In this document: positions 1 to 64,000 of the stretch, one piece after another | Layout of the letters: the number at the start of each line of letters is the position of its first letter | Numbering within the stretch: position 1 is the stretch's first letter | DNA from: an uncultured virus (IMG/VR IMGVR_UViG_3300042503_001397) | Taxonomy: Duplodnaviria; Heunggongvirae; Uroviricota; Caudoviricetes | Length of the DNA stretch: 64,000 nucleotides | Virus record (IMG/VR): IMGVR_UViG_3300042503_001397 | Strand: one strand, 5' to 3' | The notes under the pieces: generated by a model | Database searches by the model: none | What the model was told of the DNA's origin: nothing | What the model saw: the letters and a program-made list of their open reading frames with translations, nothing else | Position numbers and translations under genes: made by a program

Positions 1-24
1 TTTGTCATACTTGTCACTTTCCAT
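1..24 (-). CDS. 5' end of a gene running off the window (MESDKYDK...)
   Basis: ATG at 24-22 after an A-rich leader downstream of tRNA-Phe; open to the window edge. Confidence 0.4.
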
Positions 25-47
25 AGTATTTGTTTTTAATTGTTAAG

Positions 48-119
48 TGGAAATAAGTAGAATCGAACTACTGCTACCAGAGCTTCAATCTGGCGCTCTA
101 CCAACTGAGCTATATTTCC
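48..119 (-). tRNA. tRNA-Phe(GAA)
   Basis: GGAAATA/TATTTCC acceptor, CCAGA-TTGAAGC-TCTGG anticodon arm, TTCGATT T-loop; no encoded CCA. Confidence 0.92.
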
Positions 120-121
120 AA

Positions 122-206
122 TGGTGAGAGTAGAAGGACTCGAACCTCCGAACTCGAATGAGAACTGATTTACAGTCAGTTGCAATTGCCGCTATGCGAT
201 ACTCCC
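122..206 (-). tRNA. tRNA-Tyr(GTA)
   Basis: ACTGA-CTGTAAA-TCAGT arm, long variable arm, GGTTCGAGTCC, encoded ACCA end. Confidence 0.95.
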
Positions 207-274
207 ATTTCCAATTTTGTTATCACCATATCCTCCCGTTTCGGAGAGGCGTGTTCCGGATTGGTAACCGTTTG

Positions 275-348
275 TAGAAGATATAGGATTCGAACCTATG
301 ACCCTCGCCATGTAAAGACGATGCTCTAACCAACTGAGCTAATCTTCT
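275..348 (-). tRNA. tRNA-Val(TAC)
   Basis: AGAAGAT/ATCTTCT acceptor, TCGTC-TTTACAT-GGCGA arm, GGTTCGAATCC. Confidence 0.92.
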
Positions 349-359
349 ATTTTTCCACA

Positions 360-371
360 ATGTCAAAGAAC
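360..371 (-). promoter_or_regulatory. boxA-like antitermination site within the tRNA array
   Basis: GTTCTTTGACAT, similar to rRNA-operon boxA; near-identical copy at 2073-2084. Confidence 0.65.
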
Positions 372-378
372 CTATCTG

Positions 379-450
379 CGGGGATAAAAGGATTCGAACC
401 TATGACCTAGTCATTAACAGTGACCCGCTCTACCGCTGAGCTATATCCCC
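379..450 (-). tRNA. tRNA-Asn(GTT)
   Basis: GGGGATA/TATCCCC acceptor, GGTCA-CTGTTAA-TGACT arm, G73. Confidence 0.93.
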
Positions 451-488
451 AAAACAAAAAACCTCTAACTTTTTTATCAGTTAGAGGT
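451..488 (-). terminator. Intrinsic terminator (attenuator) directly 5' of the tRNA array
   Basis: Perfect 10-bp stem ACCTCTAACT(488-479)/AGTTAGAGGT(470-461) followed by TTTTTGTTTT. Confidence 0.85.
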
Positions 489-546
489 CTTTTTATGTTG
501 ATGAGTAAAATCTTTTTTTATCCAACATCGGTGTCATCCTCTAACT
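479..546 (-). promoter_or_regulatory. Alternative antiterminator hairpin
   Basis: AGTTAGAGG (546-538, inside leader ORF) can pair 9/9 with the terminator 5' arm; nested helix ATGTTGG(528-522)/TCAACAT(501-495). Confidence 0.75.
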
Positions 547-679
547 TTGTACTAATATAATCCACCTTGCCTAATTCTAGTTGCGCCGGGTTGCTTATCG
601 TACTAAACATACGAATCCCACACCACTCATTTCTCAATGCTGGTTGCGAATTATTTGTATGTAAGTTAAAGTTTTTCAT
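518..679 (-). CDS. Putative attenuator leader peptide, 53 aa (MKNFNLHTNNSQPALRNEWCGIRMFSTISNPAQLELGKVDYISTKLEDDTDVG)
   Basis: Translated by hand, ATG 679 to TAA 518; overlaps antiterminator strand; below the ORF-track cutoff. Confidence 0.7.
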   Translation of the reverse strand: MKNFNLHTNNSQPALRNEWCGIRMFSTISNPAQLELGKVDYISTKLEDDTDVG

Positions 680-729
680 CTTTGTTATGTTAATAAGTAT
701 GTAATAATTTATTTTTCAAATAACTTTTA

Positions 730-766
730 GAAAAAATGTAATGGGGAGACAAAGCCTCCCCTTACA
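730..766 (-). terminator. Intrinsic terminator ending the large-RNA transcript
   Basis: TGTAAGGGGAG..CTCCCCATTACA hairpin followed by TTTTTTC. Confidence 0.75.
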
Positions 767-812
767 AATGTAATAAAAATTAAGATATGAAAACAACTTT
801 TCAGTTGAATCG

Positions 813-903
813 AGCGGTCTCATAGATTTGAACTACATCCTCCGAATTGGAATATCCGGTGTGCCCAAGCTCCTAAGAACTTTTACCATAACACTCAAAC
901 CGC
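813..903 (-). tRNA. Non-canonical tRNA-Gly-like RNA, 8-nt anticodon loop, hairpin inserted in D-loop
   Basis: GCGGTTT/AGACCGC-U73, CCGGA-TATTCCAA-TTCGG, TGTAG-TTCAAAT-CTATG; D-loop contains AAGTTC-TTAG-GAGCTT. Confidence 0.7.
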
Positions 904-1118
904 TTATGTGGAGAGTTTTTTTAATTGGAAGGGAACTCTCCGAGTACTTTCGAAACCCCATAATACTATTTCGTATTGATTACTTTACTTTAAGTCTTTT
1001 ACAACTTTGGCGAAATCCAATCTAAACCACATTAATTCTCTAACTTTCCAGTTTCAATTTTAAGTCTCAAACTAACTTGCCTCACTAATGAGAACTCAAT
1101 GTTAAACAGACTACGATG

Positions 1119-1190
1119 AGCGGTGCGAAGGTTCTGCTCCCCCTCCTCTACACTGGAATGTGTAGCGTGCTACTATTACACCAATACCGC
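1119..1190 (-). tRNA. Non-canonical tRNA-Gly-like RNA, 8-nt anticodon loop, atypical T-loop
   Basis: GCGGTAT/GCACCGC-U73, CTACA-CATTCCAG-TGTAG, T-loop AGCAGAA. Confidence 0.7.
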
Positions 1191-1195
1191 TTATA

Positions 1196-2035
1196 AATGG
1201 ATGAGAATACTCCAATGGGTGATTCAGCTTTAAAAAGATTATTAGTTCCTTTCGTTTCCACTTCCTTTTGAGAAGTACCAAATCAATGTCGGTCAGTATA
1301 GCCAACCAATCTTAAAGTCATAACCTACTCTCTCCGTACTTATTTTCTTCAACCCTGCCGAGCTGATTCACACTTGCGATGTTAGAAACCTTTCGAAAGA
1401 ATCACCTCTACCTTGCGAGTAGATTGTGGCTGGGAACAACTCCCAACTATGTAGACACCTTTCAGTCATAACTGATGAACACTTTTGCTTTATGATTATT
1501 TATAGTTTTTACACCTTAGTAAATATAAAGTTTTGGTTCGTAGATGGATTCAGGTAGCGGTTCATCGTAGGCTTCGTTTCCTTTTGAAAAACGAAATACC
1601 AAACTACCCGATGCGTTATCTCAACGCCATACTTCAAGTCATCTTCAATAGTAGGGATTGGTGTCCCACACTAAAGGATAGTAACGCCACCACGCGTACA
1701 CAGTCTTAACTTACGTCCTTTCGGATAGCTTGTTTATCAAGACCACTTTGGTATTGAATCACGCAATAGTAAAAAGGGATTAGCTTTCTATGTCTTACAA
1801 TAATCCTATGAGTTATTCTTATCGTTGTTCCCAACTCAACTGAAGAATCTACTATTCCTCAGTCATCCAAACTCTTCTGCTACAGTGTTACCCTCACATA
1901 CAAAGCCCAAATGATATCTCACTTGCCTACTCAAGCTCATACCTTTCGATATGAACCGCAAAACACTTAACCAAATGTTTCACTTTATCCTACTTTCGTA
2001 GTTTATTTAACGACCATAGGCGGCCGTTTGTACAC
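1196..2035 (-). ncRNA. Large structured ncRNA (~840 nt), GOLLD-like
   Basis: No convincing ORF, raised GC, many GNRA/CAAA-capped hairpins (1990-2001, 1934-1957, 1573-1595, 1407-1423, 1260-1276), flanked by tRNAs; size and context fit GOLLD; ends approximate. Confidence 0.7.
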
Positions 2036-2072
2036 TATATAACACAAGGTTATTATGTGTAGTCATTTTAGT

Positions 2073-2084
2073 ATGTTAAAGAAC
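2073..2084 (-). promoter_or_regulatory. boxA-like site upstream of the large RNA
   Basis: GTTCTTTAACAT about 27 nt downstream of the 2111-2142 promoter. Confidence 0.7.
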
Positions 2085-2110
2085 GTTTCAGAACTTATTT
2101 CTGATTTTTA

Positions 2111-2142
2111 TAAAGATACGAAATAATTTTCATATTTCCTAA
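2111..2142 (-). promoter_or_regulatory. Bacteroidota -33/-7 promoter
   Basis: TTAGG..CGTATCTTTA, 32-nt span. Confidence 0.7.
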
Positions 2143-2220
2143 TCTTTTTTTATTTATTTTTAAAGATTCTCAATTTTGTTTTCTGGCGAACCAATCAACT
2201 ACTTTATTTTTGAATCTTAG

Positions 2221-2252
2221 TAAAGATACGATAATTATTTCAAACTACCAAA
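2221..2252 (-). promoter_or_regulatory. Bacteroidota -33/-7 promoter
   Basis: TTTGGT..CGTATCTTTA. Confidence 0.75.
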
Positions 2253-2353
2253 TCTTTTTTTAAAAATGTTATTAAGGTGTCCGGCTTTCTTCCCTACTGG
2301 GTAGGTCACACAATCGGTTTTATTAGTTGTTGGCTTCAACCCTAATAACTTTG

Positions 2354-2385
2354 TAAAGATACGAAATGTTTTTCAATATTCCTAA
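2354..2385 (-). promoter_or_regulatory. Bacteroidota -33/-7 promoter
   Basis: TTAGG..CGTATCTTTA. Confidence 0.7.
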
Positions 2386-2407
2386 TATTTTTACAAATAT
2401 TTTTTTG

Positions 2408-2479
2408 TTGCGGGGGATGGGTTCGAACCACCGGCCTCTAGGTTATGAGCCTAGCGAGCTACCACTGCTCTACCCCACG
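2408..2479 (-). tRNA. Initiator tRNA-fMet(CAT)
   Basis: C1:A72 mismatch, A11:U24, CTAGG-CTCATAA-CCTAG arm. Confidence 0.9.
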
Positions 2480-2499
2480 ATGTTTAATTGTTTACTTCG

Positions 2500-2531
2500 T
2501 AAAGATACTAATAATATTTGATATTACCAAA
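2500..2531 (-). promoter_or_regulatory. Bacteroidota -33/-7 promoter
   Basis: TTTGGT..AGTATCTTTA upstream of tRNA-fMet. Confidence 0.75.
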
Positions 2532-2549
2532 TATTTTTTATCTTTTTTA

Positions 2550-2574
2550 TAAGTCATTGAAAATCAATGAGTTA
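2550..2574. repeat. 25-bp palindrome, consensus TAACTCATTGA-N3-TCAATGAGTTA
   Basis: taagtcattgaaaatcaatgagtta; more copies at 21.3 and 23.7 kb. Confidence 0.75.
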
Positions 2575-2871
2575 CACCATACCAGTAATATATGCTATTG
2601 CTTCAGCTCTTTTAGTATTAAAAACTTCTTCTGTAGAATATTCAAATGTAGTACCTGCAACATTTGGGTCAGTAATACCATCTTCTGCTGCGGCCATACT
2701 TCTTAATACATTACCTTTAAATGTAAATAATTGCCCTTGAAATTGCAATTCAGTTAAGTGTTGTACTGCTAAATCTTTAGTTCTTTCATTTGAAGATGCA
2801 ATAGTAACTGTAAAAGTTTCATCGTTAAATTCAAAGTATTGGTTTTGTAAATGGAAATATTCCTTTGCCAT
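2572..2871 (-). CDS. Hypothetical protein
   Basis: 99-aa ORF downstream of promoter 2898-2929. Confidence 0.75.
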   Translation of the reverse strand: MAKEYFHLQNQYFEFNDETFTVTIASSNERTKDLAVQHLTELQFQGQLFTFKGNVLRSMAAAEDGITDPNVAGTTFEYSTEEVFNTKRAEAIAYITGMV

Positions 2872-2897
2872 AATTTTATTTTTTAATTGTTATAATG

Positions 2898-2929
2898 TAA
2901 ATATACGAATAATTATTCAAACTACCAAA
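2898..2929 (-). promoter_or_regulatory. Bacteroidota -33/-7 promoter
   Basis: TTTGGT..CGTATATTTA. Confidence 0.7.
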
Positions 2930-2947
2930 AATAGTTTTAAATATTTT

Positions 2948-3799
2948 TTATCTACCATGTCTATTTCGTGTCCATTGAAATAATTGGTTTATTTGATAAT
3001 CCTGTAAATAATATGGGTACATCACATATGCAGTCATCCAACCTTCATGATATCCATATGCACCTCCCCAAAGTTGAAGTGTACTCATTTGAGGTATTCC
3101 TTGATATCCATAACTACCATTTGCATATAAGCTACCATTTACAAATAATTGATGGTATCCACCATTCAATCTATGAGCTATCATATGCCAACCTCCCATA
3201 TAACCATTCCACTCACACAATACAGGCATGTAATCAGGACCATGCTCAAAACTTCTAACCCCATTTGAACCACAAGCCACACCACATCCGGAATATGAAT
3301 AATTTGAGAAATTATAAGGGTAAACGTTTGACCTATTAGGATATACTGTACCAGCATATCTTCCGTATGCAAATGATGTGTCTTGATAACAATATGTCCA
3401 AAATACTTGAGTTGCTGTATAGTTATTTCCGTAATTACATCCGCTCCAAACAGTACCAGAACAATAAAATCTACCACCTTCACTATTTTGAGCGTAGCCG
3501 GGGTTTACACCACCCCAACCGCATCTACCATATGTACCAACACTTATTATTTGACCTCCATAGTTACTTCCATTATTGTTATCAATATTAGGAGAGTCAT
3601 GCGATTCGGGATGTCCAGCATCCAATATTACTATCGCAGAACCTATATCATTCCAATAGTATTGGCCATACATTGTATTATATCCGTGATTAGATGCGCC
3701 AGTATTTCCACCAGTTACTCTATTCCATCTTCTGATTTGAAGCTGTCCACCAATATTAAAAGTTCTCCAATCACTTGCAGCATAACCAAATACAGCCAT
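2948..3799 (-). CDS. Gly/Tyr/Asn-rich LamG (ConA-like) domain protein, probably virion-associated
   Basis: ILDAGHPES motif and C-terminal WHMIA..QLFVNG..LQDYQINQLF pattern. Confidence 0.55.
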   Translation of the reverse strand: MAVFGYAASDWRTFNIGGQLQIRRWNRVTGGNTGASNHGYNTMYGQYYWNDIGSAIVILDAGHPESHDSPNIDNNNGSNYGGQIISVGTYGRCGWGGVNPGYAQNSEGGRFYCSGTVWSGCNYGNNYTATQVFWTYCYQDTSFAYGRYAGTVYPNRSNVYPYNFSNYSYSGCGVACGSNGVRSFEHGPDYMPVLCEWNGYMGGWHMIAHRLNGGYHQLFVNGSLYANGSYGYQGIPQMSTLQLWGGAYGYHEGWMTAYVMYPYYLQDYQINQLFQWTRNRHGR

Positions 3800-3810
3800 T
3801 TTATATTATT

Positions 3811-4515
3811 TTATTTTTTATTCATCATTGCTACCAATGATGTTGCTGCTTTATAAACAGGACTCTTATCATCATACTTCAATGCTGATGCTACTTTAAT
3901 ATCTCTACCAGTTTGTGGATTCTTAACCATTTTATTAGCTATATCCTTTGGTAAATTAGATGTTAATTTACTATCTTTTGGTGATAAATCTTTCATAGGT
4001 TCATCTTCTTTTTTCTTTTCTTTACCAAAAACAAAAGTCTTTCCACCTTTAAATTTAGAATATGCTTGTTCAACTTTACCAGGTTGGAACTTACCAATAT
4101 TATCTTCACTTCCGTTTTTAAATATTAAATGTGCATCACCCTTAGTATCTTCACCACCATATATTACCGCATCTTGATTATACTTCTTACATAATAATTC
4201 AATATCTCTTTTTTTCATACCAGGTACAAATAAAGATACTTCAATAGAATCTTGTAATTTACCTTCTGGACACTCTACATAGTTTAAATTAGAATCCTGG
4301 CATTCTTGCCAATGTCCTTCTACTTTAAAGAATCCATATCCCTTAGAACGTAAATCCTTTTCTAACATCTTATTAGCTTGGATATTCTCTTTCTTTGTAT
4401 TAGCGTATCTATATGCAGTCAACATACCCCAAGAAGGTACTTTCTTTTCTACTACGTGTTGATAAGCTCTAGCTAAAGAGGCTTCATCTAATTTGTAAGG
4501 TTTTTGTCTTTCCAT
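3811..4515 (-). CDS. Phage protein, DUF3293-like
   Basis: SLARAYQH, MLTAYR, VEGHWQE, EVSLFV, KYNQDAVIYG motifs. Confidence 0.55.
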   Translation of the reverse strand: MERQKPYKLDEASLARAYQHVVEKKVPSWGMLTAYRYANTKKENIQANKMLEKDLRSKGYGFFKVEGHWQECQDSNLNYVECPEGKLQDSIEVSLFVPGMKKRDIELLCKKYNQDAVIYGGEDTKGDAHLIFKNGSEDNIGKFQPGKVEQAYSKFKGGKTFVFGKEKKKEDEPMKDLSPKDSKLTSNLPKDIANKMVKNPQTGRDIKVASALKYDDKSPVYKAATSLVAMMNKK

Positions 4516-4730
4516 TGGTTATATATTTCATTAGATAAATATAGAGTATCGTGAAAACTGATATCTTGTTGTATCTCCTTTAACTCCTTCTCTATCTTAT
4601 CCAATCTAGTTTGTCTACCCCACTTACCCATATTTCCAGAAGGTTTGAATTCTTCCTTCCAATAAGTTAGTTCCTTTTGTAACTCCTGCTCTCTAATTTT
4701 TAATTTAAGTACCTTTTCGTTAATGTCCAC
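4488..4730 (-). CDS. Hypothetical coiled-coil protein
   Basis: 80-aa ORF downstream of promoter 4756-4787. Confidence 0.7.
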   Translation of the reverse strand: MDINEKVLKLKIREQELQKELTYWKEEFKPSGNMGKWGRQTRLDKIEKELKEIQQDISFHDTLYLSNEIYNQWKDKNLTN

Positions 4731-4755
4731 AATTCCCTCCTTTGTTTTAGTTATA

Positions 4756-4787
4756 CAAATATACGAAATTTATCCCACATTACCAAA
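4756..4787 (-). promoter_or_regulatory. Bacteroidota -33/-7 promoter
   Basis: TTTGGT..CGTATATTTG. Confidence 0.75.
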
Positions 4788-5015
4788 TCTATTTAAACGT
4801 TTCGTAAGCCAGATATATACTCCAAAGAATAAACCCGCTATACAATACAAAACGAAGTTCGCTTTCCATAAACTTCCTGTCAGTAATATTAGGGAATATT
4901 GTACGGCATCGAACCCAAATGGATTGAAGAATAGTGCCAGCATTAATGCCATATCTTTGTATAACATTATTCTGTTTTCCTTGCTTTTCAGCTTGTTGAT
5001 TGTTTTTACTATCAC
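4770..5015 (-). CDS. Small membrane protein
   Basis: Hydrophobic segments around FFNPFGFD. Confidence 0.6.
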   Translation of the reverse strand: MIVKTINKLKSKENRIMLYKDMALMLALFFNPFGFDAVQYSLILLTGSLWKANFVLYCIAGLFFGVYIWLTKRLNRFGNVG

Positions 5016-5052
5016 CCTCGTCCATGTATAATTTATTTAGTGAACGTTGTAA

Positions 5053-5370
5053 CTATTTTGATTTTATAATTAATTCACCCAATACTTCTAATCTACCAAC
5101 TTCGGTTTGAAAAGTAGTTTGGTCCATATCTAATGATATTTTACTCAATGTTTCTGCGAACTCTTTTTTAGCAACATCAATATCCATCTCACCATCTTTT
5201 GCCTTTTTGTAATAAGGTAATTTTACAACAAAGTGATGGTATGTTAATAAAGCATCACCACCTTTCTCTTTTGCATTTTGAGTTATCTTAGCAGCTCCAT
5301 TCATTCTGTTATTTACAAAATCAATATCTTCTACTACTTCTTCTTTTAATATGTTTTTTAATCGTATCAT
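5053..5370 (-). CDS. Hypothetical protein, possible internal head protein
   Basis: N-terminal MIRLKNILKEE. Confidence 0.7.
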   Translation of the reverse strand: MIRLKNILKEEVVEDIDFVNNRMNGAAKITQNAKEKGGDALLTYHHFVVKLPYYKKAKDGEMDIDVAKKEFAETLSKISLDMDQTTFQTEVGRLEVLGELIIKSK

Positions 5371-5394
5371 GTATATAAATATTATTTATTTTAA

Positions 5395-6048
5395 TTAAGG
5401 GGTATAATCCCAATTTGTATCAGATGGTCTCCATTTACTATAATCTTCAGACCTCCAAACTTTTGTAGAATAGCGGAAATATGGTATCTTTGTTATATCG
5501 TTTGTTCTACTTGGTTGATACCATCGGGTTCTATTGTTCGGTTGTGCACAAAGTTGTCCGTTACTTAATTTAGATATATTATATGATTTGTGCTCGTTTG
5601 GGGTTTCACTCCACCCACAATCTATTTCATTTGGGTCTGAATGTGCAGTATCAATTGTAAAAAGATACTCACCATCGATAATGGTATGGTCTTTAAGAGT
5701 TGTGAAAGTTTTAGTTCCCCTTAATATTCGTTTTTCTATTACTGATATATTGTATGAAATACAATCCCACAATTGTAGAAAATCCAATGGATATATTTTA
5801 TCATCGGTTTTTAATTCTCTCCAGCGAAATGCATGTAGTGGTAATTTATCATATACTGCGCCAAATGAATCAATATATGTTTCAAAAAGTAATGCTCTAT
5901 TTGGAATTGATTTAACACTTACCCAATGTCCCGTTTCCCATTCCCCATCCCCTAAATAATTACCCTTTTCATCTTTTTGAAAATCGTATAAAAATTTCTT
6001 ATCTATTAGTACTTGAATTGGTGGAATGTTTGCAATTAAATAGCTCAT
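5395..6048 (-). CDS. Conserved hypothetical phage protein
   Basis: MSYLIANIPP, LQLWDC, YLFTID, AQPNNR motifs typical of a phage family of unknown function. Confidence 0.75.
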   Translation of the reverse strand: MSYLIANIPPIQVLIDKKFLYDFQKDEKGNYLGDGEWETGHWVSVKSIPNRALLFETYIDSFGAVYDKLPLHAFRWRELKTDDKIYPLDFLQLWDCISYNISVIEKRILRGTKTFTTLKDHTIIDGEYLFTIDTAHSDPNEIDCGWSETPNEHKSYNISKLSNGQLCAQPNNRTRWYQPSRTNDITKIPYFRYSTKVWRSEDYSKWRPSDTNWDYTP

Positions 6049-6084
6049 GTTGGTAGAATTTGTTAGTAACCTTACACATAAGTA

Positions 6085-6453
6085 TTACTTTATATCGGCT
6101 TTCTTAGGTCTACCTCTTTTTTTCTTTGGTGGTTCGTTTTGCAGCTTTACAATCTCTGCACATTTTTCGTATTCCTCAACTTCAATACAGTGCTCCAATA
6201 ACTTTTCTAAGGTTTCTTTAATATCTTCTTTTGATATAATGAAATCCACATTCATTGGCAAATCATTAATACTTTGTGGCCTTCTTACCTTTTGAGGTCC
6301 TGCTATTATTCGTAGTACAATTCTATCTTCTTCTTTGGATGCCATAAATTCAGATACATTCTCATAGATTGCATCCATTATAGTATTCTTATTTTCTTCA
6401 GCCCACTGCTGAATAGGTACTCTTTGTTCAATATGTATTTCTTTAGGCTTCAT
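6085..6453 (-). CDS. UVR-motif protein with C-terminal AT-hook
   Basis: EEYEKCAEIVKL followed by KKRGRPKK. Confidence 0.6.
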   Translation of the reverse strand: MKPKEIHIEQRVPIQQWAEENKNTIMDAIYENVSEFMASKEEDRIVLRIIAGPQKVRRPQSINDLPMNVDFIISKEDIKETLEKLLEHCIEVEEYEKCAEIVKLQNEPPKKKRGRPKKADIK

Positions 6454-7081
6454 CTATCTTTGGGAATAAAATGTTTTCCATAAAGTACTTAGCTTCCTTT
6501 TCACCTATCAGAGCTTTTAGTGCTGAATAAGTTCGAGGGTTGGATGCTTGTACCTGACAATAAGTATTTTGTTTCTCTATTACACCTTCAATATTTTCCG
6601 TTTTCTTTTCTAACCAAAGTAGTGAATTAAGATACCAATCGTATTTGTCCACCACCCAATCACAAAAACGGATAAATTCCTCATCCGATTCGGGTTTAAT
6701 CATTATAAACCTGTCAGAGAACACAGTAGCCCACTCAGGAATCTGCTTTCTCCCTCCAATATCCATTCCTTCATCAAAAGGATATGTGGCTAGGATGGGG
6801 CTTAAATCCATATATGCACCTGTCACAATTTTACCTGTACATATTACATCAAAACCAAATATTGGTTCAGGAGACCACTTATGTGGGAATGTAGTGAAGT
6901 GTAATACCTCAATCTTACCATCAGCATATCTTTCAACGTGCGCTAAACGAAAATGTTTAGATTCGTATCTGTGGTTTTCCCATCCGTAATCATCAGTATG
7001 TAGTGGTTGACAATTAGGCGCCTTCTCCACCATCAACTTCAACTTCGTTGCTAGCTGATTCAGATACTCTTTGTAATTCAT
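6443..7081 (-). CDS. Ferredoxin-dependent bilin reductase (PcyA/PcyX-like)
   Basis: FRLAHVE, LH..FP, PIFGFDV, DLSP, IPEWATVFS, QNTYC..Q..NPRT. Confidence 0.85.
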   Translation of the reverse strand: MNYKEYLNQLATKLKLMVEKAPNCQPLHTDDYGWENHRYESKHFRLAHVERYADGKIEVLHFTTFPHKWSPEPIFGFDVICTGKIVTGAYMDLSPILATYPFDEGMDIGGRKQIPEWATVFSDRFIMIKPESDEEFIRFCDWVVDKYDWYLNSLLWLEKKTENIEGVIEKQNTYCQVQASNPRTYSALKALIGEKEAKYFMENILFPKIDEA

Positions 7082-7577
7082 CTAATATGCTTATGTTGTA
7101 ATCTAATGCTTTGTTTGCTTCATCTGCCCACTCATCTTTTTGGATAGCTCTAATACTTCCAGCTATCTCCCTCATATCACCATCGAACTCATACATCTTA
7201 CCACTACCAGGTGTTTTTGATTTCATCATCTGCCCACCAAACATAATTGCTAAGTAGTTTAAATACACATGCGGAAGTTGTTCTTCTTTAGTTAGGGTAT
7301 TAAGATATTTTCGGTATTCGTTTGTAGCTTCCAATGGAGTAATTTGAATTTGTCCCTCACCCATCAACTCTTTAATATCTTCGAATACTTTACCAGCTCT
7401 ATCTAATGCTGGATGTGGTAGTTCGTTTACTTCAATTGCATCAAATATTGCCAATTGCTGACATAGATACAAAATGTATTCTTCGTTGGATAATTCTCCG
7501 TTGAACATTCTTTGATTGAATGTCATCTTCTCTGCCAAAGAGTGCTTCTCAGCTATGGCATCTTTTAATGGTAACAT
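7014..7577 (-). CDS. Heme oxygenase
   Basis: LK..IAEKHSLAE proximal His, HVYLNYLAIMFGGQ distal helix. Confidence 0.88.
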   Translation of the reverse strand: MLPLKDAIAEKHSLAEKMTFNQRMFNGELSNEEYILYLCQQLAIFDAIEVNELPHPALDRAGKVFEDIKELMGEGQIQITPLEATNEYRKYLNTLTKEEQLPHVYLNYLAIMFGGQMMKSKTPGSGKMYEFDGDMREIAGSIRAIQKDEWADEANKALDYNISILDELQRVSESASNEVEVDGGEGA

Positions 7578-7587
7578 ATTTTATTAT

Positions 7588-8136
7588 TTAGTTTTGTTGA
7601 AGATTACGAGCATCGGATATTTCTTCTAATTCATCTAAAATTGCAATATGGTAATCCAATGCTATATTAGCCTCAGTAGCCCATTCATCTCTTTTAATAG
7701 ATTGTAGAGATTCTATACATTCTGCAACATTATCAAATTTAAAAATTCTACCACCACCATGTATTTTAGATTTGATATCCTGTCCATCTGTCAATAGAAA
7801 CATATAATTAACATACATATGCGGTAATAAATTTTCATCACTTAATTTCAAAAGATATTGCATATAATGGAATGTAGTTTGAATAGGACATACCCAAGTT
7901 TCACGAATAGTTTCTGGTAGATTCTTTAATTCAATAGTATCTACAGTAGCCTGTCCATCGCTTATCAAACCAATATTTGGTGGCGTAACCCTTTCCATAT
8001 GATTAAATAGTGGTTGTAGTTGGACAACGTAATTTAAATAATTTAGTAAAGTCAATTCACCATTAATCAATTTTTGCTGAAATGGGTGTTGTGCTATTAT
8101 TGCGTATTTTTCCGATAGTGCTTCTTCCAATGTCAT
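7588..8136 (-). CDS. Heme oxygenase paralog with substituted heme ligand
   Basis: Aligns with neighbour (NGEL, LPHMYVNY, DEWATEANIALDY) but EKH>EKY and FGGQ>TDGQ. Confidence 0.75.
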   Translation of the reverse strand: MTLEEALSEKYAIIAQHPFQQKLINGELTLLNYLNYVVQLQPLFNHMERVTPPNIGLISDGQATVDTIELKNLPETIRETWVCPIQTTFHYMQYLLKLSDENLLPHMYVNYMFLLTDGQDIKSKIHGGGRIFKFDNVAECIESLQSIKRDEWATEANIALDYHIAILDELEEISDARNLQQN

Positions 8137-8139
8137 ATT

Positions 8140-8523
8140 TTATTTATTTATAATTTTTGTTGTACTCAATTCAGGTATTCTATCAAAAAACTTAACTTCC
8201 TTTGCGTAGTTATATCCTATAATTGGTTTGTATTTATAATCATCACCTATAACAAAAATATCAGGTTGATAGTTTTTTATAAGTCCATCTAATTCTTCAT
8301 CAGTATCAAACACCCAAACATCTCTAATACCTACTAATTGTAGTAAGTTGTATTTTCTTTGTTCGGCTGTATGTATGGGTCTTTCATCTCCTTTACTTTC
8401 TTTAACTCTTCTGTCCGAATCAATACCTACAATCAACTCACCTCCAAATGAACGAGCATAGTTAATCAACTTAAAGTGACCGTAGTGTAAAACATCAAAA
8501 CATCCGTTAATCCAAATCTTCAT
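8140..8523 (-). CDS. Heptose-1-phosphate adenylyltransferase / cytidylyltransferase family (RfaE domain II)
   Basis: NGCFDVLHYGH, LIVGIDSD, KGDERPI, GDDY, STT. Confidence 0.85.
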   Translation of the reverse strand: MKIWINGCFDVLHYGHFKLINYARSFGGELIVGIDSDRRVKESKGDERPIHTAEQRKYNLLQLVGIRDVWVFDTDEELDGLIKNYQPDIFVIGDDYKYKPIIGYNYAKEVKFFDRIPELSTTKIINK

Positions 8524-8588
8524 AAAATAAAGTTAATAGTGTGCCTGGCCATGCCTAAACATAGCTTAAATAATAGGATTAGGTATTT

Positions 8589-8792
8589 CTACCAAATATC
8601 CCCCTCTGAATGAATTTTGTTGTCATCCCAACCATCTCTACCTGCCATTTTAGTTACATCATCATCACCCCAATCCAAAAAATCCTCCCCTTTATAATCA
8701 GGGTGGTTTTCCTTCATGTAGTCAATCCCTCTAACCCAAGACCAGCTTAGTAACGCCGTTGAAGCAACACAAAAAATAATAACTCCCACCAT
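8589..8792 (-). CDS. Small membrane-anchored hypothetical protein
   Basis: N-terminal hydrophobic helix. Confidence 0.6.
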   Translation of the reverse strand: MVGVIIFCVASTALLSWSWVRGIDYMKENHPDYKGEDFLDWGDDDVTKMAGRDGWDDNKIHSEGDIW

Positions 8793-8831
8793 TCTATTGT
8801 TTTTTTGTTTGTTTACTTCTTTGTTGGATTT

Positions 8832-9404
8832 CTAATCCCACCATCCTCTCAAATCACTACCATCGTATTTTTCCCAAGTAGTAAATTTGCTTCCCTTAAA
8901 GATGTTCCATAACTCACTCCACTCCTTTTCTTCTATAACTCTTGCTCTCTTATATACTTTCCTAGCGTGCTTCTTATCTTCTTCTGTATCGTTATCTATT
9001 AATCTATAATTTCCATCTTCGGTTTCCTCAAATTCAAATTCACTATGATTAATTTTTCCCAATTCCAATTCAGCTCTTTCGATATAATCATCATCCAACT
9101 TATGCTTAAGTAACTGCAATGCTCTACGCATCATTATTAACTTTACATTTCGGGTCTCAGCAACTTCCATTCCTTTATCACTCATTCCCTTCTCCATAAT
9201 ACTCAAAGAGCGATACATCATTTCTAAATGGAAACGATAATCCCACCATTGGTGATTATATAACTCCTTTCTGAACCTCCACACATTCTTAAAGAATAGC
9301 GGAATATCATATCTTATAGCTGCCCATACTTTCCATAGGTTACTATCATACCATACTAATTTCTCTACACTCTCAAAGAATGAATCTTTAAATTCTACTT
9401 TCAT
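8832..9404 (-). CDS. Hypothetical protein
   Basis: 190-aa ORF. Confidence 0.75.
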   Translation of the reverse strand: MKVEFKDSFFESVEKLVWYDSNLWKVWAAIRYDIPLFFKNVWRFRKELYNHQWWDYRFHLEMMYRSLSIMEKGMSDKGMEVAETRNVKLIMMRRALQLLKHKLDDDYIERAELELGKINHSEFEFEETEDGNYRLIDNDTEEDKKHARKVYKRARVIEEKEWSELWNIFKGSKFTTWEKYDGSDLRGWWD

Positions 9405-9407
9405 AAC

Positions 9408-9566
9408 TTATTTTTTCTTAAAGAGGTCTGATAATTTCTTTTCTGGCTTTATTGTTTTCCAACTACCATCGGGTTGTTCTTCCATCATAGGTGCACTCCA
9501 CCCACAATAGATAATCCAAATCCAAAGTAATACAAAAACTATTCCAAAAATTGTAATTCCACTCAT
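9408..9566 (-). CDS. Small membrane protein, 52 aa (MSGITIFGIVFVLLWIW...)
   Basis: Hand-translated; fills the gap between neighbours. Confidence 0.6.
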   Translation of the reverse strand: MSGITIFGIVFVLLWIWIIYCGWSAPMMEEQPDGSWKTIKPEKKLSDLFKKK

Positions 9567-9571
9567 ATATA

Positions 9572-10426
9572 TTATTTTTGTAAATTTTCAATATACTCTC
9601 TTAATACATCTTTTGGTCTCCAACCAAGTCTATTTAGAGCATCATTATTTTCTCTTTTTGTTTCTCTATAATTTCCTTTTTGTTCAGTCATATAAACTTT
9701 TACTGCATTAAACTTTTTGATAAACATATCAGCCACTTCATTTAGAGAATAATTAAATCCAGTACCCAACTCCCAAGCATCTTCGTGATTTTCATCACTA
9801 AATGCAATTCTAATCAAACCATCAACAATATCATCAACATGCGTAAAATCTCTCCTTTGTTCACCATCACCTACAATTGTAATCGGATGGTTTTGTTCAA
9901 CTTGCCCTCTCCACTTTCCAATCACAGCCGCCCATTCACCTTCGGTAATTTCATGTGGACCGTACACATTATAAAAACGGGCTATTTCAATATTAGTACC
10001 AAATACTTTACGATACATCTTACACACATCCTCACCCAACTTCTTATACATTGCGTAGGGTGATTGAAACGGGTCATGCCATTGTGAAGATGAACCGGCA
10101 TATACAACCTTTACATTACCCCTTCTAGCCCACTCACATACAGCTTCAGTTCCAGATGTATTAACTCTAAAGAACTCCGATGGGTTTTCAAATGATGGCT
10201 GTATTCTACTTAGAGCTGCTAAGTGAAAACATACATCAACTTCCTCACCATTCATATAGTTTATTTGCTCTATATTCATTGGTATATATCGTACTCCTTC
10301 AATATGGTTTTCTATTTTACCCACCGAATAATCATCCAGTACAATAACCTTATGTCCATCTTCTAATAATCTCTTTGCTAAGTTAGTTCCAATAAAACCG
10401 ACACCGCCTGTAATTACTATATTCAT
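9572..10426 (-). CDS. NAD-dependent epimerase/dehydratase
   Basis: TGGVGFIG, SPYAMYK, RFYNVYGP, GDGEQRRDF. Confidence 0.9.
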   Translation of the reverse strand: MNIVITGGVGFIGTNLAKRLLEDGHKVIVLDDYSVGKIENHIEGVRYIPMNIEQINYMNGEEVDVCFHLAALSRIQPSFENPSEFFRVNTSGTEAVCEWARRGNVKVVYAGSSSQWHDPFQSPYAMYKKLGEDVCKMYRKVFGTNIEIARFYNVYGPHEITEGEWAAVIGKWRGQVEQNHPITIVGDGEQRRDFTHVDDIVDGLIRIAFSDENHEDAWELGTGFNYSLNEVADMFIKKFNAVKVYMTEQKGNYRETKRENNDALNRLGWRPKDVLREYIENLQK

Positions 10427-10662
10427 TTTTTATCTATTTTAATTGTTATCCCAGCCTTTCCAGCTGATATATCATATGTGTTTCTTCTATTGTCATTTAT
10501 AAAACCATAATCTTTGAATCTAAATATAATTACATTCGTACCTTCAAAGATTGCCCAAATTGCATTATCCGCATAATCAATAGATGGTTGTGTTATAAAT
10601 CCCATCTTCCAACTTTCTCTAAATTCCGGCTCTAACTCATCCGGTAAAATATTAATTATCAT
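10423..10662 (-). CDS. Hypothetical protein (likely start MIINILPDE)
   Basis: ATGA overlaps with both neighbours. Confidence 0.65.
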   Translation of the reverse strand: MIINILPDELEPEFRESWKMGFITQPSIDYADNAIWAIFEGTNVIIFRFKDYGFINDNRRNTYDISAGKAGITIKIDKK

Positions 10663-10997
10663 TTCCAAAGTATTTGAATCAGTATTATTGCCACACTCAA
10701 TCCCAAACAAACTAATGTTTTTGCAGTAAGTGGTTCTTTGAATAAATAATAACTCATTAAAGTAAATACAACTACACCAATTCCATATCCTATCAAACGA
10801 GATGGCCATATTTCTCCACCAAATGCCATTACAAAGTGTTGTACTGATTTTAGAAATAACCAACCAGATGGTATGGATGCCAAAATTACTATGATTGGAT
10901 ATTTTTCATACCAACCATATTTGATACTACCCTGCAATTGATAGAAGGTCAATACCTGTGCCACCAAACCATAAAGAAATCCTATTAATATATTCAT
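10659..10997 (-). CDS. Small 4-TM DMT/SMR-like membrane protein
   Basis: Four hydrophobic helices, LFKEPLT motif. Confidence 0.65.
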   Translation of the reverse strand: MNILIGFLYGLVAQVLTFYQLQGSIKYGWYEKYPIIVILASIPSGWLFLKSVQHFVMAFGGEIWPSRLIGYGIGVVVFTLMSYYLFKEPLTAKTLVCLGLSVAIILIQILWK

Positions 10998-11001
10998 TTA
11001 C

Positions 11002-11033
11002 CAAAGATACGAAATTTATTCCATATTACCAAA
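11002..11033 (-). promoter_or_regulatory. Bacteroidota -33/-7 promoter
   Basis: TTTGGT..CGTATCTTTG, ending 5 nt before an ATG. Confidence 0.75.
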
Positions 11034-11607
11034 GATTATTTCCACTACTTCCACTAAGACCGGATGATGATGAATAACCCCTACCTTTAAACCTTATTCT
11101 ATCATCTTGCTTTCTACCTACAAATTGTATTATATCTCTTACACTTGGGTCATCCAATAAACCTTCAGCTATTGTTTGTACGAATATAGATGGATTTGAT
11201 AAGTGTACTTTAGTCATTGTTGTAGTTAATTCTATTGGTGTCATACTACTATCATAATCCTTTGGCGGAAGTACTTTAATTTGTAAATGCATATCATTGG
11301 TAAATAGAGTAACTCTAACCAATGCCTCACTATCATTCCAAGGGTGTATCCAAGCCGTATATAAATTACTAGCATGGCTAGTATCGGATATAAAAAAACT
11401 AGCTCCCATCACATCAAATTTATTACCTGATAATTTATTCCAATTTGATATCTCTATTGGCTTTTTCTTATTCATCTTTTTTTCTTTTTCTAATGTTTCC
11501 GCAAGTTGGTCCATAAGTACACATGATAAGTGATTACTACCTATCAGATATTCAATATCTACATCGTATGTATTCTTACCACAATATGCACAAAGGATTT
11601 CCTTCAT
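11026..11607 (-). CDS. Hypothetical protein with N-terminal CxxC..HxxC
   Basis: CAYCG..HLSC. Confidence 0.7.
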   Translation of the reverse strand: MKEILCAYCGKNTYDVDIEYLIGSNHLSCVLMDQLAETLEKEKKMNKKKPIEISNWNKLSGNKFDVMGASFFISDTSHASNLYTAWIHPWNDSEALVRVTLFTNDMHLQIKVLPPKDYDSSMTPIELTTTMTKVHLSNPSIFVQTIAEGLLDDPSVRDIIQFVGRKQDDRIRFKGRGYSSSSGLSGSSGNNLW

Positions 11608-11966
11608 TACTTCTTTTTATTATGTGGGGTTGGTTTACCATTTTCATCAACTGCCACAAATACTATTTTATCTATTCTGATAATTGTTTTCTTTGTATCT
11701 TTATTACGAACCTCACAAGCTATTGTTATAGATGTATTACCAAGTGATATTAACTCACATCCTATTTCTATAACATCTCCTAACTTAGCAGATGAAACAA
11801 AGTTCACCTCACTCATTGCTTTAGTAACTATACTTCGGGTATTCAATTGACATATACAAAATATAGATGCTTCCTCATCAATCCATTTCAATACTTGTCC
11901 GCCAAAGAGTGTACCCCTAGCATTTAAATCTTCGTACTTAATTAACTTACGTGTTTTAAAATTCAT
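11607..11966 (-). CDS. Acyl-CoA thioesterase (hotdog fold)
   Basis: DLNARGTLFGGQVLKWIDE, FVAVDENGKP. Confidence 0.9.
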   Translation of the reverse strand: MNFKTRKLIKYEDLNARGTLFGGQVLKWIDEEASIFCICQLNTRSIVTKAMSEVNFVSSAKLGDVIEIGCELISLGNTSITIACEVRNKDTKKTIIRIDKIVFVAVDENGKPTPHNKKK

Positions 11967-11971
11967 AACTT

Positions 11972-12724
11972 TTATTTTCTATATCCTAAACTTATCATTG
12001 CTTCTTCCATATGCCCATTCAAATAATGTTGAATAGCTAAATGTGAATTTGGCTCTCCTATGTATGGTAATCCTATATTATGTGGGTCAGCTGCTAATGG
12101 ATTGTGCTTTGATTCAAATAGGATTTTAGAATCATGCAACAAAGGAATTCCAGCTTCCCACATAGACCTACCCAAAACCCAATCATCAATTTGATAATCC
12201 AATGGGTCTTCTACAATTCTCATAGTATCTAATGCTATCTTCATTGCTTTCCTATCAACCATATAACCACACCCACTTGCTATTGTACCTTCCTTACATA
12301 CTACTTGCTTAAATGTAGCAAATGGATTTGTCATATTAGCTGGATGAGCACAGCCCATATAACTCACATTACCATCATTTAGATTTTCATGTAGCATATC
12401 ATCAAATCTTTGTGGATGTACGAATGAATCCGAATCAATTCTGAAATAATATTCATAATCCGTTTCTTCTAATATCCATCTACACGGAAGCCTAATTGAT
12501 TTATCAAACAATCCCATTTTAGTATCTTCAGCTGCAAAGTAAACAGTATTACCCATTTCCTTTACATAGCAATTCATTTTAGGATTACCAATAGCAACTT
12601 TTACATTGTACCCTAATTTTCTCAATTCAGGAATCCAAGTGGCTTCACATTCTTTCCAATTTTGGGCCCAAGGTTCTATTGTAGTACCTGTTACCAATAT
12701 CATTATTTTACTTCTATCAAACAT
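11972..12724 (-). CDS. Glycosyltransferase (GT-A, GT31-like)
   Basis: YYFRIDSDSFV, ASGCGY, DDWVLG. Confidence 0.7.
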   Translation of the reverse strand: MFDRSKIMILVTGTTIEPWAQNWKECEATWIPELRKLGYNVKVAIGNPKMNCYVKEMGNTVYFAAEDTKMGLFDKSIRLPCRWILEETDYEYYFRIDSDSFVHPQRFDDMLHENLNDGNVSYMGCAHPANMTNPFATFKQVVCKEGTIASGCGYMVDRKAMKIALDTMRIVEDPLDYQIDDWVLGRSMWEAGIPLLHDSKILFESKHNPLAADPHNIGLPYIGEPNSHLAIQHYLNGHMEEAMISLGYRK

Positions 12725-12725
12725 A

Positions 12726-13982
12726 TTAATATCTATTAAATCCTATTGTTGACCTACCCTTATCTTCACTCTTATATTCAACTTCACCTAAGTTGTATAT
12801 TTCAGTTAGTGTCATTGGTTTATCCGCCGTATGCTTATACCCCAAATGGTCTATAAGAGCTTGTGAATCTTCTATTGATAATGCATCAAACTTATGTTCT
12901 GCAATCAATCTACCTTTACGAAGTAATGCCTCATCAATCTTCTTCTTATCCATATTGAATGTTGCCACAATCTGAATGTTTAAGATATCACTTAAGATAC
13001 CATCCGTAATGTTTAAGATATTAGATACCCCATTACCACCACCAGTGTTTCTATCAGTAATTACTTTCTCCGCATCTTCGATAAATAGAACCGAACCTGC
13101 GTTTTGAATTAGGAATGGTGTCATCTCAGGCGATGTAATGAAATCTGCTAAGAATGGTGGAATAAATAGTACTCTCTTATTCTTAATCTTACTTGCTAAG
13201 TACTTTAAGTAGTGAGTTTTTCCAGTGCCCGGCGTTCCATGTAATAGTACTAATCCTTTACTTTTTTTTTCATTCAACTTATGTATAATCTTTTCGTGAA
13301 TTGGTTTGAAAGATTTACCATATCCCAACTCAATATCTAACTTCTGCTTTGGTAACTCAAATGAAGTTGTATCATAACCTCTATTTGTTTGTATTACTAA
13401 GGCAATATTGTTTTCTCTTTCTATACGCTTTTTAGCTAATGGAGTGAACTGACTTGTTATCTCATCAAAATCTTTTGGCGATGCGTTTGAGGATAATGAA
13501 ATGTTAATACCTCTATCAGCTCTATATGATTTAGAAACTGATGCTGCCCATTTTTTAGCTATGCTATCTACCATTATAAGTACGATACCATCATCGAATA
13601 CCCTCTCATAGATTTTATTTTCAAAGTGACCGGAATTCATATATAACGATTTGTTAAATATCTCAACGAATCCTAACTTCTCTACTAATGCCAATGCATC
13701 ATCTTGCTTAACCTGAAACTCATCCGATATTCTAAAGTATGCCGATGGATTTTTGCCCGTCTTATTAATCATATACATACCAATTGGAAAATCATCATAA
13801 TCAATTGGTTTGTATGATTGTCCAGTTGTTGTACTACTACCATCTCCATATCCTTCGGATGATGTTATTGATTCTCTAATAGCCATCTTAATTTCCGTAG
13901 GAATCATATCCAATTCCTCTACGGATAATACATCTTCCAATTCCATTTGTGTCAATCTTCTAGGTGTTTTTGGTACTGCCAT
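12726..13982 (-). CDS. AAA ATPase
   Basis: GTPGTGKT, LFIEDAE, ILNITDG, IDEALLRKGRL. Confidence 0.9.
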   Translation of the reverse strand: MAVPKTPRRLTQMELEDVLSVEELDMIPTEIKMAIRESITSSEGYGDGSSTTTGQSYKPIDYDDFPIGMYMINKTGKNPSAYFRISDEFQVKQDDALALVEKLGFVEIFNKSLYMNSGHFENKIYERVFDDGIVLIMVDSIAKKWAASVSKSYRADRGINISLSSNASPKDFDEITSQFTPLAKKRIERENNIALVIQTNRGYDTTSFELPKQKLDIELGYGKSFKPIHEKIIHKLNEKKSKGLVLLHGTPGTGKTHYLKYLASKIKNKRVLFIPPFLADFITSPEMTPFLIQNAGSVLFIEDAEKVITDRNTGGGNGVSNILNITDGILSDILNIQIVATFNMDKKKIDEALLRKGRLIAEHKFDALSIEDSQALIDHLGYKHTADKPMTLTEIYNLGEVEYKSEDKGRSTIGFNRY

Positions 13983-14152
13983 TATTTTTTTGTTTTACGA
14001 TTATACAATTCTGCTTTAATATTAACTATACGATTTTCAATACTTCTCATTTTAAATTTATGGAATAGATTACCCAACCATGTTTTTGGATGGATTTCAC
14101 TTTCCCTTTTTAAAGATGCTTCCAATCCCTTCATTATCTTTTTGAGTGCCAT
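13982..14152 (-). CDS. Small basic protein, 56 aa (MALKKIMKG...)
   Basis: Hand-translated; follows promoter and is coupled to the ATPase start. Confidence 0.6.
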   Translation of the reverse strand: MALKKIMKGLEASLKRESEIHPKTWLGNLFHKFKMRSIENRIVNIKAELYNRKTKK

Positions 14153-14167
14153 ATAAGTTAATTTATG

Positions 14168-14199
14168 TAAAGATACAAAATTTTATTCATTTCACCAAA
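14168..14199 (-). promoter_or_regulatory. Bacteroidota -33/-7 promoter
   Basis: TTTGGT..TGTATCTTTA. Confidence 0.7.
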
Positions 14200-14238
14200 T
14201 AAAAAACTCCTTAATTTTTGGATATTATTAAGGAGTTT
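14198..14238 (-). terminator. Intrinsic terminator
   Basis: AAACTCCTTAAT/ATTAAGGAGTTT stem running into a T tract. Confidence 0.7.
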
Positions 14239-14258
14239 CGCATGGCATGCAAGATTTT

Positions 14259-14435
14259 TTATTTATATTTTTCTCTATTGATTTGTTGTATTTCTTTTTT
14301 ACCCTTTCTACGAATATCTCTATATATGTAATCGATAATCAAAACTATATTCCATATAATGCCTCCTACAATACCAATCAGTACAATAGGTAACATTATA
14401 ATATAAGCCAATATTCTAGGAATCCATTTTTTCAT
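14259..14435 (-). CDS. Small membrane protein, 58 aa
   Basis: Hand-translated [18 protein letters not shown]... Confidence 0.5.
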   Translation of the reverse strand: MKKWIPRILAYIIMLPIVLIGIVGGIIWNIVLIIDYIYRDIRRKGKKEIQQINREKYK

Positions 14436-14538
14436 TGTGCAAAAAATCGTTTAATTTAATAGCTAACCACATTATACCAAATGCAAATAGGAAAATAGAA
14501 CCAACTCCTACTATAAGATATAGTATTTGTTTTATCAT
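14416..14538 (-). CDS. Small membrane peptide, 40 aa
   Basis: [13 protein letters not shown]...; ATGA overlap with iscA stop. Confidence 0.45.
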
Positions 14539-14864
14539 AAAGAGAATGATTCACCACATCCACAAGTTCGGGATGCGTTTGGATTCTCCCATTGAAATCC
14601 TTTACCATTTAATCCATCTGAATATGTTAATTGAGTACCATAAAGATATAGTAAACTCTTTCTATCTATTACTACTTTCAATCCATCCGCTTCTACTACT
14701 TCATCCGTAGCTTCTATCTTATCATCAAAATCCATTGTGTAAGATAACCCACTACATCCACCACCTTTGATACCAACTCGTAAGTTATGAGTATCGGGTG
14801 TTAAACCACCTTCTTTCATTAATTCAATTACATGCTCTAATGCTTTAGGTTGTAATGTTACCAT
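14535..14864 (-). CDS. iscA: A-type Fe-S carrier (IscA/HesB)
   Basis: GGGCSGLSY and [14 protein letters not shown]. Confidence 0.95.
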
Positions 14865-14866
14865 AG

Positions 14867-15163
14867 TTATTCGGTTTCGTGCTCCATAAAGTTAGTAAAC
14901 TCTTTTGCTGCCGATGGGTTTACTTCATATAAGTGTTCCAAACTCAATTCGTATCTTCCGTTTTGTACTTTGGCCTGAAACAATTCATCGTGAAGTGAAT
15001 CAATTAGGTTTGCTTTTTCGATATCCCCACCAACCACTACTTCAATTTTTTGTTCCGCTCTTAGTTTACTTAATTCCTTTTGTTGTAAGTAACATATCAC
15101 CAACACTGCTACAGCGCCAGTTCCTACGATTGCTTTTTGATATTTTGCTATCCACTCTTTCAT
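14867..15163 (-). CDS. Membrane-anchored hypothetical protein
   Basis: N-terminal TM helix plus coiled coil. Confidence 0.7.
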
Positions 15164-15168
15164 AACTT

Positions 15169-15351
15169 TTATTTTTTAGGTACTATAATACAAGCCATTA
15201 GATACATAAAAATGATAGGAAAGGGTGCACATATAAGTGCCAAAAAAATCAACCTCCATACGGTAGGGTCACTATCCGTATATTCGGCTATTCCACCACA
15301 TACTCCACCAATTTGTTTATCAGTTGAACTTCTATATAGTTTTCTTTTCAT
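15169..15351 (-). CDS. PspC domain protein
   Basis: KLYRSSTDKQIGGVCGGIAEY..DPTVWRL. Confidence 0.9.
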   Translation of the reverse strand: MKRKLYRSSTDKQIGGVCGGIAEYTDSDPTVWRLIFLALICAPFPIIFMYLMACIIVPKK

Positions 15352-15542
15352 TAATTATTGTTGTTAAACTTTTTTTCTATATACACTGCTTTCTTTACTT
15401 CCGCTCTACGTTTCACCGATGGTTTAACGAATTCCTGTCTATCTCTCAGTTCCCTAACAGTTCCTATCTTATTTGTTTTGTTCTTATACACCTTAAGTGC
15501 TTGTTCTATTGAACCGAACTTTGTTACATCAATTATTATCAT
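15351..15542 (-). CDS. rpsU: Ribosomal protein bS21
   Basis: SIEQALK..K.K, ELRDRQEFVKPSVKRR..KKAVY (Bacteroidota type). Confidence 0.92.
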   Translation of the reverse strand: MIIIDVTKFGSIEQALKVYKNKTNKIGTVRELRDRQEFVKPSVKRRAEVKKAVYIEKKFNNNN

Positions 15543-15850
15543 TATGCGTATTTTAATCCAAAGAAACCATAGTTCTTATGTACCGATTCTTCATCTCCAG
15601 CTTTGATAGCCAAATCCTCATCTTCATATATCGCAGAAACAGGACACTCCGGTACACATGCTCCACAATTTATACAAGTATCAGGATTGATATACATTTG
15701 CCCACCGGGAAATGCTGCTCTACCATCTCTTTCAATTTCACCACCTGAACCTTCCATATCGATAGGTCCGTGAATACAATCTACCGGGCATGCACTAGCA
15801 CACGCAGTATCCATACAATCAACACAACTTTTACCAATAATAAAACTCAT
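15542..15850 (-). CDS. Dicluster ferredoxin
   Basis: CVDCMDTACASACPVDC and CINCGACVPECPV. Confidence 0.92.
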   Translation of the reverse strand: MSFIIGKSCVDCMDTACASACPVDCIHGPIDMEGSGGEIERDGRAAFPGGQMYINPDTCINCGACVPECPVSAIYEDEDLAIKAGDEESVHKNYGFFGLKYA

Positions 15851-15867
15851 AATTTACTTTTTACTTT

Positions 15868-16278
15868 TTATATATGCGAATCTTCAAACTTAATTGGTTC
15901 TTCTCCGTTCTTTACACGATAATCATTGATGGCTGCTTTAATTGCATCTTCAGCTAATACACTACAATGAATCTTAACGGGAGGTAAACTCAATTCCTCA
16001 ACCAAATCCATATTATCGATTGTAACGGCTTCCTCTAAACTCTTTCCTTTCAACCATTCAGTTGCTAAGGAACTAGCTGCGATTGCCGAACCACATCCGA
16101 ATGTTTTGAATTTAGCATCCGTTATGATACCTTCGTTCACTTCGATTTGTAATCTCATCACATCACCACATTCAGGTGCTCCTACTAATCCCGTACCTAC
16201 ATTCGATTTCGATTTATCCAATGTTCCTACGTTCTTTGGGTTTTCATAGTGCCCAATCACTTTTTCACTATATGCCAT
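15868..16278 (-). CDS. iscU: Fe-S scaffold IscU
   Basis: GAPECGDVM, KTFGCGSAIA, LPPVKIHCSVLAEDA. Confidence 0.96.
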   Translation of the reverse strand: MAYSEKVIGHYENPKNVGTLDKSKSNVGTGLVGAPECGDVMRLQIEVNEGIITDAKFKTFGCGSAIAASSLATEWLKGKSLEEAVTIDNMDLVEELSLPPVKIHCSVLAEDAIKAAINDYRVKNGEEPIKFEDSHI

Positions 16279-16396
16279 ATTTTATATTTTAATAAAACCT
16301 TCCACCCTGTTTATAATAATCATAGATGGCTGCTCCAGCGGCTAAGAGAGCTAGTTGTATTTTAAGTATTAGTATTTTCATACCAATAAGTATCCA

Positions 16397-17047
16397 CTAT
16401 CCCCATTTTTCCGGCAACACATCCGTAGCCAATCCATTTCCAATTGCCGCCGATAATCCACATTGCGTTTTCATCCAAACAATATCAGCCTCACCACGCT
16501 TCAATTTATTCAAAATACAAACTGCTTTAGTATTCAATTCACTTTGATATAATTGTTTAGTTATGTTCCATTCAGGATATGGTCCTTGTGGTGGAACATC
16601 AAATAAGGTAATTATATCATCAATCTCACCTTCCATAAAAAAATCAGTTACATATCCATTCCAATATGCATGTAGATTTAATTTATTTCTATCAAACAAA
16701 CCAAAGAATCCATCAGCTACCTTTGTACTAAAATCACTTCTAACTTTGAGAGCCCTATGCCATCCCAACTCTTTTGCTTTTAGAAATCCATTTATAGTAC
16801 TTATCTTTTGTAAGTTTAAATTTTTAATACCACTTTCAGATGGTATTGGATTATAAATTACAATATCAGATTCGTTATAAAGCCTTCTATCCGTATTTTC
16901 CCAAGTTGAGAATATGATTTGATATCCATCCCAACTTTCTCTAACCTCTTTCAACCAATTTGGATATGTCTGCCCTTGAACAACAACACATCCTTTGAAT
17001 GGAGGCTTTATATAAGGCTTTGGTCTAGCATTTCTACCAATTAACAT
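16397..17047 (-). CDS. WavE-like polysaccharide biosynthesis protein
   Basis: VVVQG, IIFSTW, NLNLQ..ST..G, LKVRSD. Confidence 0.6.
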   Translation of the reverse strand: MLIGRNARPKPYIKPPFKGCVVVQGQTYPNWLKEVRESWDGYQIIFSTWENTDRRLYNESDIVIYNPIPSESGIKNLNLQKISTINGFLKAKELGWHRALKVRSDFSTKVADGFFGLFDRNKLNLHAYWNGYVTDFFMEGEIDDIITLFDVPPQGPYPEWNITKQLYQSELNTKAVCILNKLKRGEADIVWMKTQCGLSAAIGNGLATDVLPEKWG

Positions 17048-17136
17048 AATATATTAAACAATCTTTAATTTATACTATAACTAATTGATATTACTATCAA
17101 AATTTTTTACCTACGACTCCCCCAAAGGGGTTCGTT

Positions 17137-17328
17137 CTATTCGAAGATATTCACCGCCGCCATCTTTACACCACCTTTACCATTATCAACAAATAGTTGT
17201 AGTTCACCTGTTTTAGGATTGAACATTTTCTTAGTAAGTAGTTTCTTATCTTCCGGCTGAAGTGATTGAGAAATCAAAGCGTTGTTTAATCTCTCAACCT
17301 CTTGCCTTTGTAATTCTTCAAATGTCAT
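17137..17328 (-). CDS. Hypothetical protein
   Basis: Tightly packed ORF. Confidence 0.65.
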   Translation of the reverse strand: MTFEELQRQEVERLNNALISQSLQPEDKKLLTKKMFNPKTGELQLFVDNGKGGVKMAAVNIFE

Positions 17329-17329
17329 C

Positions 17330-17608
17330 TTATCTCCAAATTGGTTCGATATGAAGATTCACTTCATATAAATCTTTGTAACCACTTTCACGCGGTTCGA
17401 TGTAGTTAATTCTCCACTGCATCTTTTCAAATTGGAACTTACCTCCCAATGAATAACACGGACCACCCTCAAAATCAAACATAGTAACATCACCCTGTTT
17501 GTTTGTTGATTTACGGATGAATTGTGATTCACCTAATACTCTTACTAAGTTCAAATTGATTCTTTCAATTGAACGGTCTACTCCAAATCTGCTCTTTACG
17601 ATTTCCAT
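17330..17608 (-). CDS. Hypothetical protein
   Basis: Tightly packed ORF, DFEGGP motif. Confidence 0.7.
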   Translation of the reverse strand: MEIVKSRFGVDRSIERINLNLVRVLGESQFIRKSTNKQGDVTMFDFEGGPCYSLGGKFQFEKMQWRINYIEPRESGYKDLYEVNLHIEPIWR

Positions 17609-17617
17609 AACTGTTAG

Positions 17618-17809
17618 TTATTTGTTTTTGTTTATAATTTCGTTTACTAATTGTTTATCTTCTGCTGAAAGGTTAGCGAACCATTCATTCTCCAAACTTG
17701 TCCAGCTTCTACTTTCTTCCATTATTGGTAGGTTGTTTTCATCCGATGGCATTATACCTAAAGTACCAGCCCACACATTAATAGATTCTAATTTTATTAA
17801 ATTTTCCAT
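17618..17809 (-). CDS. Hypothetical protein
   Basis: Tightly packed ORF. Confidence 0.65.
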   Translation of the reverse strand: MENLIKLESINVWAGTLGIMPSDENNLPIMEESRSWTSLENEWFANLSAEDKQLVNEIINKNK

Positions 17810-17819
17810 ACTTGTTTCT

Positions 17820-18311
17820 TTAGAATAAATATTCCAATCCTTTAGTATTCCATCTTTTTAACTGAATATCCATCTCCGATTTGGTAGTACCTTCCTTAAC
17901 TTGCTTTTTATACCACATATACAAGTCCTCCAATGTACCCTTACCTCTCTGTCTTTCCATAGCTTTCTCCCACAAATCCTTACCGAACTCCTTCTTTAGT
18001 TCCATTTGTAGTTTCCATAGGGTCATTTGCTCATTCTTAGCCGCTTCTATCTCCAATTTAAGGGCTTTGATACGTTTCATCCTCCCAGCTTCTAAAGCCG
18101 CTTCTACCCGGTTCTTTTCATCCGTACCACCATAGTTCTTATATGTTTGTTCATATGCCTGTTTAGATGATTCCCTCATCCCAATAGCCTCATTAAACAT
18201 ATACGAATAATCAAAGTCACCATTACGGATTTTTAGTAAAAGGGGAGCGTCAGCATTAAGTGGTTTACTGGGTCTACCCTTAGTCCACCATCTGAATTTA
18301 TTATAAGCCAT
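17820..18311 (-). CDS. Hypothetical protein
   Basis: 163-aa ORF. Confidence 0.75.
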   Translation of the reverse strand: MAYNKFRWWTKGRPSKPLNADAPLLLKIRNGDFDYSYMFNEAIGMRESSKQAYEQTYKNYGGTDEKNRVEAALEAGRMKRIKALKLEIEAAKNEQMTLWKLQMELKKEFGKDLWEKAMERQRGKGTLEDLYMWYKKQVKEGTTKSEMDIQLKRWNTKGLEYLF

Positions 18312-18316
18312 TGTTA

Positions 18317-18706
18317 TTAGTTTACAAGTTCAATTCTGAATGTACCATCCTCATTAAACCAACCCTTTAATTTATATTGTTTATCATTATCACTAGCCGA
18401 TGTCAAATACCCAGTCATATGCGGTCTCTCACCCATCCCCTTATCAAGGATTGTATTGAATTTAATAGTAGTGGTTTTCATAGCACGTTCCGGAGTAAAT
18501 GTATCCGCATCTATCTTAGCATCAAACGAAGCCATACCACTCAATCTCATATGTCCGGCCGCTTGTAACTTACCTAAATAAAATTGGACTTGGTCATCAC
18601 TAACTCCATCTTTCTTAGCTTTAGTCAACATTCTATCACTACGCATCTTTCTTACCCTAGATGATGAATACGCTTTTCTCTTTGTACCTATTAATATATC
18701 TCTCAT
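18317..18706 (-). CDS. Hypothetical protein
   Basis: 129-aa ORF. Confidence 0.7.
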   Translation of the reverse strand: MRDILIGTKRKAYSSSRVRKMRSDRMLTKAKKDGVSDDQVQFYLGKLQAAGHMRLSGMASFDAKIDADTFTPERAMKTTTIKFNTILDKGMGERPHMTGYLTSASDNDKQYKLKGWFNEDGTFRIELVN

Positions 18707-18707
18707 C

Positions 18708-18971
18708 TTATAGTTGTTGAATTTTAGCCATTACATCAGTTACATCTTCCGGTCTTAGATAACCAATTACATCATCGGTAATAGGAGTATCATAACATAT
18801 ATCACCATCTTTGAAAACGGCTAGTTCATATAGTCCCTTACTACCACCATAAGTGTATTCACTTTTAACTACGGATACTTCATACCCATTGTCAAATTGT
18901 GTTCTACTTACAATTCCAAAATCCGCACCCATAGGGTTTGTTTTAAATTCAATGTCTTTAAATGTTTTCAT
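18708..18971 (-). CDS. Conserved small phage protein
   Basis: FDNGYEVSVV..YGG.KGLYELAV..YDTPITDDVIGYL. Confidence 0.75.
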   Translation of the reverse strand: MKTFKDIEFKTNPMGADFGIVSRTQFDNGYEVSVVKSEYTYGGSKGLYELAVFKDGDICYDTPITDDVIGYLRPEDVTDVMAKIQQL

Positions 18972-18988
18972 AACTATCTTTATTTATT

Positions 18989-19020
18989 CAAATATACGAA
19001 ATTATTTCTTATTTACCAAA
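18989..19020 (-). promoter_or_regulatory. Bacteroidota -33/-7 promoter
   Basis: TTTGGT..CGTATATTTG. Confidence 0.75.
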
Positions 19021-19163
19021 TCTTTTTTATCCCTGCCCATAATAATCTTCAATTGAGATTCTTTTAGGAGTGAAACTTTCTCTTTACTTACTGCGGGTTG
19101 TTCGGTTGGTAACTTATAGCTCTTTGCTAATTTCTCCATCCAATCTTTTGTTTGATTACTCAT
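19002..19163 (-). CDS. Hypothetical protein (likely start MSNQTK)
   Basis: ATG at 19163 overlaps the upstream stop. Confidence 0.5.
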   Translation of the reverse strand: MSNQTKDWMEKLAKSYKLPTEQPAVSKEKVSLLKESQLKIIMGRDKKDLVNKK

Positions 19164-19314
19164 ATTTTTTATTTTGTGATTCAAAGAATAAAGGGATTGC
19201 TAAAAACGTATTAGTTACTGCTAACCACGTATCCCCACCCATAAATAATAATGCGGCTGATGCTAGGTGAAACATATAACCATACTTGCCCCAAAATTTC
19301 ATAAACTTATCCAT
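19156..19314 (-). CDS. Small membrane protein, 52 aa
   Basis: Hand-translated MDKFMKFWGKYGY... Confidence 0.5.
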   Translation of the reverse strand: MDKFMKFWGKYGYMFHLASAALLFMGGDTWLAVTNTFLAIPLFFESQNKKYE

Positions 19315-19320
19315 ATTATT

Positions 19321-19947
19321 TTAATTTAAATTGTTCATTTTAATTGCGTGTAAGAATTCCTGTCTTACTAAATTGTCTTTCTCTACAAATGCCCCACTAA
19401 ATTTGTTGGTGGTCATCATACTATCTGGATGTTGTACACCTCTCATACCACAACAAAGGTGATGTCCGCTGATTGATACTGCTACATCATCACATTGTAA
19501 TTTATCAGTAACAAATTTGTGTATCTGAGCAGTTAGGGATTCCTGCATTTGAGGTCTCCTACTGAACCATTCTACAATCCTATTCAATTTACTCAATCCA
19601 ATTACATTATCCTTTGGTATGTAAGCCACAGCTGCATATCCATAGAAAGGTAAGTTATGATGAGCACACATTGAATTAACTTTGATACCAGTCTGAATAA
19701 CTACACCATTATAATTCTCCTCATTTGGGAACACAGTGATATCAGGTTCCTTTGTTATACTACCTTTAATCAAATCATCCAACCAAGCCTTAGCTACTCT
19801 CTTAGGGGTATCTATTGTTTGTACGTCAGCTTCATAATCGAAACCTAATGACTCTAAAAACAGACCATAGTACTTAGCCGCTGATTCCAATCGTTTGTTC
19901 TTTTCGAACTTATCTATTACTTCGTTTCCGTTTGCTTTTTGTAACAT
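19321..19947 (-). CDS. folE: GTP cyclohydrolase I
   Basis: TPKRVAK, SMCAHHNLPF, GLSKLNR, RRPQMQE, HLCCGMRG. Confidence 0.93.
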   Translation of the reverse strand: MLQKANGNEVIDKFEKNKRLESAAKYYGLFLESLGFDYEADVQTIDTPKRVAKAWLDDLIKGSITKEPDITVFPNEENYNGVVIQTGIKVNSMCAHHNLPFYGYAAVAYIPKDNVIGLSKLNRIVEWFSRRPQMQESLTAQIHKFVTDKLQCDDVAVSISGHHLCCGMRGVQHPDSMMTTNKFSGAFVEKDNLVRQEFLHAIKMNNLN

Positions 19948-19969
19948 CTTATTATAATTTCATAGGGTT

Positions 19970-20003
19970 AAAAAAATGGGAGGACCGAAGCCCTCCCTTT
20001 TTG
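19970..20003 (-). terminator. Intrinsic terminator, possibly bidirectional
   Basis: GGGAGGGC-TTCG-GTCCTCCC followed by ATTTTTTT. Confidence 0.85.
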
Positions 20004-20025
20004 TTTGGAGGCTAACCCCTCAACC

Positions 20026-21228
20026 TTACCAAACAATAGTTTCTGAATCTTCTTCGGTTGGTTCGGTGAATAATTTCTCATCAGCCTTCTCATCCTTCAC
20101 ATACTTCTGAACTAATTGCTTCACATAAGTTCTCTCACTATCTGCTCCACCATCGTTACTAAAGAATGGGAAGATACCAATCTCAGCTGCTTCGAACAAA
20201 TTGAATCCATCATACAACAATCCAGCTACCTCAACACTAGCACGAGTTGATACCATCGAACTCAACTTACCATCACCACCTTTACTTACCTCACGAGTGT
20301 GATGAGCGATTTCAGCTACTGCTTTCAAATCATCATCACCCACATTCGGATACATATACTTCAATAATCCAAATTCTTGCTCATCGTTTAACACATCCAT
20401 CTCAATGGTAGTGAAACGGTCCATAATTGCTCTATCGATAACACGCGTTGAGGTATATTCACCCCCGATATTCGCGGTTGCTATAAAGGTCACACCTTCA
20501 GCCACATTCACAATCGGAGAACCCTCAGCCTCATCCAAACGAAGGTAACGTTGTCCCTGGTCTAATACGGTCATTAAGATATTCCACGCATCAGGGTGTG
20601 CTCTACTCAACTCATCCAATAAGATAACAGCGTTCTTAGTGCTGATAGCCTTAACGAATGCTGATTCAGCGAAGAAAGTACCTTTCTTAGAATCAAAGTG
20701 AGTGTTACCAATTAAGGTTGCTCTAGCATCCTGCGTAGCACCTAAGTTAAAGTAATAATCAGGTCTATTCAAACCTTTAGTTAATGCCTTAGCTGCCATT
20801 GTTTTACCACAACCAGCAGGTCCAGTCATCATAATGTTTTTAGCTCTAACTGCTGAACGAATTAAGTATTTCCACTTAAGGTCAGTCATTACGATTGATT
20901 CAGGCTTTAATCCTACCGAATCATTGTGGATGAAGTTTTTGATTTCTTCGTGTGTACCACTTACTTCGTTATTCACTTCGGCGTTACTCTTTAATGGAGC
21001 AACTAAGTCCGAATACTCTTTCATATCTACTAAACGATATGAAATTTTACCACCCTTACCAACTACTTGTCTAAGGGCCTTACCTGTCTCATAAGCTTTC
21101 TTACGAGTACCAGTGTTTATACCATTTGTACCTATAATTGTACCGGCGGTATTCGCCAATTTGAAATGTGAACCTACCATCTCCACTTTGAAGATTTGGT
21201 TACTTACTTTGTCTTTTAACTTTGCCAT
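20026..21228 (-). CDS. MoxR/CbbQ-type AAA+ ATPase
   Basis: GPAGCGKT, ILLDELSR, FIATAN, DRAIMDRF, STR sensor II. Confidence 0.88.
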   Translation of the reverse strand: MAKLKDKVSNQIFKVEMVGSHFKLANTAGTIIGTNGINTGTRKKAYETGKALRQVVGKGGKISYRLVDMKEYSDLVAPLKSNAEVNNEVSGTHEEIKNFIHNDSVGLKPESIVMTDLKWKYLIRSAVRAKNIMMTGPAGCGKTMAAKALTKGLNRPDYYFNLGATQDARATLIGNTHFDSKKGTFFAESAFVKAISTKNAVILLDELSRAHPDAWNILMTVLDQGQRYLRLDEAEGSPIVNVAEGVTFIATANIGGEYTSTRVIDRAIMDRFTTIEMDVLNDEQEFGLLKYMYPNVGDDDLKAVAEIAHHTREVSKGGDGKLSSMVSTRASVEVAGLLYDGFNLFEAAEIGIFPFFSNDGGADSERTYVKQLVQKYVKDEKADEKLFTEPTEEDSETIVW

Positions 21229-21278
21229 AACTTGGGGTTTTTAATGATTATTGTTATATTGTTAATTTCTTTACTTCA

Positions 21279-21310
21279 TAAAGATACGAAAACTATTCCA
21301 TATAAACAAG
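21279..21310 (-). promoter_or_regulatory. Bacteroidota -33/-7 promoter
   Basis: CTTGT..CGTATCTTTA. Confidence 0.65.
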
Positions 21311-21334
21311 TCTTTTTGTATCTTTTTTTAAATA

Positions 21335-21409
21335 TTTTTTACTATAAATCAATGAGTTATAACTGGTTGATTATCAATACCTTATAACTCATTGATTATC
21401 AGTTGATTA
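21335..21409. repeat. Tandem 25-bp palindromes (one half-site, two degenerate full sites)
   Basis: Units at 21335-21359, 21360-21384, 21385-21409. Confidence 0.7.
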
Positions 21410-23563
21410 TGATTCCTTAGCCATAAACAGGCCGTTCATTGTACGAGTAACTTCGTTTACATTGGTTACATTGATATAAGATGCCGCCTTACCATAACAA
21501 TCTTTGAACACCTTACCACTACCAGAACTAGCATCCACATCACCACTATAATCACTCACAAAGTAACTCAATACTTTGATACCCATAGATTGAATCTTTT
21601 CTACCATCTTCTTAGTGTGCTTACTAGCGTAATAACCCTGATAAGAATAACCTCTACCATGAAAGTAAGGTTCACCATCGGATATGTTTAAGAAGTATGA
21701 ATCAATATCATTGGTACTACCTACCATTTGTTTCATCACACCTTCAAATGCCAAACCTTCAGGCGTTGTACCGCCGGGTTGTAAGTATTGGAATAACGTC
21801 TTAACTTTAATGAACTTATCAACTCTACTATCATATGCTACCACAATGTAAGGTAACTCACCAGATGTAGTACGGAAACTGATTTGAATCTCTAAGTTAG
21901 AAATCATATCAACTGCTTTGGCCAATGCCACTACGTTAATCATAGTCTTTCTCCATTTAGTACCACCCATAGAACCAGAGGCATCTACTGAAATATGTAA
22001 GTTAGCTTTCTTATATGCATCAATCTCTTTTGTAAAGAACACATGCTCATTACCAAAACCTAAAGATGAAATCATTCTCTTATCCATTCTACCAACCAAT
22101 TGGCGATTGAAAATTGTTTCTCTACTCTCACTACGAACCTGCAACTTCTTTCCTAAAATAGTACCCAAACGAATACCTTCAGCTACTTCGGTAGCGCAAT
22201 GAGATTGACACTGATGCTCTCCTTCTTTGGCGTTGTATCGTAACGATGCTAATGGGAAATCGTGCGATTCTAATAAGGTTTGTGTCATCTTCTTAACTAC
22301 GATACACTCAATACCTTTCGTTACTACCGTACCATTTGCTAACTCCTGTCCTACTGTCTTTAATTCAGTACCAGATTGGTCAATAGTATCCAATGATTTG
22401 TTTTCCGTTTGAGATACCGAACCTTTCTTCACATCACCTCTTAAGAATTCTTTTTGTTTCTGAATCTTCTTCTTAAGAATTTCCAATTGTCTTTGAGATA
22501 ACTTACCTTCAGCGGGCTTAGCATTCTTACCTTTACCACCCAACATCACTTTAATCTTACCCACTACACCTTTACCTTCTTCAGCTGCTTCGTTATCACC
22601 AGCTGCCTCATCAAAATCCTCACCTTCATCATCCATACCATCACTACCACCATCTTCGTTAATCTCAACTTCGATATCATCTTCACCAGCTTCTTGCTCA
22701 CCCTCACCTGCTTGCGGAGAACCACTACCTTGTCCTTTACCCTTACCTTTAGCTTCGTTCTCAGCTTGTTGAGCTTGTGGGTCAATGTTTTTAAGAATAA
22801 CATCAAAGATATCACAAGCAACTACTAATGCATCATCGGTAGTTTTTAATCGATTGATATCCGATAACTTAGCCAACTTAGTTATTTCACTCAAACCATT
22901 AAGAGCGTTTGCTCTACTGAACTTAGAATGTAAGTTAATCAAACGAAACATATAAGAATCTAATGTTTCTTCACTCATCTCCGTTGAAGTCATACCTTTA
23001 TCAATAGCAGGGTCATTAAAATACTTATCATACATTGAACGATAGTAATCTCTATAACCCGGTGCTCCATCAAATATGAATTGGTCAATACGTCTATCTT
23101 CTACCCAGTTAAGAATATCCTTAATTGTATAGATGATATCGGCAACACCTTTAGCGTTAGCCGTTTCGCTCCACTCTTTTAATTTAGCCGGTCCAACTAC
23201 TTTCTGAATTGATTTGTGCATATCAGATAATAATTCGAAGTTAGATAACTTAATGTGTGAACCTTCGTGCAATGCTAACCCAACCGCCGGGTCAAACTCA
23301 TTTGGTTCAGCCACTTTGGATGAAATTACTACACTTCTACCATCAGTATAGGAATTACCTTTACTATTGAATTTTACAGGAATATTTTTGCCTGTTACGA
23401 TGTTTACGAAATTGGCGATTGCTCTACGATGAGCTGCCATCTTATACAGGTTCTTAGATTTTTCCTGCTTCGATGTGTAGGTAGTAGTATAATCATTGGT
23501 ATCCCAATCACTCATCCACCAAGATGAATTTCCATAACTACTATAACTTTTGTACTTTGACAT
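21407..23563 (-). CDS. VWA-domain protein with N-terminal HEXXH metallopeptidase-like domain (MoxR partner)
   Basis: ALHEGSH, VEDRRID, acidic Gly linker, DASGSM MIDAS, GTTPEG, ISDGEP. Confidence 0.85.
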   Translation of the reverse strand: MSKYKSYSSYGNSSWWMSDWDTNDYTTTYTSKQEKSKNLYKMAAHRRAIANFVNIVTGKNIPVKFNSKGNSYTDGRSVVISSKVAEPNEFDPAVGLALHEGSHIKLSNFELLSDMHKSIQKVVGPAKLKEWSETANAKGVADIIYTIKDILNWVEDRRIDQFIFDGAPGYRDYYRSMYDKYFNDPAIDKGMTSTEMSEETLDSYMFRLINLHSKFSRANALNGLSEITKLAKLSDINRLKTTDDALVVACDIFDVILKNIDPQAQQAENEAKGKGKGQGSGSPQAGEGEQEAGEDDIEVEINEDGGSDGMDDEGEDFDEAAGDNEAAEEGKGVVGKIKVMLGGKGKNAKPAEGKLSQRQLEILKKKIQKQKEFLRGDVKKGSVSQTENKSLDTIDQSGTELKTVGQELANGTVVTKGIECIVVKKMTQTLLESHDFPLASLRYNAKEGEHQCQSHCATEVAEGIRLGTILGKKLQVRSESRETIFNRQLVGRMDKRMISSLGFGNEHVFFTKEIDAYKKANLHISVDASGSMGGTKWRKTMINVVALAKAVDMISNLEIQISFRTTSGELPYIVVAYDSRVDKFIKVKTLFQYLQPGGTTPEGLAFEGVMKQMVGSTNDIDSYFLNISDGEPYFHGRGYSYQGYYASKHTKKMVEKIQSMGIKVLSYFVSDYSGDVDASSGSGKVFKDCYGKAASYINVTNVNEVTRTMNGLFMAKES

Positions 23564-23599
23564 ATAAAGGGGTTTTATTGTTTACTAACTGATTGAATA

Positions 23600-23631
23600 C
23601 AAATATACGAATAATATCCGAAACTACCAAG
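23600..23631 (-). promoter_or_regulatory. Bacteroidota -33/-7 promoter
   Basis: CTTGGT..CGTATATTTG. Confidence 0.75.
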
Positions 23632-23661
23632 CTTTTTTCAAATTATTTTTTGGTTATTTTT

Positions 23662-23750
23662 TAACTCATTGAAAATCAACAAGTTGTGACAAAAATATAA
23701 CCCATTGGGAATCAATGAGTTATAATAAGTTATTGGAAATCAATGAGTTA
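23662..23750. repeat. Three 25-bp palindromes
   Basis: 23662-23686, 23698-23722, 23726-23750. Confidence 0.8.
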
Positions 23751-23756
23751 TACTTT

Positions 23757-23924
23757 TTAATCAACATCATTTTCATCCCAACCGTCCATTGGAAACGTTG
23801 ATTCCATTTCTTGGAATATAAATGTTAGTTCTTTTTGTGCTTCCTCAACTCTATTCCAATCCTCAAATGCGATAGCATCTTCTAACATATCTATAATGTC
23901 TTTAATTTTGTTTTCTACATTCAT
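23757..23924 (-). CDS. Small acidic protein, 55 aa
   Basis: Hand-translated MNVENKIKDIIDMLEDA... Confidence 0.6.
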   Translation of the reverse strand: MNVENKIKDIIDMLEDAIAFEDWNRVEEAQKELTFIFQEMESTFPMDGWDENDVD

Positions 23925-23962
23925 AATGCTTTATATTTTTTATTAAATATAACATTAACGAA

Positions 23963-24778
23963 TTAAACGATAAATTCATCTCTAATCGATACTTTTTTGA
24001 AAGTATATTGTGGGTCTGGGTCTATTTGGTTATACGTGCTTGCTAAAACAGTTTCAAATGGATTTTGCATAAATGCATTATAATGGTCATGCGGACCACC
24101 TTTCCAAGCTCTTGTTATTATCATATAAGTTGGAAAGTATCGTATTTGTAAATTAATCTTATTAAAATGAACTCCTAAAAAATGTTCCGGTGGAAATGCA
24201 TAATGACCTGAATTTAAATATTCCATCATTTGTAAAAATATAAATGAATAGTAATCCATTATCTTAGGCGTACCATATGCAAAGCAATCATTCAATCCAT
24301 CCGAATTTCTAAATACCGGACATGCCATCCATCCCATAGGAACATTCAACATATCATTTTGTATAATCTCAAACTTTTCATCTAATACAGTATCAATCCT
24401 AGCTCTTATTACTAAATCATATTCTATACCTAATTGTTTGGATAACATATTTGCTCTCCAAACTTTATAGTACATAGGTAATTGTCCAAATGCCTTTGCA
24501 GCTTGTTGTAATTGCGGTAATAAAGTTCTAGGTGGTTCTACATGCATAGAAGCTAAATCCTGAGTAGTTGATTTGAATATTTGATAATTCTCAACTTCCA
24601 ATCTCTTTGGTGTATATACCTTTTCAAACTCTTTTATAGTATCTCCATTTTCAGGCATTTCGGTATCCCAAAAAGAAGCATATACATCCATATCATACTT
24701 CTTAATAAGTCCTGTCCAAAATTCTTTGGTTTCATTTAAGTCTCTCAACTGACCAGAAAAGCAAAGTGCTATTTTCAT
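23963..24778 (-). CDS. Putative glycosyltransferase
   Basis: KIALCFSGQLR, YDLVIRARID, NDCFAYG. Confidence 0.6.
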   Translation of the reverse strand: MKIALCFSGQLRDLNETKEFWTGLIKKYDMDVYASFWDTEMPENGDTIKEFEKVYTPKRLEVENYQIFKSTTQDLASMHVEPPRTLLPQLQQAAKAFGQLPMYYKVWRANMLSKQLGIEYDLVIRARIDTVLDEKFEIIQNDMLNVPMGWMACPVFRNSDGLNDCFAYGTPKIMDYYSFIFLQMMEYLNSGHYAFPPEHFLGVHFNKINLQIRYFPTYMIITRAWKGGPHDHYNAFMQNPFETVLASTYNQIDPDPQYTFKKVSIRDEFIV

Positions 24779-25200
24779 TTGTAATTTTTAATTATATCTG
24801 AGCAAATTCCTTTGCATTGAGAAACATCATCATTACTTCTTTCAGGCATTACAGCTATACTTCCTTTAATTGGTTGTTTGCCGGGGTAAGCCCATATATA
24901 ATTTTTTGATGTAAGTGTTACAGTATCTTCTTCGTGCCAAAAATAATGAATTGCGTATTTCTTTAATTCAATGAGTGCATCTAAGTTTTTAGCATGACAC
25001 CACAACTTTTCATTCATTAAAAATTTGTAATCCGTTTTGTATAATGGTTCATCATGTCCTAACATAAATTCACCATCAACAAACCATACATCAACTTCAA
25101 CATCATAACCTAAATTTAATGCCTCATTAATATAATTGGGATGATTTTCTAAGTGTGGTTTCTTACCATCTACATTTCCTCTGTGAGATATTAGTATCAT
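24775..25200 (-). CDS. PLC-like / glycerophosphodiester phosphodiesterase-like protein
   Basis: ISHRGN, EN, VEVDVW, LGHD, WCHAKN, ICSD. Confidence 0.75.
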   Translation of the reverse strand: MILISHRGNVDGKKPHLENHPNYINEALNLGYDVEVDVWFVDGEFMLGHDEPLYKTDYKFLMNEKLWCHAKNLDALIELKKYAIHYFWHEEDTVTLTSKNYIWAYPGKQPIKGSIAVMPERSNDDVSQCKGICSDIIKNYK

Positions 25201-25607
25201 TTGAACCAACCTATTTTCTTACCATTGATTTTTCTTTCCTTCCATTCTTCTTCTGAACCCGGATATCTCCAAGCCCATACTACCCAAAATAACATAAATG
25301 CCCCAATACCAATGAGTGCTGCTGGTTTATGTATTGTAAATAATAGAATGGAATAGCTAACAGCCATAGTAATAGCCATTATCCATTTAACTTTTGTTGG
25401 ATAAATACTTTTTTCCTCCCAACGAATTAAATGCGGTGAGAATGTTGGATGAGTGTGCAACCAATGATTTAACTTTGGTGAACTCTTAGCGAATGCCCAT
25501 GCTGCTAATATAACAAATGTTGTCATAGGGATGCCCGGAACAATAGCTCCAATATACGCACAACCTACAAATAATAGCCCTAAGGCTCTCCATAACCAAA
25601 TTTTCAT
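25197..25607 (-). CDS. YbaN/DUF454 inner membrane protein
   Basis: GAIVPGIPMTTFVILAAWAFAKSSPKL..WL..HP.F. Confidence 0.88.
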   Translation of the reverse strand: MKIWLWRALGLLFVGCAYIGAIVPGIPMTTFVILAAWAFAKSSPKLNHWLHTHPTFSPHLIRWEEKSIYPTKVKWIMAITMAVSYSILLFTIHKPAALIGIGAFMLFWVVWAWRYPGSEEEWKERKINGKKIGWFK

Positions 25608-25618
25608 AACTTCTTATT

Positions 25619-25750
25619 TTAATTAGCTCTACCCTGCCCCTTATACTTCTTAGGTGCTTGGTCTTTTGGACCATATCCTTTCTTACCACCTACTTTGCTC
25701 TTTCTTTTACCGAAAGAAACTTTGTTTGCTGAACCTACTGACTTTGCCAT
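25619..25750 (-). CDS. Small basic protein, 43 aa (MAKSVGS...KKYKGQGRAN)
   Basis: Hand-translated; Lys/Gly-rich. Confidence 0.6.
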   Translation of the reverse strand: MAKSVGSANKVSFGKRKSKVGGKKGYGPKDQAPKKYKGQGRAN

Positions 25751-25787
25751 TTGTTGTTACTGTTTAATGTAAACGTAACGTAACCGG

Positions 25788-26579
25788 TTATAAATGTTTC
25801 TTAAGTTGTCTTGCTCCTAATATCCATTTCTTACCGATTGGATTTTGGATTGGTTTTCTTAAGAAAGCATCTACTTGCTTTTGTACTGATTTAGAAATTG
25901 GGTGATATTCGGTATTATCAACTATAATAAAATTGTTACCAAACATACCCTGAAACTTACCCATATTTTCCTGGCACTTACCCCAAATTTCTCTAACTAA
26001 AGATTCAGGTAAACTTCTACTTCTTTCAGCGTTTCTTTTAATCGCAACCTCCAAAGATGTGTTTACAAATACCATATAACAATCATATCCAAGCTTTTCA
26101 GCTTTGTCCATTTTGTTACGAATCTTAAGAACCTCATCGCCTGTTCCATCGATAATCATTCCTAATCTTCCAGCTTCGTAAAACGCCTGTTGTTTTTGTG
26201 TAATTTCTTTAGAACGATTACGAATTGAATCTCCCGTATCTCCAGCTATATAAGCCCAGAAGTTAGGGTCATTCTTTTCAATATCTGCTAAATCTTTTGG
26301 GTTAATGCCGTTTTTCTTAAGAGCTTGCTCAAATGCTACATCTGAACTAAGTACTTTAAGTCCTCCAGCAGAAACAGAAGCTATATCACTCTTACCAACA
26401 CCAAAAATTTCCTTTGCGGTAAAAGATTTACCACTACCAGGCCCTCCAGCTAAGAATATACATTTAAGTATACCAGGGTCATCAACTCCTTCAGTAATCA
26501 TTTCTACAAATAACTGCTTCTTAAGTTGTTTTAACTCTGTTTCTAATTGCTTTAGTTCTTCCGATAGTAGTTTGCTCAT
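25788..26579 (-). CDS. P-loop kinase (zeta-toxin / AAA_33-like)
   Basis: FLAGGPGSGKS, IIDGTG, MVFVNTSLEVA..RNAER.R. Confidence 0.8.
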   Translation of the reverse strand: MSKLLSEELKQLETELKQLKKQLFVEMITEGVDDPGILKCIFLAGGPGSGKSFTAKEIFGVGKSDIASVSAGGLKVLSSDVAFEQALKKNGINPKDLADIEKNDPNFWAYIAGDTGDSIRNRSKEITQKQQAFYEAGRLGMIIDGTGDEVLKIRNKMDKAEKLGYDCYMVFVNTSLEVAIKRNAERSRSLPESLVREIWGKCQENMGKFQGMFGNNFIIVDNTEYHPISKSVQKQVDAFLRKPIQNPIGKKWILGARQLKKHL

Positions 26580-26581
26580 AA

Positions 26582-26833
26582 TTACTTAGTCTTCTTAGGT
26601 GCTGCTTTCTTTGTAGCTTTCTTTTCAACTACAACCGTCTTTGCAACCTTAGTAGCCTTTTCAGCAACTGCTTTTACTTTCTTAGCAACTTCTTTTACTT
26701 CCTCTACCTTTTCTTCGATAGCATCAGGAATGTTGTTGTTGTTAGCATCTTTAACCTTACCGGTTTTCATAGCGATAAACGTAGCGATACCTGCAACAGC
26801 CAATACCAATACTACAATAGCGAATGTACTCAT
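26582..26833 (-). CDS. Membrane-anchored Lys/Ala-rich protein
   Basis: TM helix, DANNNNIPD, KA-rich tail. Confidence 0.7.
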   Translation of the reverse strand: MSTFAIVVLVLAVAGIATFIAMKTGKVKDANNNNIPDAIEEKVEEVKEVAKKVKAVAEKATKVAKTVVVEKKATKKAAPKKTK

Positions 26834-26886
26834 AATTTTTGTTTTTTAGATTTTATATAAATATAGTGTTTTTTAGTAAACGAATA

Positions 26887-27144
26887 CTAATTTTCCCCAT
26901 ATAGGGAGTATTTGGTAACAGGCTTCTCAACCTGAACCTCTTGTGTGTGGATAACCTCTACTGTCCCTTTTCTAGCAGACAGGAAAAATTCGGTTTGTCC
27001 TGTGTTTTGGAAGTGATATTCCAATGCATCTGTCAAACTATCCAAAGTAACTGATGGAGAACCAACAGGTGACCATCTATCACCCGGTGGGACTCTTTTC
27101 ATTATTACTTCTTTAACTTCTTCGATTTTTGTTTCGATTCCCAT
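26887..27144 (-). CDS. Hypothetical protein
   Basis: Coupled to upstream gene. Confidence 0.7.
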   Translation of the reverse strand: MGIETKIEEVKEVIMKRVPPGDRWSPVGSPSVTLDSLTDALEYHFQNTGQTEFFLSARKGTVEVIHTQEVQVEKPVTKYSLYGEN

Positions 27145-27365
27145 TATGCGATAACTTGTAGGATTTTAGATTCTCTTGCAGCTGATACCTCATACTCTAA
27201 GCTTATACCTGCTGATTCGAATTCTTTAACTACTCTAGCTTCTGCTTCCGTAACGGTCATAGCATCTACTAAATACGATTCTCTTACTTTTTTAATTTTT
27301 GTACCACCTTTACCGCCATCAACTTCGTGTTGAACGGTCACTGTAACTTCAAAATACTTTGCCAT
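27144..27365 (-). CDS. DUF4494-like protein
   Basis: KKVRESYLVDAMTVTEAEAR. Confidence 0.8.
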   Translation of the reverse strand: MAKYFEVTVTVQHEVDGGKGGTKIKKVRESYLVDAMTVTEAEARVVKEFESAGISLEYEVSAARESKILQVIA

Positions 27366-27393
27366 AATTTATTGTTTAAATTGTTTAATATAT

Positions 27394-27425
27394 CAAATAT
27401 ACGATAATTTTTCCAAACTACCAAA
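27394..27425 (-). promoter_or_regulatory. Bacteroidota -33/-7 promoter
   Basis: TTTGGT..CGTATATTTG. Confidence 0.75.
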
Positions 27426-27989
27426 TTAATACTCATATTCTTTTCGGGGACCTGTTAGATTTCCGTTGATTAGGAACGAACAATTGAAGCATAACATACG
27501 CAAATTTTCATATGTTAGGTTCTTTCTATTACCATCCATAAAGTCCAACACAAGCGGAACTCTGTGGTCTGTGACCCTTCTTTCACAAAATCCACAATTA
27601 TTACATTTTTCTTCCATATAGGAATTAAGTAGTAATCTCTTTTTTAATTTCCAAATTGGGTAATTGGGGAATTTACCAGCAAGGATATCATCCAAAGAAT
27701 GAAATCCAGTTGTTGATTGAGTACCTTTACGGATACCAACTCCAGATGGATTCTTTAAATCTTCAAATAAGTTATATTCTTTTGCGTATTTTTTGTATGT
27801 GTTATACGATACGCCTAATAATCTTGCTGCTTCAGCCGCTGAACGGGCTTTCTTTTGAATTCCTCTTATTTCCGATTCTAATAGAGGTCTAGCACCCAAT
27901 CCCCTTTTGGTTCTTCTTTGTGGTGCTAATGATAAATCTTTCGTAGGGTCAAAGTTTGGAAACCCCTTCACTTCTTCTTGTTCTTCCAT
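27426..27989 (-). CDS. HTH plus HNH-fold zinc-finger protein lacking catalytic histidines
   Basis: SAAEAARLLGVSYNTYKKY; CNNC..LVLDFMDGN..N...ENLRMLCFNCS. Confidence 0.7.
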   Translation of the reverse strand: MEEQEEVKGFPNFDPTKDLSLAPQRRTKRGLGARPLLESEIRGIQKKARSAAEAARLLGVSYNTYKKYAKEYNLFEDLKNPSGVGIRKGTQSTTGFHSLDDILAGKFPNYPIWKLKKRLLLNSYMEEKCNNCGFCERRVTDHRVPLVLDFMDGNRKNLTYENLRMLCFNCSFLINGNLTGPRKEYEY

Positions 27990-28052
27990 AACTAAATTTG
28001 ATACACTTTTTATGTTTCTATATATAAGTATATCAATTTTCTTTTTTCGTAA

Positions 28053-28478
28053 CTACAATTTATTAATTTCTTTCAAGTGATGAATTAATTTTGTAAAAGA
28101 TTGTGTTGAATTGTCCGATGTTGTATCTAAATCAAAGAAGTTTTCGGTTGGTGGTTCATAACCATCAACTTTTGGCAAATCTTTACTTTTCTTACGATTA
28201 CTATGTATATAAATTTCAAATATATTTTCACCTAAAATAGATTTAAATTCTTCTCTATGTTTTTTTGATATATCTGTCATAGCTACTACAACATCACAAT
28301 TATTTTTCAATAAAAAAGTTGAAATAATTTGCGCTTCTCCCAATTGAGAATGATGCGGAAAATCTATAAGGAAAACATCCTTACGCCAATTTCGTTTTTC
28401 GGTTTGTAAGAAATCTCTTAGCTTAGTAGCTAATACAGTTTTTCCCGAACCAGTTTGTCCTGTAAACCAATATATCAT
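28053..28478 (-). CDS. Adenylyl-sulfate kinase (CysC)-like, shortened
   Basis: IYWFTGQTGSGKT, EIYI, YEPP. Confidence 0.6.
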   Translation of the reverse strand: MIYWFTGQTGSGKTVLATKLRDFLQTEKRNWRKDVFLIDFPHHSQLGEAQIISTFLLKNNCDVVVAMTDISKKHREEFKSILGENIFEIYIHSNRKKSKDLPKVDGYEPPTENFFDLDTTSDNSTQSFTKLIHHLKEINKL

Positions 28479-28520
28479 AACTTAGTTTTTTATAAGTATC
28501 TTTTTTTTAATTATTTGTAT

Positions 28521-30305
28521 TTAAGGTATCATTACAATAGATACATTAGCTCCCTTTTCTTTTTCTGGATATGTGGTAGAGAATATATGCTTTACCTTAC
28601 CACCATTTAATAATGCTGAACTTTTATTTCCAGTTGTACAATCAGTCCAAAATATATATCCACCATTTGCTGCTCTACAAAAATATTCTACACAATCAGG
28701 CGGTGCTGCCGTTGTTGTGGTTGTAGTTGATGTTGATGTAGTTGATGTTGAAGTTGAAGTAGTACTTGTTGATGTTGTTGTGGTAGTGGTTGATACTGCA
28801 CTATAATTAGAGTATAGTATTTTTTGTGCACTGCCTAATAAACTTCTAGTGTTAGAATAATCCGTAGTATTTCCAGTTGTATATAAAACACTACCAGCCG
28901 TATTTAATAAAGATGTTTTTATTTGTGCTGGCGTATATGTTGGATTTAATTGTAATACTAGTGCTGCCACACCTGCTACTTGAGGAGTTGCCATTGATGT
29001 ACCACTAATATTTGTTTGTTTATATGATGCGTTTAAATAATAATTTTGAGAACCACCACCCCACTTATTTGTATTGGATGTTGCACTCATTATATCAGTA
29101 CCAGGTGCCCATATACTAACTCCCGGTCCAGTTTCACTATAAGTTGCTCTTTGGTCATTGGTAGCATCATAAGTAGTACTATCCATAGAACCAACCATAA
29201 GAGCATTATCACTATATGGAGATGAACCTCTATGATAATAAATTGTATCAGTATCAGTAACTACAAAATTGTTATAATCAGTCCCACCGGATACATCTAT
29301 TTTAGTTCCCCTATTTCCAGCTGCTATACAAACAATAACACCTGCCGCAATTAATTCCTCAATATCAGTATCAACCGAACCAATTCTTACATTGGCAAGA
29401 TATGTAGTTGTACTTCCTGCTGATGAATTTAATCCGTAGTTTGTGTATCTATATGATGCGTTTCCTGTTGTTGATACATCCGTATATGATGTACCTCTAT
29501 ATGTTAAAGATGTTACTGTATTGTATCCTTGTCCATATCCCCAACTCATATTAACTATCGTTGGTCTAGCTCCTGCTTTAGAAGTATGCCATGTTTTAAT
29601 AGCATCAAATGCGTAAGTAATACTAATACCAGTACCACTATCACCACTACCTTCTAATCCTGCTAATTTTTGAGAATATACTCTTGCTTCCTTTGCCCAA
29701 CCATATGTTTTACCACAAGCTATACCAGCACAATGTGTACCATGCCCATCGTAATCTCTATAATGATTTGCGTTTTGTGTGAAAGCTCCACCACTATAAG
29801 CACCCCAATTCAATTGTTGAACTCTTGTATTACCACTACCATCTTGAAATTCTGGATGGTCTATTTGTAAACCACTATCTTGAATTACAACATCAACACC
29901 CGTACCATTTAAAGTATATGTATAATTTAATGCAGTTGTTGTACCAATACCATAAACGTTTGTTGCATTAGATGAACGAATCAATCCCCAGTTAAGGAAT
30001 GCTCCACTATCAGAAGTTGTTTTTGTAAAATCCCCTGTTTGTGTTACGGTTGGCATCATTACGATATCCGTTCTAAACTCCGGTGGTATTTCTACACAAA
30101 ATACTCTATCATCTTGTCTTAATAATTCAGCTTCTTCATCGGTAAGTAAATACCAACATTGACGTAACGATGCAGGTCTTTCGTTTGTAAATTCTACTGC
30201 TCTATTTGGAATATAAAGTTTACCACCATCGGTATCACTTTCCATATCATTCCAAAAACCATCGTAGTCTATTCCCTCCTTAAGTGCAACGTTATATTGT
30301 TTCAT
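28521..30305 (-). CDS. S8 subtilisin-like protease with Thr/Ser-rich tail
   Basis: VIQDSG, HGTHCAG, AAGN, SGTSMATPQVAG. Confidence 0.92.
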   Translation of the reverse strand: MKQYNVALKEGIDYDGFWNDMESDTDGGKLYIPNRAVEFTNERPASLRQCWYLLTDEEAELLRQDDRVFCVEIPPEFRTDIVMMPTVTQTGDFTKTTSDSGAFLNWGLIRSSNATNVYGIGTTTALNYTYTLNGTGVDVVIQDSGLQIDHPEFQDGSGNTRVQQLNWGAYSGGAFTQNANHYRDYDGHGTHCAGIACGKTYGWAKEARVYSQKLAGLEGSGDSGTGISITYAFDAIKTWHTSKAGARPTIVNMSWGYGQGYNTVTSLTYRGTSYTDVSTTGNASYRYTNYGLNSSAGSTTTYLANVRIGSVDTDIEELIAAGVIVCIAAGNRGTKIDVSGGTDYNNFVVTDTDTIYYHRGSSPYSDNALMVGSMDSTTYDATNDQRATYSETGPGVSIWAPGTDIMSATSNTNKWGGGSQNYYLNASYKQTNISGTSMATPQVAGVAALVLQLNPTYTPAQIKTSLLNTAGSVLYTTGNTTDYSNTRSLLGSAQKILYSNYSAVSTTTTTTSTSTTSTSTSTTSTSTTTTTTAAPPDCVEYFCRAANGGYIFWTDCTTGNKSSALLNGGKVKHIFSTTYPEKEKGANVSIVMIP

Positions 30306-30348
30306 TTATTTACTTATAGTGTATTATTGATAAATATTCTATTTTAAA

Positions 30349-31137
30349 CTATTTGACGTATCTATTATAATATTCAACATTCAAATTGTCTAAATTATTG
30401 TTAATCCAAATATAGTATTTTTCATATACTTCATGTAATTGTAATTTTGATAATTTTTGTAAAGGTCTCTTTGCGTAATCAGTTGATGCTAATTTATGAT
30501 TTTCAAAATTATCAGGCGAACCAATTGCTCCACTTTGTTTATGGCCGGCAACTTCATGTGGGTCACTCCAATTAAAACAATAAGATGGAATATAATTATT
30601 ATTCCATTCATCTAATTGCTTTTCATCTCTTAATTTAGTGTACCAACTCAATCCTTCATATCCAGTAATATCTGAACGGAATCCGATTTCTCTAATTCTA
30701 TTCATCTTTACTATTACACTTGCTTCTAATGTATTTTGGCACATCTCTATTTTAGTATGAGTTGCAAATAAACTTGCTCTAGGTTTCCAAGCATCAGTTC
30801 CTAATTCTTCAATACCTTCTACTGCCTGTTGTATGTGCCAAGGTAAATAAATGTCATCATCATCTGCTAACATAAAATAATCACCAGTAGCATGAGTAAT
30901 CGCATCTCTACATATCTGTCCTCTATTCTCATACTCACATGCTGTCTGATAATTTATGTTGTTATTCACAATTATAATGCTATCATCTTCAAATCCCAAT
31001 TCGTATGGATGTTCTTCATCGGTATTGAATATAATCAATTCTTTGTTTGGATATGTTTGTGCATGATATTGTGCTACTATCCTTTCAACACAAGTAAATC
31101 TACCATAGGTAGTACATACGAAACTAACTTTTTTCAT
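30349..31137 (-). CDS. Glycosyltransferase family 2
   Basis: VSFVCTTYGR, QTYPNKELII, LADDDDIYLP. Confidence 0.85.
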   Translation of the reverse strand: MKKVSFVCTTYGRFTCVERIVAQYHAQTYPNKELIIFNTDEEHPYELGFEDDSIIIVNNNINYQTACEYENRGQICRDAITHATGDYFMLADDDDIYLPWHIQQAVEGIEELGTDAWKPRASLFATHTKIEMCQNTLEASVIVKMNRIREIGFRSDITGYEGLSWYTKLRDEKQLDEWNNNYIPSYCFNWSDPHEVAGHKQSGAIGSPDNFENHKLASTDYAKRPLQKLSKLQLHEVYEKYYIWINNNLDNLNVEYYNRYVK

Positions 31138-31906
31138 TTAAGTATTTTTTATATTCTTTTAATCCTTTTTTCAAATTGAATTTTGGCTTCCAATTTGGCA
31201 TCCATTTATTTTCTAAACTTAGTGTTTGAAACTGGTATCCTTTTGGTATTTTTGATTGATTGTGATATGTGTATTGTAATCCTAAATTATCAAATATTGT
31301 TTCAAATGTATTACTCTCACCACTACCAACTTCGTACCAATTTCCTTTTAGTTTATCATAGTTTTCTAATGCGTATAAATTAGCATTTACAATATCATCA
31401 ATATAAACAAAATCTCTTTTTGGTTTACCTGGAAATAATTTAATTTCATTATTATTTAAATTCTGATAAATCATTGATGCCATTTTTCCTTTATGTTCTT
31501 CGCCCGGCCCATACACATTAAAATATCTTAATGCAATACCACCTTTAGCAACAACATAATCTTCACCCATTAACTTTGACCAACCATATAAGTTAGAAGG
31601 TTTCTTACCATCAAACCCATATACAGCTGCTGATGATGCATATATTATTTTTTTATTGTTAGTAATACACCAATCAGTAATCCACTTTGTAGATAGATAA
31701 TTTCTTTCCATAACAAATCCAATATCAGTACAAAGAGTATCACTACATGCTCCGATATGAAATACTACATCTGGTTGATGTATATTTAAAAAGTTATTTA
31801 TATAAGATTCATCATATCTTTTATCTATACCAATTACTGATACAAATTCTTTGAATAGATTCTTACCAACAAATCCTTTATGTCCAGTTATTACTATCTT
31901 ATCCAT
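31124..31906 (-). CDS. ADP-L-glycero-D-manno-heptose 6-epimerase-like
   Basis: FHIGACSDT, YASSAAVYG, YGWSK, YFNVYGPGEEHKGKMAS, YQFQT. Confidence 0.8.
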   Translation of the reverse strand: MDKIVITGHKGFVGKNLFKEFVSVIGIDKRYDESYINNFLNIHQPDVVFHIGACSDTLCTDIGFVMERNYLSTKWITDWCITNNKKIIYASSAAVYGFDGKKPSNLYGWSKLMGEDYVVAKGGIALRYFNVYGPGEEHKGKMASMIYQNLNNNEIKLFPGKPKRDFVYIDDIVNANLYALENYDKLKGNWYEVGSGESNTFETIFDNLGLQYTYHNQSKIPKGYQFQTLSLENKWMPNWKPKFNLKKGLKEYKKYLNEKS

Positions 31907-32538
31907 TTTTTATACATATCTCTGTATTGTTTTTCTCTTTTTATTTTACCTCCCCATAAATCACTTTCGAAATCATCATCTTGCCAAGCTAATAATTCCT
32001 TAGACATATAATAATTGTTATCATACATACCCATATAAATTGTATCAATAATACCCATCGTATATGGTAAATTAATTACCTTATCATAAAACGATTCATT
32101 GATTACATATGCATGAGTAGCGTACATACCAGCAGTACATTTAGCCAACGTATCACTTACACTATCACACCAACTACCCGGCTCACCCCCCATATAAAAT
32201 ATATCCCATTTTTTATCTTTCAGTTCCTCTATACATTCTTTAACCTTATCAACAAACCCATCTACAAATACGCAATCATCTTCAAATATTACACAATTTT
32301 TCCAACCTCTACGTTTTGCTTCTTTAATCATTTCAAAGTGAGAGTATGTGCATGATATCTTAATATGCCAATTATTTCCGTTGAATGGATTTGGCACATC
32401 TTCTTCTTTAAGTTGAATAGCTGAGAATCTTTCTATTTCAAATCCAGCTTCTTTACTTCTCTTTTCAAATGCCTCTTTCCTTTCAGTTCGTTTATCTAAG
32501 TTAAGATAAAATCCACCATCAAAATAATCAAATATCAT
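31894..32538 (-). CDS. Glycosyltransferase family 25
   Basis: YLNLDKRTER, ERFSAI, CTYSH, IFEDD, THAYVI. Confidence 0.85.
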   Translation of the reverse strand: MIFDYFDGGFYLNLDKRTERKEAFEKRSKEAGFEIERFSAIQLKEEDVPNPFNGNNWHIKISCTYSHFEMIKEAKRRGWKNCVIFEDDCVFVDGFVDKVKECIEELKDKKWDIFYMGGEPGSWCDSVSDTLAKCTAGMYATHAYVINESFYDKVINLPYTMGIIDTIYMGMYDNNYYMSKELLAWQDDDFESDLWGGKIKREKQYRDMYKKWIR

Positions 32539-32539
32539 A

Positions 32540-33247
32540 TTACTTAGGTATTGCTATATAATCAACTAAATGGTCTGCATCAATAACTTTTTTATATGAA
32601 TATCCCAATGAATCTAATCTATTGAACACATCATTTTCATTCCAACCATATATTTGTAATTGTGGAAACTCAACTTCTATAAAGATTATTGGTTTATGTT
32701 TTTTAATCGTTTCTATTGCGCCATCTAATACTTTTGGTTCGTAACCCTGTACATCTATTTTCAATACCGCTACATCTTCAAACTCATAAGAATCCAAAGG
32801 TCTAACTTCTACATCATTATAACCAGAACCATAGTAAGCATCTAAATGAGCATTACCAATATTGATTGTATCATCTGAATGATATTGTAGATTTTCCATT
32901 TTAAGATTTGTATGTTCATCACTTAATGCTATATTGTGTGCAGTTATATTATCATATCCATTCAGTATTATATTTCCACATAATTGATAGTAAACTAACT
33001 TTTGTGGTTCAAATGATATTACTTTACCATCATCAACTAAATCGGCAAATTCTAATGTATGAAATCCAAAGTTAGCACCAGCATCAATTATAGTCTTTCC
33101 TTTAATATCTACATTATCTTTGATATAATCAAAAATATAGTGTTCATAGATACCACCCTTACGAGTCATATCAGTTACACCACAATCATTTTTAAATAGA
33201 ATATACTCCTTACGAGTCTTTACATATTCGATTGGTAATTTTTTCAT
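32540..33247 (-). CDS. FkbM-family methyltransferase
   Basis: IDAGANFG, SFEP, KIDVQGYE. Confidence 0.88.
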   Translation of the reverse strand: MKKLPIEYVKTRKEYILFKNDCGVTDMTRKGGIYEHYIFDYIKDNVDIKGKTIIDAGANFGFHTLEFADLVDDGKVISFEPQKLVYYQLCGNIILNGYDNITAHNIALSDEHTNLKMENLQYHSDDTINIGNAHLDAYYGSGYNDVEVRPLDSYEFEDVAVLKIDVQGYEPKVLDGAIETIKKHKPIIFIEVEFPQLQIYGWNENDVFNRLDSLGYSYKKVIDADHLVDYIAIPK

Positions 33248-34428
33248 ATTAATACTGATTTTTGTCCTACTTTTCTAACCCATTGATAATAATACCAACT
33301 AGCCGTTCCTTCCGTTATATTCAATATATCTCCATATGGCAATTTATCCATATATTGTGCTTTATAAAATTTACCAGTATCGCTACTTGTGATACCAGCA
33401 TTGTGAAATATATTCATTCTCTTATAATCATCTTCGTTTGATGTTGCCCAACTGAATTCCATATTAGGGTGGCATTCTGTGTGTGCTCTCATTTTCCAAG
33501 CGTTCCATAATACAGCCCACATATCAGCACACCATATTTGTAATTCGTGATGTGTTGGGTCTAATTCTTTCTTTTGTTTATTTAACTGATTTATATCTTT
33601 GAAAAGTAATTCAGATTCTCTTTCAACTCTATCCCAATAGTAATGAGTTATACCCTTCATTATATATTGTGCACCTATTGCGTTTTTTTCATAAGCCCTA
33701 ACAACTCCTTTATTTATACCAACTATCTCACACATCTTAGTAAGTACATCATCTCCTTTAGATAAAATGTAATCATGTCCAATATACCAACGAGTATCTG
33801 AACCATACCACTTCTCATCATTAATCATTTCATCCGTAATCCATTCATTTATTGGCTTGGTAAATATGATATCACAATCATGATAGAATATCGTTTCATC
33901 TTTTAATTCAGGATATTTTTCCCAATGCTGTTTTAGTATATTAGGTCTTATAGATGATATGTAATCTTTTGTTACTCTAGTATCATCATAAAAAAAGAAA
34001 CGAGCAGCGTAAGCATTAGCTAATTTGGACCAAGCTTCAGGAATTGTACCATCTTCTTTCCAACATACGATATCAACATTATTTAAGTTGATACCCATTT
34101 CCATAAAATTGTTTAACATTACTTCTACCTGCCAAGTGTAATAAGGGATTGCAGGTTGTGCTGATACGAATCTTAGATTTTTCTTACTTTTGTATTTTAC
34201 TAATTTGTCTTCAACATATGCCCATCTGTTATCAGGACATTGTCCCATTTCTTGAGTAAATACTTTTGATTTCAACATACACCCACATAGTGAACATACA
34301 TTTTTTACACCATCAACTTCTTTTTTATTGGGGCACGAATTACAAACTTCAATTCGTTTGGATGCTAATTCATTTCTCTCATCATTTGGGTTGTAATCAA
34401 TACCCCAAGATTTAAAAATTTCTTCCAT
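33244..34428 (-). CDS. Cys-rich domain fused to a GT95/GT96-like (HPAT/SERGT) glycosyltransferase
   Basis: YYTWQVEVM, YISSIRP..L..HW, YHDCDIIF, GAQYIM, WCADMWA; N-terminal CxxC..CxxCGC..K..CP..RW. Confidence 0.55.
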   Translation of the reverse strand: MEEIFKSWGIDYNPNDERNELASKRIEVCNSCPNKKEVDGVKNVCSLCGCMLKSKVFTQEMGQCPDNRWAYVEDKLVKYKSKKNLRFVSAQPAIPYYTWQVEVMLNNFMEMGINLNNVDIVCWKEDGTIPEAWSKLANAYAARFFFYDDTRVTKDYISSIRPNILKQHWEKYPELKDETIFYHDCDIIFTKPINEWITDEMINDEKWYGSDTRWYIGHDYILSKGDDVLTKMCEIVGINKGVVRAYEKNAIGAQYIMKGITHYYWDRVERESELLFKDINQLNKQKKELDPTHHELQIWCADMWAVLWNAWKMRAHTECHPNMEFSWATSNEDDYKRMNIFHNAGITSSDTGKFYKAQYMDKLPYGDILNITEGTASWYYYQWVRKVGQKSVLI

Positions 34429-34474
34429 TTTGTGTATAACCTTTATTTAATATAATTATCAAATTTTTAATATT

Positions 34475-36247
34475 TTAACAAGTTCCATCAACACCACTTA
34501 CATTTAATGCTGGGCTTGAAGTTCCATCTAAATATTGACCAGTAAATGTTAATGATTGTCCACTACCCACTCCTGCATTTTGACAACTGGTAGTATTGGT
34601 ACTATCAGTTACCTCTACTTTCTGTCCACCAGTACTACATCCAAAATAAACAACCACATCGTATGTTCCAACTTTAGCAACAGTTCCATTAACATTTTCA
34701 TTAACACCAATAACAATTGGATATGATGATGAATTTAGTGTTACAGATACACCATCTACTGTTACATCGGTGATTGTTATATCCAATGATGGTTGTACAC
34801 TTATAAATACTTCTGAACTTGTTGGTGCTGCCGTTGTTGTTGAAGTACTTGTAGATGTCGTTGAAGTACTGGTTGATGTTGATGACGTAGATGTTGTTGT
34901 AGCTGGACAACCAGTAGTTCCGGCCCCACCCACAGTAACAACATCAATTAAAGGTCCACCAGGATTTGATGTTAATTCAGCCAATACATACCAAAACGCT
35001 CCACCAAATGTAACTCTTTCATTGATAGCAAATGTACCAATTGCTTTTTGTGTAGAGTTTTGAGTAGTACCATTTGTACAAGAATATAAAGAATACCAAG
35101 CGGGTGCTGATGTTGTAGTTGTAGTTGTTGGCGGCTCCGTTGTAGTTGTAGTTGTTGGCGGCTCCGTTGTTGTTGTAGTTGTAGTTGTTGGAGCTGCTGT
35201 TGTTGTGGTAGTTGTTGATGTAGTTACTCCAGTACAAGCAGTTTCATTTTGTAAATTACCAACACCAGCTGCCGTATTCCAATATTTTACACCATTTGAA
35301 TAGTAGCCATTTGCTACTGGTGTGGTTAATGCAGATGTTGTATATAATATAGTGCCCGTTCCCAAAGTTGCACCAGGACCAGCATAATATACATTTCTAT
35401 TAGTTGGAGTTGCATAATCTGTACAAGCAACTTGCCCATCGGAATTACTGTATGTTAAACTGAATGGTGTGTAACTTAATGTAGTTGTGGTTGTTGTTGG
35501 TGCTGCCGTTGTAGTTGTAGTTGGTGCTTCTGTTGTTGTACTTGTACTTGTTGTTGATGTGGATGTTGATGTTGATGTTGAAGTACTTGTTGATGTTGAA
35601 GTAGTACTTGTCGATGTTGAAGTAGTACTTGTCGATGTTGTTGTAGTTGTTGTTTGTGGACAAGGTGTACCATTTGAAAGAACACCACCACTTGCGGCAA
35701 CATTAACTTCCCAATAATCAACACCATTTGAATAAAATCCATCTGCTACAATATTTGTATATACACCATCTACATATAAAGTATTACCATCAGCAAGTGC
35801 ACCGCCAGGTTGTAAATAATATGTTGCTGTGTCTGGAATTGGTGCTGTAAATTTATAACAAGCAGTTGGTCCATCCACATTACTATAAGCTAATGTAACC
35901 GGTATAGCTGCCAACGTTGTTGTTGAAGTAGATGTTGAAGTTGATGTTGTTGATGTACTTGTAGTTGATGTTGTAGGTGCTGCCGTTGTTGAAGTAGATG
36001 TTGAAGTACTTGTAGTTGATGTTGTAATACCAGCTATGTTTATAACTAGCTGATTAGTACAAGCACCCGTTGATGTAACAAATATATTAGTTGCGCCATC
36101 GGGTGAAACAGTTATAGATTTTCCAGCTATTAACTCACTTCTAGTTGCAGTATTGGGTGTAACAGTATGCCCACTATTTGAAGTAAGGTTAAAGTTAGGT
36201 CCTAAATTAGCTCCCATTCCAGAATCAAGTGTCAACAATATATCCAT
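34475..36247 (-). CDS. Thr/Ser-rich (mucin-like) multidomain virion-type protein
   Basis: Four poly-Thr/Ser/Pro linkers between Cys-bounded beta domains; duplicated G.YSNGV.YW module. Confidence 0.7.
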   Translation of the reverse strand: MDILLTLDSGMGANLGPNFNLTSNSGHTVTPNTATRSELIAGKSITVSPDGATNIFVTSTGACTNQLVINIAGITTSTTSTSTSTSTTAAPTTSTTSTSTTSTSTSTSTTTLAAIPVTLAYSNVDGPTACYKFTAPIPDTATYYLQPGGALADGNTLYVDGVYTNIVADGFYSNGVDYWEVNVAASGGVLSNGTPCPQTTTTTTSTSTTSTSTSTTSTSTSTSTSTSTSTSTTSTSTTTEAPTTTTTAAPTTTTTTLSYTPFSLTYSNSDGQVACTDYATPTNRNVYYAGPGATLGTGTILYTTSALTTPVANGYYSNGVKYWNTAAGVGNLQNETACTGVTTSTTTTTTAAPTTTTTTTTEPPTTTTTTEPPTTTTTTSAPAWYSLYSCTNGTTQNSTQKAIGTFAINERVTFGGAFWYVLAELTSNPGGPLIDVVTVGGAGTTGCPATTTSTSSTSTSTSTTSTSTSTTTAAPTSSEVFISVQPSLDITITDVTVDGVSVTLNSSSYPIVIGVNENVNGTVAKVGTYDVVVYFGCSTGGQKVEVTDSTNTTSCQNAGVGSGQSLTFTGQYLDGTSSPALNVSGVDGTC

Positions 36248-36272
36248 ACTTTTAAATATTCTTTTTTATTTT

Positions 36273-37385
36273 TTATAAACAACTAAGTGTTCCATATTCT
36301 ATTACTACCACATCAGATGAAGTAAATGTTACGTTACTAAATGTATATGTACCACTTCCACCAACATATAAAGTTTCGATATCTATACTATTGACGGTTA
36401 AAGTCATACATTTAGCTGTGGTTACACCGGACAACTCAACATAAATTGGTCCATTAGTTATAGTAGCACCCCCACCACTTGCGTTTTGACCTATTGTGAT
36501 TGGAAACGCTCCAATATCAAAGAAATAAAAATATGCACCACCAGTAGTATTTACATCTTCTATTTGTCCATCCGATGCCGTATTTGTTACCGTAAAGCTT
36601 CCTCCTGGTGCTGCAGTTGTAGTTGTTGTAGTTGTTGTAGTTGTACTTGTTGTTGGTGGTTGCGTTGTCGATGTTGATGTACTTGTAGTTGATGTTGGTG
36701 GTTGCGTTGTCGATGTTGATGTACTTGTAGTTGTTGTATATACCATTACCGCAGTACCTCCATTATAATTACAATTAACAGCCGCTGTGGTTGTTGATGT
36801 AGTTGATGTTGATGTAGATGTAGTCGATGTAGTTGAAGTCGATGTTGTAGTTGTTGTATTTGTACAATTAACCGCAGTACTTTTTGTAGTCGATGCTCCA
36901 CTACTATCTCTTAAAATTATAAACCAAGTTCCGTTAAATACACCAGTAAAACTATATGTACTAGCTCCACTCAATGCTATTGGTGTTGCCGATAATGCTG
37001 AACCTGCGGAATTACCTATTGCTACACTCGTATATGTACCATTACCACCACTAAATCCATTGACAATTATTTTACCAGTACCATTAGTTCCACTACCCTC
37101 ACAAGAAGGAGTTAGTGTAAAATCAACAGGAGGTATTGTTGTTGATGTCGTTGTAGTTTCTCCAATCAAATAACATCCAGTACAATCATCATTACAATAT
37201 CCAATTATAGATACCGTTGCTGCTGCGGATGCTGATACAGTATTGTTTTGTGCTTGGAAATCAATAGAAAGTAATCCATTGTGTAGGTATTGCGTAGGAC
37301 CATAATAACCCTCACACTCAATCCAGTCCACTTTTGAAAATGAACCCGCTGGTACTGCAACTCTATAAAGATTTATATTAGCCAT
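36273..37385 (-). CDS. Thr/Ser-rich (mucin-like) virion-type protein
   Basis: Three Thr-rich linkers, Cys-bounded domains. Confidence 0.7.
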   Translation of the reverse strand: MANINLYRVAVPAGSFSKVDWIECEGYYGPTQYLHNGLLSIDFQAQNNTVSASAAATVSIIGYCNDDCTGCYLIGETTTTSTTIPPVDFTLTPSCEGSGTNGTGKIIVNGFSGGNGTYTSVAIGNSAGSALSATPIALSGASTYSFTGVFNGTWFIILRDSSGASTTKSTAVNCTNTTTTTSTSTTSTTSTSTSTTSTTTAAVNCNYNGGTAVMVYTTTTSTSTSTTQPPTSTTSTSTSTTQPPTTSTTTTTTTTTTAAPGGSFTVTNTASDGQIEDVNTTGGAYFYFFDIGAFPITIGQNASGGGATITNGPIYVELSGVTTAKCMTLTVNSIDIETLYVGGSGTYTFSNVTFTSSDVVVIEYGTLSCL

Positions 37386-37432
37386 TGATTAATTAAATAG
37401 TGTCAATTACTAATAAGTATCTATCCTTTAAA

Positions 37433-37675
37433 TTATGTGGTTACTAAAGAAGCTTGATATGCTGCTATCACTTCTTCTGTCCAAACTGCATTTGCGATAG
37501 CTTGAACTTTTGGGTCTTCGTTTACAATATTATCACCAGGTGCTAATACATGTCTATGAAATGTTCTTGCAATTTCAGTACCATCTTTTTCAATGATATT
37601 TGCAGTACGAACTTGGATGTGATTTGATTGTACAAGTTCTACTAAGTCTACGATTTGTTTTTCTATTAATGCCAT
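37433..37675 (-). CDS. Small protein commonly following phage tail-fibre genes
   Basis: IQVR...IEKDG.EI.RTFHRHVL.PG..VQAIANAVWT. Confidence 0.65.
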   Translation of the reverse strand: MALIEKQIVDLVELVQSNHIQVRTANIIEKDGTEIARTFHRHVLAPGDNIVNEDPKVQAIANAVWTEEVIAAYQASLVTT

Positions 37676-37693
37676 TTTATATTAATTTTATGT

Positions 37694-40600
37694 TTATACG
37701 AAATATGTTAGTGTAGCTCTTATCACATTTCTATTACCCGTTACATCTGCCATATCATCTGTCTTAACCGCAACCGGGTCAGTTCCAGCACCAGTTGCGC
37801 CAGAATCTCTATAAAGAAGAATTTCAGTTACGTTTGGTTGGATAACACCATATTTTGGCGGGTTTGTACTCCACCTAGAAGAATCTCCTATAACTAATGC
37901 GTTTGTAGCTTGAGCTGTAGAATTTGATGTAAATGGAAGTCCGCCTATTTTAAGGTTTTCAGAACCAACTACAGTAATATCTTCCGTCATTAAACAAATT
38001 GTAACAGTTACCAAACGACCAACTTTAGTGTACCACCCAAATTGATTACCATAAGTAACAACAGTTAAATTCGTTCCAGTATATGTTGGTGTAAATGTTC
38101 CTTCTTCGTAATCATTTAATAATTCGGAACCTGTTGTACCACTACCATTTGATGTTGCCGAGAAGTCTATACCTTTACCAGATGTACCCATTACTAAGTT
38201 ACCGGCTTTGATATTAACATCACCAGCAGCTGTCATAGATACTCTTGTAGTAGTTGATGGCAACGTTGCATTATCAGCTGATACTTGTACGTCCAATGTT
38301 CCCCAACCCTCATAGTTTGGAATCAATCTCCAGTTTCTAGCACCTCCGTTAGCCTGTGCTAATTGTGTAAAGTTTAGAGTTGGTGAATCACCATTTGAGA
38401 TGATTGAAATACCACTAGCTCCAACAGAATTAACCGCCAAAGAGCCACTTATACTTTGATTACCTTTAAATATAGAATCACCATTAGTTACTAAAGACCT
38501 TTGTACAATTAATTTACCTATATTAGCATCAGCAATTCCATCAACAAGAGAAACTTCTGAAATAGTTAATGTTATAGTTCCAGTTGTTGGGTATCCGGCA
38601 AAACCTATGTGAGTTGCGGATGCAGATGCTGTGAAGGTTACAGTATTATATACACCATTCGTTACTGATGGTAATGTTAATGTTTGAACTGTATTGGTTG
38701 CAAAGTTAGTACCATTTGATGTTATTATATTTCCTAATGTACCATTCGTTTCAACTGATTTAAAAAATAATGTATAGGTATTTCCACTTACTATCGTTGC
38801 TGGAAAATACCCATATCCTTGGTCTACTGCATCCACTCCAGTAAATGAAGTTGTAGTTCCAGTAAAACTACCATCAAATCCTCTATTACCACCACCAGTT
38901 CCATTAACAGCCGTTCCTAATTGTACGGATTTTAAGGTGCTACCAGTATTTGATATTGCTTTAATATCACCACTTATAGTTTGTGTACCATAAAATGTAT
39001 TTGCCGATGCCGTTTCAGCGAACTTATAATAGTTTGTTATTTGTTGTGAAGATGATACAATTGCTGCTCCTTTTAAAGATGCCGTATATGCTTCAATACC
39101 ACCTATCTCAGCTTTGATTGATGCGGTTTCAGCGTACAATTGATAAAGTTGTGCATCAGTTGCGTATGTTGAATCTAATGCCGCGGTAAACGCCATCAAA
39201 CCATTTGTTATTCCAATAAGAGAACCCGTAGTTAATTCAATAGAACGAGTTGCCTGATATAGTTGGAATAATTGTACATCAGTTGCGTATGTCGAATCTA
39301 ATGCTGCCGTAAATGCCATCAATCCGTTTGTGATTCCTATTAGAGAACCAGTAGATGTATATAGATTAGAGTTTAATGCGAATACATCATAATTTTGAAC
39401 CTGCGTTGATGATGATACAATTGCTGCTGCTTTTAAAGATGCAGTATAAGATTCTATTCCAGCTACTTCCGCTTTTATAGAACCTGTACCATTATATAAG
39501 TTAGAGTTTAATGCGAATACATCGTAGTTCTGAATTTGTGTTGATGATGATACAATTGCTTGTCCTTTTAAAGATGCAGTATATGCTTCAATACCATCAA
39601 CTTCACCTCTTAAACCAGTATTCAAAGAAGTATTAGATGCCGTATATGCCATTAAACCATTTGTCACACCTATCATTGAACCACTATGTAATTCTAATGA
39701 ACGAGTTGATTGATATAATTGATAAAGTTGTGCATCAGTTGCGTATGTATTATCTAAAGCCGCAGTGAATGCCATCAAACCATTAGTTATTCCTATTAAA
39801 GAACCAGTTACAGTTGAGAGTGTTAAGTTTCTACTATCTTGCGATGCGGTAAATTGTTGTAAAGATGCGGTAGCTACATGTAATGATTGTGTTGTCTGAT
39901 GTACTCTAGCTAATGTATCTCTTACCGATGATGTATATGTACTAATTCCAACAATATGAGAATCAACCGATGCCGTATAAATTGAGTTACCTAAGTTTAC
40001 TGCTAATTGAGATGAAGTAAATGCACTAATACCAACAATATGTGCATCAGTTGAAGATGTATATTGTGATATTGTAAAGTTTCTACTATCTTGTGATGCG
40101 GTAAATGCGTTTAAAGATGCCGTAGCTACATGTAATGATTGAGTAGTTTGATATACTCTAGCCAACTCACTATTAGTACCAGCTACGAATGCAGTAATTG
40201 TTGTTGAATTGGAACTACTAAATATAGTATTATAGCTTGAATTAGAACTACTGAATGTTGTATTGTAGCTTGAATTGGAACTACTTAATGCGGTTACATA
40301 TGTTGCGTTTGAACTACTAAATATAGTATTATAGCTTGAATTTGAACTACTTAATGCGGTTACATATGCTGCGTTTGAACTACTGAATGTGGTATTGTAG
40401 CTTGAATTGGAACTACTAAATGTAGTGTTATATGTGGAATTTGATGAACTAAAGTTTGTAAATACCGTTGAGTTTGATGAACTATATAGTGTATAATCTT
40501 GTCCATTTATAAATACCGAACCAGTAAAATTAGATGAACCTGTAAATTGTTGTTTGTCTATAAGTTCATTACCAAAAATGTTACCGCCCTCCGAATATAT

Positions 40601-40882
40601 TATACTTGCGGTTTCATATGTAGCTACTAACTCATTTACTGTTAATTTTCCAGTAATAGTAACATTGTTATTAATAGTTTGAGGACCTGTAAATACGTTA
40701 CCAGCAGAACCCGTATGTGCGTTGTATGCATTTACAAATACGCTAAAATTTTCTACACTAATTTGGTTGGTAGTTCCTTGCAGTCCACCCCCAATAACGA
40801 TTGGTAATACACTCCCTCCTGCTACTTGTGAGCCGGATACCCTATTGACTAAAGGTAATTCTGATATCTTTTTGGTTGCCAT
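37694..40882 (-). CDS. Tail fibre / long fibre protein
   Basis: KKISELP start, N.F.G.QTI repeats, coiled-coil repeats, C-terminal GKGIDFSA..LNDYEEGTFTP..YTKVGRLVTV. Confidence 0.8.
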   Translation of the reverse strand: MATKKISELPLVNRVSGSQVAGGSVLPIVIGGGLQGTTNQISVENFSVFVNAYNAHTGSAGNVFTGPQTINNNVTITGKLTVNELVATYETASIIYSEGGNIFGNELIDKQQFTGSSNFTGSVFINGQDYTLYSSSNSTVFTNFSSSNSTYNTTFSSSNSSYNTTFSSSNAAYVTALSSSNSSYNTIFSSSNATYVTALSSSNSSYNTTFSSSNSSYNTIFSSSNSTTITAFVAGTNSELARVYQTTQSLHVATASLNAFTASQDSRNFTISQYTSSTDAHIVGISAFTSSQLAVNLGNSIYTASVDSHIVGISTYTSSVRDTLARVHQTTQSLHVATASLQQFTASQDSRNLTLSTVTGSLIGITNGLMAFTAALDNTYATDAQLYQLYQSTRSLELHSGSMIGVTNGLMAYTASNTSLNTGLRGEVDGIEAYTASLKGQAIVSSSTQIQNYDVFALNSNLYNGTGSIKAEVAGIESYTASLKAAAIVSSSTQVQNYDVFALNSNLYTSTGSLIGITNGLMAFTAALDSTYATDVQLFQLYQATRSIELTTGSLIGITNGLMAFTAALDSTYATDAQLYQLYAETASIKAEIGGIEAYTASLKGAAIVSSSQQITNYYKFAETASANTFYGTQTISGDIKAISNTGSTLKSVQLGTAVNGTGGGNRGFDGSFTGTTTSFTGVDAVDQGYGYFPATIVSGNTYTLFFKSVETNGTLGNIITSNGTNFATNTVQTLTLPSVTNGVYNTVTFTASASATHIGFAGYPTTGTITLTISEVSLVDGIADANIGKLIVQRSLVTNGDSIFKGNQSISGSLAVNSVGASGISIISNGDSPTLNFTQLAQANGGARNWRLIPNYEGWGTLDVQVSADNATLPSTTTRVSMTAAGDVNIKAGNLVMGTSGKGIDFSATSNGSGTTGSELLNDYEEGTFTPTYTGTNLTVVTYGNQFGWYTKVGRLVTVTICLMTEDITVVGSENLKIGGLPFTSNSTAQATNALVIGDSSRWSTNPPKYGVIQPNVTEILLYRDSGATGAGTDPVAVKTDDMADVTGNRNVIRATLTYFV

Positions 40883-40957
40883 TCTTAAATATATTTATAC
40901 ACGTTGGTATTCAACTCCTATAAATATTGAAAAAATGAAATAAACTACTACTACAAG

Positions 40958-41488
40958 TTAGAAGTGTTTAACTTGTTGTATTTTTTGCTTAATATTTGGA
41001 TAATCTTTCAATCTCTTTCTAACTGCAGCTATATTCTTTTCTGAATCATCTACGAAGAAAACATCATCATACCCCTCTTTTACTCTATCCTCAATCCAAT
41101 CTGCTTTCTTTTCAGGATTATTATCACCCAATGCAATTACCTTCACACCACCTATCCCCAAATCCTTAATGAATTGAGATACGGGCCTTTCAGCTGCTCT
41201 AGCCGTTAAGATATAAACTTCTCTACTTCCACCACTATTAACCATTCTTCTCAATAATTCAACATATCCTTTTATAAGTTCGGGTCTTGTCACTTGCTGA
41301 AAATCTTTGAAATCGAATTCATCACCATCTCTAGCATCATACTTTGCGTATTGACCAGGCGATAGTTTTGATTTCATTCCGTTTCTATGTGTAACATATA
41401 TGAATGAGTTTGTTTTAACTAACGTATCATCAAAATCAAAAATACGCAGTTTTTTACTTTCTACAAACAATGTTCTTGCTATTGGCAT
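40958..41488 (-). CDS. HAD-superfamily phosphatase
   Basis: IFDFDDTL, ILTAR, K, FVDDS.KN. Confidence 0.8.
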   Translation of the reverse strand: MPIARTLFVESKKLRIFDFDDTLVKTNSFIYVTHRNGMKSKLSPGQYAKYDARDGDEFDFKDFQQVTRPELIKGYVELLRRMVNSGGSREVYILTARAAERPVSQFIKDLGIGGVKVIALGDNNPEKKADWIEDRVKEGYDDVFFVDDSEKNIAAVRKRLKDYPNIKQKIQQVKHF

Positions 41489-41489
41489 C

Positions 41490-41804
41490 CTATCCGTTTA
41501 TTTGTCTCTTAGTCTTTGGGAGTGCTTTTTCTAACTTATCGTTCTCTTTTGTAAGGAATTCAACTTTAACACCCAATGCTGCCACTTCTTTTGTAAGTTC
41601 TAACACCATAGTACGAAGTTCATCTTTCTCTTTTGAACTATTTTCTAATAAGGCTTCTAATTTAGAGATACGGTCTTTACAATCGTGTCTGATAAACTCA
41701 TCATCTCTTTCTTTATTTAGTGCTCTCTTTTCATAATATCTCCAAGCACCCGTTCCACCCAATACGGTGATAGCTGTGATTAATACTGAATACATATTTT
41801 CCAT
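41490..41804 (-). CDS. TM plus coiled-coil protein
   Basis: N-terminal TM (start MENMY), heptad C-terminus. Confidence 0.7.
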   Translation of the reverse strand: MENMYSVLITAITVLGGTGAWRYYEKRALNKERDDEFIRHDCKDRISKLEALLENSSKEKDELRTMVLELTKEVAALGVKVEFLTKENDKLEKALPKTKRQING

Positions 41805-41806
41805 AC

Positions 41807-42844
41807 TTAACAAGTTTTACATTCTTTTATTGGTTCTTCTTCCGTTTGAGGTAACGCTGCAGCTACATGCTCCACTCCTTTATCATCAACGTATTCGTTT
41901 TTTGGTTTTTGTGTCATTCTAGCTGCTACCAATGAGATAACTGCAATTGTGAAAAATATAAAGAAAGCATACATTCCTAATTTACCATATATAGAACCTT
42001 CAGCTTGCCCAGCCCTTCCCAAATCTTGCATTACTTTCATTACTTCGGGTTCTGCTAATTTCTGAATTTCGGTGTAATACCATTTTGTGAATGATGAATC
42101 TAAATATTGTATCCAACCACCCATAGATACCAATGCGGTAATAATACTCAACATAGTAGCACCAGTTCCTAATTTAACTGCAATCTTATTAATTGTAGCT
42201 TTAAGGTCCTCATCTAAATCGTTTTGTTGTAATAGTGCAGCTGTTGCTTTGTTCATAGCATCTTTACCATTGAAATCATCAGATGATGCTATGTTATCGA
42301 TGTTGAGATGTGATTTAGCTCTATCATATTTTATAGATGCCATCTTAATTGCCAAATTTCTAATCTTCTTTATAGAATCACCCAACCCTTCATTTAATGT
42401 AGATTCTTTTTTAATACTATAATCTTTCTTTATATTAGAAAGTGTTTGTAATGCGTTTTTTAATCTATCTTGAAATAATTTCTTTTGTTCCGATGATTTA
42501 GTTGCCGATAGTTTATCTCTTAATGCTTTAATTCTATTATTAAGGTTTTGTATTCTTTCTCCAGCCGGAACTGCTGCTTCTTTTACTGATTCCAATTTCA
42601 ACTTAAAATGGTCCATTACATCCCAAATTTCATTATATCCCATATCACCCAAGTCATCCAATATTTGATTTCTATTTGCATTTGTTTTGCCAGACACAAA
42701 TATAGATACTGCCTTTTTAGTGCTATATGTACCTTTATCGTAGAATTTCATTATTTCCTTTACATGAATATCGTTTTTAGACATTTCATTCATAAAGTCT
42801 TCTCTTACTACTGAGCGGATTATTTCTTTAAGTTGCTTTTCCAT
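41807..42844 (-). CDS. Hypothetical protein with two TM segments, possible head/ejected protein
   Basis: LKEIIR..VRE start, repeated [LIV]xE motifs. Confidence 0.7.
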   Translation of the reverse strand: MEKQLKEIIRSVVREDFMNEMSKNDIHVKEIMKFYDKGTYSTKKAVSIFVSGKTNANRNQILDDLGDMGYNEIWDVMDHFKLKLESVKEAAVPAGERIQNLNNRIKALRDKLSATKSSEQKKLFQDRLKNALQTLSNIKKDYSIKKESTLNEGLGDSIKKIRNLAIKMASIKYDRAKSHLNIDNIASSDDFNGKDAMNKATAALLQQNDLDEDLKATINKIAVKLGTGATMLSIITALVSMGGWIQYLDSSFTKWYYTEIQKLAEPEVMKVMQDLGRAGQAEGSIYGKLGMYAFFIFFTIAVISLVAARMTQKPKNEYVDDKGVEHVAAALPQTEEEPIKECKTC

Positions 42845-42880
42845 TTATATATGTACCAATTTAGATATAAATATAAAGTT

Positions 42881-43777
42881 TTAAGGATTAGATTGTTTTT
42901 TAATCAATTCTTTGGCAAATTTGGTAACTTCTTCTTGTCCTAATGAATTAGCTTTATCATAAAACTCTTTTTTTCTATCAATCGGTTTAATTTTACCATC
43001 AAACGATGGGGTTCTATTTAAGTAATCTTCGGTAATATACACACCATCCATAACAAATTGCTTAATATCATAACCAATTTTTTTAGCTAATGTGGCTGCT
43101 GACATTCCATATGTATCTTCCGGCCCATATCCTCCAAATGATTCTGGGATTCCTACAAGTTCCCAAAATGATTTAGAATATAATGTATGCATACCACACC
43201 CAAATTTAATAGTACGAACTTCTCTAGCATTAATTGCACCAATGGTTTGAGTATATGTACCTTCCATAACTTCTTTAGTATCTATTGCATAACCATATGG
43301 TTTATCAAAATAATCAGAGTGACATAATTCATCCCAACTACTATCCCACCACTTTGCCAAAGATGGAGAAAGTATATAAGTACCATCTAATTGATATGAT
43401 ATATTTAATTGATGTTTTAACATATGTTCATGAAACAAAATATCAGTATCACAAAATATGAATTGGTCATAATCCAATTTATAACTTTCTCTCTTTTGTT
43501 GAGTAGTTCCCCAACAAGATGTATCCAATATTACTTCATTAATATTTTTTACACCATTAAATAATATTGCAAAACGAGATATAAAATGTCCGTTTTTCAA
43601 TTCACTGTTTTCCCAATCGGTCAATTCTGGGTTTAGATTTAATGTTACTTTTAAGGTTACATCATCATTATCATCCAAATACATTAATGCTCTTTTCATT
43701 TGATGCATTAATCTTTCAAACATTTCAATCTCCGATGGCATAACGTGTATGCAAATAAGTGTTTTTTTCTTAGCCAT
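42881..43777 (-). CDS. GT-A fold glycosyltransferase
   Basis: IFCDTD, ESFGGYGPED. Confidence 0.7.
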   Translation of the reverse strand: MAKKKTLICIHVMPSEIEMFERLMHQMKRALMYLDDNDDVTLKVTLNLNPELTDWENSELKNGHFISRFAILFNGVKNINEVILDTSCWGTTQQKRESYKLDYDQFIFCDTDILFHEHMLKHQLNISYQLDGTYILSPSLAKWWDSSWDELCHSDYFDKPYGYAIDTKEVMEGTYTQTIGAINAREVRTIKFGCGMHTLYSKSFWELVGIPESFGGYGPEDTYGMSAATLAKKIGYDIKQFVMDGVYITEDYLNRTPSFDGKIKPIDRKKEFYDKANSLGQEEVTKFAKELIKKQSNP

Positions 43778-45009
43778 TAAAATACATTTTTAAAGAATGG
43801 TATAACCATATCTTTTGTTCTTAAATTAAATATGTGTAGTTGGAATATATCCCATTCAAAGCTACCAACAGAATCGGTTTGCTGAATTATGAATGGTATA
43901 TTCTTTATGAATGATGTAAAGTTTTCGTTTGTCAGCTTAGAACCATCAAACATTATTTGCACATCACCTTTCATCTCATCGCCAATTTCATGTATCTTAT
44001 CGGATAAATCAAACATAGTTTCTTTTTGTTCGTTATCTACATAACTTTGATATTCACAATCAACATACAATCTATCACACCAAGATTCTAATACGCCCAA
44101 TAGTTGCGGATGGCAATTATGAACCACAAATGTAGTATCATATCTATTAGGTACAATTGGCATCATTAATTCATCATGCAATACATCAGTATGCCATTTT
44201 CTCCACCACTCTTTAAATTTGTTTTGTCTTAATTCCAAATATTCTTTTGAATCTTTAGGTTTATACCAAATAGTTCCATCCGGTAATGGTATCTCTCTTT
44301 CAATTTCAATACCATCTTTGAATCTGCTACCTCTACAAGTCATATGATATACAAATGCATCTCTACTTTGAATTAATTTATAATCACATAAATGGAATCT
44401 ATTGAATATATCAGAATCTTCCAACTCCATAGGTGCGAACAATTTATCGTGGCCTCCCATAGTTCTGAAATCTTCTTTGTATAACATCCAAGGTGCGAAA
44501 ATACCATTTGTATTAGTATCTTTATTTTCGGCTTGCTTAACTTCTACAAACTTTTCAAACTCATCAAATTGTAATTGGAATTCTTCAGGCTCCATACCAA
44601 AGTTCTTTACATACTTTTCAGGACCAGGCGGATGTAATGGTGGTTCGATACGAGTAGCACTTACTACCGATAATGGAGTTAAGTTCTTTAACATATTTGA
44701 AACGTAATCTTTTGTAACAACCATATCCGAATGTAGAATTGTTACAATTGGAGTTTCTGCTAAACTAATACCAATATCATATAGTACAGTATGACCTACT
44801 CTATCAGGTCCTTCGTTTCTGTATGTTTTTATATGTGGTTTGTTTAACGAGCTAATCCACTGCCAAGTTCCATCGTTTGAAGCATCATCTAATATTACAA
44901 TTTGATGATAATTGCTATAATAGTTTTCGATACTATTAACGGCTTGTTGTAGATATTTTAAATTATTTCTACAAGGTATAATAAAAGTAACCGATTGGTA
45001 ATGTGCCAT
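43777..45009 (-). CDS. Glycosyltransferase family 2
   Basis: IIPCRN, LDDASNDGT, HSD, GGHD..F..EDSD. Confidence 0.85.
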   Translation of the reverse strand: MAHYQSVTFIIPCRNNLKYLQQAVNSIENYYSNYHQIVILDDASNDGTWQWISSLNKPHIKTYRNEGPDRVGHTVLYDIGISLAETPIVTILHSDMVVTKDYVSNMLKNLTPLSVVSATRIEPPLHPPGPEKYVKNFGMEPEEFQLQFDEFEKFVEVKQAENKDTNTNGIFAPWMLYKEDFRTMGGHDKLFAPMELEDSDIFNRFHLCDYKLIQSRDAFVYHMTCRGSRFKDGIEIEREIPLPDGTIWYKPKDSKEYLELRQNKFKEWWRKWHTDVLHDELMMPIVPNRYDTTFVVHNCHPQLLGVLESWCDRLYVDCEYQSYVDNEQKETMFDLSDKIHEIGDEMKGDVQIMFDGSKLTNENFTSFIKNIPFIIQQTDSVGSFEWDIFQLHIFNLRTKDMVIPFFKNVF

Positions 45010-46373
45010 TATTTTTTATTTTCTAAGTAATATTTTAAATCCTCGGGTGTACCTAATCCCCACATCTTATCAATATTGAATGTTTTTATTTTCTTACAAT
45101 CCGCAATTGCTTCATTAAAAGTTGGACAAGTATAAAATTCACCATTAGTTCTGATGTTCTTACTAATCATTTGTTCTGCATACTTTACATAATCAGAACC
45201 TTTAGCCCAATAGTAAACACCAACCGTTGCTATGTCTGAAATTGGATTCTTTTCTGCTACTTCTGTCACATACCCATACTCATCCACTTTAGCGAATGAC
45301 CATTTAGGATGCGTTGCTGTAAATGTAAGAATACCACCATCCACTTTTTGTTCAATCATCTTATACATAAACTCATTTGAATCCCACTCCACAAATTGGT
45401 CAGAGTTTGCCATAACCAATGGAGAATCGTTATCAATATATTCTTTTGCTAATAGAGTTGTACACGCAGCTCCTTCAGTCAAACCATCAACTTCCACAAT
45501 TTTACAATTGGGAGTTATTAGATTTAATAAAGTATCTAAATTGTACTTCTCTCTATGTTCCTTTTGTACAACATAAATGTATGTAGCTTCTATGTTTAAG
45601 TTATCCACTACAACCTGAATCATTGGTTTTCCTTCCACATCGATTAGTGGTTTAGGGAATGTATATCCGGCAGCTTGAAATCTACTTCCTGCTCCAGCCA
45701 TTGGGATAAGTACATTCATCTTACCACCTTGCCACTTTGGTATGCTCATAACTTTTTTAGTTTCCTCTAATTTACGAATAATTTTTGATATTACCAAATC
45801 TTTTGGGTTATCTACTCTCAAAACATTTGCTCTACTTCTACTTGCTGCCAATAAACCATGCGGAGAATCCTCCACAATAAGAGTTTCTTCCGGCAACACA
45901 CTCATCATACTCATAGCCTTCCAATACATTTCAGGATGCGGTTTAGAGTTCTTTACGTCCTCATTAGAGATGATTAAATCCATATACTCAATTATACCTA
46001 TCTTAGCTAACATAACCAAGACAGACCTTCTAATTGAGTTTGAAGCACATGCTAACTTATATCCTCTATCTCTCAACTCTTTGAATAACTCAATCTTTTG
46101 TAAATCAGGTTGTAATTGTGAAATAGCTTCAATAGTTAGATGTTGCTTTCTATACCAAATATCATCATAGAATTCCGGATGTAATCCTTTGTTTTTACTA
46201 AGCATTTCAAGCTTTTGAGTTGTCTTTAATCCATCATATATAGATAGATGCTCCGATTCGGTAATTACATACTTCTCATCGATTTCTCTTAGAGCTTGAT
46301 TTAGGGTATCGTAGTGTATTTGCTTAGCCTCTACCAATACACCATCCAAGTCAAAGATTATTAATTTTGTCAT
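45009..46373 (-). CDS. HAD phosphatase fused to a sugar nucleotidyltransferase
   Basis: FDLDGVL, KPHPE, VEDS; IPMAGAGSRF..PKPLI, TEGAACT, LGTPEDL. Confidence 0.85.
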   Translation of the reverse strand: MTKLIIFDLDGVLVEAKQIHYDTLNQALREIDEKYVITESEHLSIYDGLKTTQKLEMLSKNKGLHPEFYDDIWYRKQHLTIEAISQLQPDLQKIELFKELRDRGYKLACASNSIRRSVLVMLAKIGIIEYMDLIISNEDVKNSKPHPEMYWKAMSMMSVLPEETLIVEDSPHGLLAASRSRANVLRVDNPKDLVISKIIRKLEETKKVMSIPKWQGGKMNVLIPMAGAGSRFQAAGYTFPKPLIDVEGKPMIQVVVDNLNIEATYIYVVQKEHREKYNLDTLLNLITPNCKIVEVDGLTEGAACTTLLAKEYIDNDSPLVMANSDQFVEWDSNEFMYKMIEQKVDGGILTFTATHPKWSFAKVDEYGYVTEVAEKNPISDIATVGVYYWAKGSDYVKYAEQMISKNIRTNGEFYTCPTFNEAIADCKKIKTFNIDKMWGLGTPEDLKYYLENKK

Positions 46374-47128
46374 TAATAGATTTTAATATGTTTACCAACC
46401 TTTGTTACTCCTTTATGCTGAACTGCTATTGTAGCACATTCGTTAGCATAAATGATAGATTTATCAATATCATTACTTCTACAATATTCTATTGTTAGTG
46501 CTGATATGAATGAATCACCTGCTCCGCTATTATCTCTAACCTCTACCTCATCAACATTGAACTCCTTCTCCATATACTTACATCCCTTACCACTCATAGT
46601 TACAATTAATTTATCGTAGAATTCTTTGAAGTATTGTCCAGCTGCTATATTGTTTTCATACTCATGTTCATTTATTTTAATGAACTTAGCACCTAACATT
46701 TTTTCATTCACAATCTTTTTAGTATCAATGAATACCGTATCATGCTTTGAACAAATGTATTCAATATCATCGTATTCCAAAAAACCTTTGTTGTAATCTG
46801 ATATAATAACTGCACAATAATTTTGATATGGTATATGTTCCAATCCTTGTACTCTTTGTGATTTATTTGCATCAGAATCAACTCTGATAATTTGATGATT
46901 TGTTTTTTCTTCAACATATCGTGTCTTTGTGATAGGTTCTGAATTTGTTATCAAATCAACTTCAACATTTAATGATTCTATATTCTCATATACATTAGCT
47001 GCCATTCCGCCTGTTTCAGTTTTTCTTTTAGGAATGAATACAGGCACAGGAGCTTCAGGACACAGCCTATTGGCTGTGCCATAAATGAATACATCTTTAC
47101 AACTATCTCCTATAACTAATATTTTCAT
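46373..47128 (-). CDS. Heptose-7-phosphate kinase-like (RfaE domain I, PfkB family)
   Basis: RLCPEAPVPV, GGMAANV, ISDYNKG, DNSGAGDSF. Confidence 0.85.
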   Translation of the reverse strand: MKILVIGDSCKDVFIYGTANRLCPEAPVPVFIPKRKTETGGMAANVYENIESLNVEVDLITNSEPITKTRYVEEKTNHQIIRVDSDANKSQRVQGLEHIPYQNYCAVIISDYNKGFLEYDDIEYICSKHDTVFIDTKKIVNEKMLGAKFIKINEHEYENNIAAGQYFKEFYDKLIVTMSGKGCKYMEKEFNVDEVEVRDNSGAGDSFISALTIEYCRSNDIDKSIIYANECATIAVQHKGVTKVGKHIKIY

Positions 47129-47144
47129 AACTTTTGTTTTAATA

Positions 47145-47549
47145 TTACCAGCTTATCTCCCAATCTTTAAAATCAGCTGCTAAGCAATCAATTTTATAAT
47201 CCTTTCTACCACCCATAACTTCTTGAATCTTATTTTTAGCTACGTTACGGATACCATTCAATCCATGTGTTAATTCTAAATTGTTACCATCTTTAATTCC
47301 TTTACGATAGTTTGATTCGTTGTGCCAAATATGTAAGTTCATTTGTGATAACACTACAATTGCTCTGATTGTTTCTGCTGTAATTGGTTCTTTACTCTCA
47401 TCCAAATATAATTGAATATCATGCACAATTGCGTTAATTTCTTCCGCATATTCTTCTTTGTGTTCAGCGATAAACACCTCTTTCAATTGTACGATAGATA
47501 ATCTGTCTACTAATTCGCTTAATGTTGGTAAGTACTTTCTGTCTGCCAT
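47145..47549 (-). CDS. Hypothetical protein of glycan clusters
   Basis: SELVDRLSI..LK, NL.IWH.E. Confidence 0.7.
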   Translation of the reverse strand: MADRKYLPTLSELVDRLSIVQLKEVFIAEHKEEYAEEINAIVHDIQLYLDESKEPITAETIRAIVVLSQMNLHIWHNESNYRKGIKDGNNLELTHGLNGIRNVAKNKIQEVMGGRKDYKIDCLAADFKDWEISW

Positions 47550-47551
47550 AA

Positions 47552-48487
47552 TTAAAGGTTTGTAAAATTTTGATTGTTTTTGTTTATTACGATTTTGTAT
47601 GCTGACATCAATTGTTTGATTCCGTAATCTAAATCATAAATTGGTTTCCATCCTAATGCTTCTAACTTCTCATTTGATACGATATAATTTCTCTTATCAA
47701 AATCTTCTTTGAAATCATCTTGCTTAATCACTAATGATGGTATGTGTGATTTTATTTTTTCTGCTAATTCTAATTTGCTTAAGTTAGCAGTTGATAAACC
47801 TACATTGAATGCATGCCCTTTACACTTATCGTAGTTTTCAATAATAAATTGGAATGTACGAGCTATGTCTTGAACGTGAATGTAGTTTCTCTTAAAGTGC
47901 GCTTCAAATAATACTAAGTATCCATCTACTACACTCTTATAAACGAAATCGTTTACCAATAAATCAGTTCTCATACGAGGTGATACACCAAATACAGTTG
48001 CTAATCTCAATGATACACCATTTCCTTTTGCCAACATAGTGTTCTCTGCATCACACTTAGTTTTAGCGTAAAGTGATAACGGATTAAATGGCGATTCTTC
48101 GGTGATGATTGAATCCGATGAACCATATTGTGAATTGGTATTAGGTAAGATTAATTTTTGGTCATCTCTTAACACTTCAACAATATCAGCTACTTGTTGA
48201 TAGTTTACAGCTACCGTTAATTCCGGATTAGCTTTACATGCAGGCATTCCTACAATTGCCGCCAATGGAATAATTACATCGTGCAATCCTACCAACTCCT
48301 GTAAAAGTTTTTTATCTCTTACATCTCCTAATTCAAATTGAAATTTAGGATTACCAAATAAATGTAATAAAGTTACTTGGTCATACATTAAATTGTCCAA
48401 TACCGTAACAGTGTAACCTGCTTCTAATAAATGTCTGGTTAAATTTGAACCTAAGTAACCAGCTCCTCCTGTAATTAATACTTTCAT
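47552..48487 (-). CDS. NAD-dependent epimerase/dehydratase
   Basis: TGGAGYLG, YAKTK, RLATVFGVSPRMR. Confidence 0.9.
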   Translation of the reverse strand: MKVLITGGAGYLGSNLTRHLLEAGYTVTVLDNLMYDQVTLLHLFGNPKFQFELGDVRDKKLLQELVGLHDVIIPLAAIVGMPACKANPELTVAVNYQQVADIVEVLRDDQKLILPNTNSQYGSSDSIITEESPFNPLSLYAKTKCDAENTMLAKGNGVSLRLATVFGVSPRMRTDLLVNDFVYKSVVDGYLVLFEAHFKRNYIHVQDIARTFQFIIENYDKCKGHAFNVGLSTANLSKLELAEKIKSHIPSLVIKQDDFKEDFDKRNYIVSNEKLEALGWKPIYDLDYGIKQLMSAYKIVINKNNQNFTNL

Positions 48488-49458
48488 ACTCTTTGTTTTA
48501 TATCGTTATATACTATTGTTAATCCATCTCTTAAAGATGTTTGTGCTTCCCAACCTAATTCTTTTTTTGCTAAACTACAATCACACCATTGTCCCCAAAT
48601 GACTGTGTTCTTTGTTGTATCCCATTCAATGTTAATATCCTTACCACTAATTTCTACAACAGTGTTTGCTATATCTTCAATGGTACATCTTTCACCCTTA
48701 CCAACATTATATGGTCCAACGATTTGTTTCGTATCCATTGCTTCAATCATTTTATCAATACAATCTAATGCATCTTCAATGAAACAATAAGAACGTGTTT
48801 CCTTCCCAGTTCCCCATACACTAAATGGTACTTCAGGATATTTGATTGCTCTATGTGAAAATACAGGAATAACCGAACCACTCTCTAACTTAAAGTCCTG
48901 ATTTGGTCCGTAGATTCCAATGAATCTTGCTATTGCTACTTTCATCCAATCATTCTCAACTACTGCTGATTCAATAGCTTTCTCACCAATCAACTTTGCC
49001 CAACCATATGTTAGTTCGGGATTAGCTGGGTAAGCATCTGATTCTTTAATCATTGGAGAATCTGCTATTGTTTGTAACTCCTTTGGATAGATGTGTGCTG
49101 ATGATGCGTAGAAATATGTATCTATTTTATTTTCAATAATACCTCTCAATACATTACTATCCATTTTCATATTTGAGTTCATCACATCATATGGTTTGGA
49201 TAGATATGTTCCAATACCACCTACTTTAGATGCCAAATGAATTACCATATCTTTATCTTTGAACAAATGACTTACTTGCTCATAATTGGTTAAATCATAG
49301 TAAACTAATTTTATGTTTGATTTAACTTCTTCTAAAAATTCAGCCTTACCTCTTTCCAAATTATCGATTACCGTAACTTCATATCCTTGCTTAACTAATC
49401 TCTTAACTAAATGAGAACCTATGAATCCAGCACCGCCTGTAACTAATATTTTTTTCAT
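48484..49458 (-). CDS. NAD-dependent epimerase (GDP-mannose 3,5-epimerase-like)
   Basis: TGGAGFIG, YASSA.IYP, ESDAYPA.P, YGWAK. Confidence 0.85.
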   Translation of the reverse strand: MKKILVTGGAGFIGSHLVKRLVKQGYEVTVIDNLERGKAEFLEEVKSNIKLVYYDLTNYEQVSHLFKDKDMVIHLASKVGGIGTYLSKPYDVMNSNMKMDSNVLRGIIENKIDTYFYASSAHIYPKELQTIADSPMIKESDAYPANPELTYGWAKLIGEKAIESAVVENDWMKVAIARFIGIYGPNQDFKLESGSVIPVFSHRAIKYPEVPFSVWGTGKETRSYCFIEDALDCIDKMIEAMDTKQIVGPYNVGKGERCTIEDIANTVVEISGKDINIEWDTTKNTVIWGQWCDCSLAKKELGWEAQTSLRDGLTIVYNDIKQRV

Positions 49459-49463
49459 ATGTT

Positions 49464-50165
49464 TTATTTTGCGAAAAACATTCCGTAGTTTACACGTCTT
49501 TCTGGGTTAATTAATTTATCCAATTCCAAATCTTCTAAAGTATAAAAGTTATTAGGATATTGTAAATATGGGTCTCCCTTATCGGAGAAAGTTACCTTTT
49601 CAAAAATATTACCTTCTTCAAAATATCCAATAACACCAAATTGATTGTATCCAATACTTTGTAAGTGTTCTAATATTTTATATAAGTTATCCTTTTCTTC
49701 TTCATGCCATTCAAAACAAATATCATTAGCTTTTTGTGTCAATCCACTTAATACATTATATTCATATCCCTCAACATCAATCTTAATTAAATCAGGCATA
49801 CCATATCTTTCAATCATAGCATCAAGCGTTGTTGATTGAACTTTAATAGGAGCTGCCCATTTAGTTGAATTTTCTTCAATATATTTACTACCTTTAGTAA
49901 ATCTAGAGTTTTCCATAAATTGAGTTGATGCGGTAGAAATTCCAGATGCGTTTGGATTTATATAAAAATCCAATTGCTCACCGTCTCTATCCGAAACTAA
50001 ATTATTAAGTAAGGAAAAGTTGTAGTTTGTAAAAAAATGTTGAGATACAGAATTAACCAAATTTGGATTTGCTTCCACAGCTATTACATTACAATCTTTG
50101 TATTTGTTGAAACATGTTTGTGTAAACTCCCCAACATTAAACCCGATATCAAATATTAAATTCAT
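49464..50165 (-). CDS. FkbM-family methyltransferase
   Basis: FDIGFNVG, VEANP, KIDVEGYE. Confidence 0.85.
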   Translation of the reverse strand: MNLIFDIGFNVGEFTQTCFNKYKDCNVIAVEANPNLVNSVSQHFFTNYNFSLLNNLVSDRDGEQLDFYINPNASGISTASTQFMENSRFTKGSKYIEENSTKWAAPIKVQSTTLDAMIERYGMPDLIKIDVEGYEYNVLSGLTQKANDICFEWHEEEKDNLYKILEHLQSIGYNQFGVIGYFEEGNIFEKVTFSDKGDPYLQYPNNFYTLEDLELDKLINPERRVNYGMFFAK

Positions 50166-50176
50166 ATTTTTGTTTT

Positions 50177-51124
50177 TTATTTTCTAAAAGTGTTTTTATT
50201 TTGCTTAAACCAATCTATTGTTATTTTTAAACCATCTATTAACGTAGTATCGGGAACATATCCATATGTTTCTTTGAACTTAGTCATATCATAGAATCTT
50301 CTTGGTTGTCCATCGGGTCTATCCGAATTCCAAACTATGTTTCCATTATATTCAGTTAATTGAGCTATTGTTTCAACTAATTCTTTAACAGTCGATTCAA
50401 CACCAGTTCCCAAATTAAAAGGACCTGATTCTTTACAATCAACCGAATCTATAATTGCTTTCACTGCATCATCTACATAAAGAAATTCTCTAGTTGCTTT
50501 TCCTGTTCCCCAAACTTCAACACTATCAGAATTATTATCTTTAGCTTCTATAAATTTTCTAATTAAAGCAGGTACAACATGAGATGCTTCTAAATTAAAA
50601 TTATCTTCAGGTCCATATAAATTTGCTGGAAGTAATATTGTTGAATCAAATCCGTATTGCTCTCTATATGCCCAACTTTGTATGATTAAGTTTTTCTTAG
50701 CCAATGAATACCCATATGAATTTTCATCAGGCAATCCATTCCAAAAACCTTCTTCGGTAAATGGTACAGGTAAGTTTTTAGGGTAACCGCATCCAGCTGC
50801 TAATGATACAAACTTCTCAACACCGTTTAGGTATGAATTATGCATCAATAACACGCCCATCATTATATTCTCATAAAAGAATTCAGCCGGTTTAGCTTTA
50901 TTAATTGCAACTCCACCAACCTTTCCAGCTAAGTGTAGTACTATTTCTGGTTTGTGTAATTGTAAAAATCCTTTTACATCTCCTTCTTTTGTTAAATTAA
51001 CTTCCGTTGATGTTGGTGTTAATAAATTATCAGCTCCCATCTCTTTCAATGTTCTAACTAATGCTTTACCAACAAATCCATTAGCCCCAGTAATTAATAT
51101 TTTTTTATTTATCCAATTTTTCAT
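50177..51124 (-). CDS. GDP-L-fucose synthase family
   Basis: HLAGKVGG, YSLAK, PANLYGP.DNF..SHVVPALIRK, WGTG.ATREFL, PDGQPRR. Confidence 0.88.
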   Translation of the reverse strand: MKNWINKKILITGANGFVGKALVRTLKEMGADNLLTPTSTEVNLTKEGDVKGFLQLHKPEIVLHLAGKVGGVAINKAKPAEFFYENIMMGVLLMHNSYLNGVEKFVSLAAGCGYPKNLPVPFTEEGFWNGLPDENSYGYSLAKKNLIIQSWAYREQYGFDSTILLPANLYGPEDNFNLEASHVVPALIRKFIEAKDNNSDSVEVWGTGKATREFLYVDDAVKAIIDSVDCKESGPFNLGTGVESTVKELVETIAQLTEYNGNIVWNSDRPDGQPRRFYDMTKFKETYGYVPDTTLIDGLKITIDWFKQNKNTFRK

Positions 51125-51129
51125 TTTTG

Positions 51130-51759
51130 TTATTTTATTTTTTTAGATGTGAAATATAAAGAACCACCACATTCTCTTAACTTATTGTTAAAGCAATATG
51201 GTTCAAATGTTAATCCATTTTCCTTAAATTTATCTTCCCAAAATTCATATGGAAACGCAGATGGGTGATGTTCAGATTGATGTGTAGAAATACTTCCTAT
51301 AAAAATACCATCATCACTTAAATGATTCATTGCATTGGTAAAATAGTTATTAAGATTATTTGGAAATATATGTTCAATATTTTCCCAAGTACTTATACAA
51401 TCAAATTTAACAATGATTTCTTCATCTGAAATGGTGTATGGTTCGCCAGCATCTGCCAAAAAGAAATTCTTATTATAATAAGATTTCCAATTATGATGTC
51501 CGGCTGCTGCTTCGTTAGTTAAAACGTGGTCTACTCCATCTATTCCATAAGCATTATGTCCTTTGGTAAAACAATCAACTATAAATTGTCCACCAGCACA
51601 TCCTATATCTAAAATGTACAATCCGTCTGTTCTATTAAAATATTTTTCAATTTCTTCTATTAAACCAGCGTTTGTATGATTATCAGCTACATTTCCAATT
51701 GGATTTGTATAATCAAAGCTTTCATATACTATTTGTTTTTTTGTTTTTATTTTTATCAT
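51130..51759 (-). CDS. Class I SAM methyltransferase
   Basis: LDIGCAGG, FDCISTWENIEH. Confidence 0.82.
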   Translation of the reverse strand: MIKIKTKKQIVYESFDYTNPIGNVADNHTNAGLIEEIEKYFNRTDGLYILDIGCAGGQFIVDCFTKGHNAYGIDGVDHVLTNEAAAGHHNWKSYYNKNFFLADAGEPYTISDEEIIVKFDCISTWENIEHIFPNNLNNYFTNAMNHLSDDGIFIGSISTHQSEHHPSAFPYEFWEDKFKENGLTFEPYCFNNKLRECGGSLYFTSKKIK

Positions 51760-51764
51760 ATTTT

Positions 51765-52523
51765 TTATTTTTTTGTGAAGTAAAATGAAGGTTTGCCACC
51801 ATCTTTACAATTTAAATTTATATCAAATTCATCCAATCCAGTTAAATTTAATTCTAGTTTATTCATAACAATAAATTCATTAACAGAATGATAGACACCT
51901 GGCCAATCGTTTAAATCATAATCATGTCCAGACAATATACCACCTATTTTTAATTTTTTATACCATGCATTTAAATCAGATTTTACAGAATTATAATCAT
52001 GTGCACCATCAATATAAACAAAATCCAAACTAGCATCTTCAAACATCTCACTAGCGGATGGTGAATATGCCTTTATCATTTCACATCTTTCACCAAATGG
52101 TTCTAATATACTTTTACAAGTTTCGTATATTTCTTTAGCTAGCCAATCGTATTTTTTTAAAAATATATCAACTTTAGTATTATTAATATTTTTATAAATG
52201 TAATTATAAATAAATGATGTAATTAATGAAGGTTTTGTTTGAATTGATAATACATATTCCATATCACTATCGGATAAGATATTTAAAAATCTTATAAAAA
52301 ATACATTATTAGTTAAATTTTTTTCTAGTATTTCATCGATAGTAGCTCCCAATTCAGCGTTACGTTCCCAAGGGTCAATAGCGTATAGTTTTTTAATTGA
52401 TGTATTATCTAATATAAATTTACTAAAATATCCATCTCTTACACCAACCTCAACGGCTAATTCAGCTTTAGTTTTATTAAGATGTAAAATTAATTCCCTT
52501 CTGTTTTTAAATTGTGCACTCAT
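51765..52523 (-). CDS. Methyltransferase (Methyltransf_24-like)
   Basis: VEVGV..G, DFVYIDGAHDY, GGILSGHDY. Confidence 0.85.
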   Translation of the reverse strand: MSAQFKNRRELILHLNKTKAELAVEVGVRDGYFSKFILDNTSIKKLYAIDPWERNAELGATIDEILEKNLTNNVFFIRFLNILSDSDMEYVLSIQTKPSLITSFIYNYIYKNINNTKVDIFLKKYDWLAKEIYETCKSILEPFGERCEMIKAYSPSASEMFEDASLDFVYIDGAHDYNSVKSDLNAWYKKLKIGGILSGHDYDLNDWPGVYHSVNEFIVMNKLELNLTGLDEFDINLNCKDGGKPSFYFTKK

Positions 52524-52524
52524 A

Positions 52525-53475
52525 CTATTTAATTAAATGTTTATTTTCGTTATACCAATCGATTGTTTTTCTAAGATTGTTTTCTAATGTATCAGGCATA
52601 ATAGTATCCATCCACCCAAATTTTTCTTTTGCCAAAGATATGTTTAATACCTTATGCTTAACACCTACAAATCTATTTGTATTATAGAATATATTTCCAT
52701 CATATCCAACCAACACTTTTATAGTTTCTGCTAAATCTCTAATTGTAGTTGTCGAACCAGTTCCTATATTAATCAAATCACCATCGTAATCAATAACTGC
52801 CAAAAGTGCTTTAATTTGGTCTTCAATGTAAATTAATTCTCTAGTCTGAGTACCGTCTCCCCACACTTCAACTTCAGGTACGTTATTATCTTTAGCTTCA
52901 ACAAACTTTCTAACCAAAGCAGATACAACGTGAGCTTTTTCTCTATCAAATGAATCGTGTGGACCGTATAGTGTTGCAAACACTACCGTTGTTCCTTTCA
53001 ATCCGTATTGGTCTTTATATGCACCAATTCCAGTTGTCATCACCTTCTTTGTTAATCCATACACATCAACCGATTCGTGCATAGGTCCGTTCCAATAATC
53101 ACCTTCATGCAATTCTTCAATTGCACCAGGATAAGAACAAGAACTACCAATACCAATAAACTTTGCCTGTGGTTGGTATTTATTCCAACATGCTAATGTA
53201 TTTGCATGTATTTTACAATTTGTATCAAATTGTTCAGCTTTGTGCCTTAATGGCCAATCACCAGCACCCTGCAATACAGCTGCGTGTATTATATAATCAT
53301 ATGTTTTATTAAAATCGGTGAATGCTCTTTCCGATTCTGATACAATTGATAAATCATATGAAGAACCAAAATAATCTGCTTCTCCACCATTATCAATAAC
53401 ATATTTAACTAAATTCTTACCTAAAAATCCAGTTCCACCAGTTACTAAAAACTTTTTTCCTTTTACTATTTCCAT
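52525..53475 (-). CDS. Second GDP-fucose synthase-like epimerase/reductase
   Basis: TGGTGFLG, GSSCSYP, YGLTK, AHVVSALVRK, WGDGTQTRE. Confidence 0.85.
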   Translation of the reverse strand: MEIVKGKKFLVTGGTGFLGKNLVKYVIDNGGEADYFGSSYDLSIVSESERAFTDFNKTYDYIIHAAVLQGAGDWPLRHKAEQFDTNCKIHANTLACWNKYQPQAKFIGIGSSCSYPGAIEELHEGDYWNGPMHESVDVYGLTKKVMTTGIGAYKDQYGLKGTTVVFATLYGPHDSFDREKAHVVSALVRKFVEAKDNNVPEVEVWGDGTQTRELIYIEDQIKALLAVIDYDGDLINIGTGSTTTIRDLAETIKVLVGYDGNIFYNTNRFVGVKHKVLNISLAKEKFGWMDTIMPDTLENNLRKTIDWYNENKHLIK

Positions 53476-54407
53476 TTTTTATTGTTTTTTATATGTTCGT
53501 ATAAATTTTTTGATTTATAATTTAAACTTTTGTTATAAGCGTTTTCAATCATCTGCTCATAATCTTTGTAGTTATGTAATATATCCCTAATCAAACCTTC
53601 TAATTCACTATTATCATTGAAGTAAATAAAATCAACATTTGGTTCATAATAGTATTCTATTAAATTCCAATAATCTCTTTTACATAAAATCAAAGTCCTA
53701 CTAAATGCTGATTCATGTACTCTTTGTTTAAATTGAGGTGCTCTACCCCAATCATCCATATACGCAAATGCCTCATTTTCCCACCACTTATCATATTGTT
53801 TAATACCATGTTGGTGATGCGGCTGAAAATGTAACATATTGTAACAAACTGATATTTTTGTTTTGGCAACTATATCTAATTTTTCTTTAAATGATACATT
53901 AAAATCGGTTGGTGCAAATGGAGGTGCATAATTTTGTTGTGATATAAATCTATAATTAAATTTACTTATTTGTTGTAAACACTCAGCATGGTCTATACCA
54001 TGTATTCCACCAAAGTAAACAACATCATAAATTTTTTCTTGTCTTTCTGGAATTACATCATCACCAAACGGATAAAATATAGCTTCATGCTTTTCGTCAC
54101 CAAGCATTGTATTCATCCATTTAGCCGAATATGGACATATTGTATATACTTTAGTAAAATACTTAGTTTGTTGTAATGCATCTTCTCCTATTTCATTTTG
54201 AGGAAATACAAATTCACAAGGTTGCCATAGATTTAAAAGTTTTCTACTTTCAAAATCTTTGTATTTGTTTTGAATATCAAAATTCCAAGTGCAGTTTATT
54301 CCTTGCATCAATACATCGTTTGTACTTGGTACTTCATGCTTATCTAAATTTAGATAAAAATTAACACCATCAGGAGTTTCACCTGCCATGTCTTTTACTA
54401 TTAACAT
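53466..54407 (-). CDS. Putative GT-B glycosyltransferase
   Basis: KIYDVVYFG, KISVCYN, KQRVHE, YYEPNVDFIYF. Confidence 0.65.
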   Translation of the reverse strand: MLIVKDMAGETPDGVNFYLNLDKHEVPSTNDVLMQGINCTWNFDIQNKYKDFESRKLLNLWQPCEFVFPQNEIGEDALQQTKYFTKVYTICPYSAKWMNTMLGDEKHEAIFYPFGDDVIPERQEKIYDVVYFGGIHGIDHAECLQQISKFNYRFISQQNYAPPFAPTDFNVSFKEKLDIVAKTKISVCYNMLHFQPHHQHGIKQYDKWWENEAFAYMDDWGRAPQFKQRVHESAFSRTLILCKRDYWNLIEYYYEPNVDFIYFNDNSELEGLIRDILHNYKDYEQMIENAYNKSLNYKSKNLYEHIKNNKKWK

Positions 54408-55258
54408 AATATAAATTGTTTTGGATAAAATTTTTCTCTTTTTAAAGTTGGAGAATCCGGAGAATAATACTCAGGAGCAACTACTATTTTATTTTGATTT
54501 GGATTAACATATGCAGCCCACCATCCGAAACTACTAGCGTGCGAAAGTATGTTGTGGTCACATAACATAATTCTACAAAAATCATCTATTTGTGGTTGCC
54601 CTTCGGAAAACAAAAACTCATCTCCTTTAAAGAAGTTTTTACACCACTCCACATCAGTCGAGTTATCTTCGTTGAATCTCTGTCCACCAGTGAATACTAA
54701 AAACTTTACATTTTTACCCTCAAATACTTTTTTTGCTTTTGTAAAATATTGCTCATATAAACCACCAGGATTAAATGCTTCTATAAGTTCAGTTTGCCCA
54801 TTAGTCATATTATCACCTCTCCTAACGTGAACACTTACTATTTCACAATTATACTTATCTTTCAAAGATTGGATATATTGCTTACCATTATTTAGATATT
54901 CATCTTTAGGAGTCAGTTCTTTTTTAATTTGAGATTCAATATGTTCAAAATAAAATGTACTTTGAAAGAATCCCTCCAATGTTGTGTTATCTGGAACATT
55001 GAAGAAATTATCATCATACTTTTGCCACGTTGGTTCTTCGTATAAATTTTGCAAAGTATTCATATCTTCTTGAGTTGCATATTCACATTCTATATTAAAT
55101 TTATCTAATAATGAAACTTGCCCATGCCAACTCATTGTTTGTGGATTTGGTATCTTAGCTATGTATCCGTTTTTCAAAGCCAACCCTTTTAAAGCTGCGT
55201 ATTGAAATAATTGATTTCCCAATCTACCTAATTCTCCTAATTTATGAAATGTTATCAT
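54401..55258 (-). CDS. Alpha-1,2-fucosyltransferase (GT11)
   Basis: GRLGNQLFQYA, VHVRRGD, SSFGWWAAY. Confidence 0.9.
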   Translation of the reverse strand: MITFHKLGELGRLGNQLFQYAALKGLALKNGYIAKIPNPQTMSWHGQVSLLDKFNIECEYATQEDMNTLQNLYEEPTWQKYDDNFFNVPDNTTLEGFFQSTFYFEHIESQIKKELTPKDEYLNNGKQYIQSLKDKYNCEIVSVHVRRGDNMTNGQTELIEAFNPGGLYEQYFTKAKKVFEGKNVKFLVFTGGQRFNEDNSTDVEWCKNFFKGDEFLFSEGQPQIDDFCRIMLCDHNILSHASSFGWWAAYVNPNQNKIVVAPEYYSPDSPTLKREKFYPKQFILC

Positions 55259-57090
55259 TTTAAAAGTTTTTTAAAAAATTGATTATATTTAGTTACCACC
55301 ATTTCTTCTGAATTAAATTGCTTAACATACTCCAAATCCATATGATAGTTTTTATTGTAAAGAATATCATATAATTTAGATGCATATTCTTCTGTACCAT
55401 CTACTATGTATCCATTCTTTCCATCGTTTACCAAATCAGCGGCAATGTTAGTTGGAAATGAAACTAATGGTGTATTGTTTTTAATACATTCGGTAGCCAT
55501 CATCGGCCCAGCATCTGCTAAAGTTGTTAGAGCAAATACATCTACATTTTTGTAAACTTTAGATAACTCTTTTCTATTTGGAATTACTCCCAAATATTCA
55601 ACCTCAAATTTAGTATCTATATTCGATTTAGGACCAATCGTCTTAATTAAAATATCATTTGGATTATCACACATTTTATAAAGCCAATCTAATATATTTT
55701 CAAAATACTCTTTTCCTTTCCTAGTAGTTTCAGGCTGCGTAGTTCCCCATAATATAGTTTTTCTACTTCCCGTTTGCTTTTCAGTATTATCTACTTCAAT
55801 CTCATCAAATGGAAATGGTATAAATTCATATGGTATATTCGATAGCTTACTTTTTAAATGTACATTCAATGAATGAGTAGAACCAACTATAATATAAGAT
55901 TCAACCGAATTGTATAATTCCACACGCTTATCTATAAATACACCATCAAACAAACCATCTAATTCAGGATATTCTGATTTGTTACCATACATCCAATGTG
56001 TCATTGTTATGTTTACCAATTTACTATCATTGGTTTGACATATGTTTTTTATTAAATTTTCGGGTAAATCATTACCAGAAGCGATTAATATTTTATGCTT
56101 TGGTATTTCATTCAATAGATATGGTATATTTTGCTGACATGGTTCTATGTAAGATAGAAAATCAGTTTCATCAACTTTATTTTTACTTTTAGTAAAATCA
56201 AAAACAGGCAAAACTTTAACTCTTACATTATCAAGCTTTTTTAATATCTTATAAAGAATATAGCTACCACTAACAGAATCTCCATAATCAATATCACCAC
56301 ATACATACAAAACATCACAATATGTTTCTTTTCTTATTTTCCTATATCCAATATACGAATGTAAAAATTTAAAGTCAAAGAAAGAATACAAATTTATTAC
56401 AGGCAAATTATTTGAACTTATAAGAGCAGTTGCTGTAATTACATTTTTTTGCTTAAGAAACTGAAATATTCTATACCAAAAACTATATGATAGATGTGCG
56501 TATTTAGAATTAACTCCTCCCAATTCTAAATTACAAGTGTTAGTAGTATCATCTATTTTGAATGCCATAAATGAGAATACAACACCATCAATTTCTCCAA
56601 CAAATAAATTTGATTTTTTCTTCAAATCATCAATCCAATTTGAGTTTCTTGATTTAGCCAAATCTTTTGATATTTTTGGGTCTTCAAAAAATCTACCATG
56701 ATTAAAATTATTTGATGAAATATCCTTAATAGTATCGATATCATTATCAGTAGCCTCTCTTAAAATAAAATTAAACTTTTCAAGTATTTTATTTTCTTTT
56801 AAAGTTTTCAAATTGTTTGAAACTAATAAACTACTTTCTATGTTTATATAGTTGGATGCTTCTAAAACTTGCTTTATCAAACTATCAGTTGGTTGTATTC
56901 TCAATGATGTATATACTACATTATTTTCTTTACAATATAAATCAAATTTATCAATTAATTGTATTCCACTTTCTAAAGAATCTACGCATATTTCATAGAT
57001 TTCATTAGTTTCATTATTAAAAACTTTTGAATTCCAATCTGTCTTTTCAAAGAAAAGGTAATTATTATTATCTATCTCTATTTTTTGCAT
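55255..57090 (-). CDS. GNAT acyltransferase (WecD-like) fused to a GT4 glycosyltransferase
   Basis: GRFFEDPKI, NLPVINLY; RKG, DAGPMMATE, GKNGYIV. Confidence 0.7.
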   Translation of the reverse strand: MQKIEIDNNNYLFFEKTDWNSKVFNNETNEIYEICVDSLESGIQLIDKFDLYCKENNVVYTSLRIQPTDSLIKQVLEASNYINIESSLLVSNNLKTLKENKILEKFNFILREATDNDIDTIKDISSNNFNHGRFFEDPKISKDLAKSRNSNWIDDLKKKSNLFVGEIDGVVFSFMAFKIDDTTNTCNLELGGVNSKYAHLSYSFWYRIFQFLKQKNVITATALISSNNLPVINLYSFFDFKFLHSYIGYRKIRKETYCDVLYVCGDIDYGDSVSGSYILYKILKKLDNVRVKVLPVFDFTKSKNKVDETDFLSYIEPCQQNIPYLLNEIPKHKILIASGNDLPENLIKNICQTNDSKLVNITMTHWMYGNKSEYPELDGLFDGVFIDKRVELYNSVESYIIVGSTHSLNVHLKSKLSNIPYEFIPFPFDEIEVDNTEKQTGSRKTILWGTTQPETTRKGKEYFENILDWLYKMCDNPNDILIKTIGPKSNIDTKFEVEYLGVIPNRKELSKVYKNVDVFALTTLADAGPMMATECIKNNTPLVSFPTNIAADLVNDGKNGYIVDGTEEYASKLYDILYNKNYHMDLEYVKQFNSEEMVVTKYNQFFKKLLK

Positions 57091-57096
57091 AATATA

Positions 57097-57813
57097 TTAT
57101 ATTGTACCAGAATCTACGTTTATTAATTGACCTGTTATTGAATTAGAATTATCTGATATTAAAAACTCTATTGTGTTTGCTACCGATATCATGTCCGTTG
57201 GCTTTTTTAAAGAAGTTCTATTATAAATTCTATCTTTTTGCTCATTGGTTAATGTACTACTCATATCAGTTTCCATAAAACCGGCTACAATACAATTTGA
57301 ACGAATTCCCTTTCTACCCCACTCTCTAGCAGTATTTTTTGAAAATGCTTCTAAAGAACCTTTTGTGGATGCGTACATTGATAATCCATTATATCCAGTG
57401 TGAACACTTATGCTAGATATGTGTACAATAGAACCCATAATTTTATTATATATCATATTTCTAATCACAAACTTTGTTATGATAAATGGAGAAAATACAT
57501 TCACATCATACATTAATTTTAGCTTATCAATATCCATATTAGTTATAATATCATCATATGCAATAGCTGCGTTATTTATGAATCCATGTAAAGGAATAGA
57601 GTTACCAATTTCACTTTTTAACAAAGCTTCCACATCAGCACAATTTTGTAAATCTAATTCAATATGTTTAAAGTTTGGATAGTTTGCTAATTCAGTATGT
57701 GCAGTTCTACCAATACCATATACATTATAACCACTATCTAATAAAATTTTAGCAGTTTTAAATCCCAACCCTCTGGATATGCCTGTTATTAATATATTTT
57801 TATTTTCTTTCAA
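57097..57813 (-). CDS. SDR 3-oxoacyl-ACP reductase-like
   Basis: TGISRGLG, NNAA, YASTK, GFMETDM. Confidence 0.88.
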   Translation of the reverse strand: MKENKNILITGISRGLGFKTAKILLDSGYNVYGIGRTAHTELANYPNFKHIELDLQNCADVEALLKSEIGNSIPLHGFINNAAIAYDDIITNMDIDKLKLMYDVNVFSPFIITKFVIRNMIYNKIMGSIVHISSISVHTGYNGLSMYASTKGSLEAFSKNTAREWGRKGIRSNCIVAGFMETDMSSTLTNEQKDRIYNRTSLKKPTDMISVANTIEFLISDNSNSITGQLINVDSGTI

Positions 57814-58906
57814 TTTTTCCGTTTTCAGTTATTTTAATTTCATCAACTATGTTTATCTTAGTTGGTACTTCGTAATCGTTCAATATTTTTTTAATATCTG
57901 ATTTAATATCTACCACATTTTTAGAATATTGAGATTTTATTACAACATCACATACAATTATAGTTCCAAGTATAGAATTACTTTTTGAATACACATTACA
58001 TAACTTAATATATTCTATACCACCAATTACATTTTCAATATAAATTGGATTTACCTGATAACCACCTATGTTTAATAAACTACCTTCTCTACCAACTATT
58101 TTAAATTTATCATCGCCAACCATTTCAATTAAATCACCCGTATCATACCAATCCCCATCTATCTTTATATCATTTGATTTACCTACTAAACTTATATTAA
58201 CTTTTAATTTACCATCAGATAAATTTATTAATGATTTATATTTTTCAGGTATTATAAAGCTATCTCCATCAGTTGCAAATAAAGAACTAAGTTCAGTAGA
58301 TGCATATATGTTTTTTACTTTAGCATTTGGAAATCTTTTTTTAATTTCAGATTGTAATTCTACAGTAGAACCCTCTCCGCCAAATGATATTTGCTTTACA
58401 TTTGAATAATCAATACCTTCCGATGTAAGTAATTTATAAAATGTAGGAGTTGCTGATATATGGCTGATTTCGTATTTTATAATTCTATCAGATGCTTCCT
58501 TAAAGTCACATTTAAATAAATTTACTAAAGTATTACCATTTAAAAGTGCCTGCAACAATACTTGATAACCTGCCATTTTATTTGGATTATAAGTAAATGC
58601 CCATATATCGTTAAATCTATTTTCTGATATTTTTATGTTTCTTGTTATAGATTCAAATGTATGAGTTATTGTTTTAGGAAAGCCTGTTGTTCCAGAAGTT
58701 TCCAATACTATATTTTTATTTTTACTTTTTAAAGCGTCAATTAATTCAGAGTAGTTTAATACATTTCCATCTAATAGATTTTTTATCTTATCAACTATTA
58801 ATGATTGAAATTCTGACAAATTTACTTCAATAGATTTGTTATTTACTAACAGAATCAAATCATTATAAGTTATAATTTCAGTATCTATCAAAAATGGCTT
58901 ATGCAT
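57800..58906 (-). CDS. AMP-dependent acyl-ACP/CoA ligase
   Basis: TSGTTGFPK, GGE, YASTE, TGD, GR, NGKI. Confidence 0.85.
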   Translation of the reverse strand: MHKPFLIDTEIITYNDLILLVNNKSIEVNLSEFQSLIVDKIKNLLDGNVLNYSELIDALKSKNKNIVLETSGTTGFPKTITHTFESITRNIKISENRFNDIWAFTYNPNKMAGYQVLLQALLNGNTLVNLFKCDFKEASDRIIKYEISHISATPTFYKLLTSEGIDYSNVKQISFGGEGSTVELQSEIKKRFPNAKVKNIYASTELSSLFATDGDSFIIPEKYKSLINLSDGKLKVNISLVGKSNDIKIDGDWYDTGDLIEMVGDDKFKIVGREGSLLNIGGYQVNPIYIENVIGGIEYIKLCNVYSKSNSILGTIIVCDVVIKSQYSKNVVDIKSDIKKILNDYEVPTKINIVDEIKITENGKIERK

Positions 58907-59117
58907 TCAATTTCTTTTTAATATCACCAATTGTAAAAACAAGACTATCTTTAAAAATATCTATATTATACACTTCTTCAATTTCAACAGTCAATTCAGC
59001 TAACATAAAACTATCATAACCAATATCATTTTTTAAATTCATATCATCAGTTATTTCTAAAACTTTAGAATATCCATTATTCTCTAATACCTTATTTACT
59101 ATCTCTAACAATTCCAT
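58899..59117 (-). CDS. Acyl carrier protein
   Basis: DIGYDSFMLAELTVEIE. Confidence 0.85.
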   Translation of the reverse strand: MELLEIVNKVLENNGYSKVLEITDDMNLKNDIGYDSFMLAELTVEIEEVYNIDIFKDSLVFTIGDIKKKLNA

Positions 59118-59118
59118 A

Positions 59119-59751
59119 TTATTCTATTACTTTATTATTTTTAAAAACAGTAAATTCAGTTAAATCTCTATAACCATTTAATTCACCTTGGTCTGAATTG
59201 TGTATTGCTAAGTTTTGAAACATTGCCAATCCATGTGCTGCTTGTTGTGGAGTCATATACATATTCCATCCTAAGAATGTAATATCATCATCTTTATAAT
59301 ATTTCTCACTTCTACCTTCATAACGAGCTTTTTTAAACCAATCAGCTGCTTCAGCGTTATCAGTTAAAATCATACCACCTTTCCAAATTGGAAGAATCTT
59401 TTTAATATGAAATGATAATCCCATAAATTGACCTGGCATATACATATCCTTTGTTAATCTCTTAGCCGCATCCCAAATTGGATATGGTTTCAATTGATAT
59501 GCACCTACCCAATGGTTTGTTTCAGGTCTTTTATCAAAGATAACTTCACCACCCGCATGTATAATTGATTGTGGTACTGAAAGGTAAGTTTTAGATGGGA
59601 TGGTTACCTCTTTAACTTCATTATATTTACAAATTAAGAATAGTGCATTAGTGCAACTATCAACTGAAATAGCATATGGTGCTCCCGTATAAGCTGCTAT
59701 TTCTTCTTCGAACATTCGTACTACTTTGTACGGGTTGTGTAACATTGGCAT
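59119..59751 (-). CDS. Short DegT/DnrJ-family sugar aminotransferase
   Basis: FEEEIAAY, DSCTNAL, DAA, SFHIKK, GGMILT. Confidence 0.8.
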   Translation of the reverse strand: MPMLHNPYKVVRMFEEEIAAYTGAPYAISVDSCTNALFLICKYNEVKEVTIPSKTYLSVPQSIIHAGGEVIFDKRPETNHWVGAYQLKPYPIWDAAKRLTKDMYMPGQFMGLSFHIKKILPIWKGGMILTDNAEAADWFKKARYEGRSEKYYKDDDITFLGWNMYMTPQQAAHGLAMFQNLAIHNSDQGELNGYRDLTEFTVFKNNKVIE

Positions 59752-59753
59752 AA

Positions 59754-59984
59754 TTAATCTTTTTTGGTTTCGTCTTGTCCTATTATTTCAATACAAAGTA
59801 TATTCTTATCATTAACCATTACCAATCTACCATCGCTTGTTTCAAACTTTGTAAATTGACCTTGCTTAATTGAATATGAATCAACTCCCTCAAAAGTTCG
59901 TTTTTCTCCATTAATGAAGTGAAGTATTTGAGAAACATATCTTCCTTTTTTTGTTATTGATGATTTTAAATTTGGGTTTGTCAT
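59754..59984 (-). CDS. Hypothetical protein
   Basis: Tightly packed ORF. Confidence 0.65.
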   Translation of the reverse strand: MTNPNLKSSITKKGRYVSQILHFINGEKRTFEGVDSYSIKQGQFTKFETSDGRLVMVNDKNILCIEIIGQDETKKD

Positions 59985-59996
59985 TTTTTTATTTTA

Positions 59997-60776
59997 TTAA
60001 TTCCATATACATATTTTTTGTATATCCTGTCCACCTGTGTAATTCCAAAATGCTTTTAGATAACCTCTTTCAGTTGGCATGTTCATCATCGGAGTAAGGC
60101 ACGTTCCAATATCAATATAGGAATTATTGGGAAAATCTCTGAATAATTCATATACTGCCAAATTTGTGAACGTTGAAGCTGAAAATAAGAATACGTGATT
60201 TGTGATGTTATTTTCTTTAATCCACTGTCTAATAATTTCAATTTTATCATAATCATTTATAAATGCGTTATATCCCACTCTAAAATCTTTTTTAATGAAT
60301 GGTAGTTTAGATGTATCTGCTTTTTCATGTCCAACGAATACACAATCTTTACTATAAAAAATTGGAAGTGTATTCATTATAAATGCTGGGTAATTTCCAT
60401 TAACCCATAAGTTTGCCCATGTTAAACTATCATCATCTCCACCATGCAAATCAATTTGCCAATCGAAGTTTTCTTTACCAACACAACAACTACAACTAAT
60501 ACCTTTGTAATAGTTTGATTGTCTATGTTTATAAGCCTCCACTAATTTTTTTTGAAATAATTGGTGTTGATTTGGGTCAAAGTGCTTAAAATCTAATGGT
60601 TGATAAAATCCAGATTGCTTATGTTCTCCAATTTGAATTAAACCTTGGTCTAATTTTGATTCTTTATTTTGAAGAATGTACATTTCACCATCAGAATATC
60701 TAGCGAATGCAAAGTGTACATCGTTACGAATCATATCCGTAAACTTAGCAAAGTGTTCTCTAAAGTTTTTCTGCAT
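59997..60776 (-). CDS. GT-D fold-like protein
   Basis: FARYSDGE, FLFSA, YIDIG. Confidence 0.55.
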   Translation of the reverse strand: MQKNFREHFAKFTDMIRNDVHFAFARYSDGEMYILQNKESKLDQGLIQIGEHKQSGFYQPLDFKHFDPNQHQLFQKKLVEAYKHRQSNYYKGISCSCCVGKENFDWQIDLHGGDDDSLTWANLWVNGNYPAFIMNTLPIFYSKDCVFVGHEKADTSKLPFIKKDFRVGYNAFINDYDKIEIIRQWIKENNITNHVFLFSASTFTNLAVYELFRDFPNNSYIDIGTCLTPMMNMPTERGYLKAFWNYTGGQDIQKICIWN

Positions 60777-61761
60777 CTAATATTTTTTTAATTTGTTTTG
60801 CTGCATACCCATCTCCATACGGACAAGGTTTACAAATATACGAATTTTTTTCCAAAGTAACAAATAAATCTTTTAATTTATCAGTAGTTTTACAAAGATG
60901 CAAATGCCCAGTATAAATTGCTTCAGGTCTTTCCGTTACTTCTCTACATACAATTACCTTCTTATTAAGAAAAGATGCTTCTTCCTGTATCCCACCACTA
61001 TCACTTATTACTAACTTACATTCCAATAGGATAGCTATTAGTTCATCATGTGAAAGTGGTTCTACTATTTTAACGTTTGTTAGTAAGTTTCTATGAATTT
61101 GTACATTTGGATTTGGATGTATTGGTAATATAAATTCTAACTCTGGGTATTGTATTGCCAAATCATTTACTTCTTTAAACCACTCATGCATTATAGGATG
61201 ATTCTCTCTACGATGTAATGTAACCAATACTTTGTTTCCGTAAGTTGGCGTAGGTAAATCAACTAAGTTATCTAGCACAGTGTTACCAACTAACCAAGTA
61301 TCACCTAAAGATTTTTCTTCAAATAGATTAACCATTGCCGTTTGAGTTGGTGCAAAATTTACATCGGAAATACGAGCTATCATTTGTCTGTAACCTTCCT
61401 CAGGAAAGGGGTGTTTTAGACTCTTACTTCGAAGGCCTGCTTCTAAGTAGTATATTCTCATTCCTCTATGATATGCTCCTAAAGCACATGCAAATGCTGA
61501 TGCCGTATCACCTTGAACCATAACACCTCTAAACTCACCTTCCGGTAAATCTAAACATCCTTTTACAACTTCATCTAATCTATTAGAACCTTCTTTGATA
61601 GTTGCTTTATAATCAACATCAACTTCTTTAAGTAAATCTTCATGCTGACCTGTAAAGAATAATTTATACTCACTACGGTCCATTATTTTAATTAAAGGCT
61701 TTATCTTTAGCCATTCCGGTCTAGTTCCGAAACATATTAATATGGGTAATTTATTTTTCAT
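60760..61761 (-). CDS. wecB: UDP-N-acetylglucosamine 2-epimerase
   Basis: FGTRPE, TGQH, VQGDT, EAGLRS, PFPEE, TLHRRE, DSGGIQEEA, TERPE, PYGDG. Confidence 0.92.
   Translation of the reverse strand: MKNKLPILICFGTRPEWLKIKPLIKIMDRSEYKLFFTGQHEDLLKEVDVDYKATIKEGSNRLDEVVKGCLDLPEGEFRGVMVQGDTASAFACALGAYHRGMRIYYLEAGLRSKSLKHPFPEEGYRQMIARISDVNFAPTQTAMVNLFEEKSLGDTWLVGNTVLDNLVDLPTPTYGNKVLVTLHRRENHPIMHEWFKEVNDLAIQYPELEFILPIHPNPNVQIHRNLLTNVKIVEPLSHDELIAILLECKLVISDSGGIQEEASFLNKKVIVCREVTERPEAIYTGHLHLCKTTDKLKDLFVTLEKNSYICKPCPYGDGYAAKQIKKILDAEKL
60833..60864 (-). promoter_or_regulatory. Bacteroidota -33/-7 promoter inside the wecB 3' end
   Basis: TTTGT..CGTATATTTG, same 32-nt span. Confidence 0.55.
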
Positions 61762-62521
61762 TTACTAATTTCCAACCTTTTTGTCTTTGTTCGTTAAAAT
61801 ATTGATTCATTAATTGTTTGAATGGTACACCTTCTACACTTCTTTGATTTGATTCCCACAGTGAATTAGCATCGCCACCATAAGTTGCACCCTTAGTACT
61901 TCCCCACATTTCCATATCAGAACGAGGATGAGGTGGTACATAAGTTTTAATACCAGCATACTTTTGTAACATATAGGAGAAGTGCATATCTTCACCACAG
62001 GTATTATATTTAGGGTCTGGTAATTCTCTAACCATAATAGGTAACCATTCTTTTTTAAAGAACCAACTATGCCCCACTAAATCAACTTCTACAGTCCTAT
62101 CATTGTTACCTTGGTCAGGCCATCCGAATCTTAAGTAGTGTTCGTAGTATGAAGATTGTTGCGGAGGTAATGGATTCAAATACATCAATCCTACCGTTCC
62201 CAATAAACCTTCCTTCTCATTCATTGTGTTCATACAATTCTCTAACCATTTCTTACCAGGAATCGTATCATCATCAAATACACACACATAGGGATTCTTA
62301 GCGTTCATAGCAAAATAGAATCTTGCCCACACTCCGAAGTTGTAATTACAATAGGCAACAGGAACTTCCGTACCAATATCGTAATTAATCAAATCGTTAT
62401 CGCCGGGGTTATTGTACCATACTAATATCTCATCCGGCGGTAATGTTTGATTTTTCAGAGCTTCTATTTGTTCATTTAGATTATCTCCTCTTTTGTAACC
62501 ATTTAATATAACTGTTATCAT
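61751..62521 (-). CDS. GT-A glycosyltransferase
   Basis: ITVILNGYKR, VFDDDTIPG, GEDMHFS. Confidence 0.8.
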   Translation of the reverse strand: MITVILNGYKRGDNLNEQIEALKNQTLPPDEILVWYNNPGDNDLINYDIGTEVPVAYCNYNFGVWARFYFAMNAKNPYVCVFDDDTIPGKKWLENCMNTMNEKEGLLGTVGLMYLNPLPPQQSSYYEHYLRFGWPDQGNNDRTVEVDLVGHSWFFKKEWLPIMVRELPDPKYNTCGEDMHFSYMLQKYAGIKTYVPPHPRSDMEMWGSTKGATYGGDANSLWESNQRSVEGVPFKQLMNQYFNEQRQKGWKLVNEK

Positions 62522-63522
62522 TGTAAATAATTTTTAATTCGTTCTATCCAAACTTCTTGCGAAAAAAGTTCTTTATAATTTTCTTTTGCTGTCTTAGAGC
62601 ATTTATCATAAAACTCTTTATCTTCTCTTAACATAGTTGCCATCTCTCTTGCACTTTCCAAATCATTAACCATTACTGATGTATATGGGTGACATAACAT
62701 TTGAGTATCTACATCCATATTTCCAATACAAGGAATTCCAAAATATGCACAATTCAACGCAAATGTACCAGCTGCCACCGTTGGCATCATATGAACTGCA
62801 TATTTGAATGTTGATAAATTTTGCATCCATTCACTCCACATCATACGAGGTAAGTGATTTAAATTATCCACACTACCTTCATTCTCTCTCATAGCATGTG
62901 ATGTTTGTGCCCAAATAGGAACTTCAAAATTGTTAGCTATAATGTAACTTTCAAATCCACCATACCATCTTGCAAAGTTACCACCTATAATTGCTTTATC
63001 TTCTTTTGTAGGTACTATATCTTTGATTAGAGTATCAATCATCAATGTACCGATAGGTTGGATTGTTTTGTTAGGAAATAACCCCTTATAATACATTACA
63101 TCGGAATCATTGTGAGTAAAGATTGAATCACATGATTGTAAAAAATTGAAGAAGTAAATTTGGTCTGCTATCTCATAATCGTTATACCACCAATGAGGTC
63201 CTTCTTGAATATAGTGAACCGAAGTATTACCTTTTTCTTTTATTCTACCAACAATATCTTGCTGAAGTAATTCTGAAAATGGATTAACTCCGTTTACCAA
63301 TCTACTTCCTTCCGAACTTAAGAATGTTTTACCTTTTGGAAATATAACAAAGACATGGTCATAACCTGTCAAATTTTTATCTGCACCAAACAAATGAATA
63401 TTAAAATGGTCAGCATCTAAAGCATGCATCCAAGCAAACTCCGTTCTCATATTTGGATGATTGGCTGGAACTTTCCCAACGAATCCCATTTCAGTAAGGA
63501 AAGCTATCTTAGATTGTATCAT
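62518..63522 (-). CDS. Putative GT-B glycosyltransferase
   Basis: AAGTFALNCAYFGIPCIG; cluster context. Confidence 0.55.
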   Translation of the reverse strand: MIQSKIAFLTEMGFVGKVPANHPNMRTEFAWMHALDADHFNIHLFGADKNLTGYDHVFVIFPKGKTFLSSEGSRLVNGVNPFSELLQQDIVGRIKEKGNTSVHYIQEGPHWWYNDYEIADQIYFFNFLQSCDSIFTHNDSDVMYYKGLFPNKTIQPIGTLMIDTLIKDIVPTKEDKAIIGGNFARWYGGFESYIIANNFEVPIWAQTSHAMRENEGSVDNLNHLPRMMWSEWMQNLSTFKYAVHMMPTVAAGTFALNCAYFGIPCIGNMDVDTQMLCHPYTSVMVNDLESAREMATMLREDKEFYDKCSKTAKENYKELFSQEVWIERIKNYLQ

Positions 63523-64000
63523 AATAAGCGTTTTGTTTTTCTTGCCTATCTATTTGTTTATGATGATATAAACAATATATTTCTTCGTTTGGTAATATTG
63601 ATAATGTATTATATCCAACAATTCTTTCATGCACTTTACCAACCCATTCAATTTCAGATGTTCTACGATATATACGAGTTTGATAATCAGGAAAATTAAC
63701 CCAACCGTTATCATTTACATTCCACTTCCATTTTTTAATATGTGTTTTAGTTAAACCTTCAACGGTGTTAATTCTAGGAACAAAGAATAAATCAACATCT
63801 TTATTAAATTCAATAAATTCTGATAAGTTTTCTACCAAATATTCTGATGGTATTTCATCTGCATCAATTTGAAAAATGAATATTCCGTTTGCATTATTCT
63901 TTATATTATTTTTAAATGATGCAAAATCATTATTAAGAGGATATCCAATTACTTTGATTGTATTTGTATGTAACTGTGATAAAATGGTTAAATAACTTTT
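63509..64000 (-). CDS. Glycosyltransferase family 2 (5' part outside the window)
   Basis: Frame open to window edge; FQIDADE, PDYQTRIY, GKVHE. Confidence 0.85.
   Translation of the reverse strand, partial: KSYLTILSQLHTNTIKVIGYPLNNDFASFKNNIKNNANGIFIFQIDADEIPSEYLVENLSEFIEFNKDVDLFFVPRINTVEGLTKTHIKKWKWNVNDNGWVNFPDYQTRIYRRTSEIEWVGKVHERIVGYNTLSILPNEEIYCLYHHKQIDRQEKQNAYYDTI

Follow-up and report, generated by a model that had tools for sequence, protein, structure and literature searches.

The window (the whole stretch of DNA analysed, 64,000 nucleotides from an uncultured lake phage) has a G+C content of 32.8% and carries 65 of its 67 long ORFs on the minus strand. Read along that strand, the protein genes are followed by a tRNA-Met gene, a GOLLD RNA, a tRNA-like stretch of about 400 nt, a hairpin at 761-743, a short leader ORF, a terminator, and a tRNA array that extends past the end of the window. 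The features needed for the sections below are listed here in the same order.

2479-2407, minus strand: tRNA-Met, directly upstream of the GOLLD RNA
1611-1198, reaching to about 2100, minus strand: GOLLD RNA (Rfam RF02032, 295 bits, E = 1.4e-84)
743..761, minus strand: upstream hairpin with T-run, 8 pairs of which 6 are GC, at the end of the GOLLD and tRNA-like unit
680..725, minus strand: candidate promoter region, an A-rich tract and then a TATA-like AT motif, without a Shine-Dalgarno (SD) sequence
518..679, minus strand: leader ORF, 53 codons plus stop, encoding all 20 amino acids
663..671, minus strand: segment 1, codons 3-6, pairing with segment 2 (547-539 in the MFE fold); proposed anti-antiterminator
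607..662, minus strand: hairpin P1 inside the ORF, with an invariant basal helix of 6 bp and a covarying apical stem of 4 bp
538..547, minus strand: segment 2 (arm A), located in codons 45-48 and repeating the 3′ arm of the terminator; predicted to pair with segment 3 or segment 1
495..528, minus strand: inner hairpin predicted by folding, enclosing the stop codon 520-518 and lying inside the antiterminator loop
479..488, minus strand: segment 3 (arm B), the terminator 5′ arm, assigned from the hairpin and from covariation
461..470, minus strand: segment 4 (arm C), the terminator 3′ arm, with 98.0% of cells paired
451..460, minus strand: T-run of the terminator, abutting tRNA-Asn
47..450, minus strand: start of the tRNA array, with tRNA-Asn(GTT) at 450-378, tRNA-Val(TAC) at 348-274, tRNA-Tyr(GTA) at 206-122 and tRNA-Phe(GAA) at 119-47

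A GOLLD RNA was found upstream in all 12 leader loci scanned, which agrees with the published association of phage GOLLD with tRNA-Met and tRNA islands, as given in the available text of that report (bioRxiv 10.1101/2024.12.08.627333). The same text describes the GOLLD structure and its proximity to tRNAs in the same setting of tRNA-Met, GOLLD and tRNA island, and in this available part there is no mention of a leader ORF or an attenuator. The stem at 743-761 varies in sequence among relatives while its pairing is kept (L001, L002, L003, L010, L019 and L059), and it probably terminates the GOLLD unit. Because this hairpin closes the unit made up of GOLLD and the tRNA-like sequence, the leader is implied to have a transcription start of its own. 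The TATA-like motif of the candidate promoter ends 3-20 nt upstream of the ATG, and the motif was seen again, by eye, in 26 representative upstream regions. A sigma-70 scan gave 22 sites against 17.3 expected, a result from which no promoter could be assigned. In four of the relatives (L017, L060, L066 and L071), the window-type hairpin is replaced by a repeat-rich coding sequence that ends 30-40 nt before the leader and in which Ala, Val, Thr, Asp and Ser codons are abundant.

On the downstream side, a same-strand tRNA begins 5-34 nt past the T-run in all 70 testable loci, that is, those with at least 120 nt beyond the T-run, and in 69 of them this first tRNA is tRNA-Asn(GTT). The 70 loci yielded no tRNA on the opposite strand. 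The relatives carry 9-22 same-strand tRNAs within the first ~2.9 kb, with up to 20 amino-acid specificities inside 2.9 kb (L009). A gap of 5-34 nt is too small for a promoter, and therefore at least the first part of the array must be transcribed through the terminator hairpin.

The leader ORF and its relatives

A 53-codon ORF at 679-518 had been described in an earlier note made from the sequence of this window, and it was found as given, with its stop codon at 520-518 and the hairpin 29 nt further on. Relatives were sought in uncultured viral and metagenome contigs using the peptide and peptide alignments as queries. The search yielded 88 leader loci, some of which are one contig fetched twice, and the phage contigs that carry them are up to 288 kb long. 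Together with the window these loci make 89 entries, which comprise 66 distinct leaders and 61 distinct peptides, and 60 sequences form the alignment A3. The nearest record, G001, has no match to positions 451-1200 of the window, and nothing similar to the leader region was found in cultured-phage DNA. A tblastn search of the leader peptide against 50,697 phage records gave chance-level matches alone (best E = 0.6), and no relative of the leader was found in the GTDB species genomes.

Conservation of the ORF length upstream of tRNA arrays in related phages had been named as a check. The ORF is intact in 89 of 89 entries and is 38-53 codons long, with 11 different lengths represented, and it opens with an invariant ATG-AAA across the relatives. 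Between lineages, the conserved RNA elements of the leader fall in different frames, which applies to segment 1, to the 3′ strand of hairpin P1 and, in L066 and L071, to arm A. The ORF is open throughout, so that its openness is kept independently of the RNA pairings.

Differences among the relatives at codon positions 1, 2 and 3 amount to 0.242, 0.233 and 0.292, respectively. Values this close to equal indicate that the peptide sequence is hardly under protein-like selection, as should be the case for a leader peptide. The nucleotide conservation of the region is strong, and RNA-level constraints alone account for much of the leader sequence. In terms of initiation, SD-like 4-mers precede only 2 of the 67 long ORFs of the window, compared with 6% of random positions, so that an ORF that lacks an SD sequence is the usual case in this phage. 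Bacteroidota typically initiate without SD sequences, and the combination of SD-poor phage genes, ORFs on one strand and low G+C suggests a host with SD-independent initiation, for example a member of the Bacteroidota.

RNA-library contigs of four freshwater metatranscriptomes cover the leader region, and contigs from four such metatranscriptomes cover the GOLLD part at ~1200-2100 as well. These RNA runs consist of Logan contigs, which are silent on ends, strand and level, and the leader parts left uncovered by them carry no meaning. The RNA contig X2 record 8 (355-589) spans the terminator into tRNA-Asn and is compatible with read-through RNA, with DNA carry-over as another possible source.

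Terminator, antiterminator and helices within the ORF

The perfect 10-bp hairpin formed by 488-479 and 470-461 is present, as is the T-run next to tRNA-Asn, which is followed by the tRNAs for Val, Tyr and Phe. Within codons 45-48 the earlier note had reported a 9-nt copy of the terminator 3′ arm. It lies at 546-538, and with the preceding bases it forms an 11-nt direct repeat. The second helix that had been placed at the stop codon could likewise be identified as the hairpin at 495-528, which encloses 520-518. The MFE fold of the full leader (-56.6 kcal/mol, z = -4.23) contains the pairings 1:2 and 3:4. When segment 4 was left out, the MFE fold contained the 2:3 antiterminator together with the inner hairpin.

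Both of the competing helices are well preserved in the relatives. Across the 60 sequences of A3, 98.0% of the cells of the terminator helix are paired, and at least 6 T stand directly behind the terminator stem in all 66 distinct leaders. The antiterminator helix A:B, for which covariation with the terminator had been anticipated, is paired in 96.6% of cells, and 3 pairs, or 17 cells, have changed on both sides. None of 500 shuffles reached the A:B covariation score, and slid controls were 27-60% paired. Arms A, B and C change as a set, with a majority version and minority lineages in which the three have changed compatibly (L014, L016, L017, L019, L072 and L083), and in some classes segment 1 is altered together with A, B and C (for example in L014, L017, L072 and L083). 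The folds and the covariation thus uphold the earlier proposal of a mutually exclusive antiterminator, one arm of which belongs to a short, conserved ORF.

The position of the stop codon is also kept. In 58 of the 66 distinct leaders it lies 11-19 nt past arm A, and in most its distance to the following arm B is 25-34 nt. For the other 8 the script gives 24-47 nt from segment 2 to the stop, and in some of these the arm was misplaced by the script. The arm-finding script misparsed L008, L013, L020, L066 and L071, and the arms of these leaders were read by eye.

Two elements of the leader do not appear in the earlier note. The first is segment 1, which changes with arm A in most of the minority classes. 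The leaders' own 1:2 duplexes have a mean of -8.97 kcal/mol compared with -7.18 kcal/mol for cross-class swaps, and in 12 of 15 minority-class leaders the own pairing beats both swaps. The exceptions are L017, L018 and L076, in which the own partner gives no better pairing, and L015, which contains a mismatch. The helix is short, with seven base pairs including G-U pairs, and a helix of this kind is not rare by chance. It was not recovered by RNAalifold from the A3 alignment. A3 sets segment 1 in two registers, and for this reason the 1:2 pairing was scored with anchored scripts and not by alignment pair counts. From these sequence comparisons the 1:2 helix appears likely. The second element is the conserved hairpin P1, in whose apical stem two pairs have changed on both sides, one in 18 of the 60 sequences and the other in 12. 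P1 may possibly serve as an RNA polymerase pause hairpin.

Amino-acid and codon composition of the leader peptide

In the leader of the window, all 20 amino acids occur by codon 41 and 37 distinct codons are used, and both of these earlier counts are correct. Among the relatives, all 20 amino acids are found in 56 of the 61 distinct peptides and 19 in the remaining 5, in which the missing residue is E three times, D once and R once. The all-20 composition is kept in relatives down to about 38% identity, and peptides as short as 39-44 residues still hold all 20 amino acids, across lineages. In windows of the phage's own long ORFs, all 20 are found with a probability of 0.046 for a length of 53 residues and of 0.006 for 39, and the mean number of distinct residues in windows of its own proteins is 15.6-17.0.

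Column shuffles gave 24.4 ± 3.1 rows with all 20 amino acids, with a maximum of 34, and none of 2000 shuffles reached the observed 56, a comparison in which the relatedness of the sequences is ignored and the significance is overstated. A sequential test was deliberately conservative, in that a residue shared with any earlier row was counted as inherited, and it gave P = 1e-3 in one order and P = 1.4e-5 in the other. Tyr occurs exactly once in 60 of the 61 peptides, in either of two alternative main columns, and the exception carries an additional Tyr in a third column. Cys is present in every distinct peptide (n = 61) and is scattered over 8 columns, and Arg is spread over 11 alignment columns. 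The single Tyr, Cys and Arg residues are in complementary placement among the peptides.

Codon diversity is a different matter. When compared with 53-codon windows of this genome, the 37 codons of the leader stand out clearly from the 27.6 ± 3.1 of the windows (P = 0.0002), as the earlier note had supposed, but given the peptide the expected number is already 31.9 ± 2.1 and the excess is reduced to P = 0.012. Across the family, the median P for codon diversity given the peptide is 0.086, and 19 of 56 leaders, which are non-independent cases, have P < 0.05 (L060 contains N and was omitted from this test). The diversity of codons follows mostly from the diversity of amino acids. Between 26 and 37 of the 61 sense codons are used and the excess given the peptide is weak, so that the description of the leader as "pan-codon" could not be maintained. 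The element is pan-amino-acid and not pan-codon, and its unusual feature is the amino-acid coverage. Some of the rare NCG and GGG codons of the leader sit within RNA helices. A matching of leader codons to phage anticodons was dropped, because the phage tRNAs read nearly every codon by wobble.

A proposed attenuator and its alternatives

The attenuators of amino-acid operons (trpL, hisL, leuL, thrL, pheL and ilv) consist of a short ORF, an intrinsic terminator, and an antiterminator that shares the 5′ arm of the terminator. An upstream segment pairs with the antiterminator arm, and the stop codon is placed so that a ribosome finishing the ORF blocks the antiterminator. The phage leader is like the trp-type attenuators in its same-strand short ORF, terminator, antiterminator and stop placement, and a 1:2 pairing is predicted in it as well. 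On balance, we consider it probable that the element is a ribosome-mediated leader-peptide transcription attenuator, which is located before a tRNA array and senses the supply for all 20 amino acids.

In the proposed mechanism, the pairings 1:2 and 3:4 of the four leader segments would lead to termination, while the pairing 2:3 would prevent the terminator from forming. If no ribosome is on the leader, 1:2 and 3:4 would form and transcription would end 5-11 nt before tRNA-Asn. The presence of segment 1 and P1 points to such a trp-like design, in which the default without translation would be termination and not read-through. A ribosome that finishes the ORF would cover segments 2 and 3 or separate them, because most relatives have their stop codon 11-19 nt past segment 2, and this would allow 3:4 to form and transcription to stop. 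If an initiated ribosome is slowed earlier in the ORF, it would keep segment 1 off segment 2, the 2:3 helix would form, and the polymerase would enter the tRNA genes. From this geometry we infer read-through on stalling, and the phage would probably transcribe its own tRNAs only when ribosomes read slowly. A stall in the middle of the ORF leaves segment 1 free behind the ribosome, so that sensing at any codon carries the assumption of queued ribosomes or of steric exclusion.

The peptide of 38-53 codons would be kept so that every amino acid is present, many of them exactly once. With each amino acid represented, a shortage of any charged tRNA family could raise the transcription of the tRNAs, and the outcome would be a supply-on-demand feedback for the near-complete tRNA set of the phage.

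Among the alternatives, the one that survives best is that the leader is a general translation-coupling sensor. It would report initiation and the pace of the ribosome with RNA polymerase, the quantity reported would be global translation capacity or the stage of infection, and the all-20 composition would have no sensing role of its own. A slowdown of any kind would suit the four-segment anatomy and the stop position, and it is consistent with this idea that the choice of codons is little more diverse than the peptide requires and that five peptides lack one amino acid. However, a sensor of this type gives no reason for all 20 amino acids in peptides of 39-44 residues across lineages, and the complementary placement of the single Tyr, Cys and Arg residues is left unexplained by it. 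We regard this explanation as rather unlikely.

The ORF might not be the sensor at all, and the structured leader might act as an RNA-only switch, in which a bound protein, tRNA or small molecule selects either the terminator or the antiterminator. The very strong nucleotide conservation with its slight third-position excess, the invariant and covarying P1 inside the ORF, and the richness of the region in structured RNAs, with GOLLD upstream in 12 of 12 loci, are all features that such a switch would share. What it does not account for is an ORF that is open in 89 of 89 entries despite indels and frame changes of the RNA elements, together with an invariant ATG and an all-20 composition that is meaningful only under translation. 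In addition, Rfam at E ≤ 1 gave no family for 451-700 except a chance-level match to sraA on the opposite strand, and no T-box was matched (cmscan, E ≤ 1, window 1-4000). An RNA-only switch is therefore quite improbable.

RNase P has to cleave at the 5′ end of tRNA-Asn, directly next to the terminator hairpin, and the alternative helices might for that reason guide RNase cleavage or shield the 5′ end of the tRNA precursor, with no role in termination. This is very unlikely, as a T-run of at least 6 T is kept behind the stem in 66 of 66 distinct leaders, mutually exclusive pairing is a hallmark of termination control, and the ORF and its composition would be left unexplained. The least credible explanation, which we consider extremely improbable, is an ordinary gene for a small phage protein that has a terminator of its own. 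The tRNAs would then arise by constitutive leak-through or be transcribed from elsewhere, and the repeat inside the ORF would be incidental. A conserved ORF followed by a hairpin and T-run fits this explanation. It is contradicted by the covariation, three-way and four-way, between the in-ORF arm and the terminator, by a substitution pattern (0.242, 0.233 and 0.292) unlike that of proteins, by the lack of room for a promoter before tRNA-Asn, and by the lack of a family match among cultured phages.

If the element is indeed a leader-peptide attenuator, it differs from those of the amino-acid operons in several ways. A run of regulatory codons is missing, and its place is taken by the full set of amino acids, many of which occur once. 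Segment 1 is located at the very start of the ORF and not over regulatory codons as in the trp-type. The phage leader precedes tRNAs and not biosynthetic enzymes, and the element is phage-borne.

Two other groups of regulators can be compared with it. In the leader ORFs through which antibiotic-resistance genes are induced by attenuation, a drug-bound ribosome stalls and the peptide sequence matters. The phage leader would be similar in that a stall not tied to one amino acid flips the terminator and antiterminator, whereas its composition points to the supply of aminoacyl-tRNA and its output is tRNA genes. T-box riboswitches work without an ORF, by direct binding of a single uncharged tRNA. 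As in the T-boxes, the status of tRNA would be sensed and read-through would be set by competing terminator and antiterminator helices, but the phage leader would read all tRNA families through the ribosome.

The literature searched, as far as its available text goes, contained no leader-peptide attenuator before tRNA genes and no leader with all amino acids, in line with the earlier note, whose author knew of no described attenuator with this logic. What is known is the attenuator structure, and what would be new is leader-peptide attenuation without a regulatory-codon run, gating tRNA genes. In the available text of the sources consulted, the current ideas on phage tRNA genes are codon compensation and escape from tRNA-targeting defence. 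The leader bears on the control of these genes in phages, and on why entire tRNA sets are found in the big ones. If the proposed attenuator is correct, it would bring a new regulatory logic to a classical mechanism and would be the first translation-coupled control described for tRNA genes. It would also be a compact natural sensor of decoding speed that can be tested and reused in reporters.

A broader proposal is that large phages with near-complete tRNA sets gate them by a mini-gene that contains every amino acid and serves as a "translation test strip", the reading speed of which sets tRNA transcription. We put this forward tentatively and regard it as doubtful. If it were true, a phage would answer the loss of host tRNA within seconds and for any tRNA species, whether the loss came from host shut-off, codon mismatch or tRNA-cleaving defence nucleases, and this would be the first attenuator in which the sensed quantity and the product belong to the same class of molecule, tRNA. 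To see the leader as a response to host tRNA-cleaving defence in particular is speculation.

The leader also offers a concrete, testable handle on the GOLLD and tRNA-island region of phage genomes, in which several minor observations were made. Next to this region, an ORF of 283 amino acids (2948-3799, minus strand) contains unusually many W, Y, G, N and C residues, and the protein has neither a PHROG family nor related viral loci. Between GOLLD and the leader, two tRNA-like stretches on the minus strand (about 1190-1110 and 905-810) have acceptor-like ends, odd-sized anticodon-like loops, and one short loop motif that is common to both. Neither stretch was called by ARAGORN or Rfam in the window. 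At the matching place in relatives (L002, L003 2781-2852), ARAGORN called tRNA-Gly(acc) and a "tRNA-???" with a 2-base anticodon. No tmRNA was found in the first 4 kb of the window. Phage tmRNA genes are located upstream of tRNA-Met and GOLLD in seven relatives (L005, L006, L007, L008, L009, L016 and L060), and the tag peptides of the relatives' tmRNA genes end in AVAA or AIA.
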